In this document: positions 1 to 63,149 of the stretch, piece by piece
Position numbering within the stretch: position 1 is the first letter of the stretch
Layout: each line of letters starts with the position of its first letter
Assembly (NCBI GenBank): GCA_964545795.1
Contig: CAZJGC010000001.1
Span: 72,585-135,733 of the forward strand
DNA: 63,149 bases
Reading direction: 5' to 3'
Source of the DNA: an uncultured archaeon
GTDB lineage: Archaea; Aenigmatarchaeota; Aenigmatarchaeia; Aenigmatarchaeales; DAIDAN01
Translations under genes and position numbers: made by a program
The notes under the pieces: model-generated
Seen by the model: only the letters and a program-made list of their open reading frames with translations
Told to the model about the DNA's origin: nothing
Databases searched by the model: none

Positions 1-1473
1 TTCGGCAACATTCCTAAACATTTCATTCATTTCATCTTCACTATACTCCTTTTCTTCAAATTTTGCCAATAAACTTTTCAAAACGCTTTTTTGCTTGTCT
101 GACAAATTTTCATTCGCCTCTTCCAGCAAAGACACTCTATACCTATCATCTGCGTATTTCTCAACCCAATTCTTTGCAAGAGTTAAGCGAAGCTCTAACC
201 TCTTTCTATCCTGCTCGGAAATTTCATTTTTTATGTGCCCTGTCTTCTTCAAAATCTCTATGGCTTTTTCAACTTTATTCTCTTCAGGCAAGACCTGAGC
301 AAGCAGAGAAGCATATGAATAAGAAATGCGGAAAGGCTTGGTATCAGGAATCTCATTCATTACAATTTCATAAATTGTTTTAATATTGCTTCTTTCTTTT
401 TCGTCACTTATTTTATCTAAGTTAAAATACTTGTTTTCCAAATCTTCAAATTCGTCTGCAAGCAGATTTATGTTCTTCAGAGACAAATCTCTTTGTTTGC
501 CCGGTCTTTTGGTATAATAATACAGAAAAACTTCAGGTTCTATGATTTTCAAGATATCCTGAACAATATAAACATTTCCCACAGACGCCGACATTTTCTG
601 GCCGTCAACAAGGAAAAATTCATAGACATAATGCACAGGAGGTTCAATTCCATAAATCTCTCTTGCTATAATCTGCCCTGATTTCCATGAACCTTCATAA
701 TGGTCTTTTCCGAATGGCTCAAACACAGTTTTCTCTATTGCCCATTGCGCGGGCCATTCAAAGCGCCATTGCAATTTTCCTTCCGACCATGGCACAGAAC
801 CTTCAAATCCGCAGCCTTCGCTTTTCTTCTTTTTTATTGATTTTCCTCCGCATTTGAAATAAACAACTCTCTTTTCAATATCAAAAGATGAAATGTTCGC
901 AAGGCTTCCGCACCTCGGGCATATTGCATCAAACGGTATATAATCTTCTGACTTGGTTCCCTGAAATCTGGCAACAATTTTTCCAACTTCCTCTCTCTTT
1001 CTAAAAACCATTTCTATATATTTATCAAATTTGCCCTGCTTATAATATTCATCATTTGAAACAATCTCCGGAAACATGCCAAGCATATTTAATCCATTTA
1101 CCCATACCTTTGTAAAATGTTCAGACCACGAAGAACAGCACTTAAAAGGATCAGGCACCCTGCACAACGGCCTTCCAAGAAAATTTTTAAGTTCAGGAAA
1201 CTTGTCTGAGGAATGCCATTCTCCGTTCAAATCAGTTAATTTGGAAGGAACAGATTTTAACGGATCTCTGTCATCAGTAGAGTGCACAAACCTTGCTTTC
1301 AACCCTTTTTTGATTATTGCCTTGTAAACAAAATACGTTCTTACAACATCATTTAAATTGCCTATGTGTTTTCCGCCAGAAGGAGTTTGACCGCATCTTA
1401 AGCTTATCTCTTTTCCTTTTTTTACTATCTCATCAGCCAGCTGTTCAGCCCAAAATAAACTCTTTTCGGACAT
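1..1473 (-). CDS. lysK: Lysyl-tRNA synthetase, class I (archaeal type); C-terminus runs off the window start
   Basis: Minus-strand translation from the ATG at 1473 gives MSEKSLFWAEQLADEIVKKGKEISLRCGQTPSGGKHIGNLNDV... It has a class I HIGN signature and a later KMSASVGN (KMSKS-like) motif. There is no stop before position 1. The plus-strand track ORFs in 63-1327 are antisense shadows. Confidence 0.85.
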   Translation of the reverse strand, partial: MSEKSLFWAEQLADEIVKKGKEISLRCGQTPSGGKHIGNLNDVVRTYFVYKAIIKKGLKARFVHSTDDRDPLKSVPSKLTDLNGEWHSSDKFPELKNFLGRPLCRVPDPFKCCSSWSEHFTKVWVNGLNMLGMFPEIVSNDEYYKQGKFDKYIEMVFRKREEVGKIVARFQGTKSEDYIPFDAICPRCGSLANISSFDIEKRVVYFKCGGKSIKKKKSEGCGFEGSVPWSEGKLQWRFEWPAQWAIEKTVFEPFGKDHYEGSWKSGQIIAREIYGIEPPVHYVYEFFLVDGQKMSASVGNVYIVQDILKIIEPEVFLYYYTKRPGKQRDLSLKNINLLADEFEDLENKYFNLDKISDEKERSNIKTIYEIVMNEIPDTKPFRISYSYASLLAQVLPEENKVEKAIEILKKTGHIKNEISEQDRKRLELRLTLAKNWVEKYADDRYRVSLLEEANENLSDKQKSVLKSLLAKFEEKEYSEDEMNEMFRNVAE

Positions 1474-1560
1474 GAAAATCATTGTTATTTAATAAATAAA
1501 TATTTGCTTACGAGAAAAAATTTGAAATATATATTTATATAACCCAATTCAATTACAATT

Positions 1561-2751
1561 ATGATTGATTTTTATCTTATTTCAGTCCTTGTGTTTTTTG
1601 CGTTTCTCGCAATTATAATTTACAGAGACAGGAAAAAAATACAGGTAACATCGTATATTGTGTTTATGAGGAGGACAAAGAAATTTAGAAGCTTCATAGA
1701 CAGAACCGCGAAAAAATCCCCTCGTGTCTGGAAGTTATTCGGAACAACTGCAGTAATTGCATCCTTTGTTCTTATGGGCATTGGGACTTTTTTGCTTGTA
1801 TTAGGCACAACTTCTATTTTATCCAAACAAATAACAGAACCTGCAGCAAGTTTTGTTCTGCCAACGGTCACGTCTCAAACTGTATCAGCGCCAGGAGTTA
1901 TAGGAATACCATTCTGGTTCTGGATAATTGCAGTGGCAATTGTAATAATGCCCCATGAGTTTATGCATGGAGTTCTGGCCAGAGCAGAGAATATCAGGTT
2001 AAAAAGCGTTGGATTGCTTCTGTTTCTTGTAATACCTGGAGCTTTTGTTGAACCTGATGAAAAACAGCTAAAAAGAAAAAAACTTATGCCAAAACTTAGA
2101 GTGTTTGCTGTCGGAAGTTTTATAAATGTCTTAATTGGCATTGCATTGCTTTTATTAATGAATCAAGCATGGGCTTCAAATGTGCAACCTGGCCTGCTGA
2201 TTACAAGCGTAAACCAGACATCTCCTGCATATGAGTCAGGGCTCAGGCCAGGCATGATAATTCAAAGCATTGAAAACTCAAAAATGCATATGAATTTCTG
2301 GGACTATTCTTTTCTTGTGTTAAAAGTGCCGGGAGCAATATCAGAAAAAATGCCTGAGTACGCCGGTCATATTATGATTTTTTCAAGTCTTGCAAAGTTT
2401 AAGCCAAACGAAACTGTAACCATGAAAATAGACGGCATTGAAAGGAATTTCACTTTTGGAGAAAGTCCCTTTATTGAAGGATTCCCTTATATGGGAATAA
2501 ACACGAGCATTGCCGCAAAAGATACAACCGTTTTTTCATTCATTTATCCGCTCTTTGCATTTGTCTGGATTTTGAGCTTCTTTGTAGGAATTTTTAATAT
2601 GATGCCTATATACCCGCTGGACGGGGGGCTGATTATTGAATCTGTTTCAGAGAAATTCTCAAGAAAACATGGAAAGAAAATATCGCGAATAATAACATAT
2701 GTGCTTTTATTTGTGTTAATATTTAACTTCATTGGTCCTTATATAATATAG
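1561..2751 (+). CDS. Site-2 protease family (M50) membrane metalloprotease with internal PDZ-like segment
   Basis: Contains the HEFMHG (HExxH) motif within TM helices and a C-terminal NMMPIYPLDGG motif typical of M50/S2P. Multiple hydrophobic segments. Confidence 0.85.
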   Translation: MIDFYLISVLVFFAFLAIIIYRDRKKIQVTSYIVFMRRTKKFRSFIDRTAKKSPRVWKLFGTTAVIASFVLMGIGTFLLVLGTTSILSKQITEPAASFVLPTVTSQTVSAPGVIGIPFWFWIIAVAIVIMPHEFMHGVLARAENIRLKSVGLLLFLVIPGAFVEPDEKQLKRKKLMPKLRVFAVGSFINVLIGIALLLLMNQAWASNVQPGLLITSVNQTSPAYESGLRPGMIIQSIENSKMHMNFWDYSFLVLKVPGAISEKMPEYAGHIMIFSSLAKFKPNETVTMKIDGIERNFTFGESPFIEGFPYMGINTSIAAKDTTVFSFIYPLFAFVWILSFFVGIFNMMPIYPLDGGLIIESVSEKFSRKHGKKISRIITYVLLFVLIFNFIGPYII

Positions 2752-2768
2752 GCTACTGGCAAAATGCT

Positions 2769-3443
2769 TCACAATTTATCAACAAGTTTTGCATCCTTTA
2801 TTATAAGTTCTCCTGAATTATTCTGCCATTTTACCTCGGAATCAGTAATTTGAATTTTCTTTGCAAAAAGAGGGCAGTCCAAAACAAAGGTTTCAAACTC
2901 TCCTCCTTCCCCGGCTATATGTATTTCATATTTTTTTCTTAATTCAACCAAGTCCTTTATTACACTCTCATCTATCTTTCTGCCGAGCCATGACTTATCA
3001 AGACCCTCTGCAGCAACAGATGTTATTATTATTTCAAAACCTGATGAAACCATTTCCTTCAACATCTCTTCAGGGTCTCTATGCCATAAAGGAGCAAAAA
3101 GTTTCAAGTTAAGCTCATTGCATACTTTTTCAACCCTCTTTTTTTGATATTCGCTTTCTATTGCTCCGCAAACAACACCTTCTATATCAAGACCTTTAAG
3201 AAGAATTTTTAAATCTTCTACTTCATACTCCTTCTCTCCAAATGTCTGTTTTGAGACCAACTGTATGCCTGATGCGCGAGACTGCATAAAAACCAAGCCA
3301 ATATTCGCAGTATGATACATAAAACTTTCCTTGTTGCTGGAAACTATGCTGGCAAGATACTTTATTTCATGACCCTGCTTCTTTGCAAGATAAGCTGCAA
3401 AAGTTGAGTCTTTTCCGCCTGAAAATAAAGAGGCTAATTTCAT
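2769..3443 (-). CDS. PP-loop ATP pyrophosphatase, MJ0570/Dph6-like (diphthine-ammonia ligase family)
   Basis: N-terminal SGGKDS PP-loop and a C-terminal GEGGEFETFVLDCPLF motif characteristic of this family. Confidence 0.7.
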   Translation of the reverse strand: MKLASLFSGGKDSTFAAYLAKKQGHEIKYLASIVSSNKESFMYHTANIGLVFMQSRASGIQLVSKQTFGEKEYEVEDLKILLKGLDIEGVVCGAIESEYQKKRVEKVCNELNLKLFAPLWHRDPEEMLKEMVSSGFEIIITSVAAEGLDKSWLGRKIDESVIKDLVELRKKYEIHIAGEGGEFETFVLDCPLFAKKIQITDSEVKWQNNSGELIIKDAKLVDKL

Positions 3444-3511
3444 GAAAACAAATAATTTCTTAAGTTTATAAATCTTTATAAATAAGTTTTATGAATTATT
3501 ATTGTGATTTT

Positions 3512-4051
3512 ATGGGCTTTATGATAAAGGTTGAAAATGTAGTGGCGTCAATATCTCTTAATATAGAAATACCTTTAGACAAGCTGGTAGTAAGTCTGGA
3601 TAATGTGGAATATGAGCCTGAGCAGTTCCCGGGGCTTGTGCATAGAATCAAAAAACCAAAGTCAGCAGTGCTTATTTTTTCGTCCGGGAAACTTGTGTGC
3701 ACAGGAGCAAAAAGCCCAAAAGAAACCTTTGAAGCAGTTGCCATAGTTGTAGCAAAGATAAAAAAAGCCGGAATTAAAGTTCCAAAGAAATACAAAGTAA
3801 AAGTTGAGAATATTGTTGCCTCTGCAAAACTTAACAGAGAATTGAACCTTGACAACATTGCGTTTTCTCTTGAAAACGCGGAATATGAGCCTGAGCAGTT
3901 CCCGGGGCTTGTTTACAGAATGGATGACCCAAAAGTTGCTTTCTTGCTGTTTGGGTCTGGAAAAATTGTATGCACAGGCGGAAGAAGCATAGCAGATGTT
4001 AAAAGAGCAGTAGAAAAGCTTGACAAAAGACTGAAAGAAATGGACGTTTAA
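3512..4051 (+). CDS. tbp: TATA-box binding protein
   Basis: Two internal repeats, each with VENVVAS/VENIVAS ... EYEPEQFPGLV(H/Y)R ... SGK(L/I)VCTG. TTTATAAAT-type boxes sit about 30-45 bp upstream. The start is ambiguous among 3491, 3512 and 3521. Confidence 0.95.
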   Translation: MGFMIKVENVVASISLNIEIPLDKLVVSLDNVEYEPEQFPGLVHRIKKPKSAVLIFSSGKLVCTGAKSPKETFEAVAIVVAKIKKAGIKVPKKYKVKVENIVASAKLNRELNLDNIAFSLENAEYEPEQFPGLVYRMDDPKVAFLLFGSGKIVCTGGRSIADVKRAVEKLDKRLKEMDV

Positions 4052-4156
4052 ATCTGTCAGACACTACCAGGCTTTTTGCGGCGCAAAAGGTATTTGCAAC
4101 TCTAATAGAAAAGATTTAAATAGATATTTTTGCTATTCTTATAGTGAGTGATTTTT

Positions 4157-4675
4157 ATGGCAAAACTGAGACCAGCAAGATGCTACAAAAACAAAAAAAG
4201 GCCAAATACGCGAACATCAAAACGCGTTGCAAAAAAGGCATATGTAAAGGGTGTGCCAGTAGGAAAGATACATCACTTCAGCATAGGCAATAAAAAAGAG
4301 GATTACCCTGTAAGTTATCATCTTATTTCAAAGACTCGCGCAACATTGCGTTCCAACGCGCTGGAAGCCGCAAGAGTTGTTATAACAAAATATATGACAT
4401 CAAATGTTGGACAAAACAATTTCTTCCTTAGAATAAGAACATATCCTCATCATGTATTAAGGGAAAATCCGCTTGCAACTGGAGCAGGTGCAGACCGTTT
4501 CTCATCAGGTATGCGCCGTTCTTTTGGCAAACCTATTGGCGTAGCTGCTCTTATAAAACCAAATCAGAAAGTAATATCAATTTACGTATCTGAAGAAAAT
4601 GAGGCATCAGCCAAAGAAGCACTAAGAAGAGCATCCAAAAAACTTTCTGGCTCTTACTCTATTGTTGCTTCCTAA
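4157..4675 (+). CDS. rpl10e: 50S ribosomal protein L10e (uL16)
   Basis: MAKLRPARCYKNKKRPNTR... is a typical L10e N-terminus. I prefer the ATG at 4157 over the upstream GTG at 4148. Confidence 0.9.
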   Translation: MAKLRPARCYKNKKRPNTRTSKRVAKKAYVKGVPVGKIHHFSIGNKKEDYPVSYHLISKTRATLRSNALEAARVVITKYMTSNVGQNNFFLRIRTYPHHVLRENPLATGAGADRFSSGMRRSFGKPIGVAALIKPNQKVISIYVSEENEASAKEALRRASKKLSGSYSIVAS

Positions 4676-5670
4676 AAAGGGCGTATATTTCTGCGAAGCC
4701 TCATTAACGAACTTGGCATGCCTGACATGTCCGAAATTATGTCATGCGCAACCTCTATGTCTTTCTCCTGCAATTTTGCACGCATATCAGCTTCTATTAA
4801 TGGTATCGGGAATCCGTAAGTGTTGTTTGCATATAAACACATAATTATTGATGATATTCTTTCAGCATCTTCAGGATTTATAAAATCAACTCTCAAAGGC
4901 CTGTCAAACTCTGCAGGCTTTATATAAAAACTATATACATTCTGATTCAAATCCTCCAGAACAGGCTCTGACCTTTTGAAAACAAATGTGCGCTCTCCCT
5001 GTTCAAGAAGATTATAAAGAAAAACGCTATCTCTTGTATTAGCAATTATATCAGCACCATCTACATTGCTTTCTTTCATTGCTTCTGAAATTATTTTGCA
5101 TGCCTCTTTTCCTTTAGAATCCTCTACACAACCTATAACCAACGAAGGGCAAGAACACAATCTTTTCAATGATTCAATAACTTCAGAATAAGTTTTATGC
5201 AAAAGAGAGCCTTTTTTAATTCTATTATAAGGTGTTATAGGACCATCCATAAGCACAATATCAGGAGAATATCTCTTTACTGATTCAATGGCAGTATCAA
5301 CCTCATTTTTCTGTCTTATAAGAGAGGTGCTTATATTTTCCTCGTCATTGTCAATAATCTTAAGTTCCGGCTCAGGCGAAGCCGAAGGGTAATATGCAAT
5401 TCTTTTCAAAATGCCGTCATACTCAAAGACAGCACCTACTGAGCGCACAAGAACCATATTAAAACCATGATACTCCTGCTGCGAAAGCCCGCCATCCACA
5501 GCAAGTATTTTTACTTTTTCCAATTGCTCTGTTTTGACTTTATGAATCATTTTATTTTCAATAGCTGAAACAGTTATTTCACCGCTTCTTAGCATTCTTG
5601 CAATCTTTCTCCTCTCTGTTTCCATTGCCTTTAATTTACTAACAATATTCTCCAAACCTCTAATATTCAT
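4672..5670 (-). CDS. NurA-like 5'-3' nuclease domain protein
   Basis: The motifs ILAVDGG..., VLMDGPITPY and GCVEDSKGKE resemble NurA catalytic motifs. No HerA-like ATPase is adjacent. Confidence 0.5.
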   Translation of the reverse strand: MNIRGLENIVSKLKAMETERRKIARMLRSGEITVSAIENKMIHKVKTEQLEKVKILAVDGGLSQQEYHGFNMVLVRSVGAVFEYDGILKRIAYYPSASPEPELKIIDNDEENISTSLIRQKNEVDTAIESVKRYSPDIVLMDGPITPYNRIKKGSLLHKTYSEVIESLKRLCSCPSLVIGCVEDSKGKEACKIISEAMKESNVDGADIIANTRDSVFLYNLLEQGERTFVFKRSEPVLEDLNQNVYSFYIKPAEFDRPLRVDFINPEDAERISSIIMCLYANNTYGFPIPLIEADMRAKLQEKDIEVAHDIISDMSGMPSSLMRLRRNIRPF

Positions 5671-5718
5671 AAAGATTATTTGTAACTAAAATTTATATAA
5701 TAAAATAATATATCAATT

Positions 5719-6474
5719 ATGCTGAAACCAAAATTTTCCAAATATGATAATTTTGTTTTTGACTTGGACGGCACAGTCTGGAGATGGATAAACCTTATTG
5801 ACAATGTTCTTCCTGTTTTTAACGAACTGGAAAATCTTGGAAAAAATTGCTATTTTATTACAAACAATTGCCTGCTTACAAGAGAAGGCATTAGAAAAAA
5901 ATTGCGGAAATTTGGAATATCTGCCAAATACATAATAAACCCGAGCATGCCGGCATCCAGACTTCTAAAAAAGAAGCGCGTTCTATGCATTGGAAAAGGG
6001 CTTGCCATTGAATTGAAAAAACAAAAAATAAAACTTTCTTCAAAACCTGACGCCGTAGTAGTTTCAGAAAGCAAAGACTTTACATACAACAGCCTTTCAA
6101 AAGCATGCATTGCTGTTGAAGAAGGCGCCGCACTTTATAAAACCGCGAGCGGCAGCGCATTTTTTTATGGCAACAGACGCCTTCCCGGAACAGGAGCCAT
6201 AGCATCTCTGATAGAAAAAACTACAGGAATAGAAGCAGAAAATATAGGCAAACCATCTAAATATATGGCTGACACAGTAAAAACGCTTGGTCTGAATCCG
6301 AAAAAAACAATTTTGTTTGGAGATGAACTTGAGAGCGACATTGAATTTGGAAACATGCTTGGATTTGCAACTGTTCTTGTTTTGACAGGATATGATACAA
6401 TTAATAATGCAAATAACTCAAACACAAAACCTGACTTGGTTTTAAAGTCAATAGCAGATATAATTAAGAGATAA
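5719..6474 (+). CDS. HAD superfamily hydrolase, subfamily IIA (NagD-like phosphatase)
   Basis: Contains FVFDLDGTVW (motif I), ITNN, GKPSKYM and FGDELESDIEFG (motif IV). Confidence 0.75.
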   Translation: MLKPKFSKYDNFVFDLDGTVWRWINLIDNVLPVFNELENLGKNCYFITNNCLLTREGIRKKLRKFGISAKYIINPSMPASRLLKKKRVLCIGKGLAIELKKQKIKLSSKPDAVVVSESKDFTYNSLSKACIAVEEGAALYKTASGSAFFYGNRRLPGTGAIASLIEKTTGIEAENIGKPSKYMADTVKTLGLNPKKTILFGDELESDIEFGNMLGFATVLVLTGYDTINNANNSNTKPDLVLKSIADIIKR

Positions 6475-6529
6475 GCATTATCAAAATAACAACAGATAAC
6501 TTTATTTTATTTAATTTCAAAATAAAACC

Positions 6530-8038
6530 ATGAAAAAATTCTATATAACTACCTCAATAGCATACATGAACGCTCCGCCTCACATAGGATTTGTATTGGA
6601 GCTTATTCAGGCAGATACGATTGCAAGATGGCACAGGCTAAAAGGCGAAGATGTCTTCTTTCTTACAGGCTCGGACGAGCATGGCATGAAAATAGAAAAA
6701 CGCGCAAATGAACAGGGAAAAACTCCAAAGGAATTGGTAGACGAAAATACAGAGAAGTTCAAGCAGTTAAAACAAATACTGGCATTGAGTTATGACAAAT
6801 ATATAAGAACAACTGACGAAGAACACATAAAAACAGCGCAAAAGATATGGAAACTCATTAAGAAAGACATATACAAAAAAGCATATACAGGGAAATACTG
6901 TTATGGCTGCGAAAGTTTTAAAACAGAAAAGGACCTTGTGAACGGCAAATGCAAAGAGCATGACAGAACTCCTGAAGTTATACAAGAGGAAAATTATTTT
7001 TTTAGATTGTCAAAATATGCTGGCAAATTAGAAAAAATTATTTCCTCCAATAAAATTCAGATACTTCCAAAATCAAGAAGAAATGAAATATTAAGTTTTA
7101 TAAAACAAGGAATTGAAGATGTTAGTTTTTCCAGGCCGCTTAGCAACGTAAGATGGGCAATACCTGTGCCTGAAGATAAAGAGCAGGGAATGTATGTATG
7201 GTGCGATGCGCTTACAAATTATCTTTCAGGCATAGGATATGTTTCAGACAGAAAAAAATTCAAAAAATATTGGCCTGCAGACCTTCATGTAATAGGAAAA
7301 GACATAGCAAGATTTCATGCAATTATCTGGCCTGCTATGCTTTTATCAGCAGGATTGCCCTTGCCAAAAAGAATATTCATTCATGGCTTCATAACATCAG
7401 GCGGCAAAAAAATCTCAAAATCTCTTGGCAATGTCATTGATCCATTTGAACAGGTAAAAAAATATGGCTCTGAGCAACTTCGCTACTTTTTATTGAAAGA
7501 AATTCCGTCAGGTGATGATGGAGACTTCTCGGAAGAAATTTTTGTGGAAAGAATAAACTCCGATCTTGCTGACGCTCTTGGAAATCTGGTTAACCGCATA
7601 TTTGTGTTAATTGAGAAGATGTCGTATTCCACAGTTCCTTACGGGAGCATTGACGCAAAACTTAAAAAACATGCAAAAGAAACACTAAACTCAATGGATA
7701 AATATCTTGGCGAAATGAATTTTAGCAAATCATTGGAAACTCTTTGGAAGTTTATAGACGTTGTAAATAAATACGTGAATGACTCTGAACCATGGAAAAA
7801 ATCCGGCAAAAAACTTGATAAAATTCTTTATAATCTTGCAGAGTCTGTCAGGTTTATAGGCGTTTTGCTAAGTCCCTTTATGCCTGTTACCTCTGGGAAA
7901 GTTCTTGCACAAATGGGAATTAATAAAATTTCAAAAAATGACATGAAGTATGGATTATTAAAAGCAGGAATAAAAATAAATCGCGGCGACATTCTATTCA
8001 GAAAAATAAGAAAAGTTGAAATTGAGGTTAGCCGATAA
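6530..8038 (+). CDS. metG: Methionyl-tRNA synthetase (short form, no C-terminal tRNA-binding domain)
   Basis: Contains FYITTSIAYMNAPPHIGF, the knuckle CYGCESF...CKEH, and a KISKSLGN (KMSKS) motif. Confidence 0.9.
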   Translation: MKKFYITTSIAYMNAPPHIGFVLELIQADTIARWHRLKGEDVFFLTGSDEHGMKIEKRANEQGKTPKELVDENTEKFKQLKQILALSYDKYIRTTDEEHIKTAQKIWKLIKKDIYKKAYTGKYCYGCESFKTEKDLVNGKCKEHDRTPEVIQEENYFFRLSKYAGKLEKIISSNKIQILPKSRRNEILSFIKQGIEDVSFSRPLSNVRWAIPVPEDKEQGMYVWCDALTNYLSGIGYVSDRKKFKKYWPADLHVIGKDIARFHAIIWPAMLLSAGLPLPKRIFIHGFITSGGKKISKSLGNVIDPFEQVKKYGSEQLRYFLLKEIPSGDDGDFSEEIFVERINSDLADALGNLVNRIFVLIEKMSYSTVPYGSIDAKLKKHAKETLNSMDKYLGEMNFSKSLETLWKFIDVVNKYVNDSEPWKKSGKKLDKILYNLAESVRFIGVLLSPFMPVTSGKVLAQMGINKISKNDMKYGLLKAGIKINRGDILFRKIRKVEIEVSR

Positions 8039-8070
8039 CTTTAAATATATTACCGAATAGCAGATAACTT

Positions 8071-8271
8071 ATGTTAACAAAAATGAATAAGCGTTTCAGT
8101 GGAGACATGCCAATTTCTGAAGTAATAAAACTGGCAGAAAAGATTGGAAAAAGCGGAAGTTATGGAAAGAATGTTCACATAGAATATGGATTTTACAAAA
8201 AAGGAAATATGTATGGAGCAATCTATGGAACAGGTTGGTGTAACACAGGTCTTGGAGAAGAATATTGTTAA
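8071..8271 (+). CDS. Hypothetical small protein
   Basis: ORF only. No recognisable motif. Confidence 0.3.
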   Translation: MLTKMNKRFSGDMPISEVIKLAEKIGKSGSYGKNVHIEYGFYKKGNMYGAIYGTGWCNTGLGEEYC

Positions 8272-8296
8272 TTGATTTTTGCAATTCTGTTCTTTG

Positions 8297-9355
8297 TCAA
8301 AGCATTTTCATGACAACTGTTTCATCCGGTGTCAGGGCACGGTTCCAGATGCGGACTTCGTCTATTATGCCGTTGAAAGGCAAGGCATTACCATTCCATA
8401 CTGCAACACCTACTGCAGCTTTGTAGTTTGAATTTGTATTTTGTATATTTGTATTTCCATTTGGGTCCTTTATTCCGTTAATATAAATGAAATGAGAATT
8501 CCCATCCGAACCAGCAACCACATGCGTCCACTCTCCATAATTAAAGGTAAGTGCACTGTCAGTAATTTTCTCATTTCCGGCAGAATTCCAATGCAAACGT
8601 ATATGATTGCCAGATATTGTTGTAAGATAATATCCAGCCAAACCCCAACCTCCACCCTTTCCAAATATTGATTGTTGTGAAGTAGTTGAGGTTTTAAACC
8701 ATGCTTCAATTGTTCCAATAGTTCCTAAATTCAAACTTGCATCATTCCCTGCATCAACATAATCATCTATCCCGTCAAAACTCAAAGCATTGCCAAACTT
8801 TCCTGAAACCCATTGCGGAGGAGTGTTGCCGTCTCCGTTTCCTGCATTGGCATCAAGCAGAGTTCCGTCATTCCTGTTCCCTGATTTGTCATAAACTTTA
8901 TTTCCTGAACCTTCATCAAAACTCCAATAACCAACCAAACCATCTTTATTAGGCTCCAACTCTATAAGGGCTTGGACAAAGGCTGCTCCGTTTGTTATTT
9001 TTAGGTTGTGCCTGTCCATGGAAAACTTCCACAAACCTGATATGTTTACTGTTCCTGTCTGGTCTTCTCCTATCTCTTCAACAGAGTGTCCCACCTTCAC
9101 GTCATCTATGAATACCGACAATGAATTGTTTGTGATAACGCCTTTTCCGCAGTTTCTCAAGTATATCTGGTTTTTGGATATTGCATCTATTTTCAGGCAG
9201 CTGGACAATTGTTTTGTCAATTCTGTTGTTGTTTCTTCTGTTGTTGATGTTACTGAGCCAGTCAGGGCAGAAGACCATACATAAACAACAGAGATTAGAG
9301 AAATTGAGATTAGCAATAAGAGAACAACAACTATTATTGCTGAGATTGCTTTCAT
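8297..9355 (-). CDS. Archaeal type IV pilin-like protein (class III signal peptide) fused to a LamG/concanavalin-like domain
   Basis: The N-terminus MKAISAIIVVVLLLLISISLISVVYVW matches the archaeal pilin N-terminal pattern. The C-terminal half has LVGYWSFDEGSG...DKSGNRNDG...LSFDGIDDYV...IDEVRIWNRAL, typical of LamG_3 domains. Confidence 0.7.
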   Translation of the reverse strand: MKAISAIIVVVLLLLISISLISVVYVWSSALTGSVTSTTEETTTELTKQLSSCLKIDAISKNQIYLRNCGKGVITNNSLSVFIDDVKVGHSVEEIGEDQTGTVNISGLWKFSMDRHNLKITNGAAFVQALIELEPNKDGLVGYWSFDEGSGNKVYDKSGNRNDGTLLDANAGNGDGNTPPQWVSGKFGNALSFDGIDDYVDAGNDASLNLGTIGTIEAWFKTSTTSQQSIFGKGGGWGLAGYYLTTISGNHIRLHWNSAGNEKITDSALTFNYGEWTHVVAGSDGNSHFIYINGIKDPNGNTNIQNTNSNYKAAVGVAVWNGNALPFNGIIDEVRIWNRALTPDETVVMKML

Positions 9356-9422
9356 AAATATAGATGGGTTAGGGGATTAAAAAAGATTTTCGCAGAGGGT
9401 TGATAAGGGTTAGAGATGTGCT

Positions 9423-9564
9423 TGGTGGGCGAGGCCGGATTTGAATGCCGAGAACCCTATGCAAGGGTCTTACCAGCGACCACCCGGTTATCAGCCGGGC
9501 ACTCCTTCAGTGAACCTATAAGAAATCATTCTTTTAGGTTCTAACCAGGCTAAGCTACTCGCCC
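9423..9564 (-). tRNA. tRNA-Ile (anticodon GAU) with encoded CCA and two non-canonical introns (about 37 nt in the D-arm, 9503-9539; 27 nt at the T-stem/T-loop junction, 9446-9472)
   Basis: Manual fold of the reverse complement. Acceptor GGGCGAG/CTCGCCC, discriminator A, CCA. Anticodon arm CCCGG-CUGAUAA-CCGGG. The T arm GCUGG-UUCAAAU-CCGGC forms only after removing TAAGACCC...CGGCA. The D stem GCUU/GAGU forms only after removing a 37-nt hairpin insert. Confidence 0.75.
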
Positions 9565-19628: not shown

Positions 19629-20117
19629 TCAGGATTTCTGGTTCTCTTTATTTTTCTCTTCTTTATCTTCCTCTTTCACTTCAGACTCATCTTTTAATTC
19701 TTTCTTCTCCTGCTGTTTTATACCCATTTCCTCCTCATAAGCCTTCTTCTTTCTTTCCTTCCTCTCTTCCTTCTTTTTCTTTTCTTTCTCTTTCTCCTTC
19801 TCCAGTTTCTTTTTTATTTCATCAGCAGAAGGTTTCTTTATATCAACGCCAACGAGTTCAGAAAAAACAATATCCCTGTCATCTATTTTTTCCTTTACAG
19901 CATGCACTCTAACTCTTCTCGGAGGCTTTTGTATTCCGCGCGCCCACACTGATTCGTTTATGCTTGCTCCAATTCTAACCTCGCCTTTCATATGCCTTTC
20001 CAGAAATTGCCTTATTATTTCAATAGCCTTTTTCGCTCTTTTTGTGCGCTCTTTTAGAAATGCCTTTCTTAAAGGCACAGTGAAAACTCTTTCTTCACCG
20101 TATTTAACCGCAACCAT
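19629..20117 (-). CDS. rpl31e: 50S ribosomal protein L31e with long Lys/Glu-rich C-terminal extension
   Basis: MVAVKYGEERVFTVPLRKAF...VWARGIQKPPRRVRV is the L31e core. It is followed by about 70 residues rich in K/E. Confidence 0.85.
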   Translation of the reverse strand: MVAVKYGEERVFTVPLRKAFLKERTKRAKKAIEIIRQFLERHMKGEVRIGASINESVWARGIQKPPRRVRVHAVKEKIDDRDIVFSELVGVDIKKPSADEIKKKLEKEKEKEKKKKEERKERKKKAYEEEMGIKQQEKKELKDESEVKEEDKEEKNKENQKS

Positions 20118-20122
20118 GAAAA

Positions 20123-20284
20123 TCACTTTTTAAGTCTTCCTCTTCTCCAGAAATGCCTGACTGAATAAATCCTTCTTGTTCTGGCTCTTTTTCCATGCTT
20201 CTTAAGATCAGCCCATCTAGGAACTCCCGCCTTCTTACTGGCTGATATCAACCTTAATTTTCTTGCTAAATATTTTATTGGCAT
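20123..20284 (-). CDS. rpl39e: 50S ribosomal protein L39e (not in ORF track, 53 aa)
   Basis: Own translation: MPIKYLARKLRLISASKKAGVPRWADLKKHGKRARTRRIYSVRHFWRRGRLKK*. It lies immediately upstream of rpl31e, the usual archaeal order. Confidence 0.85.
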   Translation of the reverse strand: MPIKYLARKLRLISASKKAGVPRWADLKKHGKRARTRRIYSVRHFWRRGRLKK

Positions 20285-20318
20285 ACAAATCAATTATTGC
20301 GAAGTTATTTAAATATAA

Positions 20319-20420
20319 TGGTGCGCCGTGCGAGATTTGAAAACGCGGAAAACCACTCGCGTCGCAAGCTGTCTGCTTTTTATTGGCAAGCTTGTATCCT
20401 AACCACTAGACTAACGGCGC
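20319..20420 (-). tRNA. tRNA-Gly (anticodon GCC), encoded CCA, two short introns (13 nt at 37/38, 20371-20383; 14 nt at the T-stem/T-loop junction, 20342-20355)
   Basis: Acceptor GCGCCGU/ACGGCGC. Anticodon arm CAAGC-UUGCCA|A-GCUUG. T arm GCGAG-UUCAAAU-CUCGC forms only after removing UGGUUUUCCGCGUU. The mature length is 75. Confidence 0.8.
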
Positions 20421-20461
20421 ATCTAATAGATTATTTCATTCAACAACATATAAATTTTTAT

Positions 20462-20594
20462 TGGCGCCGAGGGCAGGATTTGAATGCAGAGATTTTCTTC
20501 TTTTCATGAAAAAAACTTACCTGCACGAGCAAAGCTCACCAGTTGCCTCTTACCTCTCGAGACTGGCGCATTAACCTGGTTCTGCCACCCCGGC
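20462..20594 (-). tRNA. tRNA-Ser (anticodon CGA), encoded CCA, two introns (11 nt at 37/38, 20545-20555; 35 nt at the T-stem/T-loop junction, 20485-20519)
   Basis: Acceptor GCCGGGG/CCUCGGC. Anticodon arm CCAGU-CUCGAG|A-ACUGG. Long variable arm GAGC-UUU-GCUC. T arm GCAGG-UUCAAAU-CCUGC forms after removing UAAG...CUGCA. The mature length is 87. Confidence 0.8.
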
Positions 20595-20777
20595 TTATTA
20601 AAAAGTTATTCTTTAACTTATTAAAAATTGCCCTGCATGTCTATTGACTTTCAGAATAATCTTTTACTACCTGCAAATCATAACTATACTGAAATATATG
20701 TTATAAAGAATATATCATAAAAGATATAAAAATTTAAATATATTAAATTTTGATATATAAAAGTACTGACATAAAAG

Positions 20778-20985
20778 GACATTTCGGTTGCTCTGGAAAG
20801 AGTGTCCCATAACAGCCTCTGGCAAACATCCAACAAGTAATATGATGACTGGACTATAACTCATCATATGAAGCCTGTGTTTGTTTAAGCTTGCTTATGG
20901 GGCGAAGGAAAATCTCTAAAGCACGCGGATAGGTTAGGATTTGGGTCTGCGAATGCTTGAGAATTTCCTTCACCGAGTCCAGTTT
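20778..20985 (+). ncRNA. Candidate structured ncRNA or cis-regulatory leader, class unresolved (copy 1)
   Basis: A GC-enriched island in AT-rich surroundings. A TTTAAATA box lies at 20733-20740, about 40 bp upstream. Nested helices: GGACA...UGUCC enclosing CUCU-GGAA-AGAG; AUAUGAUGA...UCAUCAUAU (9 bp); GAAGGAAAAUCUC...GAGAAUUUCCUUC (13 bp, 1 mismatch) enclosing AAGCA/UGCUU and CGC/GCG. It ends at a U-tract. Confidence 0.4.
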
Positions 20986-21110
20986 TAATTTGCAAAGGTG
21001 CAAAAAATGGCAGTTAAAAAAAGAAACGTCAAATTATAAAGAATATATCATAAAAGATATAAAAATTTAAATATATTAAATTTTGATATATAAAAGTACT
21101 GACATAAAAG

Positions 21111-21318
21111 GACATTTCGGTTGCTCTGGAAAGAGTGTCCCATAACAGCCTCTGGCAAACATCCAACAAGTAATATGATGACTGGACTATAACTCATCAT
21201 ATGAAGCCTGTGTTTGTTTAAGCTTGCTTATGGGGCGAAGGAAAATCTCTAAAGCACGCGGATAGGTTAGGATTTGGGTCTGCGAATGCTTGAGAATTTC
21301 CTTCACCGAGTCCAGTTT
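21111..21318 (+). ncRNA. Candidate structured ncRNA or leader (copy 2, identical), directly upstream of the small basic protein gene
   Basis: Same sequence as 20778-20985, shifted by 333 bp. Confidence 0.4.
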
Positions 21319-21339
21319 TAATTTGCAAAGGTGCAAAAA

Positions 21340-21525
21340 ATGGCAGTTAAAAAAAGAAACGTCAAAAGAAGTTGCGCAAGAAGAACTTGCAGGAAAACGA
21401 ATATAAAGACCAAAACTTCTAAAACAAGAAAATCCGCAAAAAAAGGAAGAACGGCTTCTAAAAAAAGCAAAATTTCTAAAGTCAAAAAATTGATAAAACT
21501 TGCAAAATCAAGACTTAGAAAATAA
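21340..21525 (+). CDS. Very basic small protein (about half Lys/Arg), unknown function
   Basis: MAVKKRNVKRSCARRTCRKTNIKTKTSKTRKSAKKGRTASKKSKISKVKKLIKLAKSRLRK. Its first 9 codons are also present, truncated, at 21007 in duplication copy 1. Confidence 0.5.
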   Translation: MAVKKRNVKRSCARRTCRKTNIKTKTSKTRKSAKKGRTASKKSKISKVKKLIKLAKSRLRK

Positions 21526-21536
21526 GCGTGTTATAA

Positions 21537-21827
21537 ATGGACAATGAAAAGATTTTATTATACGGCTTTATTGTTTTCGCTGTCGCAATTTTGCTTTGGT
21601 CAGGAACCAGTGCACTCATTCCTTTGCAGAAAAACCAGCAGAATTATGATTATTACAATCAAAAAAATAACGGCGGTTGCGGAGACCTGAATGATATAGG
21701 CAACATTCAACACTTAAGTCATCATCCGAAACAATATGCTGATTGCATAAAGCAGGTTTCTCCTGATATGTTTAAGAAAGCTGTTGGAATTAGCAAAGAT
21801 ATTTTTATGCAGCAAAACGGAATATGA
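21537..21827 (+). CDS. Membrane-anchored hypothetical protein
   Basis: One N-terminal TM helix. No motif. Confidence 0.4.
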   Translation: MDNEKILLYGFIVFAVAILLWSGTSALIPLQKNQQNYDYYNQKNNGGCGDLNDIGNIQHLSHHPKQYADCIKQVSPDMFKKAVGISKDIFMQQNGI

Positions 21828-21832
21828 AAAAT

Positions 21833-22567
21833 CTATCCATATTTTTCAATTTTTCTTTTTGCAGACAATATATACCTATCAGTTTTTTGAACCTTTATAA
21901 CAAAGTCATCGGCTTTTCTTTCTTCTATGCCAATTTCTCTTCCAAAATTCTTAAAAAATGCAAACGGGGAAAATCTTAACATAAATGCTGAAATCTTATA
22001 TAGAGAAGACCTGAATTTAATATGCGCAAGTTCGTGCAAAAGCACTGCTTCAAACTCTTTTTTGCTGAGTAATTTGTATAATTTATCAGAGAAAAATATT
22101 GCAGATTTAAAACTTGCAAAAGAAAAAGCAACAGGCTTGTTGCTATTGAAAATATAAACATTAGGAGGTTTTATTTCAAAAGATTTGCAGCATTTTTTTA
22201 TAAAATCAAGAACCTCGCCTGAATTTACTCTTATTCCCGCCCTCATAAAAATAAAAGGCAAAATTATCAATGCAAAAATATTTGCAAAAAGTATGCTAAG
22301 CGGAATTGAATATAATAACATTGCCGTGAAGGAAACATCGCAATTTGCACCGCAATTCATGGTTATAATAAAGAACATTAAAGGAAAGAATAGCGCTGTA
22401 AGATGAGCATATACAAACAAAATCTTAAATTTGGCATGCAAACTGCTTTTTAGTTTAATAAACAAGCCAAAAGATATTCCAAGAGACACCAAGGTTATGA
22501 AAATTTTAATTGGATTTTCAATAAACTTCAGCAAACATATAAAATAATGTTCAAACAATTTTATCAT
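21833..22567 (-). CDS. BlaR1-like M56 family membrane peptidase (sensor-transducer)
   Basis: Four N-terminal TM helices followed by the HELAHIK zinc motif. It overlaps the BlaI-like gene by 4 bp. Confidence 0.65.
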   Translation of the reverse strand: MIKLFEHYFICLLKFIENPIKIFITLVSLGISFGLFIKLKSSLHAKFKILFVYAHLTALFFPLMFFIITMNCGANCDVSFTAMLLYSIPLSILFANIFALIILPFIFMRAGIRVNSGEVLDFIKKCCKSFEIKPPNVYIFNSNKPVAFSFASFKSAIFFSDKLYKLLSKKEFEAVLLHELAHIKFRSSLYKISAFMLRFSPFAFFKNFGREIGIEERKADDFVIKVQKTDRYILSAKRKIEKYG

Positions 22568-22944
22568 CTCGTTTTTTTCTTTCCAATCTTTTCATTAAAA
22601 TAATTAACTGCAAGTGAGCCAAACCTTTCAATCAATTTATCAACAGCGGTTTTTACTATCATCTCTTCAAAATCAGTTTTTGTTATAGCAGAATATATAT
22701 AATGTTTTCCTCCTCTTCCTGTTTCGGCTCTTCTGCTTACTATTTTCTTTTTGTAAAGCCTTTCAAGAATAACAGCAACGCTTGACAATGCAACCTTTTT
22801 TCCTTTTTTAACAAGGATACCATATATCTCACGCGCAGTCATCTTCTTCCGTCTATTTGACCATAATATGCATAGAACATCATGTTCAAGCGGGCTTAGA
22901 ATTCCTGCATTTTTATCTGCAAGATTTAACTTCTTTATGCGCAT
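22564..22944 (-). CDS. BlaI/MecI/CopY family winged-helix repressor
   Basis: LSPLEHDVLCILWSNRRKKMTAREIYGIL...SSVAVILERLYKKKIVSR is the typical penicillinase-repressor fold signature. There is no C-terminal Cys cluster. Confidence 0.75.
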   Translation of the reverse strand: MRIKKLNLADKNAGILSPLEHDVLCILWSNRRKKMTAREIYGILVKKGKKVALSSVAVILERLYKKKIVSRRAETGRGGKHYIYSAITKTDFEEMIVKTAVDKLIERFGSLAVNYFNEKIGKKKTR

Positions 22945-23032
22945 ATAAGTTTAATTATTTTTCCTGCTTAAAAAGATTAAAAAATATTGGCATGCTAACC
23001 AATTATTTAAATTTAAAGAAACATTTTAAAAT

Positions 23033-24256
23033 ATGGGAGCATTAATCAAAGAAAACAGCAATATTCTAAAATTCTATGTGCTTTTTGACGAGCAAAAAAA
23101 GATTGCAAATGAAAATAGAGATTTTGACTTACTTGTAGGACTGGGAGATATAGAAATTGACAAAATAGGAAATGTAAGAATTAACAAATGCTATGGAAAT
23201 GTAAAAATTTTCAACTCCAAAGGAAACGCCAAAATAAACAAAGTAAAAAATCTATATATTTTAAAAATACTCGGAGATGCGGAAATAGAAAATGCAAATT
23301 ACGCAGAAATAGGCATGGGCAGGAATATAAACATAAAGGAAGCAGAAAATGTATATATAAGAAAAGGAAAAAATGTCAAGATTGCAAAATCCAAATCAGC
23401 AACAGTTGTTGAAGCTTATTCTGCATACTTAAACCAAATACAACAAAGCGCATATATAGGAACAGCAAAACGAGATGCTGAAATAAAAAAATCTGAAACT
23501 GGGAAAATTATAGAGACAGGACATGACGCAAAAATTGAAAACACGAACCGTGCAAAAATTTTTGACGCAAAAAATCGCGCTGTCATAAAAAACTCAGGGG
23601 ATGCAGAAATAATTAAAGCAAAATATGCGGAAATTCACAAGTCTGATAACGCAAAAATTTCAATGTCTGACAAAGATGCTGAGATTAAATATACGAAAAA
23701 AGATGCTGAGATTATTTATGCAGGCAGAAACGCCAAAATTTACGAAACAAAAAATAACGCTCATATAGAAAAAGCAAAAACCGCAAAAATTTTTAATACG
23801 GGAAACTATGCTTCAATAGAAGGTGCAGAAAAAGCCTTTATATTAGATGCAAAAAATGCCGAAATTTGCAATGCAGAAAAAATTGCATATATTGGCGAAG
23901 CAAAAGAAAATGCATTTATTAAAAATTCAGTTGTTGCAAAAATAGAAAACTCAAAAAATGCTTTGATTGCAAATGCAAATTTTGCAGAAATAGAAAACTC
24001 AGAAAACGCATGCATTGAGAAGGCAGAATATGCAACAATTGAAAATACGGCAAGATTAAATTCAAAAAAATTATACCCTTCCTGCTTTAAACGCCTGAGA
24101 ATAAAAAACATAGGAAAATTTGACGGCGACTGGGTATTTGCAGGAGATTTTTCAGCAGAAAAAATACCAAGGGAATTAAGAAATGTCCTAAATGCAAGCA
24201 AAACGCTTTCCGACTTAAACAATTATATAGAAGCTGTTCATAAAGGGGTTTTGTAA
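23033..24256 (+). CDS. Repeat protein with more than 25 tandem 8-9-residue A-x-I repeats (possible beta-solenoid)
   Basis: Repeats such as AKIENTNR, AKIFDAKNR, AVIKNSGD, AEIIKAKY and AEIHKSDN run almost the whole length. The non-repetitive C-terminal tail is about 70 aa. Confidence 0.6.
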   Translation: MGALIKENSNILKFYVLFDEQKKIANENRDFDLLVGLGDIEIDKIGNVRINKCYGNVKIFNSKGNAKINKVKNLYILKILGDAEIENANYAEIGMGRNINIKEAENVYIRKGKNVKIAKSKSATVVEAYSAYLNQIQQSAYIGTAKRDAEIKKSETGKIIETGHDAKIENTNRAKIFDAKNRAVIKNSGDAEIIKAKYAEIHKSDNAKISMSDKDAEIKYTKKDAEIIYAGRNAKIYETKNNAHIEKAKTAKIFNTGNYASIEGAEKAFILDAKNAEICNAEKIAYIGEAKENAFIKNSVVAKIENSKNALIANANFAEIENSENACIEKAEYATIENTARLNSKKLYPSCFKRLRIKNIGKFDGDWVFAGDFSAEKIPRELRNVLNASKTLSDLNNYIEAVHKGVL

Positions 24257-24353
24257 AAAGTTTCCAGAAGCAATGCAAAACTTTAAATACTAGTTAGTTT
24301 AATAAAACTTTACAAGTTTTGTAATACTTAAAAAAATTGAATGGTTATGCATT

Positions 24354-25070
24354 ATGTCAAAACATAAAACAAAACACAGTGAAGCTTCTCACGCAGAACA
24401 TAAAGAAAAACCAAAGGAAAAGAACAGAATCTTTATTCTTACTTCGCTTATTATTCTTCTGGCATTGTTTGTAATTGCAAACCAAATCATGATAAATGAT
24501 ATTGCCGCCAAAGCAGGATTAACACAATCTTCAGCGTCATCAAGTCCTGCCGCTTTAACTGAACTGGAAAATCAAATTATGCCCAAAGGTGTTCCTGCTA
24601 TTTATGGAAAAGAAATAGGCGTTAGTTTTGATGATGTAAAAGCAAGCAACCCTCAACTGGCAGACGAAACAATAGCAAAACTCAGCAAGTTTGACAAAAC
24701 AATAACATTAACAGGAGACAAATTGAAGCGCTACATTAAAATTGCATCGCAAATAAGTTGCGAATATTGCTGCGGTGCAAAAGCATTAATATTTAGCAAT
24801 GGTCAGCCAGCATGCGGCTGCGCACACTCATATGCAATGCGCGGACTTGCAAAATATCTGATTGACAGGCATGGAAATGAATATACGGATGACCAGATAC
24901 TTGAAGAGTTAGGCAAATGGAAAACCCTCTTTTTCCCTGGAAACATACTTGCCAAAGCAAAAATACTAAAAGACAAAGGCATAGAATTAAATTATATTAA
25001 TCTGGCCTCAAATAAATACAGAGGCATAGAAAGAGGAGCAACCGCCGGCACTATGGTTGGCGGCTGTTAA
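24354..25070 (+). CDS. Membrane-anchored Cys-rich protein (PCYCGC-like motif), C-terminus MVGGC
   Basis: N-terminal TM helix. Contains SCEYCCGAKALIFSNGQPACGCAHSYAMRG. Ends ...GATAGTMVGGC*. Confidence 0.5.
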   Translation: MSKHKTKHSEASHAEHKEKPKEKNRIFILTSLIILLALFVIANQIMINDIAAKAGLTQSSASSSPAALTELENQIMPKGVPAIYGKEIGVSFDDVKASNPQLADETIAKLSKFDKTITLTGDKLKRYIKIASQISCEYCCGAKALIFSNGQPACGCAHSYAMRGLAKYLIDRHGNEYTDDQILEELGKWKTLFFPGNILAKAKILKDKGIELNYINLASNKYRGIERGATAGTMVGGC

Positions 25071-25094
25071 AATAAAATTTTATGGGGTGTTTGA

Positions 25095-25286
25095 ATGAAT
25101 TTAGAAAAACTGCTATTGGGCATATTGATTATTCTTGTAATTGTATCTGTATTCCAGACAGTTCAGTTGGCTGGATTGAAAGCAAATATTGAAAAAGCAG
25201 ACATTACCTCATTATCTTCCACTCCTGCAGGAGCAGGTCAATCAACACCTGTTAGTTCTGGAGCGGGCATGGTTGGAGGCTGTTAA
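25095..25286 (+). CDS. Small membrane-anchored protein, C-terminus MVGGC
   Basis: TM helix followed by a Ser/Thr/Pro/Gly-rich linker. Ends ...SSGAGMVGGC*. Confidence 0.45.
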   Translation: MNLEKLLLGILIILVIVSVFQTVQLAGLKANIEKADITSLSSTPAGAGQSTPVSSGAGMVGGC

Positions 25287-25294
25287 AATCAGTG

Positions 25295-26122
25295 ATGTTC
25301 ATGAGCAGGCACAAAGAAAGAGTTTCACGGCATGAGAAAAAAACAACTATTGCTTATCTTGTGCCTGTTTCCATAGCTTTGCTGTTAATAATTGCACTAA
25401 ATGCAATTATTGTTTTTCAGATAAACGGCACATTGGACAAAAAAATAAAGGACTACGAAGAATTAACAAGACCTGCCAAACTCTTAATAACAACAATTAC
25501 CGCGGATTGCGCTGACTGTTTTGATGTTTCAAGCATAATAAGAGCAATAAAAACTCTCAATGTTGAAGTTGACGAAAAGTCTGTTGACTTAAGCAATGCA
25601 AAAGAACTTATAGAAAAATACAACATAAAGAAAGTTCCAACCATTATTATATCAGGGGAAGTTGAAAAATCCGGATTAATAAAACTCTGGACAAGTTTAG
25701 GCACTCTGGAATCTGACGGTTCTCTTGTGCTGCGCACAGGCTCGCCATTTGTCAATATTTCAACAGGAAAAGTTTACGGAAGAGTGGAATTAATCTATCT
25801 TAACTATTCACTATGCCAAAATTGTTATGATGTGACTGAACATAAAAATATCCTAAGAAACCTTGGTTTGGTAATTACAAAAGAAAAAAACGTTGAAGCA
25901 AACACAGATGAAGGCAAAGCCCTTATAGAGAAATACAATATTACCAAAGTGCCTACTGTTTTGTTGTCCCCTGATGCAAAGTACTATATCACAGTGCAAT
26001 CAATATGGAACAGAGTAGGAACTATAGAAAGTGATGGATGGCATGTATTCCGCAACATGAATGCACTGAGAAATGTTACCTACTTTGACCTCTTGGCAAA
26101 TACTACAAAATCCGGAAAGTGA
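25295..26122 (+). CDS. Membrane-anchored protein with two thioredoxin-fold-like halves, each with CxxC
   Basis: Contains CADC...KYNIKKVPTIIISG and CQNC...KYNITKVPTVLLS (cis-Pro-type VPT motif), preceded by one TM helix. Confidence 0.6.
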   Translation: MFMSRHKERVSRHEKKTTIAYLVPVSIALLLIIALNAIIVFQINGTLDKKIKDYEELTRPAKLLITTITADCADCFDVSSIIRAIKTLNVEVDEKSVDLSNAKELIEKYNIKKVPTIIISGEVEKSGLIKLWTSLGTLESDGSLVLRTGSPFVNISTGKVYGRVELIYLNYSLCQNCYDVTEHKNILRNLGLVITKEKNVEANTDEGKALIEKYNITKVPTVLLSPDAKYYITVQSIWNRVGTIESDGWHVFRNMNALRNVTYFDLLANTTKSGK

Positions 26123-26128
26123 TAAGAA

Positions 26129-26398
26129 ATGGCTCTTTGTCATCTTGCCGCGGGAGAGATATTTCTGTTAATTTTGCTAAGAAGCATAGGCATGCCTGAT
26201 GTAATAAGTTTTACTCTTTTTGGAATGATTGTTATAACTATTGCATATTGGCTTGACGGTATAATAAGCAACAAAGGAATAACACTATTTGGAAAAGCGC
26301 TGATCAAAAAACAGAAGCGCAAATACCAGAAAATCATGCTTGTTGGCATTTGTTTCATAATAACAATTATAGCTTATTGGTTGTTAAGCATAATTTAG
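26129..26398 (+). CDS. Small membrane protein (paralog pair, member 1)
   Basis: Hydrophobic. Similar layout to the next ORF (...IAYWL.../...YWVF...). Confidence 0.4.
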   Translation: MALCHLAAGEIFLLILLRSIGMPDVISFTLFGMIVITIAYWLDGIISNKGITLFGKALIKKQKRKYQKIMLVGICFIITIIAYWLLSII

Positions 26399-26402
26399 GT
26401 GT

Positions 26403-26648
26403 TTGACAATGGCTACATTATATGTTCTTGCTGTTATTGAAACAATTGGCTTGTTGCTGGCAAAGTTTTTAGGATTTAACAATGAAGCAATAATTTATAC
26501 TATTGTGGGAATGATGATAGTAACTTTTGGCTATATTATTGAAAACCTGCTTGCAGACAAAAAAACTTTTCCTCACAGAAGAAAAATAATTGTTCTTGCA
26601 ATATTTGGATTGGTTTTATTAGTTTACTGGGTTTTTAATTTCATCTAA
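26403..26648 (+). CDS. Small membrane protein (paralog pair, member 2)
   Basis: Hydrophobic. Same topology pattern as 26129-26398. Confidence 0.4.
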   Translation: MTMATLYVLAVIETIGLLLAKFLGFNNEAIIYTIVGMMIVTFGYIIENLLADKKTFPHRRKIIVLAIFGLVLLVYWVFNFI

Positions 26649-27679
26649 ACTTCTCTGTTAACAACAAAGTCTATTGCAATTCTTATTATTTTCTTTGCGT
26701 CTGTTTCAGGCAAGTCCTTAAAATTTCTGTCAAATATTTCCTTTGACTGCTTGGCAAACTCTCTTGCTTTTGCTTTTGCATAATCAATGCTTCCATACTT
26801 CTTCATAAGATTGATTACATAAGAAATATCATCTTTTGTTTTATCCTCTCTCTTTTTTGAATAGATTCTAACTACTTTCTCCTTCTCTTCTTCAGTGCAG
26901 TTCCTTAATAAATGTATCAATATAAGCGTTCTTTTGCCTTCCAGAATATCTCCTCCTATCTCCTTTCCATACTTTTCATATTCACCGCTCAGGTTTAGAG
27001 TATCATCTGTGATTTGAAATGCCCTGCCAAAAGGTATTCCAAACTCTTCTATCTTTTTTATTACATCATCTGACACTCCTGCAACTATGGCGCCTAACTG
27101 TATCGGCCCGGAAATTGTATACAATCCTGCTTTTGCATCAATCATTTTATAGTATTCCTCTTCGCTTATGTCTATTTTGTTGTCATGTATCCAGCTGCAC
27201 TCAAGATACTGCCCTTCGCAGGTTACAAGAAAAATGTCATAAAACTTATCAAATATTCTGAATCCTGTTTCATTCCCAAGTAATTTTATATTGTCACCAA
27301 TAATTCTCCACATTATTAGATGAAGAGCATCGCCTGCATTTATTGCAAGTTCTTTTCCATACATTTTATGCAGGCATGGCTTGCCTCTTCTTTCATCTGA
27401 ATCATCTTCTACATCATCATGTATTAACAGCCATTCTTCTGATACCTGCATTGCAGCAGCAGTTAACAATGCTTTAGCCGGGTCTCCGCCGAATGCCTCG
27501 CAACTTAAAAGAACTAAACTTGGCCTTACATATTTTCCTCTTCTTTCAGGGTACTCTCTTATCATTTTGTAATGACCCTTGGGTTCCTTGTCAGGAAGAT
27601 ATTTCTGAATCTCTTTCCAGACAATTTCCCTTTTTATTTTTAAAACACTCATAAAATCTATTGCATCCAGAATAATCAC
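26645..27679 (-). CDS. idsA: Polyprenyl (geranylgeranyl) diphosphate synthase
   Basis: First Asp-rich motif LIHDDVEDDSDERRG and second FQITDDTLN. Confidence 0.85.
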   Translation of the reverse strand: MIILDAIDFMSVLKIKREIVWKEIQKYLPDKEPKGHYKMIREYPERRGKYVRPSLVLLSCEAFGGDPAKALLTAAAMQVSEEWLLIHDDVEDDSDERRGKPCLHKMYGKELAINAGDALHLIMWRIIGDNIKLLGNETGFRIFDKFYDIFLVTCEGQYLECSWIHDNKIDISEEEYYKMIDAKAGLYTISGPIQLGAIVAGVSDDVIKKIEEFGIPFGRAFQITDDTLNLSGEYEKYGKEIGGDILEGKRTLILIHLLRNCTEEEKEKVVRIYSKKREDKTKDDISYVINLMKKYGSIDYAKAKAREFAKQSKEIFDRNFKDLPETDAKKIIRIAIDFVVNREV

Positions 27680-27848
27680 CTTTTCTTATTTTTATTTGCT
27701 GAATATTTATATTTATGTATAAGGGTACGACAATTTTTTATGATTTTAGTTATACTTTTAACAAAATCTGAAGAATTACTGAAACTTTTACAATAAAAAT
27801 CAATTAAAATCCAACAATCTTTATATATAATCTCCTGCAATTATAGTT

Positions 27849-28532
27849 ATGAAACCATTTTTAGAAAGAATAAAAACAGGCATTTACGGCCTGGATAAAT
27901 TAATAGAAGGCGGTTTAATAAAAGGTTCAACCACGCTTATTTCTGGAAGCGCTGGAACAGGAAAAACAATTTTTTGCTCGCAATTTATATGGGAAGGGCT
28001 TAAGAACAATGAAAAATGCCTTTTCATAAGTTTTGAAGAATCTCCTGAAGATATACAACTTGACGCCCTTGTCATGGGCTGGGATTTTAAGCCCTATATA
28101 AAAAACAAACAACTTATCCTTGACTATCGCGACCCTTTTAACGTTACTAACATAACAGCAGACCTTTTTGAAGAAATAAGAGAGAACCAAATTAAAAGGG
28201 TTGCTATTGATTCAACATCTACTTTATCCCTTTATTTCAAGACATCCTCCGAAATAAGGAGAGAATTATTTAAAGTTATTACGGCATTGAAAAGGTCTGG
28301 AGCTACATCACTGCTTACCACAGAAATAACCGATACAAACAAATTGTCAAGGTTCGGGGTTGAAGAATTTATAGTAGACGGAGTTATTGTATTAAATTAC
28401 CTGAAATATTCCAGAGGCGCAGGCTCTCCGCGTTCTCTGGAAATTAAAAAAATGAGAAGAACAAACCATGGCAAAGAAACCTATGCATTTGAGATTACAA
28501 ACAAAGGAATTGTTGTAAAAAATCAAAGTTAA
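27849..28532 (+). CDS. KaiC-like/RecA-superfamily ATPase
   Basis: Contains GLDKLIEGGLIKGSTTLISGSAGTGKT (Walker A) and Walker B VAIDS. Single KaiC domain length. Confidence 0.8.
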   Translation: MKPFLERIKTGIYGLDKLIEGGLIKGSTTLISGSAGTGKTIFCSQFIWEGLKNNEKCLFISFEESPEDIQLDALVMGWDFKPYIKNKQLILDYRDPFNVTNITADLFEEIRENQIKRVAIDSTSTLSLYFKTSSEIRRELFKVITALKRSGATSLLTTEITDTNKLSRFGVEEFIVDGVIVLNYLKYSRGAGSPRSLEIKKMRRTNHGKETYAFEITNKGIVVKNQS

Positions 28533-28647
28533 AGATGTCTATCATCTCTGCGAAGGAGGTAAGAAAATTTGTTAGAAAAAATCTTAATACTTTTAATTTA
28601 TTTTTTAATTCTATGTTAGGCAAGAGTATAGTCTAAATCTGGTGTTT

Positions 28648-29109
28648 ATGTCAAGGATTATTGGATATTCAGACAAAACAAATAATTGCATATCATTAGA
28701 AACATTTAAAGAGAAAGATAAAGATGTAATTGCAAATCTCATAAAAACAATATACAAGAAAATGGGTGACAACAGAGAAATTACAGGCGATAGTTATTTA
28801 GAATATATCAGAAAAAATAACTTAAAAACAGTTCTATTCAAATATAATAAAAGGATAATAGGTTATGGAGAGTGCAAAATTGAAAATAAGAAGTTAATCT
28901 TCAGGGGGGTTGTAGCAGAGAAGAAGTTCAAAAGAAGTGAAATATTTGAGAATGTTTTTAATCTTCTGATAAAATATTTCCAAAAATTAAAGATAAATAA
29001 AGTTTCTGTGCCGGAAACCTGCATTACGGCAACAAGGGATTTTTCCTTGGAAAAAGATATTTTAGAATTAAAGAAGCACCTTAAAATAATTTTCAATGCT
29101 GTCGGATGA
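28648..29109 (+). CDS. Hypothetical protein, possibly GNAT-like acetyltransferase
   Basis: The size and the RGVVAEKKFKRSEIFENVFNLL segment are loosely GNAT motif A-like. Weak call. Confidence 0.3.
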   Translation: MSRIIGYSDKTNNCISLETFKEKDKDVIANLIKTIYKKMGDNREITGDSYLEYIRKNNLKTVLFKYNKRIIGYGECKIENKKLIFRGVVAEKKFKRSEIFENVFNLLIKYFQKLKINKVSVPETCITATRDFSLEKDILELKKHLKIIFNAVG

Positions 29110-29246
29110 TTATGAAGGTAAAAAAACTTGATAAAAAGTATTTGATGTCATTGAGAAACTATTTGAAGAAAGTTCAAAATTTATAAATCGGGTAAAAACA
29201 GGTTGCTTAACATGAAGCAGCATACAAAGATATAAAGTTTATAAAT

Positions 29247-29549
29247 ATGCTAAATGTAGTTAATTATAAGGTGAAAAAAATGAGATATGAAAGCATAAGC
29301 AAAAAGCTAGAAACTGACATGTGCCTTCGTAGAAAACTTTTTTGTCCGACCGCTTCAGAAATGGGAGAAATTTTGGGAGCTGTGTATGAGAATAGAGAAA
29401 TGAAATATTCGGATATAGCCACAGCAATAAAAATAGACAAGAATAGAATTGAAGAAAATATAGATGAATTAAAAAAACACGGCTATTTGACAGAGATAAA
29501 TGGCGTATACAGCATAACCGATAAAGCAAGAAAATTCATTGAGTCTTAG
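29247..29549 (+). CDS. Small winged-helix DNA-binding protein
   Basis: MKYSDIATAIKIDKNRIEENIDELKKHGYLTEINGVYSIT looks like HTH plus wing. Confidence 0.5.
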   Translation: MLNVVNYKVKKMRYESISKKLETDMCLRRKLFCPTASEMGEILGAVYENREMKYSDIATAIKIDKNRIEENIDELKKHGYLTEINGVYSITDKARKFIES

Positions 29550-29596
29550 TTTTTTCTTTTGTTTTTTATTTTTAAATAAACATAGGAGATAATGGC

Positions 29597-30115
29597 ATGA
29601 CTGAAATTATTTTTAAGATGCAAGTAAAAAACAAATCATATATAAACAAAATAATTCTGGATGCATTAAAGTCTTTTAATATAGAAGTAAAAATAAAAAC
29701 AGTAATAATAAAAAAAGACAATAGGCTTTGCGATGATATAGAAGTGGATTATTCTACATTAAAATCAGGAAAGATAACAATTTTGTTTGGACAGAATAAC
29801 AAAATTACAAGAAAATCCATTTTTCATGAAATAGGTCATGTGTGGGATGCAGTAGAGAACGGTCTTGACTTTTCTGATGATAAAAAGTTTTCTAAAAGAC
29901 AACAAGTCATTGGGGGCATAATAATAAATTTGTCTTTGGATGGCAGGCTTGAAAAAATGAAATTGCCGCATTACACAAGGAGAGAAAGACTTAAATTTTT
30001 TAACTATGCGAATAAAAAGTTTAATCTTGGCTTGAATAAAAATGATTTTTTGAAAATATGGGGGGCAAATCTAAAGAAAAAGGATATAATAAACATGATA
30101 AAAAAATATAAGTGA
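29597..30115 (+). CDS. HExxH zinc-metallopeptidase-like protein
   Basis: Contains the HEIGHVWD motif. Overlaps the radical SAM start by 4 bp. Confidence 0.45.
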   Translation: MTEIIFKMQVKNKSYINKIILDALKSFNIEVKIKTVIIKKDNRLCDDIEVDYSTLKSGKITILFGQNNKITRKSIFHEIGHVWDAVENGLDFSDDKKFSKRQQVIGGIIINLSLDGRLEKMKLPHYTRRERLKFFNYANKKFNLGLNKNDFLKIWGANLKKKDIINMIKKYK

Positions 30116-30942
30116 ATATAATGAAAAAACCTTACATGGCGACATGGGAAATTACGAAAAAATGCAATCTCAATTGCATTCACTGTTATAACAATTCTTC
30201 TATACATAATTTTTACGGGTTGAAAACTAATGATTGTTATAAAATCATAGACCGAATGGAAGGGATAAAAAATCTTATAATCACAGGCGGCGAACCGCTA
30301 TTGAGAAAGGATATATTCAATATTACCTCTTATGCTAGAGAAAAATTTGAAACTCTTATACTTCAAACAAATGGCAAGTCTATAAGGAATTTTGACAATA
30401 AGTTTTTGCAGATGTTTGACGAAATAGACATAAGTGTTTATGGCGATACAAGGACAGATAAAAAAGTCAAACAAACAAATGATACTTACTTGAAGGAGTT
30501 TCTTGAAAAAGTAAAAAAGGCTAATACAGAATTTGTGATGGCTACGGTTTTATTAAGTCTAAATAAAAATCAGATGGATTATCTTGCCAATTTTGCGATA
30601 AATAATGGAGCAAAGGAGTTAAGGATACAAGACTTTATAATGATTGGCAGAGGGTCAAAAGATTTGTCTGTTAGTGAAGACGAGTCTGTAAAAATAAAAA
30701 GTGTACTTAAAGAAAAATATGGTGATTTTGTAACAATTTTGTCGGATTACGAATGTGGTGGAGGAGATAAATTTATCGAGATAGACTGTAAAGGCAATGT
30801 TTCGCCATGCGCATTTATTGAATCAGATGAAAACATATTAGAAAAGGACTTACGGGAAATAATTAATGAATCTGTTATTTTCAGACGGTTTGAAGAAACC
30901 AAAAATATGACAAAAACACAGGCAAAGTGTCAATTGCTTTAA
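30112..30942 (+). CDS. Radical SAM enzyme with C-terminal SPASM/twitch-like Cys motif
   Basis: Contains the CNLNCIHC (CxxxCxxC) cluster, ITGGEPLL, and C-terminal CGGGDKFIEIDCKGNVSPC. Confidence 0.75.
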   Translation: MNIMKKPYMATWEITKKCNLNCIHCYNNSSIHNFYGLKTNDCYKIIDRMEGIKNLIITGGEPLLRKDIFNITSYAREKFETLILQTNGKSIRNFDNKFLQMFDEIDISVYGDTRTDKKVKQTNDTYLKEFLEKVKKANTEFVMATVLLSLNKNQMDYLANFAINNGAKELRIQDFIMIGRGSKDLSVSEDESVKIKSVLKEKYGDFVTILSDYECGGGDKFIEIDCKGNVSPCAFIESDENILEKDLREIINESVIFRRFEETKNMTKTQAKCQLL

Positions 30943-30952
30943 AAAATAAGAT

Positions 30953-31753
30953 ATGCTAATTTCTCCATCTTACCGTCAGCGGAAAACTCTTTTGAAAACC
31001 AACACCACACTATTTATTGCCTCTAATCTAACTTTAGTTATGAAAATACTCTTAATTCCAAAAGAAAGTTTCAATAAAGATTCAATTAATACAATAAGCA
31101 AACTCACAAATATTGCTGAGAACATCCTGTTTGATTGGCATATTCCCCCGGCCAAAGAAATTGAATTTTACAACGACCTTGCTCTATTTATTCAAAGGGT
31201 GACACCGCAGGTTCAGAAATATGGATTAACAAAAAATCAGGCTGTTGAGTTTATCAAAACATCTCTTAATTGCGGGACTTATGGAACCTTTGATATTTCT
31301 AAAAACGCAATAATAGAAATGAATTTCAATCCTTATTATAAACTTTTTTATCCAGCCATTCAATTTTTAAAACTGATTATACACGAATCTTTGCACCTCT
31401 TTCTTTATTCCAGGATAGACAAAAATATCTATGATTATAAATTCAGGTTTTTGCATGGCAAGTATGTGGGAAAGGAGAAGATTGTTCAATTAGATGAAGG
31501 ATTTGCAGAATTTATGACAGAAAAGATTTTAGAAAAATTCAATTTTGAACCTATCAGGAAACTCCCTATATATTCAAAATTAAATAAAGTCCCGACATTT
31601 AAGAATATAGTTGAAAATCTGAATATTAAGGAATTTAATAAAAAATTTGACAATCTTTATAATAAAAATAAAGAAAAAGGGATTAAAATAATTAAAGAAA
31701 AGTTTATGAATATGGATGGAAATAATTGCGAAAAAATAAAGAAATTAGTGTAA
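30953..31753 (+). CDS. HExxH...E (gluzincin-like) protein, unknown function
   Basis: Contains IHESLHLF followed by DEGFAEF about 35 residues downstream. The real start may be the internal MKILLIPKE. Confidence 0.45.
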   Translation: MLISPSYRQRKTLLKTNTTLFIASNLTLVMKILLIPKESFNKDSINTISKLTNIAENILFDWHIPPAKEIEFYNDLALFIQRVTPQVQKYGLTKNQAVEFIKTSLNCGTYGTFDISKNAIIEMNFNPYYKLFYPAIQFLKLIIHESLHLFLYSRIDKNIYDYKFRFLHGKYVGKEKIVQLDEGFAEFMTEKILEKFNFEPIRKLPIYSKLNKVPTFKNIVENLNIKEFNKKFDNLYNKNKEKGIKIIKEKFMNMDGNNCEKIKKLV

Positions 31754-31824
31754 TTTATTCAGAATGAGTTTGACCAAATATTTCATTGATAAACATAAAA
31801 GAAATATCTCTTATGAAGACATCA

Positions 31825-32295
31825 TTAGTTCCTAACTTTTTTCATTTCTATCAATTTCTTTATCTTATTTGCCTTTTCAATCCTTCCCAATTTTTTATAT
31901 GTTTTATATTCCTCCTCCAGAGGAATGACAGGAAGTTCTATACCTTCAAACTCTATAAACCTTCTTTTTGACAAATCATTTGTCACTACCCATTTATTTT
32001 TTATTCTGTTTTGTAAATTTTCCATCACTTCTATTTTTACGTTATCTATTTCAAAAATACCAAAATTAGATTTGAACTGTTTTGTCTCTCTAAACATGAT
32101 AGAAGCCTTTTCAAATTTCTTCAAAAATTTCCCAATAGCATAAACACCTTTTCTGTCTGTGAGAATATCAATATCATGCGGTTTGATATCAACTCCTTGT
32201 ATAGCAAGGTTTGTACTTCCAACAAGTGCCCAATTTATGTCTTTTAATTTTTTTACCAAATATTCAAGAACTTTTTTTGTTTTTTCATCTATCAT
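31825..32295 (-). CDS. Nucleotidyltransferase-fold protein (small, Lnu/MNT-like)
   Basis: Contains ALVGSTNLAIQGVDIKPHDIDILTD (the GS...DxD pattern). Confidence 0.6.
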   Translation of the reverse strand: MIDEKTKKVLEYLVKKLKDINWALVGSTNLAIQGVDIKPHDIDILTDRKGVYAIGKFLKKFEKASIMFRETKQFKSNFGIFEIDNVKIEVMENLQNRIKNKWVVTNDLSKRRFIEFEGIELPVIPLEEEYKTYKKLGRIEKANKIKKLIEMKKVRN

Positions 32296-32630
32296 AAGAT
32301 TCCCAAATTTTTCGTTTCTTCAACAATTCTTACAAATTTTCTTTTTCTTATAACAGGTTCGCCACCGGTCCATCGGACTCTTTTAATGCCGCATTCACTA
32401 GCGGCTTTTATAACTTCTAATAATTCTTCATCACTTAATACATTTTTGTTAGAAGTTTTATCCCTTCTACAATAAATACATCTCAAATTACAACCTGGTG
32501 TAGAAACTCTTAACACATAATCTGTATCGATATCATCTCTCTCTTTATTTTTATATGCTATTTCTTCAACTCCTGTTGGATAGACCGTTAATGCAGATGG
32601 TTTTTCATATTTCTCAAACATATAACTCAC
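32292..32630 (-). pseudogene. Radical SAM N-terminal fragment (MoaA-like CxxxCxxC), only 112 aa, truncated
   Basis: Contains CNLRCIYC and WTGGEPVI, but the ORF ends right after the first beta-alpha units. It overlaps the NTase start by 4 bp. Confidence 0.5.
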
Positions 32631-33145
32631 CTATGTTTATTCTTCATTCACAGAAATAAATAGATTTCTGTTTGTTTTTTGCCGTGTCTTGATTTCAAAG
32701 CAATTTCTTATAAAACTCTCAAATTTCCCTTTCCACAAAGGTTTTATTTTCGCATACAACTGTTTATGTTGCGGATACAAATTATGCTTGTATTTGAACC
32801 CCTTTATTTTGATGGAACTAGGCACAAAATCAAAGATGGAAAATCATTTTTTATATATCTTAAATCTCTTTCAAAATCAAAGAAAAATTTTAGTATAGGC
32901 ATTTATTGTATTGGTTCTTGTCAATATTTAAAAATTTATACAACAACTAACATGTCCAAAAATTCCTTCAGATCCATAAATCAAATAAAGAGGTTTTCTT
33001 ACTTACTCTTTAGAAACAGGCTATAATTATAAGACTGAATATCCCTGTTTTATGTTTAATAATAATAGATTCCCCAGCACTATAAATAATTAATTCTATC
33101 TCTTGAAATTACAAAAATGGGTTTTGTCAGGCTATTTGATAACAT

Positions 33146-34132
33146 TTATTTTTTCCCTCTACTGGCCAAGTGGTAATTTAGCAATAAAACTAATCCATCC
33201 AAATATGCATTGACGTCAACTGATTTTATTTTTGGAGCCATATCTTTAATAGACTTATAATATGCTTTCCATTCATTCAAAAAATATTCTTCTACTTTGG
33301 ATTCCTTAATCTTATTAACAATCAGATCTTTTATGTCTCTGGTGTATTTACATTGCTCTAATTCATTCAACTTAATTATATTGTTAGTTAACGAAAAACT
33401 AAAAATACCAGAACTAAAGTCATTATCATTTATCTCTCTCTCCCATGTACTTACCCAGTTACCTATTCTTGCCATTTGTTGGGCTCTCCATACAACCTCT
33501 CTGATATATGGCAATTCATCTTTATCTAACTCCGGAGAAAATAACATATCTACATCGGCAAACAAGAAAAAGATCATATTATGAGAAGTGTATATCTTAG
33601 ATTCAGTCAAATTAATAAGATTTATATTTTTATTTATCAAGAGCGAGTAATAAAAAGAATTTAAAGTCTGTTTTATATCAAACATAAACATGTCTTTAAA
33701 ATCTTTCCATCTTGGTGACTTGCTCGCTTCCTCCAGTATTTTATTCCATACTTCTACTATTAAATATAAATATCTTTTATTATAACTACGATCAATAACC
33801 TGAAAGTTTTCAAATCTGTTTTTTGAAGGTATTTTCAATGCAATATCAAGAAGATTTTCATCTTGATATTTATCAGCTATGTCATCTATTAAAACATCAA
33901 GAACACACAATAAAAATTTTAATTTTCCTACATCTATAGTATTATCCTTTGGTACAGATGAAAACATAAACCCTGGATTTCTTGACACTGACAATCTCCA
34001 TATCCATTTCCACAAGAATTCATCTCTTTTACCACCAACTTTTTTATATTTTTCTATAATCTTTTGTAGATTATCAGGAATTTCAACCTTTAATACTTCC
34101 TCTATTAAAGCATCAAAATTCTTATCATTCAT
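33146..34132 (-). CDS. Class I terpene synthase-like (isoprenoid synthase fold) protein
   Basis: DDIAD (DDxxD; nt 33872-33886) and NWVSTWERE (NSE/DTE-like N..T...E) lie 142 residues apart. Size about 330 aa. Start placed at MNDKNF. Confidence 0.5.
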   Translation of the reverse strand: MNDKNFDALIEEVLKVEIPDNLQKIIEKYKKVGGKRDEFLWKWIWRLSVSRNPGFMFSSVPKDNTIDVGKLKFLLCVLDVLIDDIADKYQDENLLDIALKIPSKNRFENFQVIDRSYNKRYLYLIVEVWNKILEEASKSPRWKDFKDMFMFDIKQTLNSFYYSLLINKNINLINLTESKIYTSHNMIFFLFADVDMLFSPELDKDELPYIREVVWRAQQMARIGNWVSTWEREINDNDFSSGIFSFSLTNNIIKLNELEQCKYTRDIKDLIVNKIKESKVEEYFLNEWKAYYKSIKDMAPKIKSVDVNAYLDGLVLLLNYHLASRGKK

Positions 34133-34133
34133 T

Positions 34134-35420
34134 TTATTCACCCCTAATAGAAAATATATTAATGGAATACACTCCGGTAACAATATCTTTGTTTGGCTCT
34201 TTCAAATATTGATTTAAAGGATAAACAGCAAGATAAGGAATATCTCCAATATATTTATCAAATTTATTTTTTATTAAAAATGACTTATCAGCCAAAAGAT
34301 TTAGTCTTATACCAGAAGAATACAAAAAGACAAAAGGATATATTTTTGTATCAAAACCCTCAAAAACATCATCAATAGAAGATATAACTTCATTTCCTGT
34401 TACAGACAATAATATTGCTTTCCTGCCTTTTGCCTTATAACCTAATAAAAGATTATCACCCAATATAGCTCCAACACCTGTTGTATATTCTTTATTTTCC
34501 TCAAATCCTATTGGAAAATAGTCGGAAGTTTTATAATAGAATGCTTCAAGATTTTTGAAATTATCCTCTGATAATCTTAAGACCTTTTTAAAAAAATAAT
34601 CTTTTGCTGGTTGGTTTTCTATCTTGGTTATAATCCTGTTTTCATAAACAGTTTCCGTTATTTTAAATTTTTTGTTAGTCGGATATGCTCCAACTGTGCC
34701 GTTTAAGAATATATCCTTATCTATAAAACATCCGACTGCAACAACAGAATTTATATAAACTTCATTATTAAGAAACTGAAAGTTTGATTTACACTTAAAT
34801 TCATCAATAGTAGAACCGCCTAAAATATAATAGTCAGGAAACAGTTTTGAAATATATTCTATAATATCTTCTTCCTTTCCTACGCCTGTGCCTAACTTTG
34901 CAGCAAGTTTCATTCCTGTCTTTGAAAGAAACATACCTAATTTTTTTGACTTAACGTTATTTACAATACCTATACCTGGAACTTTGGGCATAACTGCCCC
35001 AGAAATAAAAGTTATCAAAAACTTATTTTTCCATTTCATTTGTTTTTCTTTAATCTGTCTTTTTATCATCTCCGCACATTCTTCCGCAGCTTTTTTAGGA
35101 TTTTGTTTTGTGTTATGGCCTATGCCGACAGCAACTTCCATATTCGGGTAGTCTATAGCCAAAGCGGCAACACCTCTTGTAAAACAGCCGTCTGGCGACA
35201 TAAAACCTGCAACTGTTCCGCCAATAAGAGGCGATTCAGGAAATGCGCCTTTGATACATTCAAGAATTTTTTTAAACTCGGATTTGTAGTGGATTGTGGC
35301 AAATAACAAAATAAATTTTGGGTTGGGTGCTTTATTCCTTATTTTACTTACAATTTCTTTGCCAACCCTTTCACCATCCCATTCTCTGCTAACTGCAACG
35401 CTTGCCTTAAAATCTTTCAC
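34134..35420 (-). CDS. FIST-domain sensor protein
   Basis: PKFILLFATIHY...PLIGGTVAGF is an N-terminal FIST pattern. The length fits FIST_N plus FIST_C. Confidence 0.7.
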   Translation of the reverse strand: MKDFKASVAVSREWDGERVGKEIVSKIRNKAPNPKFILLFATIHYKSEFKKILECIKGAFPESPLIGGTVAGFMSPDGCFTRGVAALAIDYPNMEVAVGIGHNTKQNPKKAAEECAEMIKRQIKEKQMKWKNKFLITFISGAVMPKVPGIGIVNNVKSKKLGMFLSKTGMKLAAKLGTGVGKEEDIIEYISKLFPDYYILGGSTIDEFKCKSNFQFLNNEVYINSVVAVGCFIDKDIFLNGTVGAYPTNKKFKITETVYENRIITKIENQPAKDYFFKKVLRLSEDNFKNLEAFYYKTSDYFPIGFEENKEYTTGVGAILGDNLLLGYKAKGRKAILLSVTGNEVISSIDDVFEGFDTKIYPFVFLYSSGIRLNLLADKSFLIKNKFDKYIGDIPYLAVYPLNQYLKEPNKDIVTGVYSINIFSIRGE

Positions 35421-35779
35421 GCCTCTATCAACTCTTTTATTTTTCTTCTTGTGTTTTCTATCTCAACTTCAAGCAATCCCTTATTTGCAAGAGCCGGAAT
35501 TACAGTAATCAAATAAGCGCCGGGCGTTATTAACTTAAGGATAATATTATATTCACCCAATTCAAAATCAATTCTGCTTAGACCATACTCATAAAAAATT
35601 TCTGCAATTTCAAAAAATCTGTCAAGAGTATCTGATATAAGCTTCCATAAACCCAAATCTTTCAGTTTTACTCCTTTGCTGGGCGTAAGCGTTCCTATCT
35701 GCCTGCCTGAAACCAAACATGCCAACACATCCTCTAATTTAAGCATATCTTCCAATTTTTGTATAATTTCTTTTTTCAC
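35417..35779 (-). CDS. Roadblock/LC7 (MglB-like) domain protein
   Basis: 120 aa with ...VLACLVSGRQIGTL...ITVIPALANKGLLEVEI.... Overlaps the FIST gene by 4 bp. Confidence 0.55.
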   Translation of the reverse strand: MKKEIIQKLEDMLKLEDVLACLVSGRQIGTLTPSKGVKLKDLGLWKLISDTLDRFFEIAEIFYEYGLSRIDFELGEYNIILKLITPGAYLITVIPALANKGLLEVEIENTRRKIKELIEA

Positions 35780-35971
35780 GCTCTCACCTTATGGAAAAAC
35801 AATGCATAAAGAAACAGACGCCATTGCCAAAACTTTTAACTGCTAAGCCCTTTCTGCTGCTTGCTTGCATATTTTTTATTTATTTTCCTCTAATAAATAG
35901 TTTATGGCAGAGAAACAAAACATAAACCAATAAAATAAACAAAAAATTATAAACATTTGTTTTTCGCAGAG

Positions 35972-36454
35972 CTAAATGTAAATAAGTTCCGGCGCTGAAG
36001 GCGCAGAAAATCTATGATGCCCTACGCCAACCTCAACTACATCATCAGGATATCCTGCAAATATCTGATTCATCTGAATATCCATATACTCCTGAACATA
36101 ATTCTGCATATTTAGCCCGTATTCTTTTTTAACTTCATTCTCCAGCACATGTTTTATTTCATTATATAAATTCAGAATTCCAGATTCCATGCCCTCGCTA
36201 TCTCCATACTCTGACAATGTTGGTTTCTTTCCTGTAATAAGCTCAAAATCTGTTATTCCTGCATATGGCGTAAATAAATCTTTTGCTGTCTTATCTATAG
36301 CGGAAAGCGCCATTCTTTTTCCTGCCTCACCGCCTTTTTTTATTGCCTCTCTTATCTTCATAAGACTATATACATCTGCCTTTATATCTTCTCTAAGTCT
36401 CAACATATCATAATGCATCAGTTTTGAAACAACCCTATCGTAAGCAGACATCAT
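35972..36454 (-). CDS. Hypothetical protein
   Basis: ORF with good length and same strand as its neighbours. No motif recognised. Confidence 0.4.
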   Translation of the reverse strand: MMSAYDRVVSKLMHYDMLRLREDIKADVYSLMKIREAIKKGGEAGKRMALSAIDKTAKDLFTPYAGITDFELITGKKPTLSEYGDSEGMESGILNLYNEIKHVLENEVKKEYGLNMQNYVQEYMDIQMNQIFAGYPDDVVEVGVGHHRFSAPSAPELIYI

Positions 36455-36471
36455 ATTTTATCACCTATTAT

Positions 36472-37068
36472 TTATGATGTTTTTCTATGCGACAAACCTA
36501 CGTTTTTATTTCTATACGGCATTATACTCGTTGCAGAACCTTCTATCTCAAACTGTATCATATTTATATAATCCCTAAACTTTCTATCCAGATCATCTAA
36601 CTTATCTTCCAGTTCTTTTTGGTATACTTTTTTGCATCTCTCTCTCATTAATGGATCTCTAATGCCACTTATCTTTTCTTCATACTCTTTAAATAACAGG
36701 TCTTCAAACTTGTCTTTTATCTGCTGGATAAGTCCTGTCCCATCTTCATATGTCACTGTCTCCAAGCCGTTTGACGTATACACTCTTTCGCGTCTTTTTC
36801 TGCTAGTCAGCAAATGCTCTTTATATTTAATAAGTTCTTTTTCTGCATCAGTTTCTTCATCAATACAATTTCTTTGTTTTTCTTCCTCAATTTTCGCCTT
36901 AAATTTTTCTATATTCTTTAGGAATGTGCGGGCAAGGCCATAGCGGTCAAAAAACGCGTCTATGCGCTTGCTGTCAAGTATCACGTCATACCCTTTCAAT
37001 TCACCATTCTCTCCGATTCTGTTAAATATTGTCACTATCTCATATGGATTTGTGAGCATTTTTATCAC
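36472..37068 (-). CDS. Hypothetical protein with charged coiled-coil-like middle
   Basis: ORF only. The central region is rich in E/K/R. Confidence 0.4.
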   Translation of the reverse strand: MIKMLTNPYEIVTIFNRIGENGELKGYDVILDSKRIDAFFDRYGLARTFLKNIEKFKAKIEEEKQRNCIDEETDAEKELIKYKEHLLTSRKRRERVYTSNGLETVTYEDGTGLIQQIKDKFEDLLFKEYEEKISGIRDPLMRERCKKVYQKELEDKLDDLDRKFRDYINMIQFEIEGSATSIMPYRNKNVGLSHRKTS

Positions 37069-37403
37069 CTTTTACTTTTTTAACAAAAAAATAACAACAA
37101 TTGTATGCATATAACCAATGAATAAAACGCAAGAATATAGGTCATCTACAATTGTAGAATCATCCCAAATTAACATACTGTAAAAATAAATTTAATTTTA
37201 GGCAGACACATCTTCCAACAACTAACAAGAGAAGAAGAATTCAAATCAGCATAAGTTGTTGGATTATTCATACAATTTAATTGAAACAACATATATAAAT
37301 ATATTACGGTTGAGTAGTATTTTACTAATAAAAATCTTATAATAGCGTTAAATAACAATTTTTGAAGAATTTTCTTTATATGTTATAAAACCAAAATATT
37401 CTT

Positions 37404-39047
37404 ATGAACTTATGGCATTTGTTAAAAAAGGATATTGAAAATCAGGTAGAAAAAGAAACAGGAAAAAAGGTAAAAATAGAAGAGCCGGAAAAGTTTGGAG
37501 ACCTTGCATTTGCATGTTTCTCGCTTGGCAAAAACCCTGCTGGCATTGCAGAAGATTTAGCCAAGAAAATAAAGCATGAATTTATTGAAAAAACTGAAGC
37601 AACAGGAGGTTATGTAAACCTTTACATAAATTGGGGAAAGTTCGGACAGAAACTTCTGACAGAATTAAATGATAATTATGGGTCGGACCATGAAGGAAAA
37701 ACAATACTAATAGACACATTCCAGCCAAATCCTTTCAAAGCCTTTCACATTGGTCATGTCAGAAATGCAGTGCTTGGAGAATCAATAAGGAGAATTCTGG
37801 AATTTTCAGGAAATAAAACAATAACAATAAGCTTCATGGGAGACGTTGGAATGCATGTTGCCAAATGGCTTTGGTATTTTAACAAATTTTACAAAGGAGA
37901 CATACCTGAAAACAACATAAGCAAATGGGCAGGAGAAATCTATGCGGAAGCAACAAGAAAAATTGAAGAAAATGAACAATACAACCAGGAAGCAAAAGAA
38001 CTTAATAAAAAACTTGAAGAAGGAGACGAACAACTAATAAAACAATGGAAGAAAATAAGAGATTTATGCATTAACGACTTTGCAAAAATTGCAGATGAAC
38101 TTGAAGTCAGAGTAGACAATAAAATTTTGGAAAGCATGACCGTGGACATAGGCAAAGAACTCATTAAAAAACTTTTTACGCAGGGAAAACTTGAAAAAAG
38201 CAATGGCGCAATTGTAATAAATCTGGAAAAATACAACCTTGGCGTATTTGTCCTGCTAAAAAGCGATGGCACGGCATTATACTCAACAAAGGATATGGGG
38301 CTTTTTGAAATTAAAAGAAAAAAATACAACTTTGATGAATCAATTTATGTTGTTGCATCAGAACAGGACTATTATTTCAGACAGCTTTTCAAAACCATGG
38401 AAATTCTCAATATTCCTGATTCTGAAAAAAACAAGCATATATCTTATGGTTTGGTTACACTGAAAGAAGGCAAGATGTCATCCAGAAAAGGAAATGTAAT
38501 ACTTTATGAAGATTTGCGCGACGAAGCTGTAAAAAGAGTTATAGAGGAAATTGAAAAAAGAAATCCTGAAACCAAGAATTTAGAAACCGCGAAAAAGGTT
38601 GCATTTGGAGCAATAAAATTTTCTATGCTGGCATTTGAAAACAACAAGCCAATTGTTTTTGACTGGAATGCTGTTCTGGATTTTGAAGGAAGAAGCGGGC
38701 CTTACTTGCAATACACATATGCAAGATGTTGCGGAATATTGAAGAATGAGAAACCATTAAACCCTGACATAAGTTTGCTTAAGCAAAAACAAGAAAAAGC
38801 AATAATCAAAAAAATTGCTTTGTTCCCTGAAGTTGTAGCCAACGCAAGAAAGAAGTATTCGCCCCATATAATAGCGAACTATCTTTTTGAACTTTGTCAG
38901 AATTTTAATACGTTTTATCAGACCTTGCCTGTGCTGAAAGCAGATAAAGAACTGAAAAATGCCAGATTGAAATTGGCGGAATCTGTAGCCGTTGTCTTGA
39001 AAACAGGCTTAAACTTATTGGGAATAGAAGCAGTTGAAAAAATGTAA
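37404..39047 (+). CDS. argS: Arginyl-tRNA synthetase
   Basis: Contains PNPFKAFHIGHVRNAVLG (HIGH), MSSRKGN, and the DALR-type C-terminal anticodon-binding region. Confidence 0.95.
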   Translation: MNLWHLLKKDIENQVEKETGKKVKIEEPEKFGDLAFACFSLGKNPAGIAEDLAKKIKHEFIEKTEATGGYVNLYINWGKFGQKLLTELNDNYGSDHEGKTILIDTFQPNPFKAFHIGHVRNAVLGESIRRILEFSGNKTITISFMGDVGMHVAKWLWYFNKFYKGDIPENNISKWAGEIYAEATRKIEENEQYNQEAKELNKKLEEGDEQLIKQWKKIRDLCINDFAKIADELEVRVDNKILESMTVDIGKELIKKLFTQGKLEKSNGAIVINLEKYNLGVFVLLKSDGTALYSTKDMGLFEIKRKKYNFDESIYVVASEQDYYFRQLFKTMEILNIPDSEKNKHISYGLVTLKEGKMSSRKGNVILYEDLRDEAVKRVIEEIEKRNPETKNLETAKKVAFGAIKFSMLAFENNKPIVFDWNAVLDFEGRSGPYLQYTYARCCGILKNEKPLNPDISLLKQKQEKAIIKKIALFPEVVANARKKYSPHIIANYLFELCQNFNTFYQTLPVLKADKELKNARLKLAESVAVVLKTGLNLLGIEAVEKM

Positions 39048-39051
39048 TTTA

Positions 39052-39567
39052 TTAAGCATATCTTAGAAGCGCCCGCACTTTTTCTATTGTCGCAAACAAA
39101 CTGTTTAAATTTGCCCCTACAATAGGCACCTGAAAATTCCTTTTTTTCATTTCATTCTCAAGTTCTTCTGTGAAAATTCCTTTTCCCGGCCCAATTTTTT
39201 TGCCTCCTTTTTCAAGCTGATAAACAGCGCATGTCGGAGAGAATTCAACCCCAAGAATGCCAAGAACATTATAATTTGCGCGCAAGTATTTTTCTATCTG
39301 GTCCAAAGTTTCTTTCGCAATTTTTCTGCAATGAGACCTAAAAGCCTTGTTGTCGTATGTTTCCTTTGTTGAAGGAGTGCGGTCAATGCCACTTCCGCCA
39401 TTAAAGGTAATCTGCGGGCAGGCAAGTTGCACAACCCCCACATCAGACTCCGCCAATATATCAACAAGTTCTCTGACTGAACCAGACGCTTTCTCTTTGC
39501 CCACAGCCTTAGCATTTTGGTTAAAAATGCAGTGTGAAACAAAAAGTATTTTTCTGCTTCTTTCCAT
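39052..39567 (-). CDS. DUF523-like Cys-containing protein
   Basis: The pattern ILFVSHCIFNQNAK...LACPQ...FSPTC recalls DUF523/TudS-like proteins. Confidence 0.5.
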   Translation of the reverse strand: MERSRKILFVSHCIFNQNAKAVGKEKASGSVRELVDILAESDVGVVQLACPQITFNGGSGIDRTPSTKETYDNKAFRSHCRKIAKETLDQIEKYLRANYNVLGILGVEFSPTCAVYQLEKGGKKIGPGKGIFTEELENEMKKRNFQVPIVGANLNSLFATIEKVRALLRYA

Positions 39568-39711
39568 GCAATCACACTATTTTAAATGAAAACCCAAAAT
39601 CAGTTATTTACTATATATATTGTATTAATCCTATTTAAAGGTTTATTATTGAGTAGTTAAAATGAACTATTGTTCGTCAATATATTAATACTTGATAATA
39701 TCAGTGTTTTT

Positions 39712-40431
39712 ATGAAAGATAAACCTGTTTTTCTTGGCAATGCTCTCTTGGTTTCTGATGCCCTCATTATATGCGACCTTCACCTAGGGCTGGAATACGA
39801 GCTGTTGCTGTCAGGAATAAGAATACCAAGCCAAACCGAAAAAATCAAGCAAGAAATTAAAAAAATGTTGAAAAAAACAAAATCAAAACACTTAATACTT
39901 CTTGGCGATATAAAACACAATATATCATTTCCAACATGGCAGGAAAAACAGGAACTCCCTGAATTTTTCAAAAGTTTTCATGTAAAAATATCAGTTGTAA
40001 AAGGCAATCATGACGGAAATATAGAAAAATTTGCAGATAATATGGAAGTATATGGCAGCAGCGGAATGAAATTCGGAAATATGGGTTTGCTGCATGGCCA
40101 AGGCTGGCCCAAGCCTGAAATTATGCATTGCAAATATCTTGTTATTGCGCACAATCATCCAATGATAGAAGTCAAAGATAAATTTCTTATTAACAAAGAG
40201 CAATGCTGGCTTGTATGCAAACCAAAAAAAGAAGTGCTGGAAAAAAAATTTGGCATATGCAAAATAGAGCAAATTATATTTATGCCTGCATTTAACAAAC
40301 TGCTTGGCGGCATGGCTTTTAACAAAAAAGATTTTAAACCAATCGGGCCTGTTTTTAAATTTGCAGAATGGAAGAAATCAGAAGTTTTCCTGACTGACGG
40401 GACTTTTTTGGGCACATTAGACAAACTGTAA
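39712..40431 (+). CDS. Metallophosphoesterase (ICC/MJ0037-like)
   Basis: Contains CDLHLG, LLGDIKHN, GNHD and AHNHP motifs. I prefer the ATG at 39712 over the TTG at 39670. Confidence 0.7.
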   Translation: MKDKPVFLGNALLVSDALIICDLHLGLEYELLLSGIRIPSQTEKIKQEIKKMLKKTKSKHLILLGDIKHNISFPTWQEKQELPEFFKSFHVKISVVKGNHDGNIEKFADNMEVYGSSGMKFGNMGLLHGQGWPKPEIMHCKYLVIAHNHPMIEVKDKFLINKEQCWLVCKPKKEVLEKKFGICKIEQIIFMPAFNKLLGGMAFNKKDFKPIGPVFKFAEWKKSEVFLTDGTFLGTLDKL

Positions 40432-40800
40432 TTATTCTGCCACTTCAGAGGCAGAACTTTGAGAAAACATCTCCTGAATCTTTTTCTGCAATTCAGCAAG
40501 CTTTTCCTTTGTTTTTTCTTCCTGTTTTTCCAGAGACTTTAATTTTGTTTCAAGTGTTTCTTTTTTGTTATTCAAATCTTCCATAAGTTTGCCTTTTTCT
40601 GCCTTTATAAGAATGGGACCTACTGCTTTATACACTGTCTCATTTTCCTTTGCCTTCTCAAGCTCCTCCAGAGCATTTTCAATCTCGCTATTCTGCACAT
40701 TTAAAGACTCTTTCTGTATTAAAATATTCTGCAAAAGCTGCTGAAAAGACTGCATCTGCATAACAATCTGCTGAGCCTCAGGAGCAAGTTCATCCGCCAT
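40432..40800 (-). CDS. pfdB: Prefoldin beta subunit
   Basis: Coiled-coil ends with a central VYKAVGPILIK hairpin motif. Confidence 0.85.
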   Translation of the reverse strand: MADELAPEAQQIVMQMQSFQQLLQNILIQKESLNVQNSEIENALEELEKAKENETVYKAVGPILIKAEKGKLMEDLNNKKETLETKLKSLEKQEEKTKEKLAELQKKIQEMFSQSSASEVAE

Positions 40801-40852
40801 TTTTAACAACCTTTACTATTTAATTTTATTTTCAAGTATTTAATATTATGTT

Positions 40853-41059
40853 TTAATCATTGGAGACGCAGGCATTGATAAGCCTCAAATAGGAATTAAT
40901 GCCTGCCATAAGAGATGATATTTTTTCCGCTTTAACATTCAAAACAAGCATGTTTTTCTTAATTTCAAGATTGACATCAAAAGCATCATCTTTTTCAATT
41001 TCAACTGCTTTTTTTACAAGTTCAGGATTTTCGCATTCAACTTCAACAACAGCTCTCAT
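40853..41059 (-). CDS. pcc1: KEOPS subunit Pcc1-like
   Basis: About 68 aa, MRAVVEVECENPELVKKAVEIE...SYLRLINAC. The position next to pfdB is common in archaea. Confidence 0.65.
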   Translation of the reverse strand: MRAVVEVECENPELVKKAVEIEKDDAFDVNLEIKKNMLVLNVKAEKISSLMAGINSYLRLINACVSND

Positions 41060-41082
41060 AATCAATTGTAATTATTTGACAC

Positions 41083-42270
41083 TTAAATACCTAACTTTTC
41101 TATTATGTTTATCTCTCTTATTGTCCTGTGCCTCTCCTCATAGTCTAAAAATGGGAATTTGTGCCGAATATCATATTTCTTTAATGGGTCTATTAACACA
41201 CATCCTTTGCATAGTTTTTCTATATCCAATCTAACCAAACCATGTTCAGTTCTGAAACAGGGCGAAACCAATACTATCCTCTTGCCGGGTTTTATTATTT
41301 CAACCATATTCTTTATGGCTTCTTCATAAAGAGTTTTTATTTTATCTAAAATTTTTCTGGCTTGCCTGTAATCCGGTTTCTGTTTTAAAGGAGGCCCGAG
41401 ATACGGCTCTGTGACTATCGCATCTATGCTGTTTCTGCCAAAAAATCTCAAAAGATTTTCTGCATTGCCAACAATTATTTTTTTATTTAAGTGTTCAATT
41501 TCATATTCCTTTTGCAGCCAATCCAGGTTTTTAAGGCAGGCATTAACAGCATTTTTGTCAATATCAACTCCCCTAATATCATACCCCATTAACGCAGCCT
41601 CCTGCAGTATAGTTCCTATGCCGCAGAAAGGGTCAAGAAGAATGCCGTTCTTCGCGCATGACAAGTTTATCATGATTTTGCATAACCTTGGAGGTATTGA
41701 ATAGATTGTTCTCTGCGCAGGTCTTTTAATGTCTCTTTTCCGGAAATCAAAAGGATTATGAACAAACAAAGTTTTTCCAACATAAAACCTTTTGCCTGAA
41801 CATAAGATTACTTCAAATGAATTTTCTATAAGTTTTTTCTTAATTACTTCAGCATTTGCCAATACAGACCTGCCTTCCGGAAGATGCATATATCCTGCCT
41901 TTAATCCATTCTCCTTCATTTTAGATTTAAACAACTCTGAAAATAAAATTTGTTCTTTTCTGGAATTATAAGAACTTACGCCAAATACTGATTTGCCTGT
42001 TATATTTCTGAATAAATTACTAAAATCCAGACTTTGTTCAACTTCCTTTATTGGATTTTCAGGTTTCGCGGAAAAAATTACTTCAGCTATTTTTAATGTG
42101 CCTCCAAGGTCGTTCATTATGCCTGAAGGAAGCCCATTGCAGCCAATAAGCGCAAACGCATTGGAATAATCTCTAATTTCAAAATCTATTTCTCTTGCCT
42201 CAAAATAACAAACTATCTCTGCCAGTGAAATGTCAGGATTCTTGCCGCAAATAAATATAAATTCTTTCAT
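41083..42270 (-). CDS. THUMP-type RNA (tRNA guanine-N2) methyltransferase, UPF0020/Trm14-like
   Basis: Contains LLDPFCGIGTILQEAALMG (SAM motif I) and VTEPYLGPP (motif IV). Confidence 0.7.
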   Translation of the reverse strand: MKEFIFICGKNPDISLAEIVCYFEAREIDFEIRDYSNAFALIGCNGLPSGIMNDLGGTLKIAEVIFSAKPENPIKEVEQSLDFSNLFRNITGKSVFGVSSYNSRKEQILFSELFKSKMKENGLKAGYMHLPEGRSVLANAEVIKKKLIENSFEVILCSGKRFYVGKTLFVHNPFDFRKRDIKRPAQRTIYSIPPRLCKIMINLSCAKNGILLDPFCGIGTILQEAALMGYDIRGVDIDKNAVNACLKNLDWLQKEYEIEHLNKKIIVGNAENLLRFFGRNSIDAIVTEPYLGPPLKQKPDYRQARKILDKIKTLYEEAIKNMVEIIKPGKRIVLVSPCFRTEHGLVRLDIEKLCKGCVLIDPLKKYDIRHKFPFLDYEERHRTIREINIIEKLGI

Positions 42271-42357
42271 AAATACTATTGGTTTATCAGAAACAAATAT
42301 ATAAAAAGTTTTAAGCATAATTTTATTTAAACAATTGACTGGGGGTTATCATGGCCG

Positions 42358-42597
42358 GTGAACTACAAATCCGTGAAATATGTTCTTTCTAACAACTCGG
42401 AAGTTACGGACTCGGTAATTAAATTATTGAAAAGCGAATGCATAAAATATAACGCAAACTTCTATAATTTATCAGATTATTGGATTATTGAAGGCGCAGT
42501 TCAAAATATAAATAGACTGGTTGAGAAATGGAATATTGGAGGATTGCCAAAACTCAAAGAATATAAAAATGACTTTGTTAATAGTAATAGTGATTAA
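42358..42597 (+). CDS. Hypothetical small protein
   Basis: ORF only, with a GTG start. Confidence 0.3.
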   Translation: MNYKSVKYVLSNNSEVTDSVIKLLKSECIKYNANFYNLSDYWIIEGAVQNINRLVEKWNIGGLPKLKEYKNDFVNSNSD

Positions 42598-42616
42598 ATA
42601 GTAATAGTGATTATAT

Positions 42617-45600
42617 ATGAGCAACTATAATCCAAAAGAGGCTGAAGAAAAAGTTCTGAAATTCTGGAAAGAAAACAAGATGTTTGAAAAATCTCTGCAG
42701 AAAGATTCGCCAAAAGGCAGCTATATTTTTTATGACGGCCCGCCCTTTATTACAGGACTTCCTCATTATGCTACATTGTTGCCAAGCATAATAAAAGATG
42801 CAGTGCCAAGATACTGGACTATGAAGGGATATCATGTTGAAAGAGTGTGGGGCTGGGATTGCCATGGCTTGCCTGCAGAAAACAAAGTAGAACAGCAACT
42901 TGGGCTAAAAAATAAGAAAGACATTGAAAACCTTGGAATTGGCAATTTCATAAATGCCTGCAGGAAATATGTTGAAGAAGGCTCTGAACAATGGAGATGG
43001 TATATAGACAGAATAGGGCGCTGGGTGGATATGGACAATGCCTATAGGACAATGGACTTAGGATTTATGGAAAGCGTGATATGGGCATTTAAAGAACTAT
43101 ACAAAAAGGGATTAATATATGAAGATTATAGAACATCTTTGCATTGCCCGCGTTGCGCCACTCCTTTGTCAAAATTTGAAATTACAATGGACGCCGGTTC
43201 TTATAGAACAATAACAGAAAAATCAATTGTTGTGAAATTTAAACTGAAGAATGAAGATAACACATATGTTCTGGTATGGACAACAACCCCATGGACTTTG
43301 CCGGGAAATTTTGCTCTGGCTGTCGGAGAAAATATTGATTATGTGAAAGTTGAGTGCGAAGGCGAATATTATATTCTGGCAGAAAACAGGGTTAAAGAAA
43401 TTCTAAAAGGAAAAAAATACGAAATAAAAGAGCATTTCAAAGGCTCTAAATTGTTTGGTTTAAGATATGAACCTATTTTTGAGACTGACAATAAAGAAAT
43501 AAAAAACAATGAAAACGTCTATAAGATTTATACAGATGATTTTGTCACAACTGAAGACGGCACGGGCATAGTTCATATTGCACAGAATTTTGGAGAAGAT
43601 GATTTTAATTTTGGCAAAAAATACAACCTGCCTTTTATTGACATTATGGATGAGAATGGATATTATACAGACGAAGCCGGAGAATGGAAAGGCACTTACT
43701 TTAAAGATGCAAACAAAAAGGTTGTTGAAAAACTTGGAAACAAACTATTTTCTGCATTTGACTTTACTCACCAATATCCTTTCTGCTACAGATGCAGCAC
43801 TCCCTTAATTTACAAAACCCAGAAAGCATGGTATCTGAATATTTCGTCAATACGGCAAAAACTTTTGGACACAAACAAACTAATTAATTGGATTCCGGAA
43901 TTTTTCAAGGAAGGCAGGTTTGAATATAATCTAAGAACAGCGCCTGACTGGTGCCTGTCGCGCTCCAGATATTGGGGCTCACCTATTCCTGTATGGAAAT
44001 GCGAAAAATGCCTTGATGAAAAGGTTGTTGGCTCTATAAAGGAGATAGAAGAATTAAGCGGAAAAGAAATAAAAGATTTGCACAAGCCTGATATTGACGA
44101 AATAACATTTGCATGCGAAAAATGCTCAGGCACAATGAAGCGCGTTCCGGAAGTTCTTGACTGCTGGTTTGAGTCAGGCTCAATGCCATTCGCGCAATGG
44201 CACTATCCGTTTAAAAGAAAAGAAGAGTTCAAAAAAATCTTTCCTGCCGACTTTATAGTTGAATATACAGGACAGTTGAGGGGATGGTTCTATTACCTGC
44301 ATGTTCTCTCAAACTGCCTGTTTGATTCCATATCTTTTAAGAATGTGATTGTTACAGGCGTGCTTGCAGGCACAGACGGACGCAAAATGAGCAAATCTTA
44401 CGGAAATTATCCTGACCCAAGAGAGGTTTTGGAAAAATATGGAAGCGATGCTCTGCGCTACTACTTTATGAGCAGCCCCATATTAATTGGAGAGGATATG
44501 AGTCTATCTGAAAAGAATATTGAAGAATCCCTGAGAAAAACTGTTATGCTTTTCTGGAATGTGTACAAATTTTATGAAATATACGAAGATGAAGTTTCTG
44601 GACATGTAGATATTGAAAATACTCTGGACAAATGGATTTTATCAAGATTAAACTCATTGAACAAAGAAATAACAGAAGGCATGGAATCTTACAATATTCC
44701 CAGAGCTGTAAGACCTATTGAAAGATTTATTAATGAACTTTCAACATGGTACTTGCGGCTTAGCAGAGACAGATTTAAAAGCAGCAACAAAGAAGACAGA
44801 AAATCTGTCTTATGGACGACAAGGCACGTGCTTCTGGAATCATCAAAACTATTTGCGCCCTTCATACCATTTATATCAGAATATGTATGGCAGAAAATAG
44901 AAAAATATGACTTTAACAACAAAGACAAATCTGTGCATTTGTGCAATTGGCCGGAACCAGACGAAGGCAGGATTGACAAGGCTCTGGAAAACCGCATGGA
45001 AATAATCAAAAAAATTGTTGAAGCATCAAACTCAATAAGGCAGGAGAATAACATAAAATTAAAATACGCATTAAAATCAATCATAATTTCAGGCAATAAA
45101 GAAGTTGCAGAATCTGTGAAAATGCTTGAAGGCATTCTCAAAAAAATGGCTAATGTAAAAGAAGTGGAAATAACAGAGGATAAAATAAAATATGAAGCAA
45201 AAATAAACTACGCTGTTGCAGGAAAAGAGCTTGGAAAAGATGTAAGCAAACTGAAAGAAGTATTGAGCAACATTGATGCAAACAAACTGAAAGAGATATT
45301 TGATGAAAAGAATGAAGAAGTCATAAATGGCATTGCAGTAAAAAGGGATTATATTATCTTTAAAGAAGTTTCTGAAAAGGGAGATTCAAAAAGATTTGAC
45401 CAAGGCTTGGTTAGACTTAACCTTGAAATATCTGAAGAACTAAAAGAAGAATGGCTTTTAAGAGAGATTGTGCGCGCAATACAGAATAAAAGAAAGGAGA
45501 TGGGCCTTAAAATTTCTGATAAAGCAAAGGTTTATCTCCCGCCGGAACTAAAATATATTGAAGATGAAGTAAAAAGAGAAACCGGGAGCATTGTTGCATT

Positions 45601-45676
45601 TGATGATGCCGCAGAATTTGAGAATGAAATTGAGTTTGAAGGAAAGAAATACGGCTTCAAATTGGAAAAACTATAA
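42617..45676 (+). CDS. ileS: Isoleucyl-tRNA synthetase (archaeal/eukaryotic type)
   Basis: Contains FYDGPPFITGLPHYAT, WDCHGLP, the editing-domain TTTPWTLPGN, and KMSKSYGN. Confidence 0.95.
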   Translation: MSNYNPKEAEEKVLKFWKENKMFEKSLQKDSPKGSYIFYDGPPFITGLPHYATLLPSIIKDAVPRYWTMKGYHVERVWGWDCHGLPAENKVEQQLGLKNKKDIENLGIGNFINACRKYVEEGSEQWRWYIDRIGRWVDMDNAYRTMDLGFMESVIWAFKELYKKGLIYEDYRTSLHCPRCATPLSKFEITMDAGSYRTITEKSIVVKFKLKNEDNTYVLVWTTTPWTLPGNFALAVGENIDYVKVECEGEYYILAENRVKEILKGKKYEIKEHFKGSKLFGLRYEPIFETDNKEIKNNENVYKIYTDDFVTTEDGTGIVHIAQNFGEDDFNFGKKYNLPFIDIMDENGYYTDEAGEWKGTYFKDANKKVVEKLGNKLFSAFDFTHQYPFCYRCSTPLIYKTQKAWYLNISSIRQKLLDTNKLINWIPEFFKEGRFEYNLRTAPDWCLSRSRYWGSPIPVWKCEKCLDEKVVGSIKEIEELSGKEIKDLHKPDIDEITFACEKCSGTMKRVPEVLDCWFESGSMPFAQWHYPFKRKEEFKKIFPADFIVEYTGQLRGWFYYLHVLSNCLFDSISFKNVIVTGVLAGTDGRKMSKSYGNYPDPREVLEKYGSDALRYYFMSSPILIGEDMSLSEKNIEESLRKTVMLFWNVYKFYEIYEDEVSGHVDIENTLDKWILSRLNSLNKEITEGMESYNIPRAVRPIERFINELSTWYLRLSRDRFKSSNKEDRKSVLWTTRHVLLESSKLFAPFIPFISEYVWQKIEKYDFNNKDKSVHLCNWPEPDEGRIDKALENRMEIIKKIVEASNSIRQENNIKLKYALKSIIISGNKEVAESVKMLEGILKKMANVKEVEITEDKIKYEAKINYAVAGKELGKDVSKLKEVLSNIDANKLKEIFDEKNEEVINGIAVKRDYIIFKEVSEKGDSKRFDQGLVRLNLEISEELKEEWLLREIVRAIQNKRKEMGLKISDKAKVYLPPELKYIEDEVKRETGSIVAFDDAAEFENEIEFEGKKYGFKLEKL

Positions 45677-45692
45677 GTGAGAGGTTCTGCTT

Positions 45693-46271
45693 ATGAATCA
45701 ATTGATTGAACTTGCTGAAAAGATAAAAGACAAAAATCTTAGGGAAAAAACAATAAAACTTTTAAAAGACCCGCAAATAAGCAATGCAGAAATTAATTAT
45801 CCAAAAGCGGACTTGAAAAAGATGCCTGCATGGGTAAATGCTCACCATTTTTATGAAGGCGGACTTGCAGAACATACCGCTTCTGTTACAGAACTCTCCA
45901 TTTCAATAGCAAAAACTTTTGAAAAAATTTACAGTGCAAAAATAAACATGGATTTTCTGATTTCAGGAGCGCTTTTGCATGACATAATGAAAGTATTCAT
46001 TGTTACAAAAGAAAACGGGCAGTGGGAACTTACAAGATGCGTTTTGGACCATGCCGTATTCTCTGCGTCAGAGCTTTATGCAAGGGGGTTTCCTGAAGAA
46101 GTTATACACATTGTAGCAAGCCATGGAGGAGATTTGGGAGCATCGTGCGCAAACCCAAAAACAAAAGAAGCGTTAATTGTCCTGTATGCTGATATGCTTG
46201 ATTCAGCCTTTGAAACCTCACTAAACGCAAACAAAGACTTTATATCTTTGCTTCTTTCCCAGAAACAGTAA
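45693..46271 (+). CDS. HD-domain phosphohydrolase
   Basis: Contains H...LLHDIMK...H...D residues typical of the HD superfamily. Confidence 0.7.
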   Translation: MNQLIELAEKIKDKNLREKTIKLLKDPQISNAEINYPKADLKKMPAWVNAHHFYEGGLAEHTASVTELSISIAKTFEKIYSAKINMDFLISGALLHDIMKVFIVTKENGQWELTRCVLDHAVFSASELYARGFPEEVIHIVASHGGDLGASCANPKTKEALIVLYADMLDSAFETSLNANKDFISLLLSQKQ

Positions 46272-46309
46272 AAATCAGATATTTATTTGCATGCTCCGAA
46301 TATTTTAGC

Positions 46310-47326
46310 ATGAAGCCCGAGGAAAATGTTATTAACTTTATTAAAAACCTAAAAAAAGAAGACAATATAGCTCTTGTTTACCACAGGGACACTGACGGAC
46401 TTTGCAGCGGAGTCTTAATGAAAAAGGTTTTGAACACGTTTGGATTAAAACCTAAACTGATAGTCGCGCACCTTGAAAGGGAAGATATTCTCTCCAAACT
46501 GCAGCAGAATTTTGATGTTCTCATATTTGTTGACATTGCAATTGACCATTTAGACGGAAATTTCTGGAGCAAAAAACAAAGAGTGCTTTTAATAGACCAC
46601 CACCCTCCCTTTAAAGATTTATCTTCCAATAACATTGTCCATTACAACAATCATTTTTACGGAAACGGATATAAGCCTGCAAGCTATTTGGTTTACAAAC
46701 TATTTTCTGATTTGCTGAAAGATTATGAATGGATTTCTGTTATTGGAACAATTGCGGATTACGGATATGAAGACTGCAAAGATTTGTTGGACAAGCACTT
46801 CTCAGTGGAAAACAAAAAGGAGATGTTTAAAACAAGATATGGAAAAATAGCAGGCATGATTACAGGAGCATCTTTTATAATCGGATTTGAAAAAATATCT
46901 GATATTTTGTCTGAAAGCAAGCTCGCTGACATAGAAAACAATAAGAGCATATTAAAAGCATACGAAAAATATGAAATTGAAGTAGAAAGATGCAAAAAAG
47001 AATTCTGGAAGAATGCAGTTAATTACGGCAATATAGTTTTTTCTACATTTGAATCAGAATTTGAAAGAATCCAATCTCCGGTTTCAAGCATGCTGTCAAC
47101 TGAAAACCCGGACAAAGTTATAATACTTTACTATAATTCAGGAAAAGGCATAAAAATAAATGGCAGGACAAATCTTGACTACAACCTTGGCGATATTTTT
47201 AAGAAAGCCGCTTCATACGCAGGCGGTCAAGGCGGAGGGCATAAGCCAGCAGCAGGAGCTTTGATACCAAAAGGCAAGCTGGAAGACTTTAAGAAAAAGG
47301 TTATTGAACTTCTAAATAATTGTTAA
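46310..47326 (+). CDS. DHH/DHHA1 phosphoesterase (RecJ/GAN-like)
   Basis: Contains HRDTDGLCSG, LLIDHHPP and GGGHKPAAG motifs. Confidence 0.8.
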   Translation: MKPEENVINFIKNLKKEDNIALVYHRDTDGLCSGVLMKKVLNTFGLKPKLIVAHLEREDILSKLQQNFDVLIFVDIAIDHLDGNFWSKKQRVLLIDHHPPFKDLSSNNIVHYNNHFYGNGYKPASYLVYKLFSDLLKDYEWISVIGTIADYGYEDCKDLLDKHFSVENKKEMFKTRYGKIAGMITGASFIIGFEKISDILSESKLADIENNKSILKAYEKYEIEVERCKKEFWKNAVNYGNIVFSTFESEFERIQSPVSSMLSTENPDKVIILYYNSGKGIKINGRTNLDYNLGDIFKKAASYAGGQGGGHKPAAGALIPKGKLEDFKKKVIELLNNC

Positions 47327-47327
47327 A

Positions 47328-47819
47328 TTATGCTTTATCCTGCAAAAACCTGTAAACTGCCTTGAAACCCGAACCCTTTATTATCATTTCAACCGCCTTC
47401 TGGGCAGTCTGAATGTTTTCATAATCTCCTATTATTGAGACGGTTTTTCCATAAACTGATATCATGCACTTGGTTATTCTTTCCAGATTTTTTCTAACCT
47501 TTCCGTCTGTTCCTATTAATCTTGCTCTTATTCTCCTTAATGTGTTTTCATTGCCCTTGATTTCTATTACTACAAACTCCTTATCATCAAAAATCTCAAA
47601 TGCACGCTTAGGCGAAAAACCGCGCGATATGGCTTTTACAACAAGACATGCCTGATATGTTTCAATGCCTTCGCCTTCTACATTCACAGCATTTTCAGTT
47701 ATGAAAACCTTAGAGCAATGCCTTGCTATTACATCCAGAGTTTTTTTATTGAATATTCTTATTCTGTCTTTGGGCACAAGAATTGATGTTATCATATCAT
47801 ACTTATATGGCAAAACCAC
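47328..47819 (-). CDS. KH-domain RNA-processing protein (Dim2/Pno1-like)
   Basis: Two KH-like halves. LIGTDGKVRKNLERIT contains the GxxG signature. Confidence 0.7.
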   Translation of the reverse strand: MVLPYKYDMITSILVPKDRIRIFNKKTLDVIARHCSKVFITENAVNVEGEGIETYQACLVVKAISRGFSPKRAFEIFDDKEFVVIEIKGNENTLRRIRARLIGTDGKVRKNLERITKCMISVYGKTVSIIGDYENIQTAQKAVEMIIKGSGFKAVYRFLQDKA

Positions 47820-47847
47820 TTAAATATTTGAACATAAATGTTTTATT

Positions 47848-48951
47848 ATGAACTTTATTGAAAAGTACAGGCCAAAAAAACTAGAAGATGTGCTTGGGCA
47901 GGAAACAGTAAAAAAACATATTCTTTCATGGCTGGATTCTCCAAAGAAAGCCCTGCTTCTGCATGGTCCGCCCGGAGTTGGGAAAACCTCAATGATAGAA
48001 GCAATAGCAAATGAAAAAAACCTTGACTTGATTGAACTAAATGCAAGCGACGAAAGAACAGCAGAAAAAATAGAGTCGGTGTTAGGCAACTCTATAAAAC
48101 AAAAATCCCTTTTTAAAAACGGAAAGGTAATACTGCTTGACGAAATAGACGGTCTCGCCTCATGCGATAAAGGCTCTTCGGCGGTAATAAAAATAATAAA
48201 GGAAAGCAGATTTCCCGTGATATTGACAGCCAATGACGCTTATTCAAAGAAATTGCAAACAATAAGAGGATACTGCACATTAGTGCAATTCAAGAAAATA
48301 AATTCATTAACTATTGAAAAGAAATTGAAAGAAATCAGGGAAAAAGAAGGCATAGAAATAAGCGATATACAAATTAAAATTATTGCAAAGACCGCAGACG
48401 GAGACTTTAGAGCTGCGCTAAACGACCTTGAAGCTTTCGCTCAGGGAGAAGGAGAAATTGGATTCAGAGAAAAGAAAAAGAATATTTTTGATGTAATGAA
48501 AATTGTTTTCAAGAGCCGTTCAATAGATAATGCAAGGCAGACAATAAGAGAAGCTGACAAAAACCTGGAAGAAGTAATGTGGTGGCTGGAGCAGAACATA
48601 CCCATAGAATATGAAAAGCCGGAAGAAGTGGCAAAAGCATTTGAATATCTTGCAAAGGCTGACTTATTCAGAGCAAGAATACAGAAGAACAGGAACTATA
48701 GGTTCATGGTTTATATTAACGATTTTCTGGCTGCAATATCCCTTGCCAAGGAAAGACCTTACCATAAGTTTTCTTCTTACAAACCTCCCCAAAGACTTGT
48801 TATGCTCGGCAGAAGCAAAGCAGAAAGAGCAAAAACAGATGCTTTATGCGAAGAGCTTGGAAAAAAACTGCACTGCTCAAAAAGAAGAGTCAGAAACGAA
48901 TATTTGCCTTTTCTGAAAATAATGGATAGCAAAGAAAATAAAATATTTTAA
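47848..48951 (+). CDS. rfcL: Replication factor C large subunit
   Basis: Contains FIEKYRPKKLEDVLGQ and LLHGPPGVGKTS (Walker A), LLDEIDG (Walker B), and an SRC-like region. Confidence 0.85.
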   Translation: MNFIEKYRPKKLEDVLGQETVKKHILSWLDSPKKALLLHGPPGVGKTSMIEAIANEKNLDLIELNASDERTAEKIESVLGNSIKQKSLFKNGKVILLDEIDGLASCDKGSSAVIKIIKESRFPVILTANDAYSKKLQTIRGYCTLVQFKKINSLTIEKKLKEIREKEGIEISDIQIKIIAKTADGDFRAALNDLEAFAQGEGEIGFREKKKNIFDVMKIVFKSRSIDNARQTIREADKNLEEVMWWLEQNIPIEYEKPEEVAKAFEYLAKADLFRARIQKNRNYRFMVYINDFLAAISLAKERPYHKFSSYKPPQRLVMLGRSKAERAKTDALCEELGKKLHCSKRRVRNEYLPFLKIMDSKENKIF

Positions 48952-48964
48952 ACCTGAAAAATTA

Positions 48965-49516
48965 ATGATTTATATGCCAATTGATGAAGCCGTGCATACC
49001 TTGACTCAGTGCAGAACATCATTCTACAAGGACTATTTGCTTGCATTCCTGATGCTGTACCTTATATTCATACTAAAACTATTCAACATTCCTGTAAGCA
49101 ACATAGGAATGTCTCTTGCACTGATTCTTGCAGCAATTTTTGTTATATCCCCTGAAATAGAAAGAATGCGGACAACATATACAATCACAAAAAGCCAGAT
49201 AATAGTTGAAGAAGGCATATTTTCCAGAAAAAGAAGAAGCATTTTCTTTGACAATGTATCAGATTTCTCAGTGCATCAAAGCATGTCAGAAAAAATGATG
49301 AAATATGGAACCGTTGTGATTGGCTCTATTTCAGGAAGGGACTATATGGAACTATCATTAAAGAACATTAAAAACCCAAAGGAAGTTGTGCATAAAATTG
49401 AGAGAATGATAAAGGAGTATATACAAGGCAAACAATCGGCTTCAGACCGCAAACATGGAGCAAGTTCTAATGAAACATCAACAGAAAAAGCTTTTAATGA
49501 TTTAAAAAACGAATAG
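48965..49516 (+). CDS. Membrane protein with bacterial PH (bPH_2/DUF304-like) domain
   Basis: Two TM helices, then YTITKSQIIVEEGIFSRKRRSIFFDNVSD... Confidence 0.55.
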   Translation: MIYMPIDEAVHTLTQCRTSFYKDYLLAFLMLYLIFILKLFNIPVSNIGMSLALILAAIFVISPEIERMRTTYTITKSQIIVEEGIFSRKRRSIFFDNVSDFSVHQSMSEKMMKYGTVVIGSISGRDYMELSLKNIKNPKEVVHKIERMIKEYIQGKQSASDRKHGASSNETSTEKAFNDLKNE

Positions 49517-49520
49517 ATTC

Positions 49521-50786
49521 ATGGTAAATGTATATATTGAAACATACGGTTGTTCGGCAAACCAATCAGCATCTGAGAAACTGGCAGGACTGCTTTCAAG
49601 GTCAGGATGCCTTTTAACAGATGTTGCAAATTCTGACATTATTATTATAAATACTTGCATAGTAAAAAAAGCAACAGAGCAGAAAATCCTGTACAGAATA
49701 AATTCTCTAAAAAAAGACTACCCCGATAAAAAAATTATTGTCGCTGGATGCATGCCAGAAGTGCCTGAGATTATAAAAAATTGCAAATATGACGCACTTG
49801 TAGGAACTCACAACATAAACAAGATAGCAACCGCAGTGAAGAATGTTATGGAAAACAAAAGAATTGAACTAACTGGAGCAGGCAAGCAGCGCTTTATTTC
49901 TCCAAAAATAAGGGCAAATCCCGCAAGAGATATTATTGAAATTGGAAAAGGCTGCCTTGGCTCCTGCTCATACTGCATTGTCAAAAAAGCGAAAGGCGAT
50001 CTTTTCTCATATTCTCCAGAAGAAATAATAAAAGAAGTGGAAAATGCTGTGAAATCAGGATGCAGGGAAATATGGCTGACTTCTCAGGACTGCGGCTGCT
50101 ATGGCTTTGACAGAAAAACAAACATAGCCGAACTAATCAATAGAATATCAGAAATAAAGGGAAGGTTCTTTGTAAGAGTAGGCATGATGAACCCAAACAA
50201 CATAAAGAAAATACTTCCAGAACTATTAGAAGCATACAAGTCTGAAAAGGTCTATAAGTTTTTGCATATGCCTGTGCAGTCGGGCTCTGATGCTGTTCTG
50301 GAAAAAATGAACAGGTTTTACACAGTTTCCGAGTTTGAAGAAATTATCCGTGCTTTTAGAAGCGAATTTCCGAAAATGCAGATATGGACTGATGTTATAG
50401 CAGGGTTTCCCGGAGAGACAGAAAATGATTTTGCCCTAACTTTGAAATTGCTGGAAAAGGTAAAACCTGACTTCGCTAATATTTCACAATTTGGCATAAG
50501 ACCTGGAACGCCTGCCGAAAAAATGAAGCAGGTTGACAATGAAATCAAAAAGAACAGAACAAGAGAACTTACAGAACTCGTAAATAAACTTTCTTTAGAA
50601 GCAAACAAAAAATGGGTTGGCTGGAAAGGGGATGTTCTGATTTCAGAAAGAAGCAAAACATGGATTGGAAGAAATTTTGCATACAAACCTGTCGCCATTT
50701 ACAGCAAAGAGAAAATGCTTGGAAAAGTTGTAAAAGTTAAAATCACAAACTATTCGCACTCGGCTCTGATAGGCGAAGTTCTATGA
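49521..50786 (+). CDS. MiaB-like radical SAM methylthiotransferase (archaeal MtaB/CDKAL1 type)
   Basis: UPF0004 N-domain (ETYGCSANQ, NTC, GC), radical SAM CLGSCSYC, and a TRAM-like C-terminus. Confidence 0.9.
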   Translation: MVNVYIETYGCSANQSASEKLAGLLSRSGCLLTDVANSDIIIINTCIVKKATEQKILYRINSLKKDYPDKKIIVAGCMPEVPEIIKNCKYDALVGTHNINKIATAVKNVMENKRIELTGAGKQRFISPKIRANPARDIIEIGKGCLGSCSYCIVKKAKGDLFSYSPEEIIKEVENAVKSGCREIWLTSQDCGCYGFDRKTNIAELINRISEIKGRFFVRVGMMNPNNIKKILPELLEAYKSEKVYKFLHMPVQSGSDAVLEKMNRFYTVSEFEEIIRAFRSEFPKMQIWTDVIAGFPGETENDFALTLKLLEKVKPDFANISQFGIRPGTPAEKMKQVDNEIKKNRTRELTELVNKLSLEANKKWVGWKGDVLISERSKTWIGRNFAYKPVAIYSKEKMLGKVVKVKITNYSHSALIGEVL

Positions 50787-51259
50787 AAAAACATTTTATT
50801 ATTGCGCTTACGGGAACTCCGGGAGTTGGAAAAACATCTGTTGCGCGCCTGCTTAAGAAAAAAGGATTCCTGGTAATTTCACTGAACAGGGAAATTATTA
50901 AAAACAAGCTCTATTCAGGATATGACAGAAAAAGAAAGTGTTATATATCAGATATGAAAAAAGTCAGGAGTTTTGTAAAAAAAACAATAACAGAAAACCC
51001 GGAAAAAAACATTGTAATAGATTCGCACTTGTCTCATTTTCTCCCTGTTGACACCTCCATAGTTTTAAGATGCAAAACAGACGAATTGGAAAAAAGAATG
51101 AAGAAAAAACGCTGGAACAGGAGAAAGATTGAAGAAAATCTTGAAGCAGAATTTCTTGACTTAATTAGCCAGGAAGCAAAAAACAAAATAGAAATTGACA
51201 CAACAAACCTGACTCCTGAAGAAGTGGCTGAAAAAATTATTCAGAAATTAGACCTCTAA
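50783..51259 (+). CDS. Adenylate kinase-like NTPase (Fap7/AK6 family)
   Basis: P-loop LTGTPGVGKTS. About 158 aa. Confidence 0.7.
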   Translation: MKKHFIIALTGTPGVGKTSVARLLKKKGFLVISLNREIIKNKLYSGYDRKRKCYISDMKKVRSFVKKTITENPEKNIVIDSHLSHFLPVDTSIVLRCKTDELEKRMKKKRWNRRKIEENLEAEFLDLISQEAKNKIEIDTTNLTPEEVAEKIIQKLDL

Positions 51260-51901
51260 ATTGTCATGGCTTTTTCTCATGCTTTCTTCATCTATGCCCT
51301 TTATTTCAGCTATCTTATTAACCAAAAGCTCCGCAAGTCCAAGAGCTTTGTATTCAAACTCAGAACCAAGATAAGATATTGGATGAAACGCTTCAATCTC
51401 ATATGCAGCAGCATTTTCCCTGTTTTTTGTCCTTCCTTTTATCTCAATAACAACTGTGCTTAATTTTCCCAGAGAAGAATCTTTGTCTGATGTTATTGAC
51501 AAAATCGGTATTTTAAAATCTGTCAGATTTTTGTTAATCTCATCAACCCTTCTCGCTTTATTGACAACTGTTTTTGTTTCGCCGCTGCCTGAAATGCAGA
51601 ATAAAGCATCTTTTCTGTTTTCAACACACTCTCCTATTGGTCTTGTATATGGGTGTCCTATCTCATATAAAGTATAGCCTGCATGCATAAGCCTTATTCC
51701 GCTGTATTTTGCTATAAGCCCTGACCTCCCTGAACCGCATGGATAAATTGCGTCAACAGAAAGCAAGTGGTTTACAAAAGCGTTCACAGACTCCTTCTGT
51801 TCAGACAGTTCGTTTTTCAAATCATCAAGCCAATTCTTAAAGTAAATGTCAATAGGTTTTATAAATTTTTCTATTGCAGAATTAGAAGCATCATACTTCA
51901 T
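51248..51901 (-). CDS. SIS-domain sugar phosphate isomerase (possibly 6-phospho-3-hexuloisomerase-like)
   Basis: Contains CGSGRSGLIAK...FCISGSGETK. Confidence 0.65.
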   Translation of the reverse strand: MKYDASNSAIEKFIKPIDIYFKNWLDDLKNELSEQKESVNAFVNHLLSVDAIYPCGSGRSGLIAKYSGIRLMHAGYTLYEIGHPYTRPIGECVENRKDALFCISGSGETKTVVNKARRVDEINKNLTDFKIPILSITSDKDSSLGKLSTVVIEIKGRTKNRENAAAYEIEAFHPISYLGSEFEYKALGLAELLVNKIAEIKGIDEESMRKSHDNLEV

Positions 51902-52000
51902 ATTAATGCTCTTAAATATTAAAGTTTAAATAGTTTCAATAATTTATTTAAGTATTAAATCATAAACCTCTAAAAGGTGATAGTTATCCCAAAACAAAGA

Positions 52001-52162
52001 ATGGAAGCAACCGCAAAAAGGCTTTATGACAGGGTTTTTGTCTGCATGAAATGCAATGCAAAAATGCGCACTGACGCTTCAAGAGTTAAGGCAAAAACAG
52101 TAAAATGCAGAAAATGCGGCTATTATGGACTAAGGCAGAAATCAAAAGAAGCAAAGAAATAA
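52001..52162 (+). CDS. rpl40e: 50S ribosomal protein L40e
   Basis: The pattern RLYDRVFVCMKCNAKM...KCRKCGYYGLRQKSKE matches L40e. The ATG at 52001 is preferred over the GTG at 51977. Confidence 0.75.
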   Translation: MEATAKRLYDRVFVCMKCNAKMRTDASRVKAKTVKCRKCGYYGLRQKSKEAKK

Positions 52163-52202
52163 TTGAGATAATCTTTTTATTTTATAAAATTTATTTTAAG
52201 TT

Positions 52203-53021
52203 ATGCTAATACTGCTAAAGGCGCTGCGGCCGCTAAACGGATTAATGGCTGCAATTGCTGTTCTTATCGGAATCATGCTGGCAGGATCCCTAAATCTTGC
52301 AGAGTTCATTCCTGAAATTGCTCTGGCAATGCTTTCAGTTTTCATAATTACAGGGGCAGGAATGATTGTAAACGACTATTTTGACTTTGAGATTGACAAA
52401 ATCAACAAACCAAAAAAACACAGGAAAATGATGAAATTCTCAAAAAGTTCATGGGTTTCTTATGCCATAATACTTTTTTCTATAGGAATATCATTGACAT
52501 TTTTTATAAATGCATTGACATCTGCAATAGCAATTGTTAACTCATTCCTTCTTATTGTTTATTCATGGAAACTAAAGAAAACTCCGCTAATAGGCAGTTT
52601 CGCTGTGAGTTTTCTTGTTGCATCAACATTTCTTTTTGGAGGGGCTGTAATGAACAATCTTTCTGTCACAATGTTTCTGGCTCTGCTTGCCTTCCTTTCA
52701 AACACAGGAAGAGAAATAACAAAAGACATTGAAGACATAAAAGGAGATTCTTCAGCCAATGCAAAAACACTGCCTCTTTTCATGGGAAAGGAGGTTTCAT
52801 CATGGATTTCAGCAGCATTTATAGTTTCTGCAATCCTTCTGAGCCCGTTTCCGTTTTTCCTAAACCTGCTTAACATTAATTATCTTTACATTGTAATTGC
52901 AGCAGACATTATATTCAGCTTCTCATGCTTTATGATATTTATTTCACCGGAAAAAGCGCAAAAACTAATGAAAATTGCAATGATTGTTTCGCTTGCAGCA
53001 TTTATTGCTGGCGCTATATAA
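52203..53021 (+). CDS. UbiA-family prenyltransferase, likely digeranylgeranylglyceryl phosphate synthase
   Basis: Contains NDYFDFEIDKINKP and a second Asp-rich KDIEDIKGD motif. Eight or so TM helices. Confidence 0.8.
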   Translation: MLILLKALRPLNGLMAAIAVLIGIMLAGSLNLAEFIPEIALAMLSVFIITGAGMIVNDYFDFEIDKINKPKKHRKMMKFSKSSWVSYAIILFSIGISLTFFINALTSAIAIVNSFLLIVYSWKLKKTPLIGSFAVSFLVASTFLFGGAVMNNLSVTMFLALLAFLSNTGREITKDIEDIKGDSSANAKTLPLFMGKEVSSWISAAFIVSAILLSPFPFFLNLLNINYLYIVIAADIIFSFSCFMIFISPEKAQKLMKIAMIVSLAAFIAGAI

Positions 53022-53054
53022 ATTTTTAAATATAAGCTCTCTGATAGCATTAAT

Positions 53055-53318
53055 ATGTTCAAAAAAATTGACGCAATAATAAAAGAAAGGAAATTAAAAC
53101 CAAGCCAATGCGTGTATCATACAATAAGGATAATGGAAAATAATGGAAAAGTGCGGGTCCTTGTATTGCAAGACAAAATTGCAAGGACAGAATATGTATG
53201 CCCTAAATGCGGAAATTACGGCTATCAGGAAGTTCCATGGAAAAGACCTTTTTCTATAAAATGCGAGAAATGCAAAGCAACAATAAAAGTGCCTAAACTA
53301 AGAGGCAAAAAGCCATGA
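53055..53318 (+). CDS. Small Zn-ribbon protein
   Basis: Contains CPKCGNYG...CEKCKATI. Confidence 0.45.
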   Translation: MFKKIDAIIKERKLKPSQCVYHTIRIMENNGKVRVLVLQDKIARTEYVCPKCGNYGYQEVPWKRPFSIKCEKCKATIKVPKLRGKKP

Positions 53319-54082
53319 TGTTTATGGATAAAGAAAAGTTTGAATACTACAAAAACAACACGCAAATAATAATAATTTCAGGCGGTCTTGGAACAAGACT
53401 TAAGCACAGGACAGGAGAATCGCTGCCGAAACCTCTTCTGAAAATTAATGAAAAAACGCTTCTGGACTACTGCATTGAGAAATTCTCAAACAAAGGTTTC
53501 TCAGAGTTTGTTTTTTTGCTGGGCTTTGGCAGCGATAAAATACTGGAACATTTAAAAAAATATTCAAACCTGAAAATAAGATATTCTATAGAAGAGAAAC
53601 AACTTGGAAAAGGGGGAGCGCTGAGACTTGCATTGGAGAATAATGCCATTGACACAACAAAACCAGCAATAATAACATACCCTGATGACCTGATATTTGA
53701 CGCAGAATTTCCAGAAAATTTAATTAAATCCCATATAGAAGGGGTTTCAAAAGGCGGAAAATTCACATTAGCCTATGTTGATAAAACAAGATATAAATAT
53801 GGCGCCTGCCACTTGGATAACGGCTTTGTTAAAAAGTTTGAAGAAAAACCATTTGTTTTCATTAACACTACTATCGGAGTTTATATGACTGAACCTGAAG
53901 TCTTTGAAATCATAAAGGAAAACACAAACCTTGACAGAAAAACAGATTTTGAAACCAATATTATACCTGTTTTAGTTGAGAACAACCTTGTTTACACTTC
54001 TCGCATACCATTTGATGCATGGGTTCCTGTAAATGATGAAAAGGATTACAGAAAAGCTGAAAAAATGTTAAACAGGTGTTGA
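53315..54082 (+). CDS. Sugar-phosphate nucleotidyltransferase
   Basis: Contains the ISGGLGTRLK...PKPLL N-terminal signature. Confidence 0.8.
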   Translation: MMFMDKEKFEYYKNNTQIIIISGGLGTRLKHRTGESLPKPLLKINEKTLLDYCIEKFSNKGFSEFVFLLGFGSDKILEHLKKYSNLKIRYSIEEKQLGKGGALRLALENNAIDTTKPAIITYPDDLIFDAEFPENLIKSHIEGVSKGGKFTLAYVDKTRYKYGACHLDNGFVKKFEEKPFVFINTTIGVYMTEPEVFEIIKENTNLDRKTDFETNIIPVLVENNLVYTSRIPFDAWVPVNDEKDYRKAEKMLNRC

Positions 54083-54339
54083 AAATCGCAATTGAATTTT
54101 CTTTAGTCATTGGAACAATTGGCATGATTTTAATTTTAATTGCCTTTGTACTGGATGAATTAAACAAAATAATGCAGAATACTGTGACATACAATGTTCT
54201 CAATATTGCCGGCGCTTCTTTGCTTTTCTATTATGCATTCTCTTTAAAAAGCATTCCATTCCAGATATTAAATATTTTCTGGGCTGCTGTTGCATTATAC
54301 AAGTTAATAACAATATTGAAAACTATGGAGAAGCAATAA
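54076..54339 (+). CDS. Small membrane protein
   Basis: Three hydrophobic helices. Non-ATG start. Confidence 0.35.
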   Translation: MLKIAIEFSLVIGTIGMILILIAFVLDELNKIMQNTVTYNVLNIAGASLLFYYAFSLKSIPFQILNIFWAAVALYKLITILKTMEKQ

Positions 54340-54541
54340 AAATATTTTTAGAATACTCCCGCCTTATAAGCTCTTTTGCCGGAATCTCATAATTTGCTCC
54401 ATTGCTTTCTTTGTTCCATGCCTCAATTGAATCAAAAAGATAGAAATTGCCCTTATTCTTTCTGCATGCTTCTAAGTTAGGGTCGCACGCTTTATCAAGA
54501 TAACTTTGATATCCTTCAATAAGTTTGCTCATCCTCATCAT
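54323..54541 (-). CDS. Hypothetical small protein
   Basis: The start is trimmed to an internal Met, because the long form abuts the tRNA-Thr gene. Confidence 0.3.
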   Translation of the reverse strand: MMRMSKLIEGYQSYLDKACDPNLEACRKNKGNFYLFDSIEAWNKESNGANYEIPAKELIRREYSKNIFIASP

Positions 54542-54616
54542 CTTCTGCAACTGTTTCAGCCATAAATAGAATACAACAGAAAAAATATTTAAAAAATACC
54601 GCCTATTTATTTGCAT

Positions 54617-54855
54617 GCCTCAGTAGCTCAGCTGGTGGAGCGTTAAACCAATGTTCGCTAAACCTTGGTAAGGTAAAGGCCGAGGGTTCAAAATAAGGGG
54701 CTGTCCAAAACATGCAACCCCTTATCAACCCTTTTGAAGAGCATGAAAAATAAGGGAAGGTGCAGAACTTGAAATCCCTTATCAACCCTTAAAAAAGCGG
54801 GGCTGTCCAGAACATGCAACCCCTTATTTTGTTGAGAATCCCTCCTGAGGCTCCA
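54617..54855 (+). tRNA. tRNA-Thr (anticodon GGU), encoded CCA, two non-canonical introns (17 nt inside the anticodon-stem 5' strand, about 54645-54661; about 146 nt inside the T-loop, about 54691-54836)
   Basis: Acceptor GCCUCAG/CUGAGGC, discriminator U. D arm GCUC-AGCUGGUG-GAGC. After removing AAACCAAUGUUCGCUAA the anticodon arm is UUACC-UUGGUAA-GGUAA. T arm GAGGG-UUCA|AAU-CCCUC. The mature length is exactly 76. Confidence 0.75.
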
Positions 54856-54907
54856 ATAACTCAATTCATATTCTTGACACTTCCTTATAAAGAGGTTGTA
54901 GCATATT

Positions 54908-56290
54908 TTAATGTTTTGGATATTCAATCTTGCCTCTCAATTTCTCATATTGCGAGCCAACTGAAATAATTTTTTCTTCCTGCAGATGGTCTGACATAAA
55001 ATGCAATCCCAATGGCAGTTTGCCCGGAACAGGAACCGACAAATGCGGGATTCCTGCAAGATTGGCAGGAACTGTCAGAATATCAGATTGATAATGCTCC
55101 ATAGGAGTAAGTTTTTCTATTTCAGAAAATTTAGGCGGATAAAAAGGCATTGTCGGAGCAGCAAGAACATCGCATTCCCTGAACGCCTTTTTGAAATCCT
55201 CAATTATCAAAGTCCGGACTTTCATGGCTTTCAGGTAAAACGCATCTCTGTACCCTGCCATCCTTGCATAAGTTCCAAGAATTATTCTGCGTTTTGTTTC
55301 GCTGCCAAAACCATCAGAACGCACATCAGAAAAATATTCATTGAAATTGCCTTTCATTTCCTTCTCAAGACCATAACGCATGCCGCAATACTTTGCAAGG
55401 TTTGTAGATGCTTCTGACATGGCTATAATATAATACGAAGAAATAGCATACTTTGTATGGGGAAGCGAAACATCTACAATTTCATATCCATTGTCTTCCA
55501 ATAACTTTACAGCTCCAATTATTTTCTCTTTAATATCTTCGTTAATATTTTCAAAATATTCCTTTGACATCCCAATTTTCATTTTTTTATCATTATCGCA
55601 ATATTTTGTATAATCCTTCTGTTTTTCATTCAAACTCGTTGAATCCATTTTGTCATGCCCTGCTATTATTGACAGCAACAAAGCAGCATCGTATACAGTT
55701 TTTCCCATGCAACCGATTTTATCAAGAGAATTTGCATAATCTATAAGACCATATCTGCTCACAAGACCATATGTAGGAGTAATGCCAACAACTCCGCAGA
55801 ATGATGCGGGGCATGATATGCTTCCTCCAGTGCTTTCTGCAATTGAAACATGCGGCATTTTCATTGCCGCTGTTATGCAGCCACTGCCGCCTGAAGAACC
55901 TCCGCAACTTCTCTCGCTATCATATGGGTTTTTTGGCGCTCCAAAAGCGGAATTCACTGAGAATGAACCAAATCCGAATTCATCCATATTTGTTTTTCCA
56001 ATAATCTGACATCCGTGGCTTTTTGCGTTAGAAACAACAGAAGCATCAAAAACAGGCACATAATTTGAAAGAATTTTAGAGCCTGCTGTCGTCAGCAAAC
56101 CTTTTGTGCATATGCAGTCTTTTACTGAAACAGGCAGACCTGTCCCTGACATGTCAGAATTTATTGTTATCATGCAGTTTGTCTTCTCATTTATCTTTTT
56201 GACCTCTTCAAAAAATTTTGCATTAAAGTCTGAAAAATCTATGCTATCTTTCTGATGCATAAATTCCCGAACAGAAATGTTATAATTCAT
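54908..56290 (-). CDS. gatA: Glutamyl/aspartyl-tRNA amidotransferase subunit A
   Basis: Amidase signature GGSSGGSG and the Ser-cisSer-Lys context. Start placed at MNYNISV, 1 nt after the gatC stop. Confidence 0.9.
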   Translation of the reverse strand: MNYNISVREFMHQKDSIDFSDFNAKFFEEVKKINEKTNCMITINSDMSGTGLPVSVKDCICTKGLLTTAGSKILSNYVPVFDASVVSNAKSHGCQIIGKTNMDEFGFGSFSVNSAFGAPKNPYDSERSCGGSSGGSGCITAAMKMPHVSIAESTGGSISCPASFCGVVGITPTYGLVSRYGLIDYANSLDKIGCMGKTVYDAALLLSIIAGHDKMDSTSLNEKQKDYTKYCDNDKKMKIGMSKEYFENINEDIKEKIIGAVKLLEDNGYEIVDVSLPHTKYAISSYYIIAMSEASTNLAKYCGMRYGLEKEMKGNFNEYFSDVRSDGFGSETKRRIILGTYARMAGYRDAFYLKAMKVRTLIIEDFKKAFRECDVLAAPTMPFYPPKFSEIEKLTPMEHYQSDILTVPANLAGIPHLSVPVPGKLPLGLHFMSDHLQEEKIISVGSQYEKLRGKIEYPKH

Positions 56291-56291
56291 T

Positions 56292-56570
56292 TCAAACAAT
56301 CCTCGGCCCTTTAAAGTATCCATTTTCTTTATGCTCAGTATTGGCAAAAACATCCTTTTCTGAAAGCGATTCCTCTTCCATATCATCGCGAAGAACATTT
56401 TTTATTTCAACAGGCTGAAAAGTTGGTTTTATGTTTTCTGTATCAACGCTTTTCAGTTCCGAAAAAGTATTTTCAATCACAGACAGTTCCTCTGCAAATT
56501 TTTCAATCTCTTCGCTTGTCAAATTCAACCTGGCAATGTTTGCTACATGAACCACAGTTTCTTTATCCAT
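56292..56570 (-). CDS. gatC: Glutamyl/aspartyl-tRNA amidotransferase subunit C
   Basis: Contains VVHVANIARLNLTSEEIEKF... Confidence 0.85.
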   Translation of the reverse strand: MDKETVVHVANIARLNLTSEEIEKFAEELSVIENTFSELKSVDTENIKPTFQPVEIKNVLRDDMEEESLSEKDVFANTEHKENGYFKGPRIV

Positions 56571-56682
56571 GATACTTAGATAGTATGCAAGATTTTAATA
56601 GTTTTCCACTTTGCGAAAAACGGCTCTATTGAGAAATATGCGAATAAATTTTGCGTGAGTTTTGTCTAATTGCTCGGAAGAG

Positions 56683-57174
56683 CTAATCAGAATCCTTTAA
56701 AACATAATTATTACCAGAAGTTTTGAAATAAAATTTATCAACCTCAAAGTAATTTGCCAAATCCTTTGGAAGATGCCAAGTAGAGTATATTGCAACTTTA
56801 TTTTGAGCATCATATCTATCCCTAATTGGATTTTGATTATATTGGGAGTCTGTATGGGTATTCTCAAAACATTTCCAAAACCCAAACTTATCTTTCCAAT
56901 ACCCATAGAAATCTAAGTAAATCACGCAATCTTTGATTTCTCCTTTAACATGCCTTGCTTGAGTTAGGTCGCCGCTTCTAAAATATCTAAGAACCGCTTT
57001 TCTTCCTGTTGGTTCTGCAATAGCTTCCAAAATTACAGGTTTTTTAAAAATTTCATCATATGCAAATTGTAAAGAAGGATATTTCTCCCGAAGTGCTTTT
57101 CTTCTTGCAGCAGGAATTTCAATCATCGGATCAATAAGAATATCAAAGTCTAAATCCCTCTCTACTACTATCAT
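56683..57174 (-). CDS. Hypothetical protein
   Basis: ORF only. Start trimmed to MIVVERD. Confidence 0.35.
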   Translation of the reverse strand: MIVVERDLDFDILIDPMIEIPAARRKALREKYPSLQFAYDEIFKKPVILEAIAEPTGRKAVLRYFRSGDLTQARHVKGEIKDCVIYLDFYGYWKDKFGFWKCFENTHTDSQYNQNPIRDRYDAQNKVAIYSTWHLPKDLANYFEVDKFYFKTSGNNYVLKDSD

Positions 57175-57328
57175 AAAAATAAAAAAGCAATAAATATACT
57201 TATAAAAGTTAATTTTCACCCATAATTTGCGCATTTAAATACTTTAAATTCCAACTTAGTTTGGTATACAAGTGATCTATTTCTCAATAGCATCAATTGT
57301 ATAACTAAGTAATAAGGTGAAATAAAAA

Positions 57329-57508
57329 ATGGGTTTCAACAACCAGAACAGATTTAAAAGAGACTTTGGACCTAGGGAAATGCACAAAGCAACGTGTTCT
57401 GAATGCGGAAAAGATTGTGAAGTTCCATTCAAACCCAGCAATGATGCGCAAGGCAATCCAAGACCAGTCTATTGCAGAGAGTGTTATCAGAAACATAAGA
57501 AATTCTGA
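57329..57508 (+). CDS. CxxC-x17-CxxC zinc-ribbon small protein (not in ORF track, 59 aa)
   Basis: Own translation: MGFNNQNRFKRDFGPREMHKATCSECGKDCEVPFKPSNDAQGNPRPVYCRECYQKHKKF*. The track ORF 57305-57496 on the minus strand is its shadow. Confidence 0.7.
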   Translation: MGFNNQNRFKRDFGPREMHKATCSECGKDCEVPFKPSNDAQGNPRPVYCRECYQKHKKF

Positions 57509-57630
57509 TTAAAATCAAAAAAGCAATAAAAAACGAATTTTTCTTTTTTAACTTTTAATTATTTGATGCAATATAACTTTTGCAGCAAATAAAACTTTAT
57601 ATATAACCTTCTTTAATTTTTATAATTAAT

Positions 57631-57728
57631 TTCGGCAGAAACAGTTTAAAACTTTGTCGGCAAACAAAGTTTTAATAAAACAAACTTCGGCAAAAGTTTG
57701 TTTTAAATTTCGGCAAACTTCGGCAAAA
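57631..57728 (+). promoter_or_regulatory. Array of five T(T/G)(T/C)CGGCA(A/G)A motifs plus an 11-bp perfect palindrome upstream of ftsZ
   Basis: Copies begin at 57631, 57655, 57686, 57709 and 57719. AAAACAAACTT/AAGTTTGTTTT arms flank the third copy. Confidence 0.4.
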
Positions 57729-57864
57729 CAAACATTGATAGTGTTTTTTCTGTGTTATTATTCTGAATAGTCTTCTTCTTGTATTAAGTAAATGCACATT
57801 CGGCTATAAAAGCATTTTGATTTCAAAAAATATAGTTTAAAAAATATAAAAGGAGGTTGTAAAT

Positions 57865-58989
57865 ATGGAGTCTTTCCTTAGTTCGCTAAACAAAAAAGTT
57901 CCTGCATCTGTAGGCACGCAAGCAAGAATTGAACAGAATGGAAATGTAGACTGGGAATCAAAAGTTTCAGAAGAATTTAACATTGATATGCACAAAGCAA
58001 AAATAATGGTTATAGGATGCGGAGGAGGAGGCAACAATACTGTAAGCAGACTAAAAGAAATGGGCATAAAAGGAGCTGAAATAGTTGCTCTTAACACAGA
58101 TGCAAAGCATCTTTCAATAACAAAAGCTGACAGAAAACTTTTGATAGGCAAGGAAACTACGCGAGGCCTTGGCGCAGGAGGTTATCCTGAAATTGGAAGA
58201 AAATGCGCAGAAGAACAGAGAAACGAAATAAAACAACTGCTTGAAGGCGTAGACCTTTTGTTTGTAACAGCAGGCATGGGAGGAGGAACAGGAACAGGTT
58301 CTGCGCCTGTGGTTGCAGAAATAGCAAAATCAATGGGAGCTATAGTAGTAGGAGCAGTTACAATGCCATTCAAAATGGAAGGCACAAGAATGCAGAAAGC
58401 CGAAGACGGCATAGCAAAACTAAGACAGGTTACAGACACTGTTGTAGTAATAGAGAACCAAAAACTTCTTGAATATGCAGGAGGGCTTCCTATATCGCAG
58501 GCATTTGCATTGGCTGACGAGCTTATATCAACAATGATAAAGGGAATTACAGAAACAATAACAGTGCCATCTCTTGTAAACCTTGACTTTGCTGACGTAA
58601 AAACAATAATGAGATGCGGCGGACTTTCAGCTATATGCGTGGGCGAATCTGACAGCCAGAACAAAATAAAGGATGCAGTTACAAAGGCATTGAACCATCC
58701 GCTTCTTGAAGTTGACTTCGCAGGAGCAATGGGAGCGCTGATACATGTAATATGCGGAAATGACTGCACATTGTCAGAGATAAACGAAGCAGGAGAAATG
58801 ATAGCCAAGAGATTGAATCCAGAAGCCCAGATAATATGGGGAGCCAGAGTTGTGCCTGAATTTACAGGAAAAGTAGAAGTAATAGCAATAATAACAGGCG
58901 TGAAAAGCCCATATCTGCTTGGGCCTGTAACAAGAGAAGAGAATTTAAAAGCAACAGAAAACGAACTTGGAATTCCTGTAATAAGATAG
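57865..58989 (+). CDS. ftsZ: Cell division GTPase FtsZ
   Basis: Contains GCGGGGNN and the tubulin signature GGGTGTG. Confidence 0.95.
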   Translation: MESFLSSLNKKVPASVGTQARIEQNGNVDWESKVSEEFNIDMHKAKIMVIGCGGGGNNTVSRLKEMGIKGAEIVALNTDAKHLSITKADRKLLIGKETTRGLGAGGYPEIGRKCAEEQRNEIKQLLEGVDLLFVTAGMGGGTGTGSAPVVAEIAKSMGAIVVGAVTMPFKMEGTRMQKAEDGIAKLRQVTDTVVVIENQKLLEYAGGLPISQAFALADELISTMIKGITETITVPSLVNLDFADVKTIMRCGGLSAICVGESDSQNKIKDAVTKALNHPLLEVDFAGAMGALIHVICGNDCTLSEINEAGEMIAKRLNPEAQIIWGARVVPEFTGKVEVIAIITGVKSPYLLGPVTREENLKATENELGIPVIR

Positions 58990-59000
58990 AATTTTTTAGG

Positions 59001-59077
59001 GAGCAGCCCTTACACAGGGTTGCTCTAATTCATATTCGCGCCAACCCATTTTTTTCTTTTTTTTTTATTTTTTTATA
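59001..59077 (+). terminator. Hairpin plus long T-tracts downstream of ftsZ
   Basis: GAGCAGCCCT-TACAC-AGGGTTGCTC is a 10-bp stem with one G:T pair. It is followed by T-runs at 59049-59077. Confidence 0.4.
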
Positions 59078-59153
59078 ATCTTCATTCAACTGCATTTGGC
59101 AATAGCAACTTCTTTCTGTAAAATGTTTGGCGGCTTTTGGAATTAAATATAAA

Positions 59154-59561
59154 CTAACCGAAGATTTCTTGCTTTGCTGTCCCGATATCTTTTTTTATTC
59201 CTTCATGGCTTTTGAAATCATTAATTTCCTCAGCATCTATCCATTTATATTCTGTATGTCCCCTGCTTAACGTTACATTACCTTCTTTATACCTGCAAAG
59301 AAAAGTTACACCAAATATTTGGGTTTTTCCAGAATTTTTATAAAATGTCCATACCCTTAACGGCTTTATAATATCAACATCTAATCCACATTCCTCTTTT
59401 ATTTCCCTTTTTAAGGCATCAACAGGTTTCTCTCCAAATTTTATGCCACCGCCAGGAATGTCCCATTCATTTTTGGAAACATCTTCATTATCGCTTCGTT
59501 TAAGTATTAGAAATTTGCCATCTCTTTCTATCACGGCTTTTAATGCAGGGTAAAGTTCCAT
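59154..59561 (-). CDS. NUDIX hydrolase
   Basis: Nudix box GGGIKFGEKPVDALKREIKEECGL. Confidence 0.85.
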   Translation of the reverse strand: MELYPALKAVIERDGKFLILKRSDNEDVSKNEWDIPGGGIKFGEKPVDALKREIKEECGLDVDIIKPLRVWTFYKNSGKTQIFGVTFLCRYKEGNVTLSRGHTEYKWIDAEEINDFKSHEGIKKDIGTAKQEIFG

Positions 59562-59600
59562 AATAAATAATTAAGTGCATGCAATATATAGTTTTGGATA

Positions 59601-60314
59601 TTATTTTTTTCCAATACTCCACATTAAATTAAAATAATTCATAAAAGATTTGGAAATTTCTTTGCTCTGTATATGTATTGCTATCGGATTCTCAGAAAAT
59701 ATTAAAATATTGACATTGTCATCATAAATTGCCAGAGATATTGGAGAACTGAACTTGTCGGAAACATATCTTGCTTCAGACAAAGGAACTTGCATATTTT
59801 TCTTTCTAAAACTTTCGCTGTAAATTATTTTTGAATATATCTTCATTTTCTCTTTCTGCCTCAAAAACTGCGGCATATAATATTTGAGAAAAGCGAAAAT
59901 CTTGCCTTCATTTGCCAAGACATAGAATGTTTTTCCGAGTTTCAGAATATTGTTTGACACTGTTTTCATTCCCTCAGTTCCTGTAAAAACCTGAATGTTC
60001 ACTTCTTTTTTGTTTTCTTTATATTTTTTCAATAGCTCAGGCAGCAGATTTTGCAGGTTTCTCTCCTTTTCTTTTATTATATCAACAAGCCTTTCAGGGT
60101 TTACAGCAACAAACCTTTTCTTGTTGTCTTTTACAACATAACTTACAAGTCCTTTATCAAGAAGTTTCTGCAATATTTCATAAATGCTTTTTCTTGAAAC
60201 ATGCGCTTTGCTCATAACTTCGGTTATTGAACTTTCACCTGAAATAAGCAAAGTAAGATAAACATCAACCTCTTTAGGCGTAAGCCCAATATCTTGCAGT
60301 ATTTTCTTATCCAT
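59601..60314 (-). CDS. TrmB-family transcriptional regulator
   Basis: N-terminal LQDIGLTPKEVDVYLTLLISGESSITEVMSKAHVSRKSIYEILQKLLDKGLV. Start trimmed to MDKKIL at 60314. Confidence 0.75.
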   Translation of the reverse strand: MDKKILQDIGLTPKEVDVYLTLLISGESSITEVMSKAHVSRKSIYEILQKLLDKGLVSYVVKDNKKRFVAVNPERLVDIIKEKERNLQNLLPELLKKYKENKKEVNIQVFTGTEGMKTVSNNILKLGKTFYVLANEGKIFAFLKYYMPQFLRQKEKMKIYSKIIYSESFRKKNMQVPLSEARYVSDKFSSPISLAIYDDNVNILIFSENPIAIHIQSKEISKSFMNYFNLMWSIGKK

Positions 60315-60321
60315 GTCAAAT

Positions 60322-60918
60322 TCAACCCTTCCACTTATTTCCAAAAACATCTTTATGGCAGACGTGCTCAAGAGAAAATCTCTCAGGCGCTTTTGGACGC
60401 TCAGCGCCATATCCAACAGTAATAACAGCGCAGGGGCGCAGATATTCGGGAGAATTCACAATTATTGAAATTTCGTGTTCTGAAAACGAGCCAACCCAGC
60501 ATGAATTCAAACCCAGAGATTCAGCAGCCAGAAGCATATTTTGTATTGCGGCGGCAGTGCTTTGTATGCCATATAACTTTTCGCCGCGGTCTCCATAACT
60601 CGCAGAAGCTATTCTCATATTTATGCATACAACAATAAAAACAGGGGCAGACCTCATCCACATCTGGCCGCATATTTCGGCTATTTTTTCCTGCAGGTCA
60701 TGCCTTGTTACAACAATAAATTCCCATGGCTGCCGGTTTCCGGCAGAAGGCGCATATGTTCCTGCCCTGATAATTTTTTCTATCAACTCATCAGAAACCG
60801 GCCTTTCAATGTATTTTCGCACAGAACGCCTTCCTTCTATTATACCCAAAAATTGTTCTGATTCTGGACAAGGGCTTCTCAACGACCTTAATTTTGAAAC
60901 TAATTTATCAATAAACAT
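60322..60918 (-). CDS. Nitroreductase family protein
   Basis: Contains RRSVRKY and APSAGNRQPWEFIVV. Confidence 0.85.
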   Translation of the reverse strand: MFIDKLVSKLRSLRSPCPESEQFLGIIEGRRSVRKYIERPVSDELIEKIIRAGTYAPSAGNRQPWEFIVVTRHDLQEKIAEICGQMWMRSAPVFIVVCINMRIASASYGDRGEKLYGIQSTAAAIQNMLLAAESLGLNSCWVGSFSEHEISIIVNSPEYLRPCAVITVGYGAERPKAPERFSLEHVCHKDVFGNKWKG

Positions 60919-60949
60919 AAATTTATTCTGGTTTTTTATGTATTAAAAT

Positions 60950-61327
60950 CTATTGATTAAAAAACTTCATAATGTCTCTTGTTATAAATTTGTTTCTCGC
61001 GGAATTCAGCGTGCCTGAAACTCCAATAACATTTACAATAACGCGCGAATCTCCTATTCTCTGCAGCATTGTTACTCCAGAGCGCACATGTTCAACAAAC
61101 ATGTGAGTGCATTTTATTATGCCTATGCGCTTCTCTTCATCATACGTATCCTTCATTATCCAGACCTTCGCTTTTGACATATTGGCATATCCAAGAATTT
61201 CAGAGATTGAATCCCACATGGCATTATAAAGGTCTGTAAATTTAATTTCACTCTCGGAAATTACATGATACACTAAATACCTGTTTCTTTCTCTCAAACT
61301 TGAAGGAATAAATTTTGGCTTATCCAT
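60950..61327 (-). CDS. rnp2: RNase P protein component 2 (Pop5/Rpp14)
   Basis: Contains PSSLRERNRYLVYHV...GIIKC...TLNSARNKF. Confidence 0.8.
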   Translation of the reverse strand: MDKPKFIPSSLRERNRYLVYHVISESEIKFTDLYNAMWDSISEILGYANMSKAKVWIMKDTYDEEKRIGIIKCTHMFVEHVRSGVTMLQRIGDSRVIVNVIGVSGTLNSARNKFITRDIMKFFNQ

Positions 61328-62059
61328 TTAATCAGCCACTTCAACTCCGTTGAAAACCACTTTCCCTGACAGCTTATCATAGTTTCTTTTTAAAGTATTT
61401 TCAGGAACTATTGAAATTGAATTGATTGCTGCGGAAAGTTCCATTCCTAATATGTTAGATATTGAAGCAAGAGCGCGCGGGTTTCTCATTTCCCATTTGC
61501 TTTCAGCTCCTGAACAGATTACCATGTTTGCACCCAACCTTTTGCAAAGCCTTATGTTTTCTGCTATTCTTGTCATAACAAATATTCTTGATTTTTTGTG
61601 CGATTGAAGCATTTCCTTGAAGTTAACCTCTATAAGCACGGAATTTTTGCTTGCCTGTTTTATGCAGTAGGCATCCAAGCCATTATCCTTTCTTTCAAAT
61701 TCGGGATGAGCCAGAATATCTACTTTTGGATTTTCGCACGCTGCCCTGTTTATCTTATAATCTCCGCCATAAACAACAACAATAGCAACTTTTTCTCTTA
61801 CAAGATTTACTATTCTGCGAAGCTCGGCAGGATTTTTTGCAACTATCTCAACTCCTGTCGCAACCTCAAAATCTTCATTTTCCTTCTTTAACTTGTTCAA
61901 AACTGATAAATTCTTCTTTAATTTTTCCATTCCGTTATAATGGTCGCATATTGCTATTCCGCTATATCCAAGTTTTTTTGCAAAATCTATTAACTCTTCA
62001 GGGGAAGACTCTCCTATAGACAAACTGCTGTTGACATGCAAATCATAATAATTGCTCAT
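61328..62059 (-). CDS. rnp3: RNase P protein component 3 (Rpp30, PHP-like barrel)
   Basis: YDLHV at the N-terminus. The size and the position directly upstream of Pop5 fit. Confidence 0.75.
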   Translation of the reverse strand: MSNYYDLHVNSSLSIGESSPEELIDFAKKLGYSGIAICDHYNGMEKLKKNLSVLNKLKKENEDFEVATGVEIVAKNPAELRRIVNLVREKVAIVVVYGGDYKINRAACENPKVDILAHPEFERKDNGLDAYCIKQASKNSVLIEVNFKEMLQSHKKSRIFVMTRIAENIRLCKRLGANMVICSGAESKWEMRNPRALASISNILGMELSAAINSISIVPENTLKRNYDKLSGKVVFNGVEVAD

Positions 62060-62194
62060 AATAAAAATTGGTGCCGAAGAGTTAAAAAGATGCGTTTTTT
62101 GGGTTCTGATACTATAAAGTTATAAAAAATTTACCTTAACCCTTTTTAGGTGATTATGCGAACAAAAAGTAAGGGTAATGGGTGTTGTCCGAAA

Positions 62195-62972
62195 TTGGGC
62201 GGCGGCTTAGAAAGATTTATTAAAAGATTTTAATTACATATTACATTATGAAGAAACTTCAATCTGTTTTAGATAAGTTAGAAAAATGTTGTAATCCAGT
62301 CTCAATATTTTTATATGGATCAAGAGCAAGAACAGATTTCTTAAAAAGAAGTGATTTTGAAATAGGTGTGTTAATTCCAAAGAGAAGATATGTAGGTAGA
62401 AGTGAAATTAAAAAACTAATTAATGAAAAGGGATTTAATATCTATCCTTTTGAATATGAAGATTTTTTAAAATACAAAATAGATACTCCTTTTCAAAAAA
62501 CAATTTATCTGAGAGATTTAATTCTTAGTGGAAGAACCCTAAGAGGTAAAAAAGTAATTGAAAATATGAAACCCCCAGAAATAAGAGATCTTGATGTTAT
62601 TCAAAGAATTAGATTTGATTTAGGATTTGCTCTTGCTTCTATAATTTCATACAGAAACGATGACAAGATAACTGCTTCTTTAGAATTTTCAAAATCATGT
62701 CTATTTGGTACTAGATGTTTGGAGATACTAAAACTAAAAAAGTTCCCGTTAACATATAATGAGATTTACAACCTTTCTAAAAATTTAAAACTGGGAGAAT
62801 ATCAAGCTCTAGTTAAAAATGCTTATAATTTGAGATTAGGAAAAATCAAACTTAAAGAAGAATATTTATTTAAAAATATATCTTTTCTTAATGAATTCAT
62901 TGAACCTAAACTAGTAATATATTTTGAAAGATACGGAAATAAAATTTTAATAAAATAATCGCCGCCGCCCAA
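62195..62972. repeat. 12-bp perfect inverted repeat TTGGGCGGCGGC / GCCGCCGCCCAA bracketing the NTase ORF
   Basis: Left arm 62195-62206, right arm 62961-62972. Both arms are the most GC-rich dodecamers in their neighbourhood. Confidence 0.85.
62248..62958 (+). CDS. Nucleotidyltransferase-domain protein (MNT-like N-terminus, helical C-terminal half)
   Basis: FLYGSRARTDFLKRSDFEIGVL shows the GS-x9-11-D-x-E/D pattern of minimal nucleotidyltransferases. Confidence 0.6.
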   Translation: MKKLQSVLDKLEKCCNPVSIFLYGSRARTDFLKRSDFEIGVLIPKRRYVGRSEIKKLINEKGFNIYPFEYEDFLKYKIDTPFQKTIYLRDLILSGRTLRGKKVIENMKPPEIRDLDVIQRIRFDLGFALASIISYRNDDKITASLEFSKSCLFGTRCLEILKLKKFPLTYNEIYNLSKNLKLGEYQALVKNAYNLRLGKIKLKEEYLFKNISFLNEFIEPKLVIYFERYGNKILIK

Positions 62973-63149
62973 CTCTCACTCGCTTCGCTCGTTCGGGTCT
63001 AACGACCTCGCACAACAGCCGTTAAAAGACTTCGCAACCTTGCAGGCTGCTCCGTCCAAATTTTTGGCTTCGCCAAAAACTTCGTTTAACGGCATATGTT
63101 ATGTGAAATAAAAATGGGTCGCGGGAGTGCCTTCGGCACAGATTGTCTC

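What the first reader, a model, noticed from the sequence alone, without database searches (positions are those of the whole stretch)
54617..54855. tRNA-Thr with an intron inside the anticodon stem and a 146-nt T-loop intron homologous to the tRNA-Ala intron
Removing 17 nt from the 5' strand of the anticodon stem and about 146 nt from within UUCA|AAU yields a perfect 76-nt tRNA-Thr(GGU). The large insert has the same plan as the tRNA-Ala intron. Two direct copies of a GGGGCUGUCCA(A/G)AACAUGCAACCCCUUAU hairpin flank a core. That core shares a ~40-nt near-identical stretch with the Ala intron: AAUAAGGGAA(A/G)GUGCAGA..(A/U)UGAAAUCCCUUAUCAACCCUUA. So homologous structured elements sit at different positions (37/38 versus T-loop) of different tRNAs, always in tRNA sense. 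This is what a mobile or functionally selected intron family would look like.
Basis: partly seen in the sequence, partly recalled or inferred. Interest (0 to 1): 0.75.

Follow-up and report, generated by a model that had tools for sequence, protein, structure and literature searches.

The report
Twice-interrupted tRNA-Thr with modular hairpin intron
This is a real threonine tRNA gene of a tiny DPANN archaeon, split by two protein-spliced introns; the long one is built from repeated hairpin modules, and a relative of it sits in the alanine tRNA, which extends a known kind of archaeal intron spread and does not reveal a new mechanism.

Summary
Removing 17 nt (window 54645-54661) and 146 nt (54693-54838) from 54617-54855 gives a 76-nt tRNA-Thr(GGU) that ARAGORN accepts. 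A blind scan for bulge-helix-bulge (BHB) geometry picks the same two junctions: 28/29 (strict BHB) and 59/60 (relaxed hBH).

The 146-nt intron is homologous to the 143-nt 37/38 intron of tRNA-Ala(CGC) at 9703-9845(-). The local alignment scores 74, against 15.4 +/- 2.3 for shuffles.

Both introns consist of three copies of one ~33-nt hairpin module, most of them followed by a CAACCC tail. Orthologous tRNA-Ala introns in two related Aenigmatarchaeota genomes carry one and two modules. Their hairpins are 88-100% identical, while third codon positions of neighbouring genes are only 51-69% identical.

Positions 37/38 and 59/60 are structurally equivalent: each follows the 6th base of a 7-nt UUCR... 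loop on a 5-bp stem. The same intron 3' segment (UGAR) pairs with both loops.

Closest precedents are the 59/60 hBH introns of ARMAN-2 and intron transposition in Thermoproteales. The new points are the lineage, the length and the modular, copy-number-variable build. Any function of the module is unproven. Splicing is inferred, not shown.

The parts
54617..54644 (+). tRNA-Thr(GGU) exon 1: acceptor 5' strand, D arm and the first two bases of the anticodon stem (mature positions 1-28)
   Evidence: Spliced product is accepted by ARAGORN. The junction was chosen by the BHB scan.
54645..54661 (+). Intron 1, 17 nt (AAACCAAUGUUCGCUAA), at 28/29. Strict hBHBh' motif: central helix AGCG/CGCU, bulges UU|A and AA|A, inner helix AAC/GUU, outer helix GG/CC.
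   Evidence: candidate (28,45), H 4 Watson-Crick pairs, h 2, h' 3. Only one of the 151 two-intron combinations tested gave a standard 76-nt tRNA-Thr(ggt), and it uses this candidate.
54662..54692 (+). Exon 2: rest of the anticodon arm (anticodon GGU), variable loop, T-stem 5' strand and T-loop bases 54-59 (UUCAAA)
54693..54838 (+). Intron 2, 146 nt, at 59/60. Relaxed hBH motif: outer helix is the 5-bp T stem, central helix is UUCA (54-57) with UGAG, the 3' bulge is AA|U, and the 5' site AA|A lies at the junction with the intron body.
   Evidence: candidate (76,222), H 3 Watson-Crick pairs plus 1 GU, h 5. A fold with this geometry enforced is within 2.1 kcal/mol of the MFE.
54693..54733 (+). 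Module 1: hairpin AUAAGGGG-CUGUCCAAAACAUGCAA-CCCCUUAU plus tail CAACCCUU. Its 5' arm (with the preceding A's) can also pair over 11 bp with the 3' arm of module 3.
   Evidence: Module CM hit 54689-54733, 61.9 bits. The long-range helix appears in the MFE.
54734..54748 (+). Spacer UUGAAGAGCAUGAAA, homologous to the spacer GAAGAGCAUGCAAAAAC of the two-module tRNA-Ala intron in L015 and to GGGGCAUGCAAAAAC of the window's tRNA-Ala intron
   Evidence: Read; alignment
54749..54790 (+). Module 2 ('core'): hairpin AUAAGGGA-AGGUGCAGAACUUGAAA-UCCCUUAU plus tail CAACCCUU. Its hairpin is 91% identical to the core module of the tRNA-Ala intron.
   Evidence: CM hit 54746-54790, 49.1 bits; identity matrix; local alignment
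54795..54827 (+). Module 3: direct repeat of module 1 with a truncated 5' arm (GGGG only): GGGGCUGUCCAGAACAUGCAACCCCUUAU
   Evidence: 43.7 bits. An independent Logan assembly (L011) starts exactly here and is identical through the end of the tRNA.
54828..54838 (+). Intron 3' adaptor UUUGUUGAGAA. UGAG pairs with T-loop UUCA, and the last two bases lie in the 3' bulge.
   Evidence: Homologous to CUUUAAUGAAAU of the Ala intron.
54839..54855 (+). Exon 3: U60, T-stem 3' strand, acceptor 3' strand, discriminator U and an encoded CCA
54584..54593 (+). TATA-like box (ATATTTAAAAA region), about 25-33 nt upstream of the mature 5' end
   Evidence: Read directly. A TTTAAAT box at the same distance is conserved upstream of tRNA-Ala in the window, L015 and L018. 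Its role as a promoter is an inference.
9664..9881 (-). tRNA-Ala(CGC) gene carrying the homologous intron
   Evidence: spliced 75-nt tRNA-Ala(cgc). An identical sequence is present in the independent JGI assembly L014.
9703..9845 (-). 143-nt intron at 37/38 with three modules. Central helix UUCG (32-35) with UGAA; outer helix is the 5-bp anticodon stem.
   Evidence: candidate (36,179), H 3 Watson-Crick pairs plus 1 GU, h 5. CM hits of 62.4, 29 and 54.3 bits. The BHB-enforced fold is within 1.4 kcal/mol of the MFE.
18106..19554 (-). RtcB RNA ligase gene, the enzyme expected to join the exons and circularise the introns
   Evidence: Pfam PF01139, E 4e-168

Best explanation
Window 54617-54855 is a functional tRNA-Thr(GGU) gene of an Aenigmatarchaeota-like DPANN archaeon, interrupted by two archaeal protein-spliced (BHB-type) introns.

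How it works (inferred). The 239-nt precursor is cut by the tRNA splicing endonuclease at 28/29 (17-nt intron, strict BHB) and at 59/60 (146-nt intron, relaxed hBH). RtcB, encoded in the window, then joins the exons and probably circularises the introns.

What the long intron is. It belongs to a lineage-specific intron family whose body is a tandem array of one ~33-nt hairpin module, most copies followed by a CAACCC tail. Its 3' end carries a short adaptor (UGAR plus 2 nt) that pairs with the first four bases of a UUCR-starting 7-nt loop. The 5' arm of the first hairpin can also pair with the 3' arm of the last one. That helix would draw the two splice sites together.

Why it sits at two different positions. 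The anticodon loop of tRNA-Ala(CGC) (UUCGCAA) and any T loop (UUCAAAU) present the same stem-loop geometry. The same intron therefore fits 37/38 and 59/60.

How it evolved. The family grew by gain or duplication of modules: one, two and three modules are seen in orthologous tRNA-Ala genes. The two introns also exchanged a module: their core modules are 91% identical, whereas their flanking modules are only 67-73% identical.

What is shown: the sequence anatomy, the homology, the structural fit and the conservation. What is inferred: cleavage, ligation, circularisation, the direction and mechanism of spread, and any role of the module beyond keeping a long intron compact and spliceable.
For: - The spliced product is a perfect tRNA-Thr(ggt).
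- A scan for BHB geometry that knows nothing about tRNAs recovers exactly the two junctions needed.
- BHB-competent folds lie 1.4-2.1 kcal/mol above the MFE, and the MFE of the Thr precursor contains the 11-bp closing helix.
- All five tRNA genes in the window are interrupted, by nine introns in total, and each gives a standard tRNA after BHB-guided removal.
- RtcB is encoded in the window.
- The Thr and Ala introns are homologous far beyond chance.
- All six hairpins fit one covariance model. Three stem pairs show compensatory changes, and the covariation score exceeds 500/500 shuffles.
- Orthologous tRNA-Ala 37/38 introns have one module (L018, 54 nt) and two modules (L015/L016).
- The Ala hairpins are 88-100% identical across the three genomes, while third codon positions of the adjacent genes are 51-53% (L015) and 64-69% (L018) identical.
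- Independent assemblies reproduce the Ala intron (L014) and the 3' part of the Thr intron (L011).
- A 59/60 hBH intron is documented in another DPANN archaeon, ARMAN-2 (PMC3239211).
- DPANN endonucleases with the L3 loop are associated with increased tRNA gene disruption (PMC5829648).
Against: - No RNA data: neither splicing nor circular products have been observed.
- The endonuclease gene is not among the window's ORFs of 150 aa or more, and the rest of the genome could not be read.
- The 5' splice site of the long intron does not sit in a clean 3-nt bulge. The inner helix is offset by a 6-nt asymmetry, and RNAfold prefers to pair the A's. Cleavage therefore needs a broad-specificity enzyme.
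- Only two family members exist in this genome fragment, and only Ala orthologues exist in relatives. No orthologous tRNA-Thr was recovered, so the direction and age of the transfer are unknown.
- The near-identity of the Ala intron between the window and L015, two organisms that co-occur in one sample, could reflect recent exchange of the tRNA gene rather than purifying selection.
- The full Thr intron is confirmed in one assembly only.
Confidence: 0.8

Rival explanations
1. The hairpin module is a functional RNA in its own right, and its sequence is what selection preserves. After excision, the long introns would persist as stable, probably circular, structured RNAs, or would serve as protein-binding scaffolds. 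The tRNA genes would merely be the expression and processing platform.
For: - Loop sequences, not only stems, are conserved. The Ala hairpins are 88-100% identical across three genomes whose synonymous sites are close to saturation.
- The core modules of the Thr and Ala introns are 91% identical.
- A 14-nt copy of the module tail also lies 3' of tRNA-Ile.
- BHB-excised introns are circularised by RtcB in other archaea (established knowledge; see also PMC12558985, listed).
Against: - No Rfam family, C/D boxes or K-turn signature is present.
- Module number varies from 1 to 3 between close relatives, and the order of spacer and core differs between the two introns. That is unexpected for a precisely folded functional RNA.
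- No target or partner is identified, and there are no expression data.
Confidence: 0.2
2. The modules are selfish or neutral repeat DNA that expands by slippage or recombination inside introns. It is tolerated because each module folds on itself and leaves the BHB intact. Under this view, the similarity between the Thr and Ala introns comes from DNA-level recombination or gene conversion between introns, not from any RNA function.
For: - Copy number runs 1, 2 and 3 in orthologous introns.
- Module boundaries coincide with the short repeat CAACCC, and the spacer and core are in different orders in Thr and Ala.
- Unrelated tRNA-Gly(UCC) introns in other Aenigmatarchaeota also grow by inserted hairpins: 0, about 66 and about 125 nt.
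- Repeats within one intron are nearly identical (one mismatch), which is typical of recent duplication or conversion.
Against: The very high cross-genome conservation of hairpin sequence, loops included, is hard to reconcile with pure neutrality, unless the tRNA gene was recently exchanged. This rival overlaps largely with the best explanation; it differs only on whether the module sequence is under selection.
Confidence: 0.35
3. The gene is a pseudogene: a tRNA-Thr destroyed by insertion of a miniature inverted-repeat DNA element, with the real tRNA-Thr(GGU) encoded elsewhere.
For: - The insert has inverted terminal arms (AAAAUAAGGGG / CCCCUUAUUUU).
- Standard tRNA finders reject the locus.
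- The rest of the genome was not available to check for an intact copy.
Against: - Both inserts sit exactly where BHB geometry predicts, with an adaptor complementary to the local exon.
- The exons are otherwise flawless, CCA and a TATA-like box included.
- Every tRNA gene in the window is interrupted in the same way.
- The module occurs nowhere else in the 63 kb, in either strand, outside tRNA introns.
- No target-site duplication and no transposase are nearby.
- The same intron is retained at the orthologous Ala site in three genomes.
Confidence: 0.04
4. The three-module array is an assembly artefact caused by the near-identical 29-nt direct repeats.
For: - Other assemblies break at these loci. 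L011 starts at module 3. L015 and L016 end in or just after the last Ala hairpin. L008 and L009 end at the expected tRNA-Thr site.
Against: - The equivalent Ala array is identical in an independent JGI assembly (L014).
- The two Thr repeats differ by one base, and each has unique flanks.
- The 3' 60 nt of the Thr intron are reproduced in the Logan assembly.
- With the array, the intron still closes a correct BHB.
Confidence: 0.04

Closest known systems
Non-canonical BHB/hBH tRNA introns at 59/60 in DPANN archaea (ARMAN-2 pre-tRNA-Cys(GCA) and pre-tRNA-Pro(GGG); Fujishima et al. 2011, PMC3239211)
   Same: - The intron lies between T-loop positions 59 and 60.
- The motif is a relaxed hBH with the T stem as the outer helix.
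- The host is a DPANN archaeon with several introns per tRNA. The relative L018 even repeats the ARMAN-2 53/54 + 59/60 arrangement.
   Different: - Here the intron is 146 nt and built of three hairpin modules.
- It has a homologue at 37/38 of another tRNA.
- The phylum is different (Aenigmatarchaeota-like).
- The endonuclease type is unknown.
[quoted passage not shown] 2010, Mol Biol Evol 27:2233, as summarised in PMC4090602 and PMC4033280)
   Same: [quoted passage not shown] The BHB requirement constrains where an intron can settle.
   Different: - A different superphylum (DPANN rather than TACK).
- Only two members are seen so far.
- The introns are long and modular, with variable module number between relatives.
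- A specific structural reason links the two sites: isosteric UUCR loops and a shared UGAR adaptor.
- I could not read the primary paper. It is not in the library, so the comparison rests on the two reviews.
Intron-saturated tRNA gene sets (Thermoproteales about 70%; Atabeyarchaeia/Freyarchaeia 92-95%, PMC11291895)
   Same: Nearly every tRNA gene is interrupted, many of them several times and at non-canonical positions, and standard predictors miss genes.
   Different: That work does not describe modular hairpin introns or Aenigmatarchaeota. Here only five genes of one 63-kb window could be counted.
Functional RNAs carried in archaeal tRNA introns (the box C/D guide RNA in the euryarchaeal tRNA-Trp intron; my own knowledge, not retrieved here)
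   Same: A long, conserved, structured tRNA intron that could be released as a stable RNA.
   Different: There are no C or D boxes in either intron, and only far sub-threshold Rfam C/D hits.

Membership tests
Archaeal protein-spliced (BHB) tRNA intron | Removing the insert restores a canonical cloverleaf tRNA | tested here: met
   ARAGORN calls the spliced 76-mer tRNA-Thr(ggt). The same holds for Ala, Gly and Ser, and for Ile apart from an ambiguous D-arm junction.
Archaeal protein-spliced (BHB) tRNA intron | Two splice sites, each 2 nt 3' of one strand of a 4-bp central helix, lying in 3-nt bulges and flanked by helices (hBHBh' or relaxed hBH/HBh') | tested here: met
   Intron 1 is strict: H 4 Watson-Crick pairs, h 2, h' 3. 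Intron 2 has H 4 bp (3 Watson-Crick plus 1 GU), h a 5-bp T stem and a clean 3' bulge. Its 5' bulge is not enclosed by an adjacent h', which makes it the relaxed hBH type.
Archaeal protein-spliced (BHB) tRNA intron | The host encodes the splicing endonuclease EndA (a broad-specificity type is needed for non-canonical sites) and the ligase RtcB | tested here: inconclusive
   RtcB is present at 18106-19554. No EndA domain was found among the window's ORFs of 150 aa or more, nor in the flanking annotated loci.
Archaeal protein-spliced (BHB) tRNA intron | Precise excision and exon ligation observed in RNA | not testable with these tools
Transposed tRNA intron cluster (sensu Fujishima 2010) | Significant sequence similarity between introns of different tRNA species | tested here: met
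   About 80% column identity over the full length. Local score 74 against shuffles 15.4 +/- 2.3, maximum 28. The motifs are unique to these two loci in the window.
Transposed tRNA intron cluster (sensu Fujishima 2010) | Members occupy different positions (canonical and non-canonical) | tested here: met
   37/38 in tRNA-Ala(CGC) and 59/60 in tRNA-Thr(GGU).
Transposed tRNA intron cluster (sensu Fujishima 2010) | Gain after divergence of the species: presence/absence polymorphism at orthologous sites | tested here: inconclusive
   The Ala 37/38 intron is present in all three related genomes, with 1, 2 and 3 modules. No orthologous tRNA-Thr was recovered: the contigs of the nearest relative end at the site, and more distant relatives have a tRNA-Gly there.
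MITE / IS-type DNA transposon | Terminal inverted repeats plus a target-site duplication, with copies scattered outside tRNA genes | tested here: not met
   Inverted arms exist, but they are the hairpin arms. No direct duplication of flanking exon sequence is visible at either intron by inspection. The covariance model finds no copy outside the two introns in 63 kb. No transposase is among the annotated ORFs. There are no matches in phage, plasmid or viral collections.
Box C/D sRNA-bearing tRNA intron | C box (RUGAUGA) and D box (CUGA) forming a K-turn | tested here: not met
   Neither motif occurs in either intron. The best Rfam C/D hit scores 14.9 bits against a gathering score of 50.
Any curated Rfam family (including group I/II introns) | Match at or above the gathering score | tested here: not met
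   No match to the intron at the gathering threshold. Only chance-level hits appear at E up to 10.

The most novel reading that the evidence does not exclude
The ~33-nt hairpin-plus-CAACCC module is an autonomous, selected RNA element. It would propagate between tRNA introns, and through a UGAR adaptor between isosteric UUCR loops (anticodon loop and T loop), possibly by reverse splicing of a circular intron. It would be retained because the excised, multi-hairpin circular RNA has a cellular role. This would be a new class of tRNA-intron-borne structured RNA in DPANN archaea.
Probability: 0.15. Interest if true: 0.75.

Novelty: new variant of a known kind. Interest (0 to 1): 0.45.

Why it matters
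It matters for three reasons.

1. Annotation. Standard tools find no tRNA at all in this 63-kb window, although five are present. This supports the published suspicion that 'missing' tRNAs in DPANN genomes are heavily disrupted genes (PMC5829648).

2. Intron evolution. The finding extends 'intron transposition', so far described for Thermoproteales, to DPANN. It also offers a concrete, testable rule for where such an intron can land: any 7-nt loop that starts with UUCR on a 5-bp stem. That rule makes every T loop a potential target for an intron born in the tRNA-Ala(CGC) anticodon loop.

3. A possible mechanism of intron growth. The series of one, two and three modules in closely related genomes, together with unusually strong sequence conservation of the hairpins, shows an archaeal tRNA intron lengthening well beyond the usual <100 nt. 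It raises the question of whether the excised RNA does anything.

Tried and rejected
- **Public collection scans.** Exact-pattern scans for the module tail or loop gave only chance hits: 7 bacterial MAG hits in genome contigs, 2 non-hairpin hits in metagenome contigs and none in viral contigs. The metagenome scan did not return the JGI contig L014, although that contig contains the pattern. The collection therefore does not cover the source sample, and these negatives are weak.
- **Phages and plasmids.** blastn of the intron found nothing.
- **Synteny search for an orthologous tRNA-Thr.** The contigs of the 82%-identity GatA relative end exactly at the site. Relatives at 66-68% carry tRNA-Gly(UCC) or gatB there. 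The NTP-transferase neighbour has no close homologue. Exact-protein look-ups for two window proteins failed, probably because the gene caller chose a different start codon.
- **Extending the genome beyond the window.** This yielded only 2 kb on the left (L014) and nothing on the right.
- **Tandem Repeats Finder.** It reports nothing at either intron; the copies are too diverged or too widely spaced.
- **Nested BHB at the core-module boundaries.** Checked by hand and rejected: the four bases do not pair.
- **K-turn or C/D reading of the hairpins.** Rejected.
- **Candidate tRNA at 12267-12514.** This hit from my acceptor-stem scan is a chance match in a stretch that reads as coding sequence.
Full report

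Yes. Window 54617-54855 (+) reads exactly as described. Removing 17 nt from the 5' strand of the anticodon stem and 146 nt from the T loop gives a 76-nt sequence. ARAGORN folds it into a flawless tRNA-Thr(GGU) with an encoded CCA.

The unspliced gene is invisible to ARAGORN, which finds no tRNA in the whole window. Rfam also misses it at this locus.

The two 29-nt direct repeats differ by one base and are unique to this locus. The 'core' strings occur only here and in one other place, window ~9764-9806 on the minus strand. That place lies inside tRNA-Ala(CGC), 9664-9881(-).

**2. Are the inserts introns?**

I wrote a scanner for the archaeal bulge-helix-bulge (BHB) geometry. It requires a 4-bp central helix formed by the four bases at -6..-3 of each splice site, and it scores the adjoining outer (h) and inner (h') helices. 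It knows nothing about tRNAs. Every combination of candidates was spliced and passed to ARAGORN.

For the Thr gene, only one of the 151 two-intron combinations tested gave a standard 76-nt tRNA-Thr(ggt).
- Intron 1 is gene positions 29-45 (window 54645-54661), at position 28/29. The central helix is AGCG/CGCU, the bulges are UU|A and AA|A, h is 2 bp and h' is 3 bp. This is a strict hBHBh' motif.
- Intron 2 is gene positions 77-222 (window 54693-54838), at position 59/60. The central helix is UUCA(54-57)/UGAG. The outer helix is the 5-bp T stem, and the 3' bulge is AA|U.

The 5' site of intron 2 (AA|A) is not enclosed by an adjacent inner helix, so the motif is the relaxed hBH type. The run of A means the finder's UUCA|AAU and my UUCAAA|U give the same product.

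For tRNA-Ala the scanner finds a 143-nt intron at 37/38 (window 9703-9845, minus strand). The central helix is UUCG(32-35)/UGAA, and the outer helix is the 5-bp anticodon stem.

Folds with these geometries enforced lie only 2.1 kcal/mol (Thr) and 1.4 kcal/mol (Ala) above the unconstrained minimum.

**3. Context: the organism and its other tRNA genes**

The neighbouring genes are archaeal: MCM, RtcB, the GatCA subunits, and Ile-, Arg- and Met-type tRNA synthetases. The best named relatives of GatA are 'Candidatus Aenigmarchaeota/Aenigmatarchaeota archaeon'. The nearest relative is only 82% identical, so this is a poorly sampled DPANN lineage with about 35% G+C.

An acceptor-stem scan and the BHB scanner show five tRNA genes in the window. 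All five are interrupted, by nine introns in total.

| tRNA | Introns |
|---|---|
| Thr(GGU) | 28/29 and 59/60 |
| Ala(CGC) | 37/38 |
| Gly(GCC), 20319-20420(-) | 13 nt at 37/38 and 14 nt at 53/54 |
| Ser(CGA), 20462-20594(-) | 11 nt at 37/38 and 35 nt at 53/54 |
| Ile(GAU), 9423-9564(-) | about 38 nt in the D arm (junction ambiguous) and 27 nt at 53/54 |

RtcB, the ligase that joins BHB-cleaved exons, is encoded at 18106-19554. No EndA domain was found among the window's larger ORFs.

**4. Homology and anatomy of the long introns**

The Thr and Ala introns align end to end at about 80% column identity. The best local alignment covers 52 columns with 46 identities and scores 74. Shuffled sequences score 15.4 +/- 2.3, with a maximum of 28.

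The 'core' is not a different element. The six hairpins (three per intron) are all the same length and align without trouble. They share an 8-bp outer stem, a 1x1 C/A mismatch in the flanking copies, and an inner stem. Three outer pairs show compensatory changes (A-U to G-C and the reverse). The covariation score beats 500/500 shuffles and the neighbouring slid registers, apart from the +3 slide, which reflects the G-run/C-run.

A covariance model built from the nine hairpins finds all six window copies (29-62 bits). It finds nothing else in the 63 kb on either strand.

Each intron is therefore built as: module (hairpin + CAACCC tail), module, module, then an 11-12-nt 3' adaptor.

In both introns the last module has a truncated 5' arm (GGGG or GGGGA only) but a full 3' arm. 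That full 3' arm is perfectly complementary to the full 5' arm of the first module, over 11 bp in Thr and 8 bp in Ala, with an A-U to G-C compensatory difference. RNAfold puts this long-range helix into the MFE of the Thr precursor. I read it as the displaced inner helix that brings the two splice sites of a very long intron together. This is an inference.

**5. Why two different positions**

Position 37/38 follows the 6th base of the 7-nt anticodon loop, which sits on a 5-bp stem. Position 59/60 follows the 6th base of the 7-nt T loop, also on a 5-bp stem.

The Ala(CGC) anticodon loop is UUCGCAA, and the Thr T loop is UUCAAAU. Both start with UUCR. The intron 3' ends are homologous (...CUUUAAUGAAAU and ...UUUUGUUGAGAA). 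In each, the tetramer UGAR pairs with UUCR to make the central helix. The relative L018 uses UGGA.

The two sites are thus isosteric, and the same adaptor fits both. An intron resident in the tRNA-Ala(CGC) anticodon loop is pre-adapted to any T loop. This accounts for the finder's 'different positions' without needing anything exotic.

**6. Relatives**

Collection-wide pattern scans gave only chance hits. The metagenome collection demonstrably does not contain the source sample: L014 carries the pattern but was not returned.

Synteny worked better. Next to the FeS-assembly and metallophosphoesterase genes, two related genomes carry the orthologous tRNA-Ala(CGC).
- **L018** (JGI 3300003543; neighbouring protein 72% identical). 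The 37/38 intron is 54 nt with a single module. The T loop carries a further 42-nt intron at 53/54 and a 12-nt intron at 59/60.
- **L015/L016/L017** (NCBI GCA_964461015.1, and the same JGI and Logan samples as the window; neighbouring protein 64% identical). This intron has two flanking-type modules separated by AACCCC + AUUGAAGAGCAUGCAAAAAC, and no core module. The contigs stop in or just after the last hairpin.
- **The window** has three modules.

The Ala hairpins are 88-100% identical across the three genomes, loops included. Third codon positions of the adjacent genes are 51-53% identical (window versus L015) and 64-69% identical (window versus L018). Either the module sequence is under strong constraint, or the tRNA gene has recently been exchanged between co-occurring populations.

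Within the window, the two core modules are 91% identical, whereas the flanking modules of Thr and Ala are only 67-73% identical. The spacer lies before the core in Thr and after it in Ala. Together with the core-less L015 intron, this indicates that the core module was added, or exchanged between the two introns, later than the flanks diverged. Recombination at the repeated CAACCC tails is the probable route.

Independent assemblies confirm the Ala intron completely (L014). They also confirm the last 60 nt of the Thr intron plus exon 3 (L011).

**7. What it is not**

- No Rfam family matches.
- There are no C or D boxes.
- Phage, plasmid and viral collections give no match.
- No copies lie outside tRNA introns, and no transposase is nearby.

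A pseudogene or MITE reading is therefore unlikely, and an assembly artefact is unlikely for the reasons given above.

**8. Comparison with what is known**

- 59/60 hBH introns, and the 53/54 + 59/60 pair, are documented in the DPANN archaeon ARMAN-2 (PMC3239211).
- DPANN EndA variants with an extra L3 loop are linked to increased tRNA disruption and to incomplete tRNA predictions (PMC5829648).
- Near-total intron occupancy is reported for some Asgard lineages (PMC11291895).
- Archaeal tRNA introns are described as 'less than 100 nt' (PMC4033280).
- Searches of the held literature for tRNA introns in Aenigm(at)archaeota or DPANN found no description of long modular introns.

**9. Verdict**

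The finding is real and correctly read as a doubly interrupted tRNA-Thr whose long intron is homologous to the tRNA-Ala intron. Mechanistically it is an ordinary member of the BHB intron world.

Four things are new:
- the lineage;
- the size;
- the construction from 1-3 copies of one conserved hairpin module;
- the explanation of how one intron fits both the anticodon loop and the T loop.

Whether the module has a function of its own is open. I put that at about 0.15-0.2.

I classify the finding as a new variant of a known kind, with interest 0.45.

Noticed in passing
window 9423-9564(-), 9664-9881(-), 20319-20420(-), 20462-20594(-), 54617-54855(+): All five tRNA genes in the window (Ile-GAU, Ala-CGC, Gly-GCC, Ser-CGA, Thr-GGU) are interrupted, by nine introns in total. 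ARAGORN finds none of them, and Rfam finds one above threshold. Three of the five (Gly, Ser, Ile) carry an intron at 53/54, as does tRNA-Ala in L018.
   Followed up: partly
window 9395-9409 (-): A 14-of-15-nt copy of the module tail (ACCCTTATCAACCCTC) lies 13 nt downstream of the CCA end of tRNA-Ile, outside any intron. It could pair with AUAGGGUU inside the Ile 53/54 intron. Its meaning is unknown.
   Followed up: no
L010 6470-6545, L019 2670-2870, L021 1830-1945 (tRNA-Gly(UCC) beside gatA in relatives with 66-68% identical GatA): The same tRNA-Gly(UCC) has no intron in one genome, an intron of about 66 nt in a second, and one of about 125 nt in a third. The longer one equals the shorter plus an inserted block of about 60 nt of hairpins. 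Growth of introns by hairpin insertion therefore seems general in this phylum.
   Followed up: partly
L018 51-233 (-): The orthologous tRNA-Ala of the nearest relative has three introns (54 nt at 37/38, 42 nt at 53/54, 12 nt at 59/60), whereas the window's tRNA-Ala has one. Intron content differs sharply between genomes whose neighbouring proteins are about 70-80% identical.
   Followed up: yes
L011 8286; L015 1; L016 1; L008 4653 / L009 1877: Short-read assemblies from several sources break at or inside these tRNA introns. One contig starts exactly at the third hairpin of the Thr intron. Two end in or just after the last Ala hairpin. Two end at the CCA end of the expected tRNA-Thr site. This may reflect repeats, or sequence shared between co-occurring strains.
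   Followed up: no
window 62960-63149 (+): A G+C-rich stretch in an A+T-rich genome, with UUCG-capped hairpins (GGCUUCGCC, GUGCCUUCGGCAC) and a long-range inverted repeat (GCCGTTAAA...TTTAACGGC). It runs off the window end and looks like a structured RNA. There is no Rfam match.
   Followed up: partly
window 9574-9702 (+): The sub-threshold Rfam hit to 'HPnc0260 bacterial antisense RNA' (50.8 bits) is spurious. Its 3' part is the reverse complement of the T arm and acceptor of tRNA-Ala.
   Followed up: yes
window 13162-13977 (-), 18106-19554 (-), 61328-62059 (-) and the adjacent gene: Several tRNA-processing genes lie in the same window: a GCD14/TrmI-like methyltransferase (the tRNA m1A58 methyltransferase family), RtcB, and the RNase P protein subunits Rpp30 and Rpp14. 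No EndA was seen.
   Followed up: partly
Metagenome-contig scan versus L014: The public metagenome collection scan did not return JGI contig Ga0256751_1000132, although that contig contains two exact matches to the pattern. Negative results from that scan do not cover the sample the window comes from.
   Followed up: no
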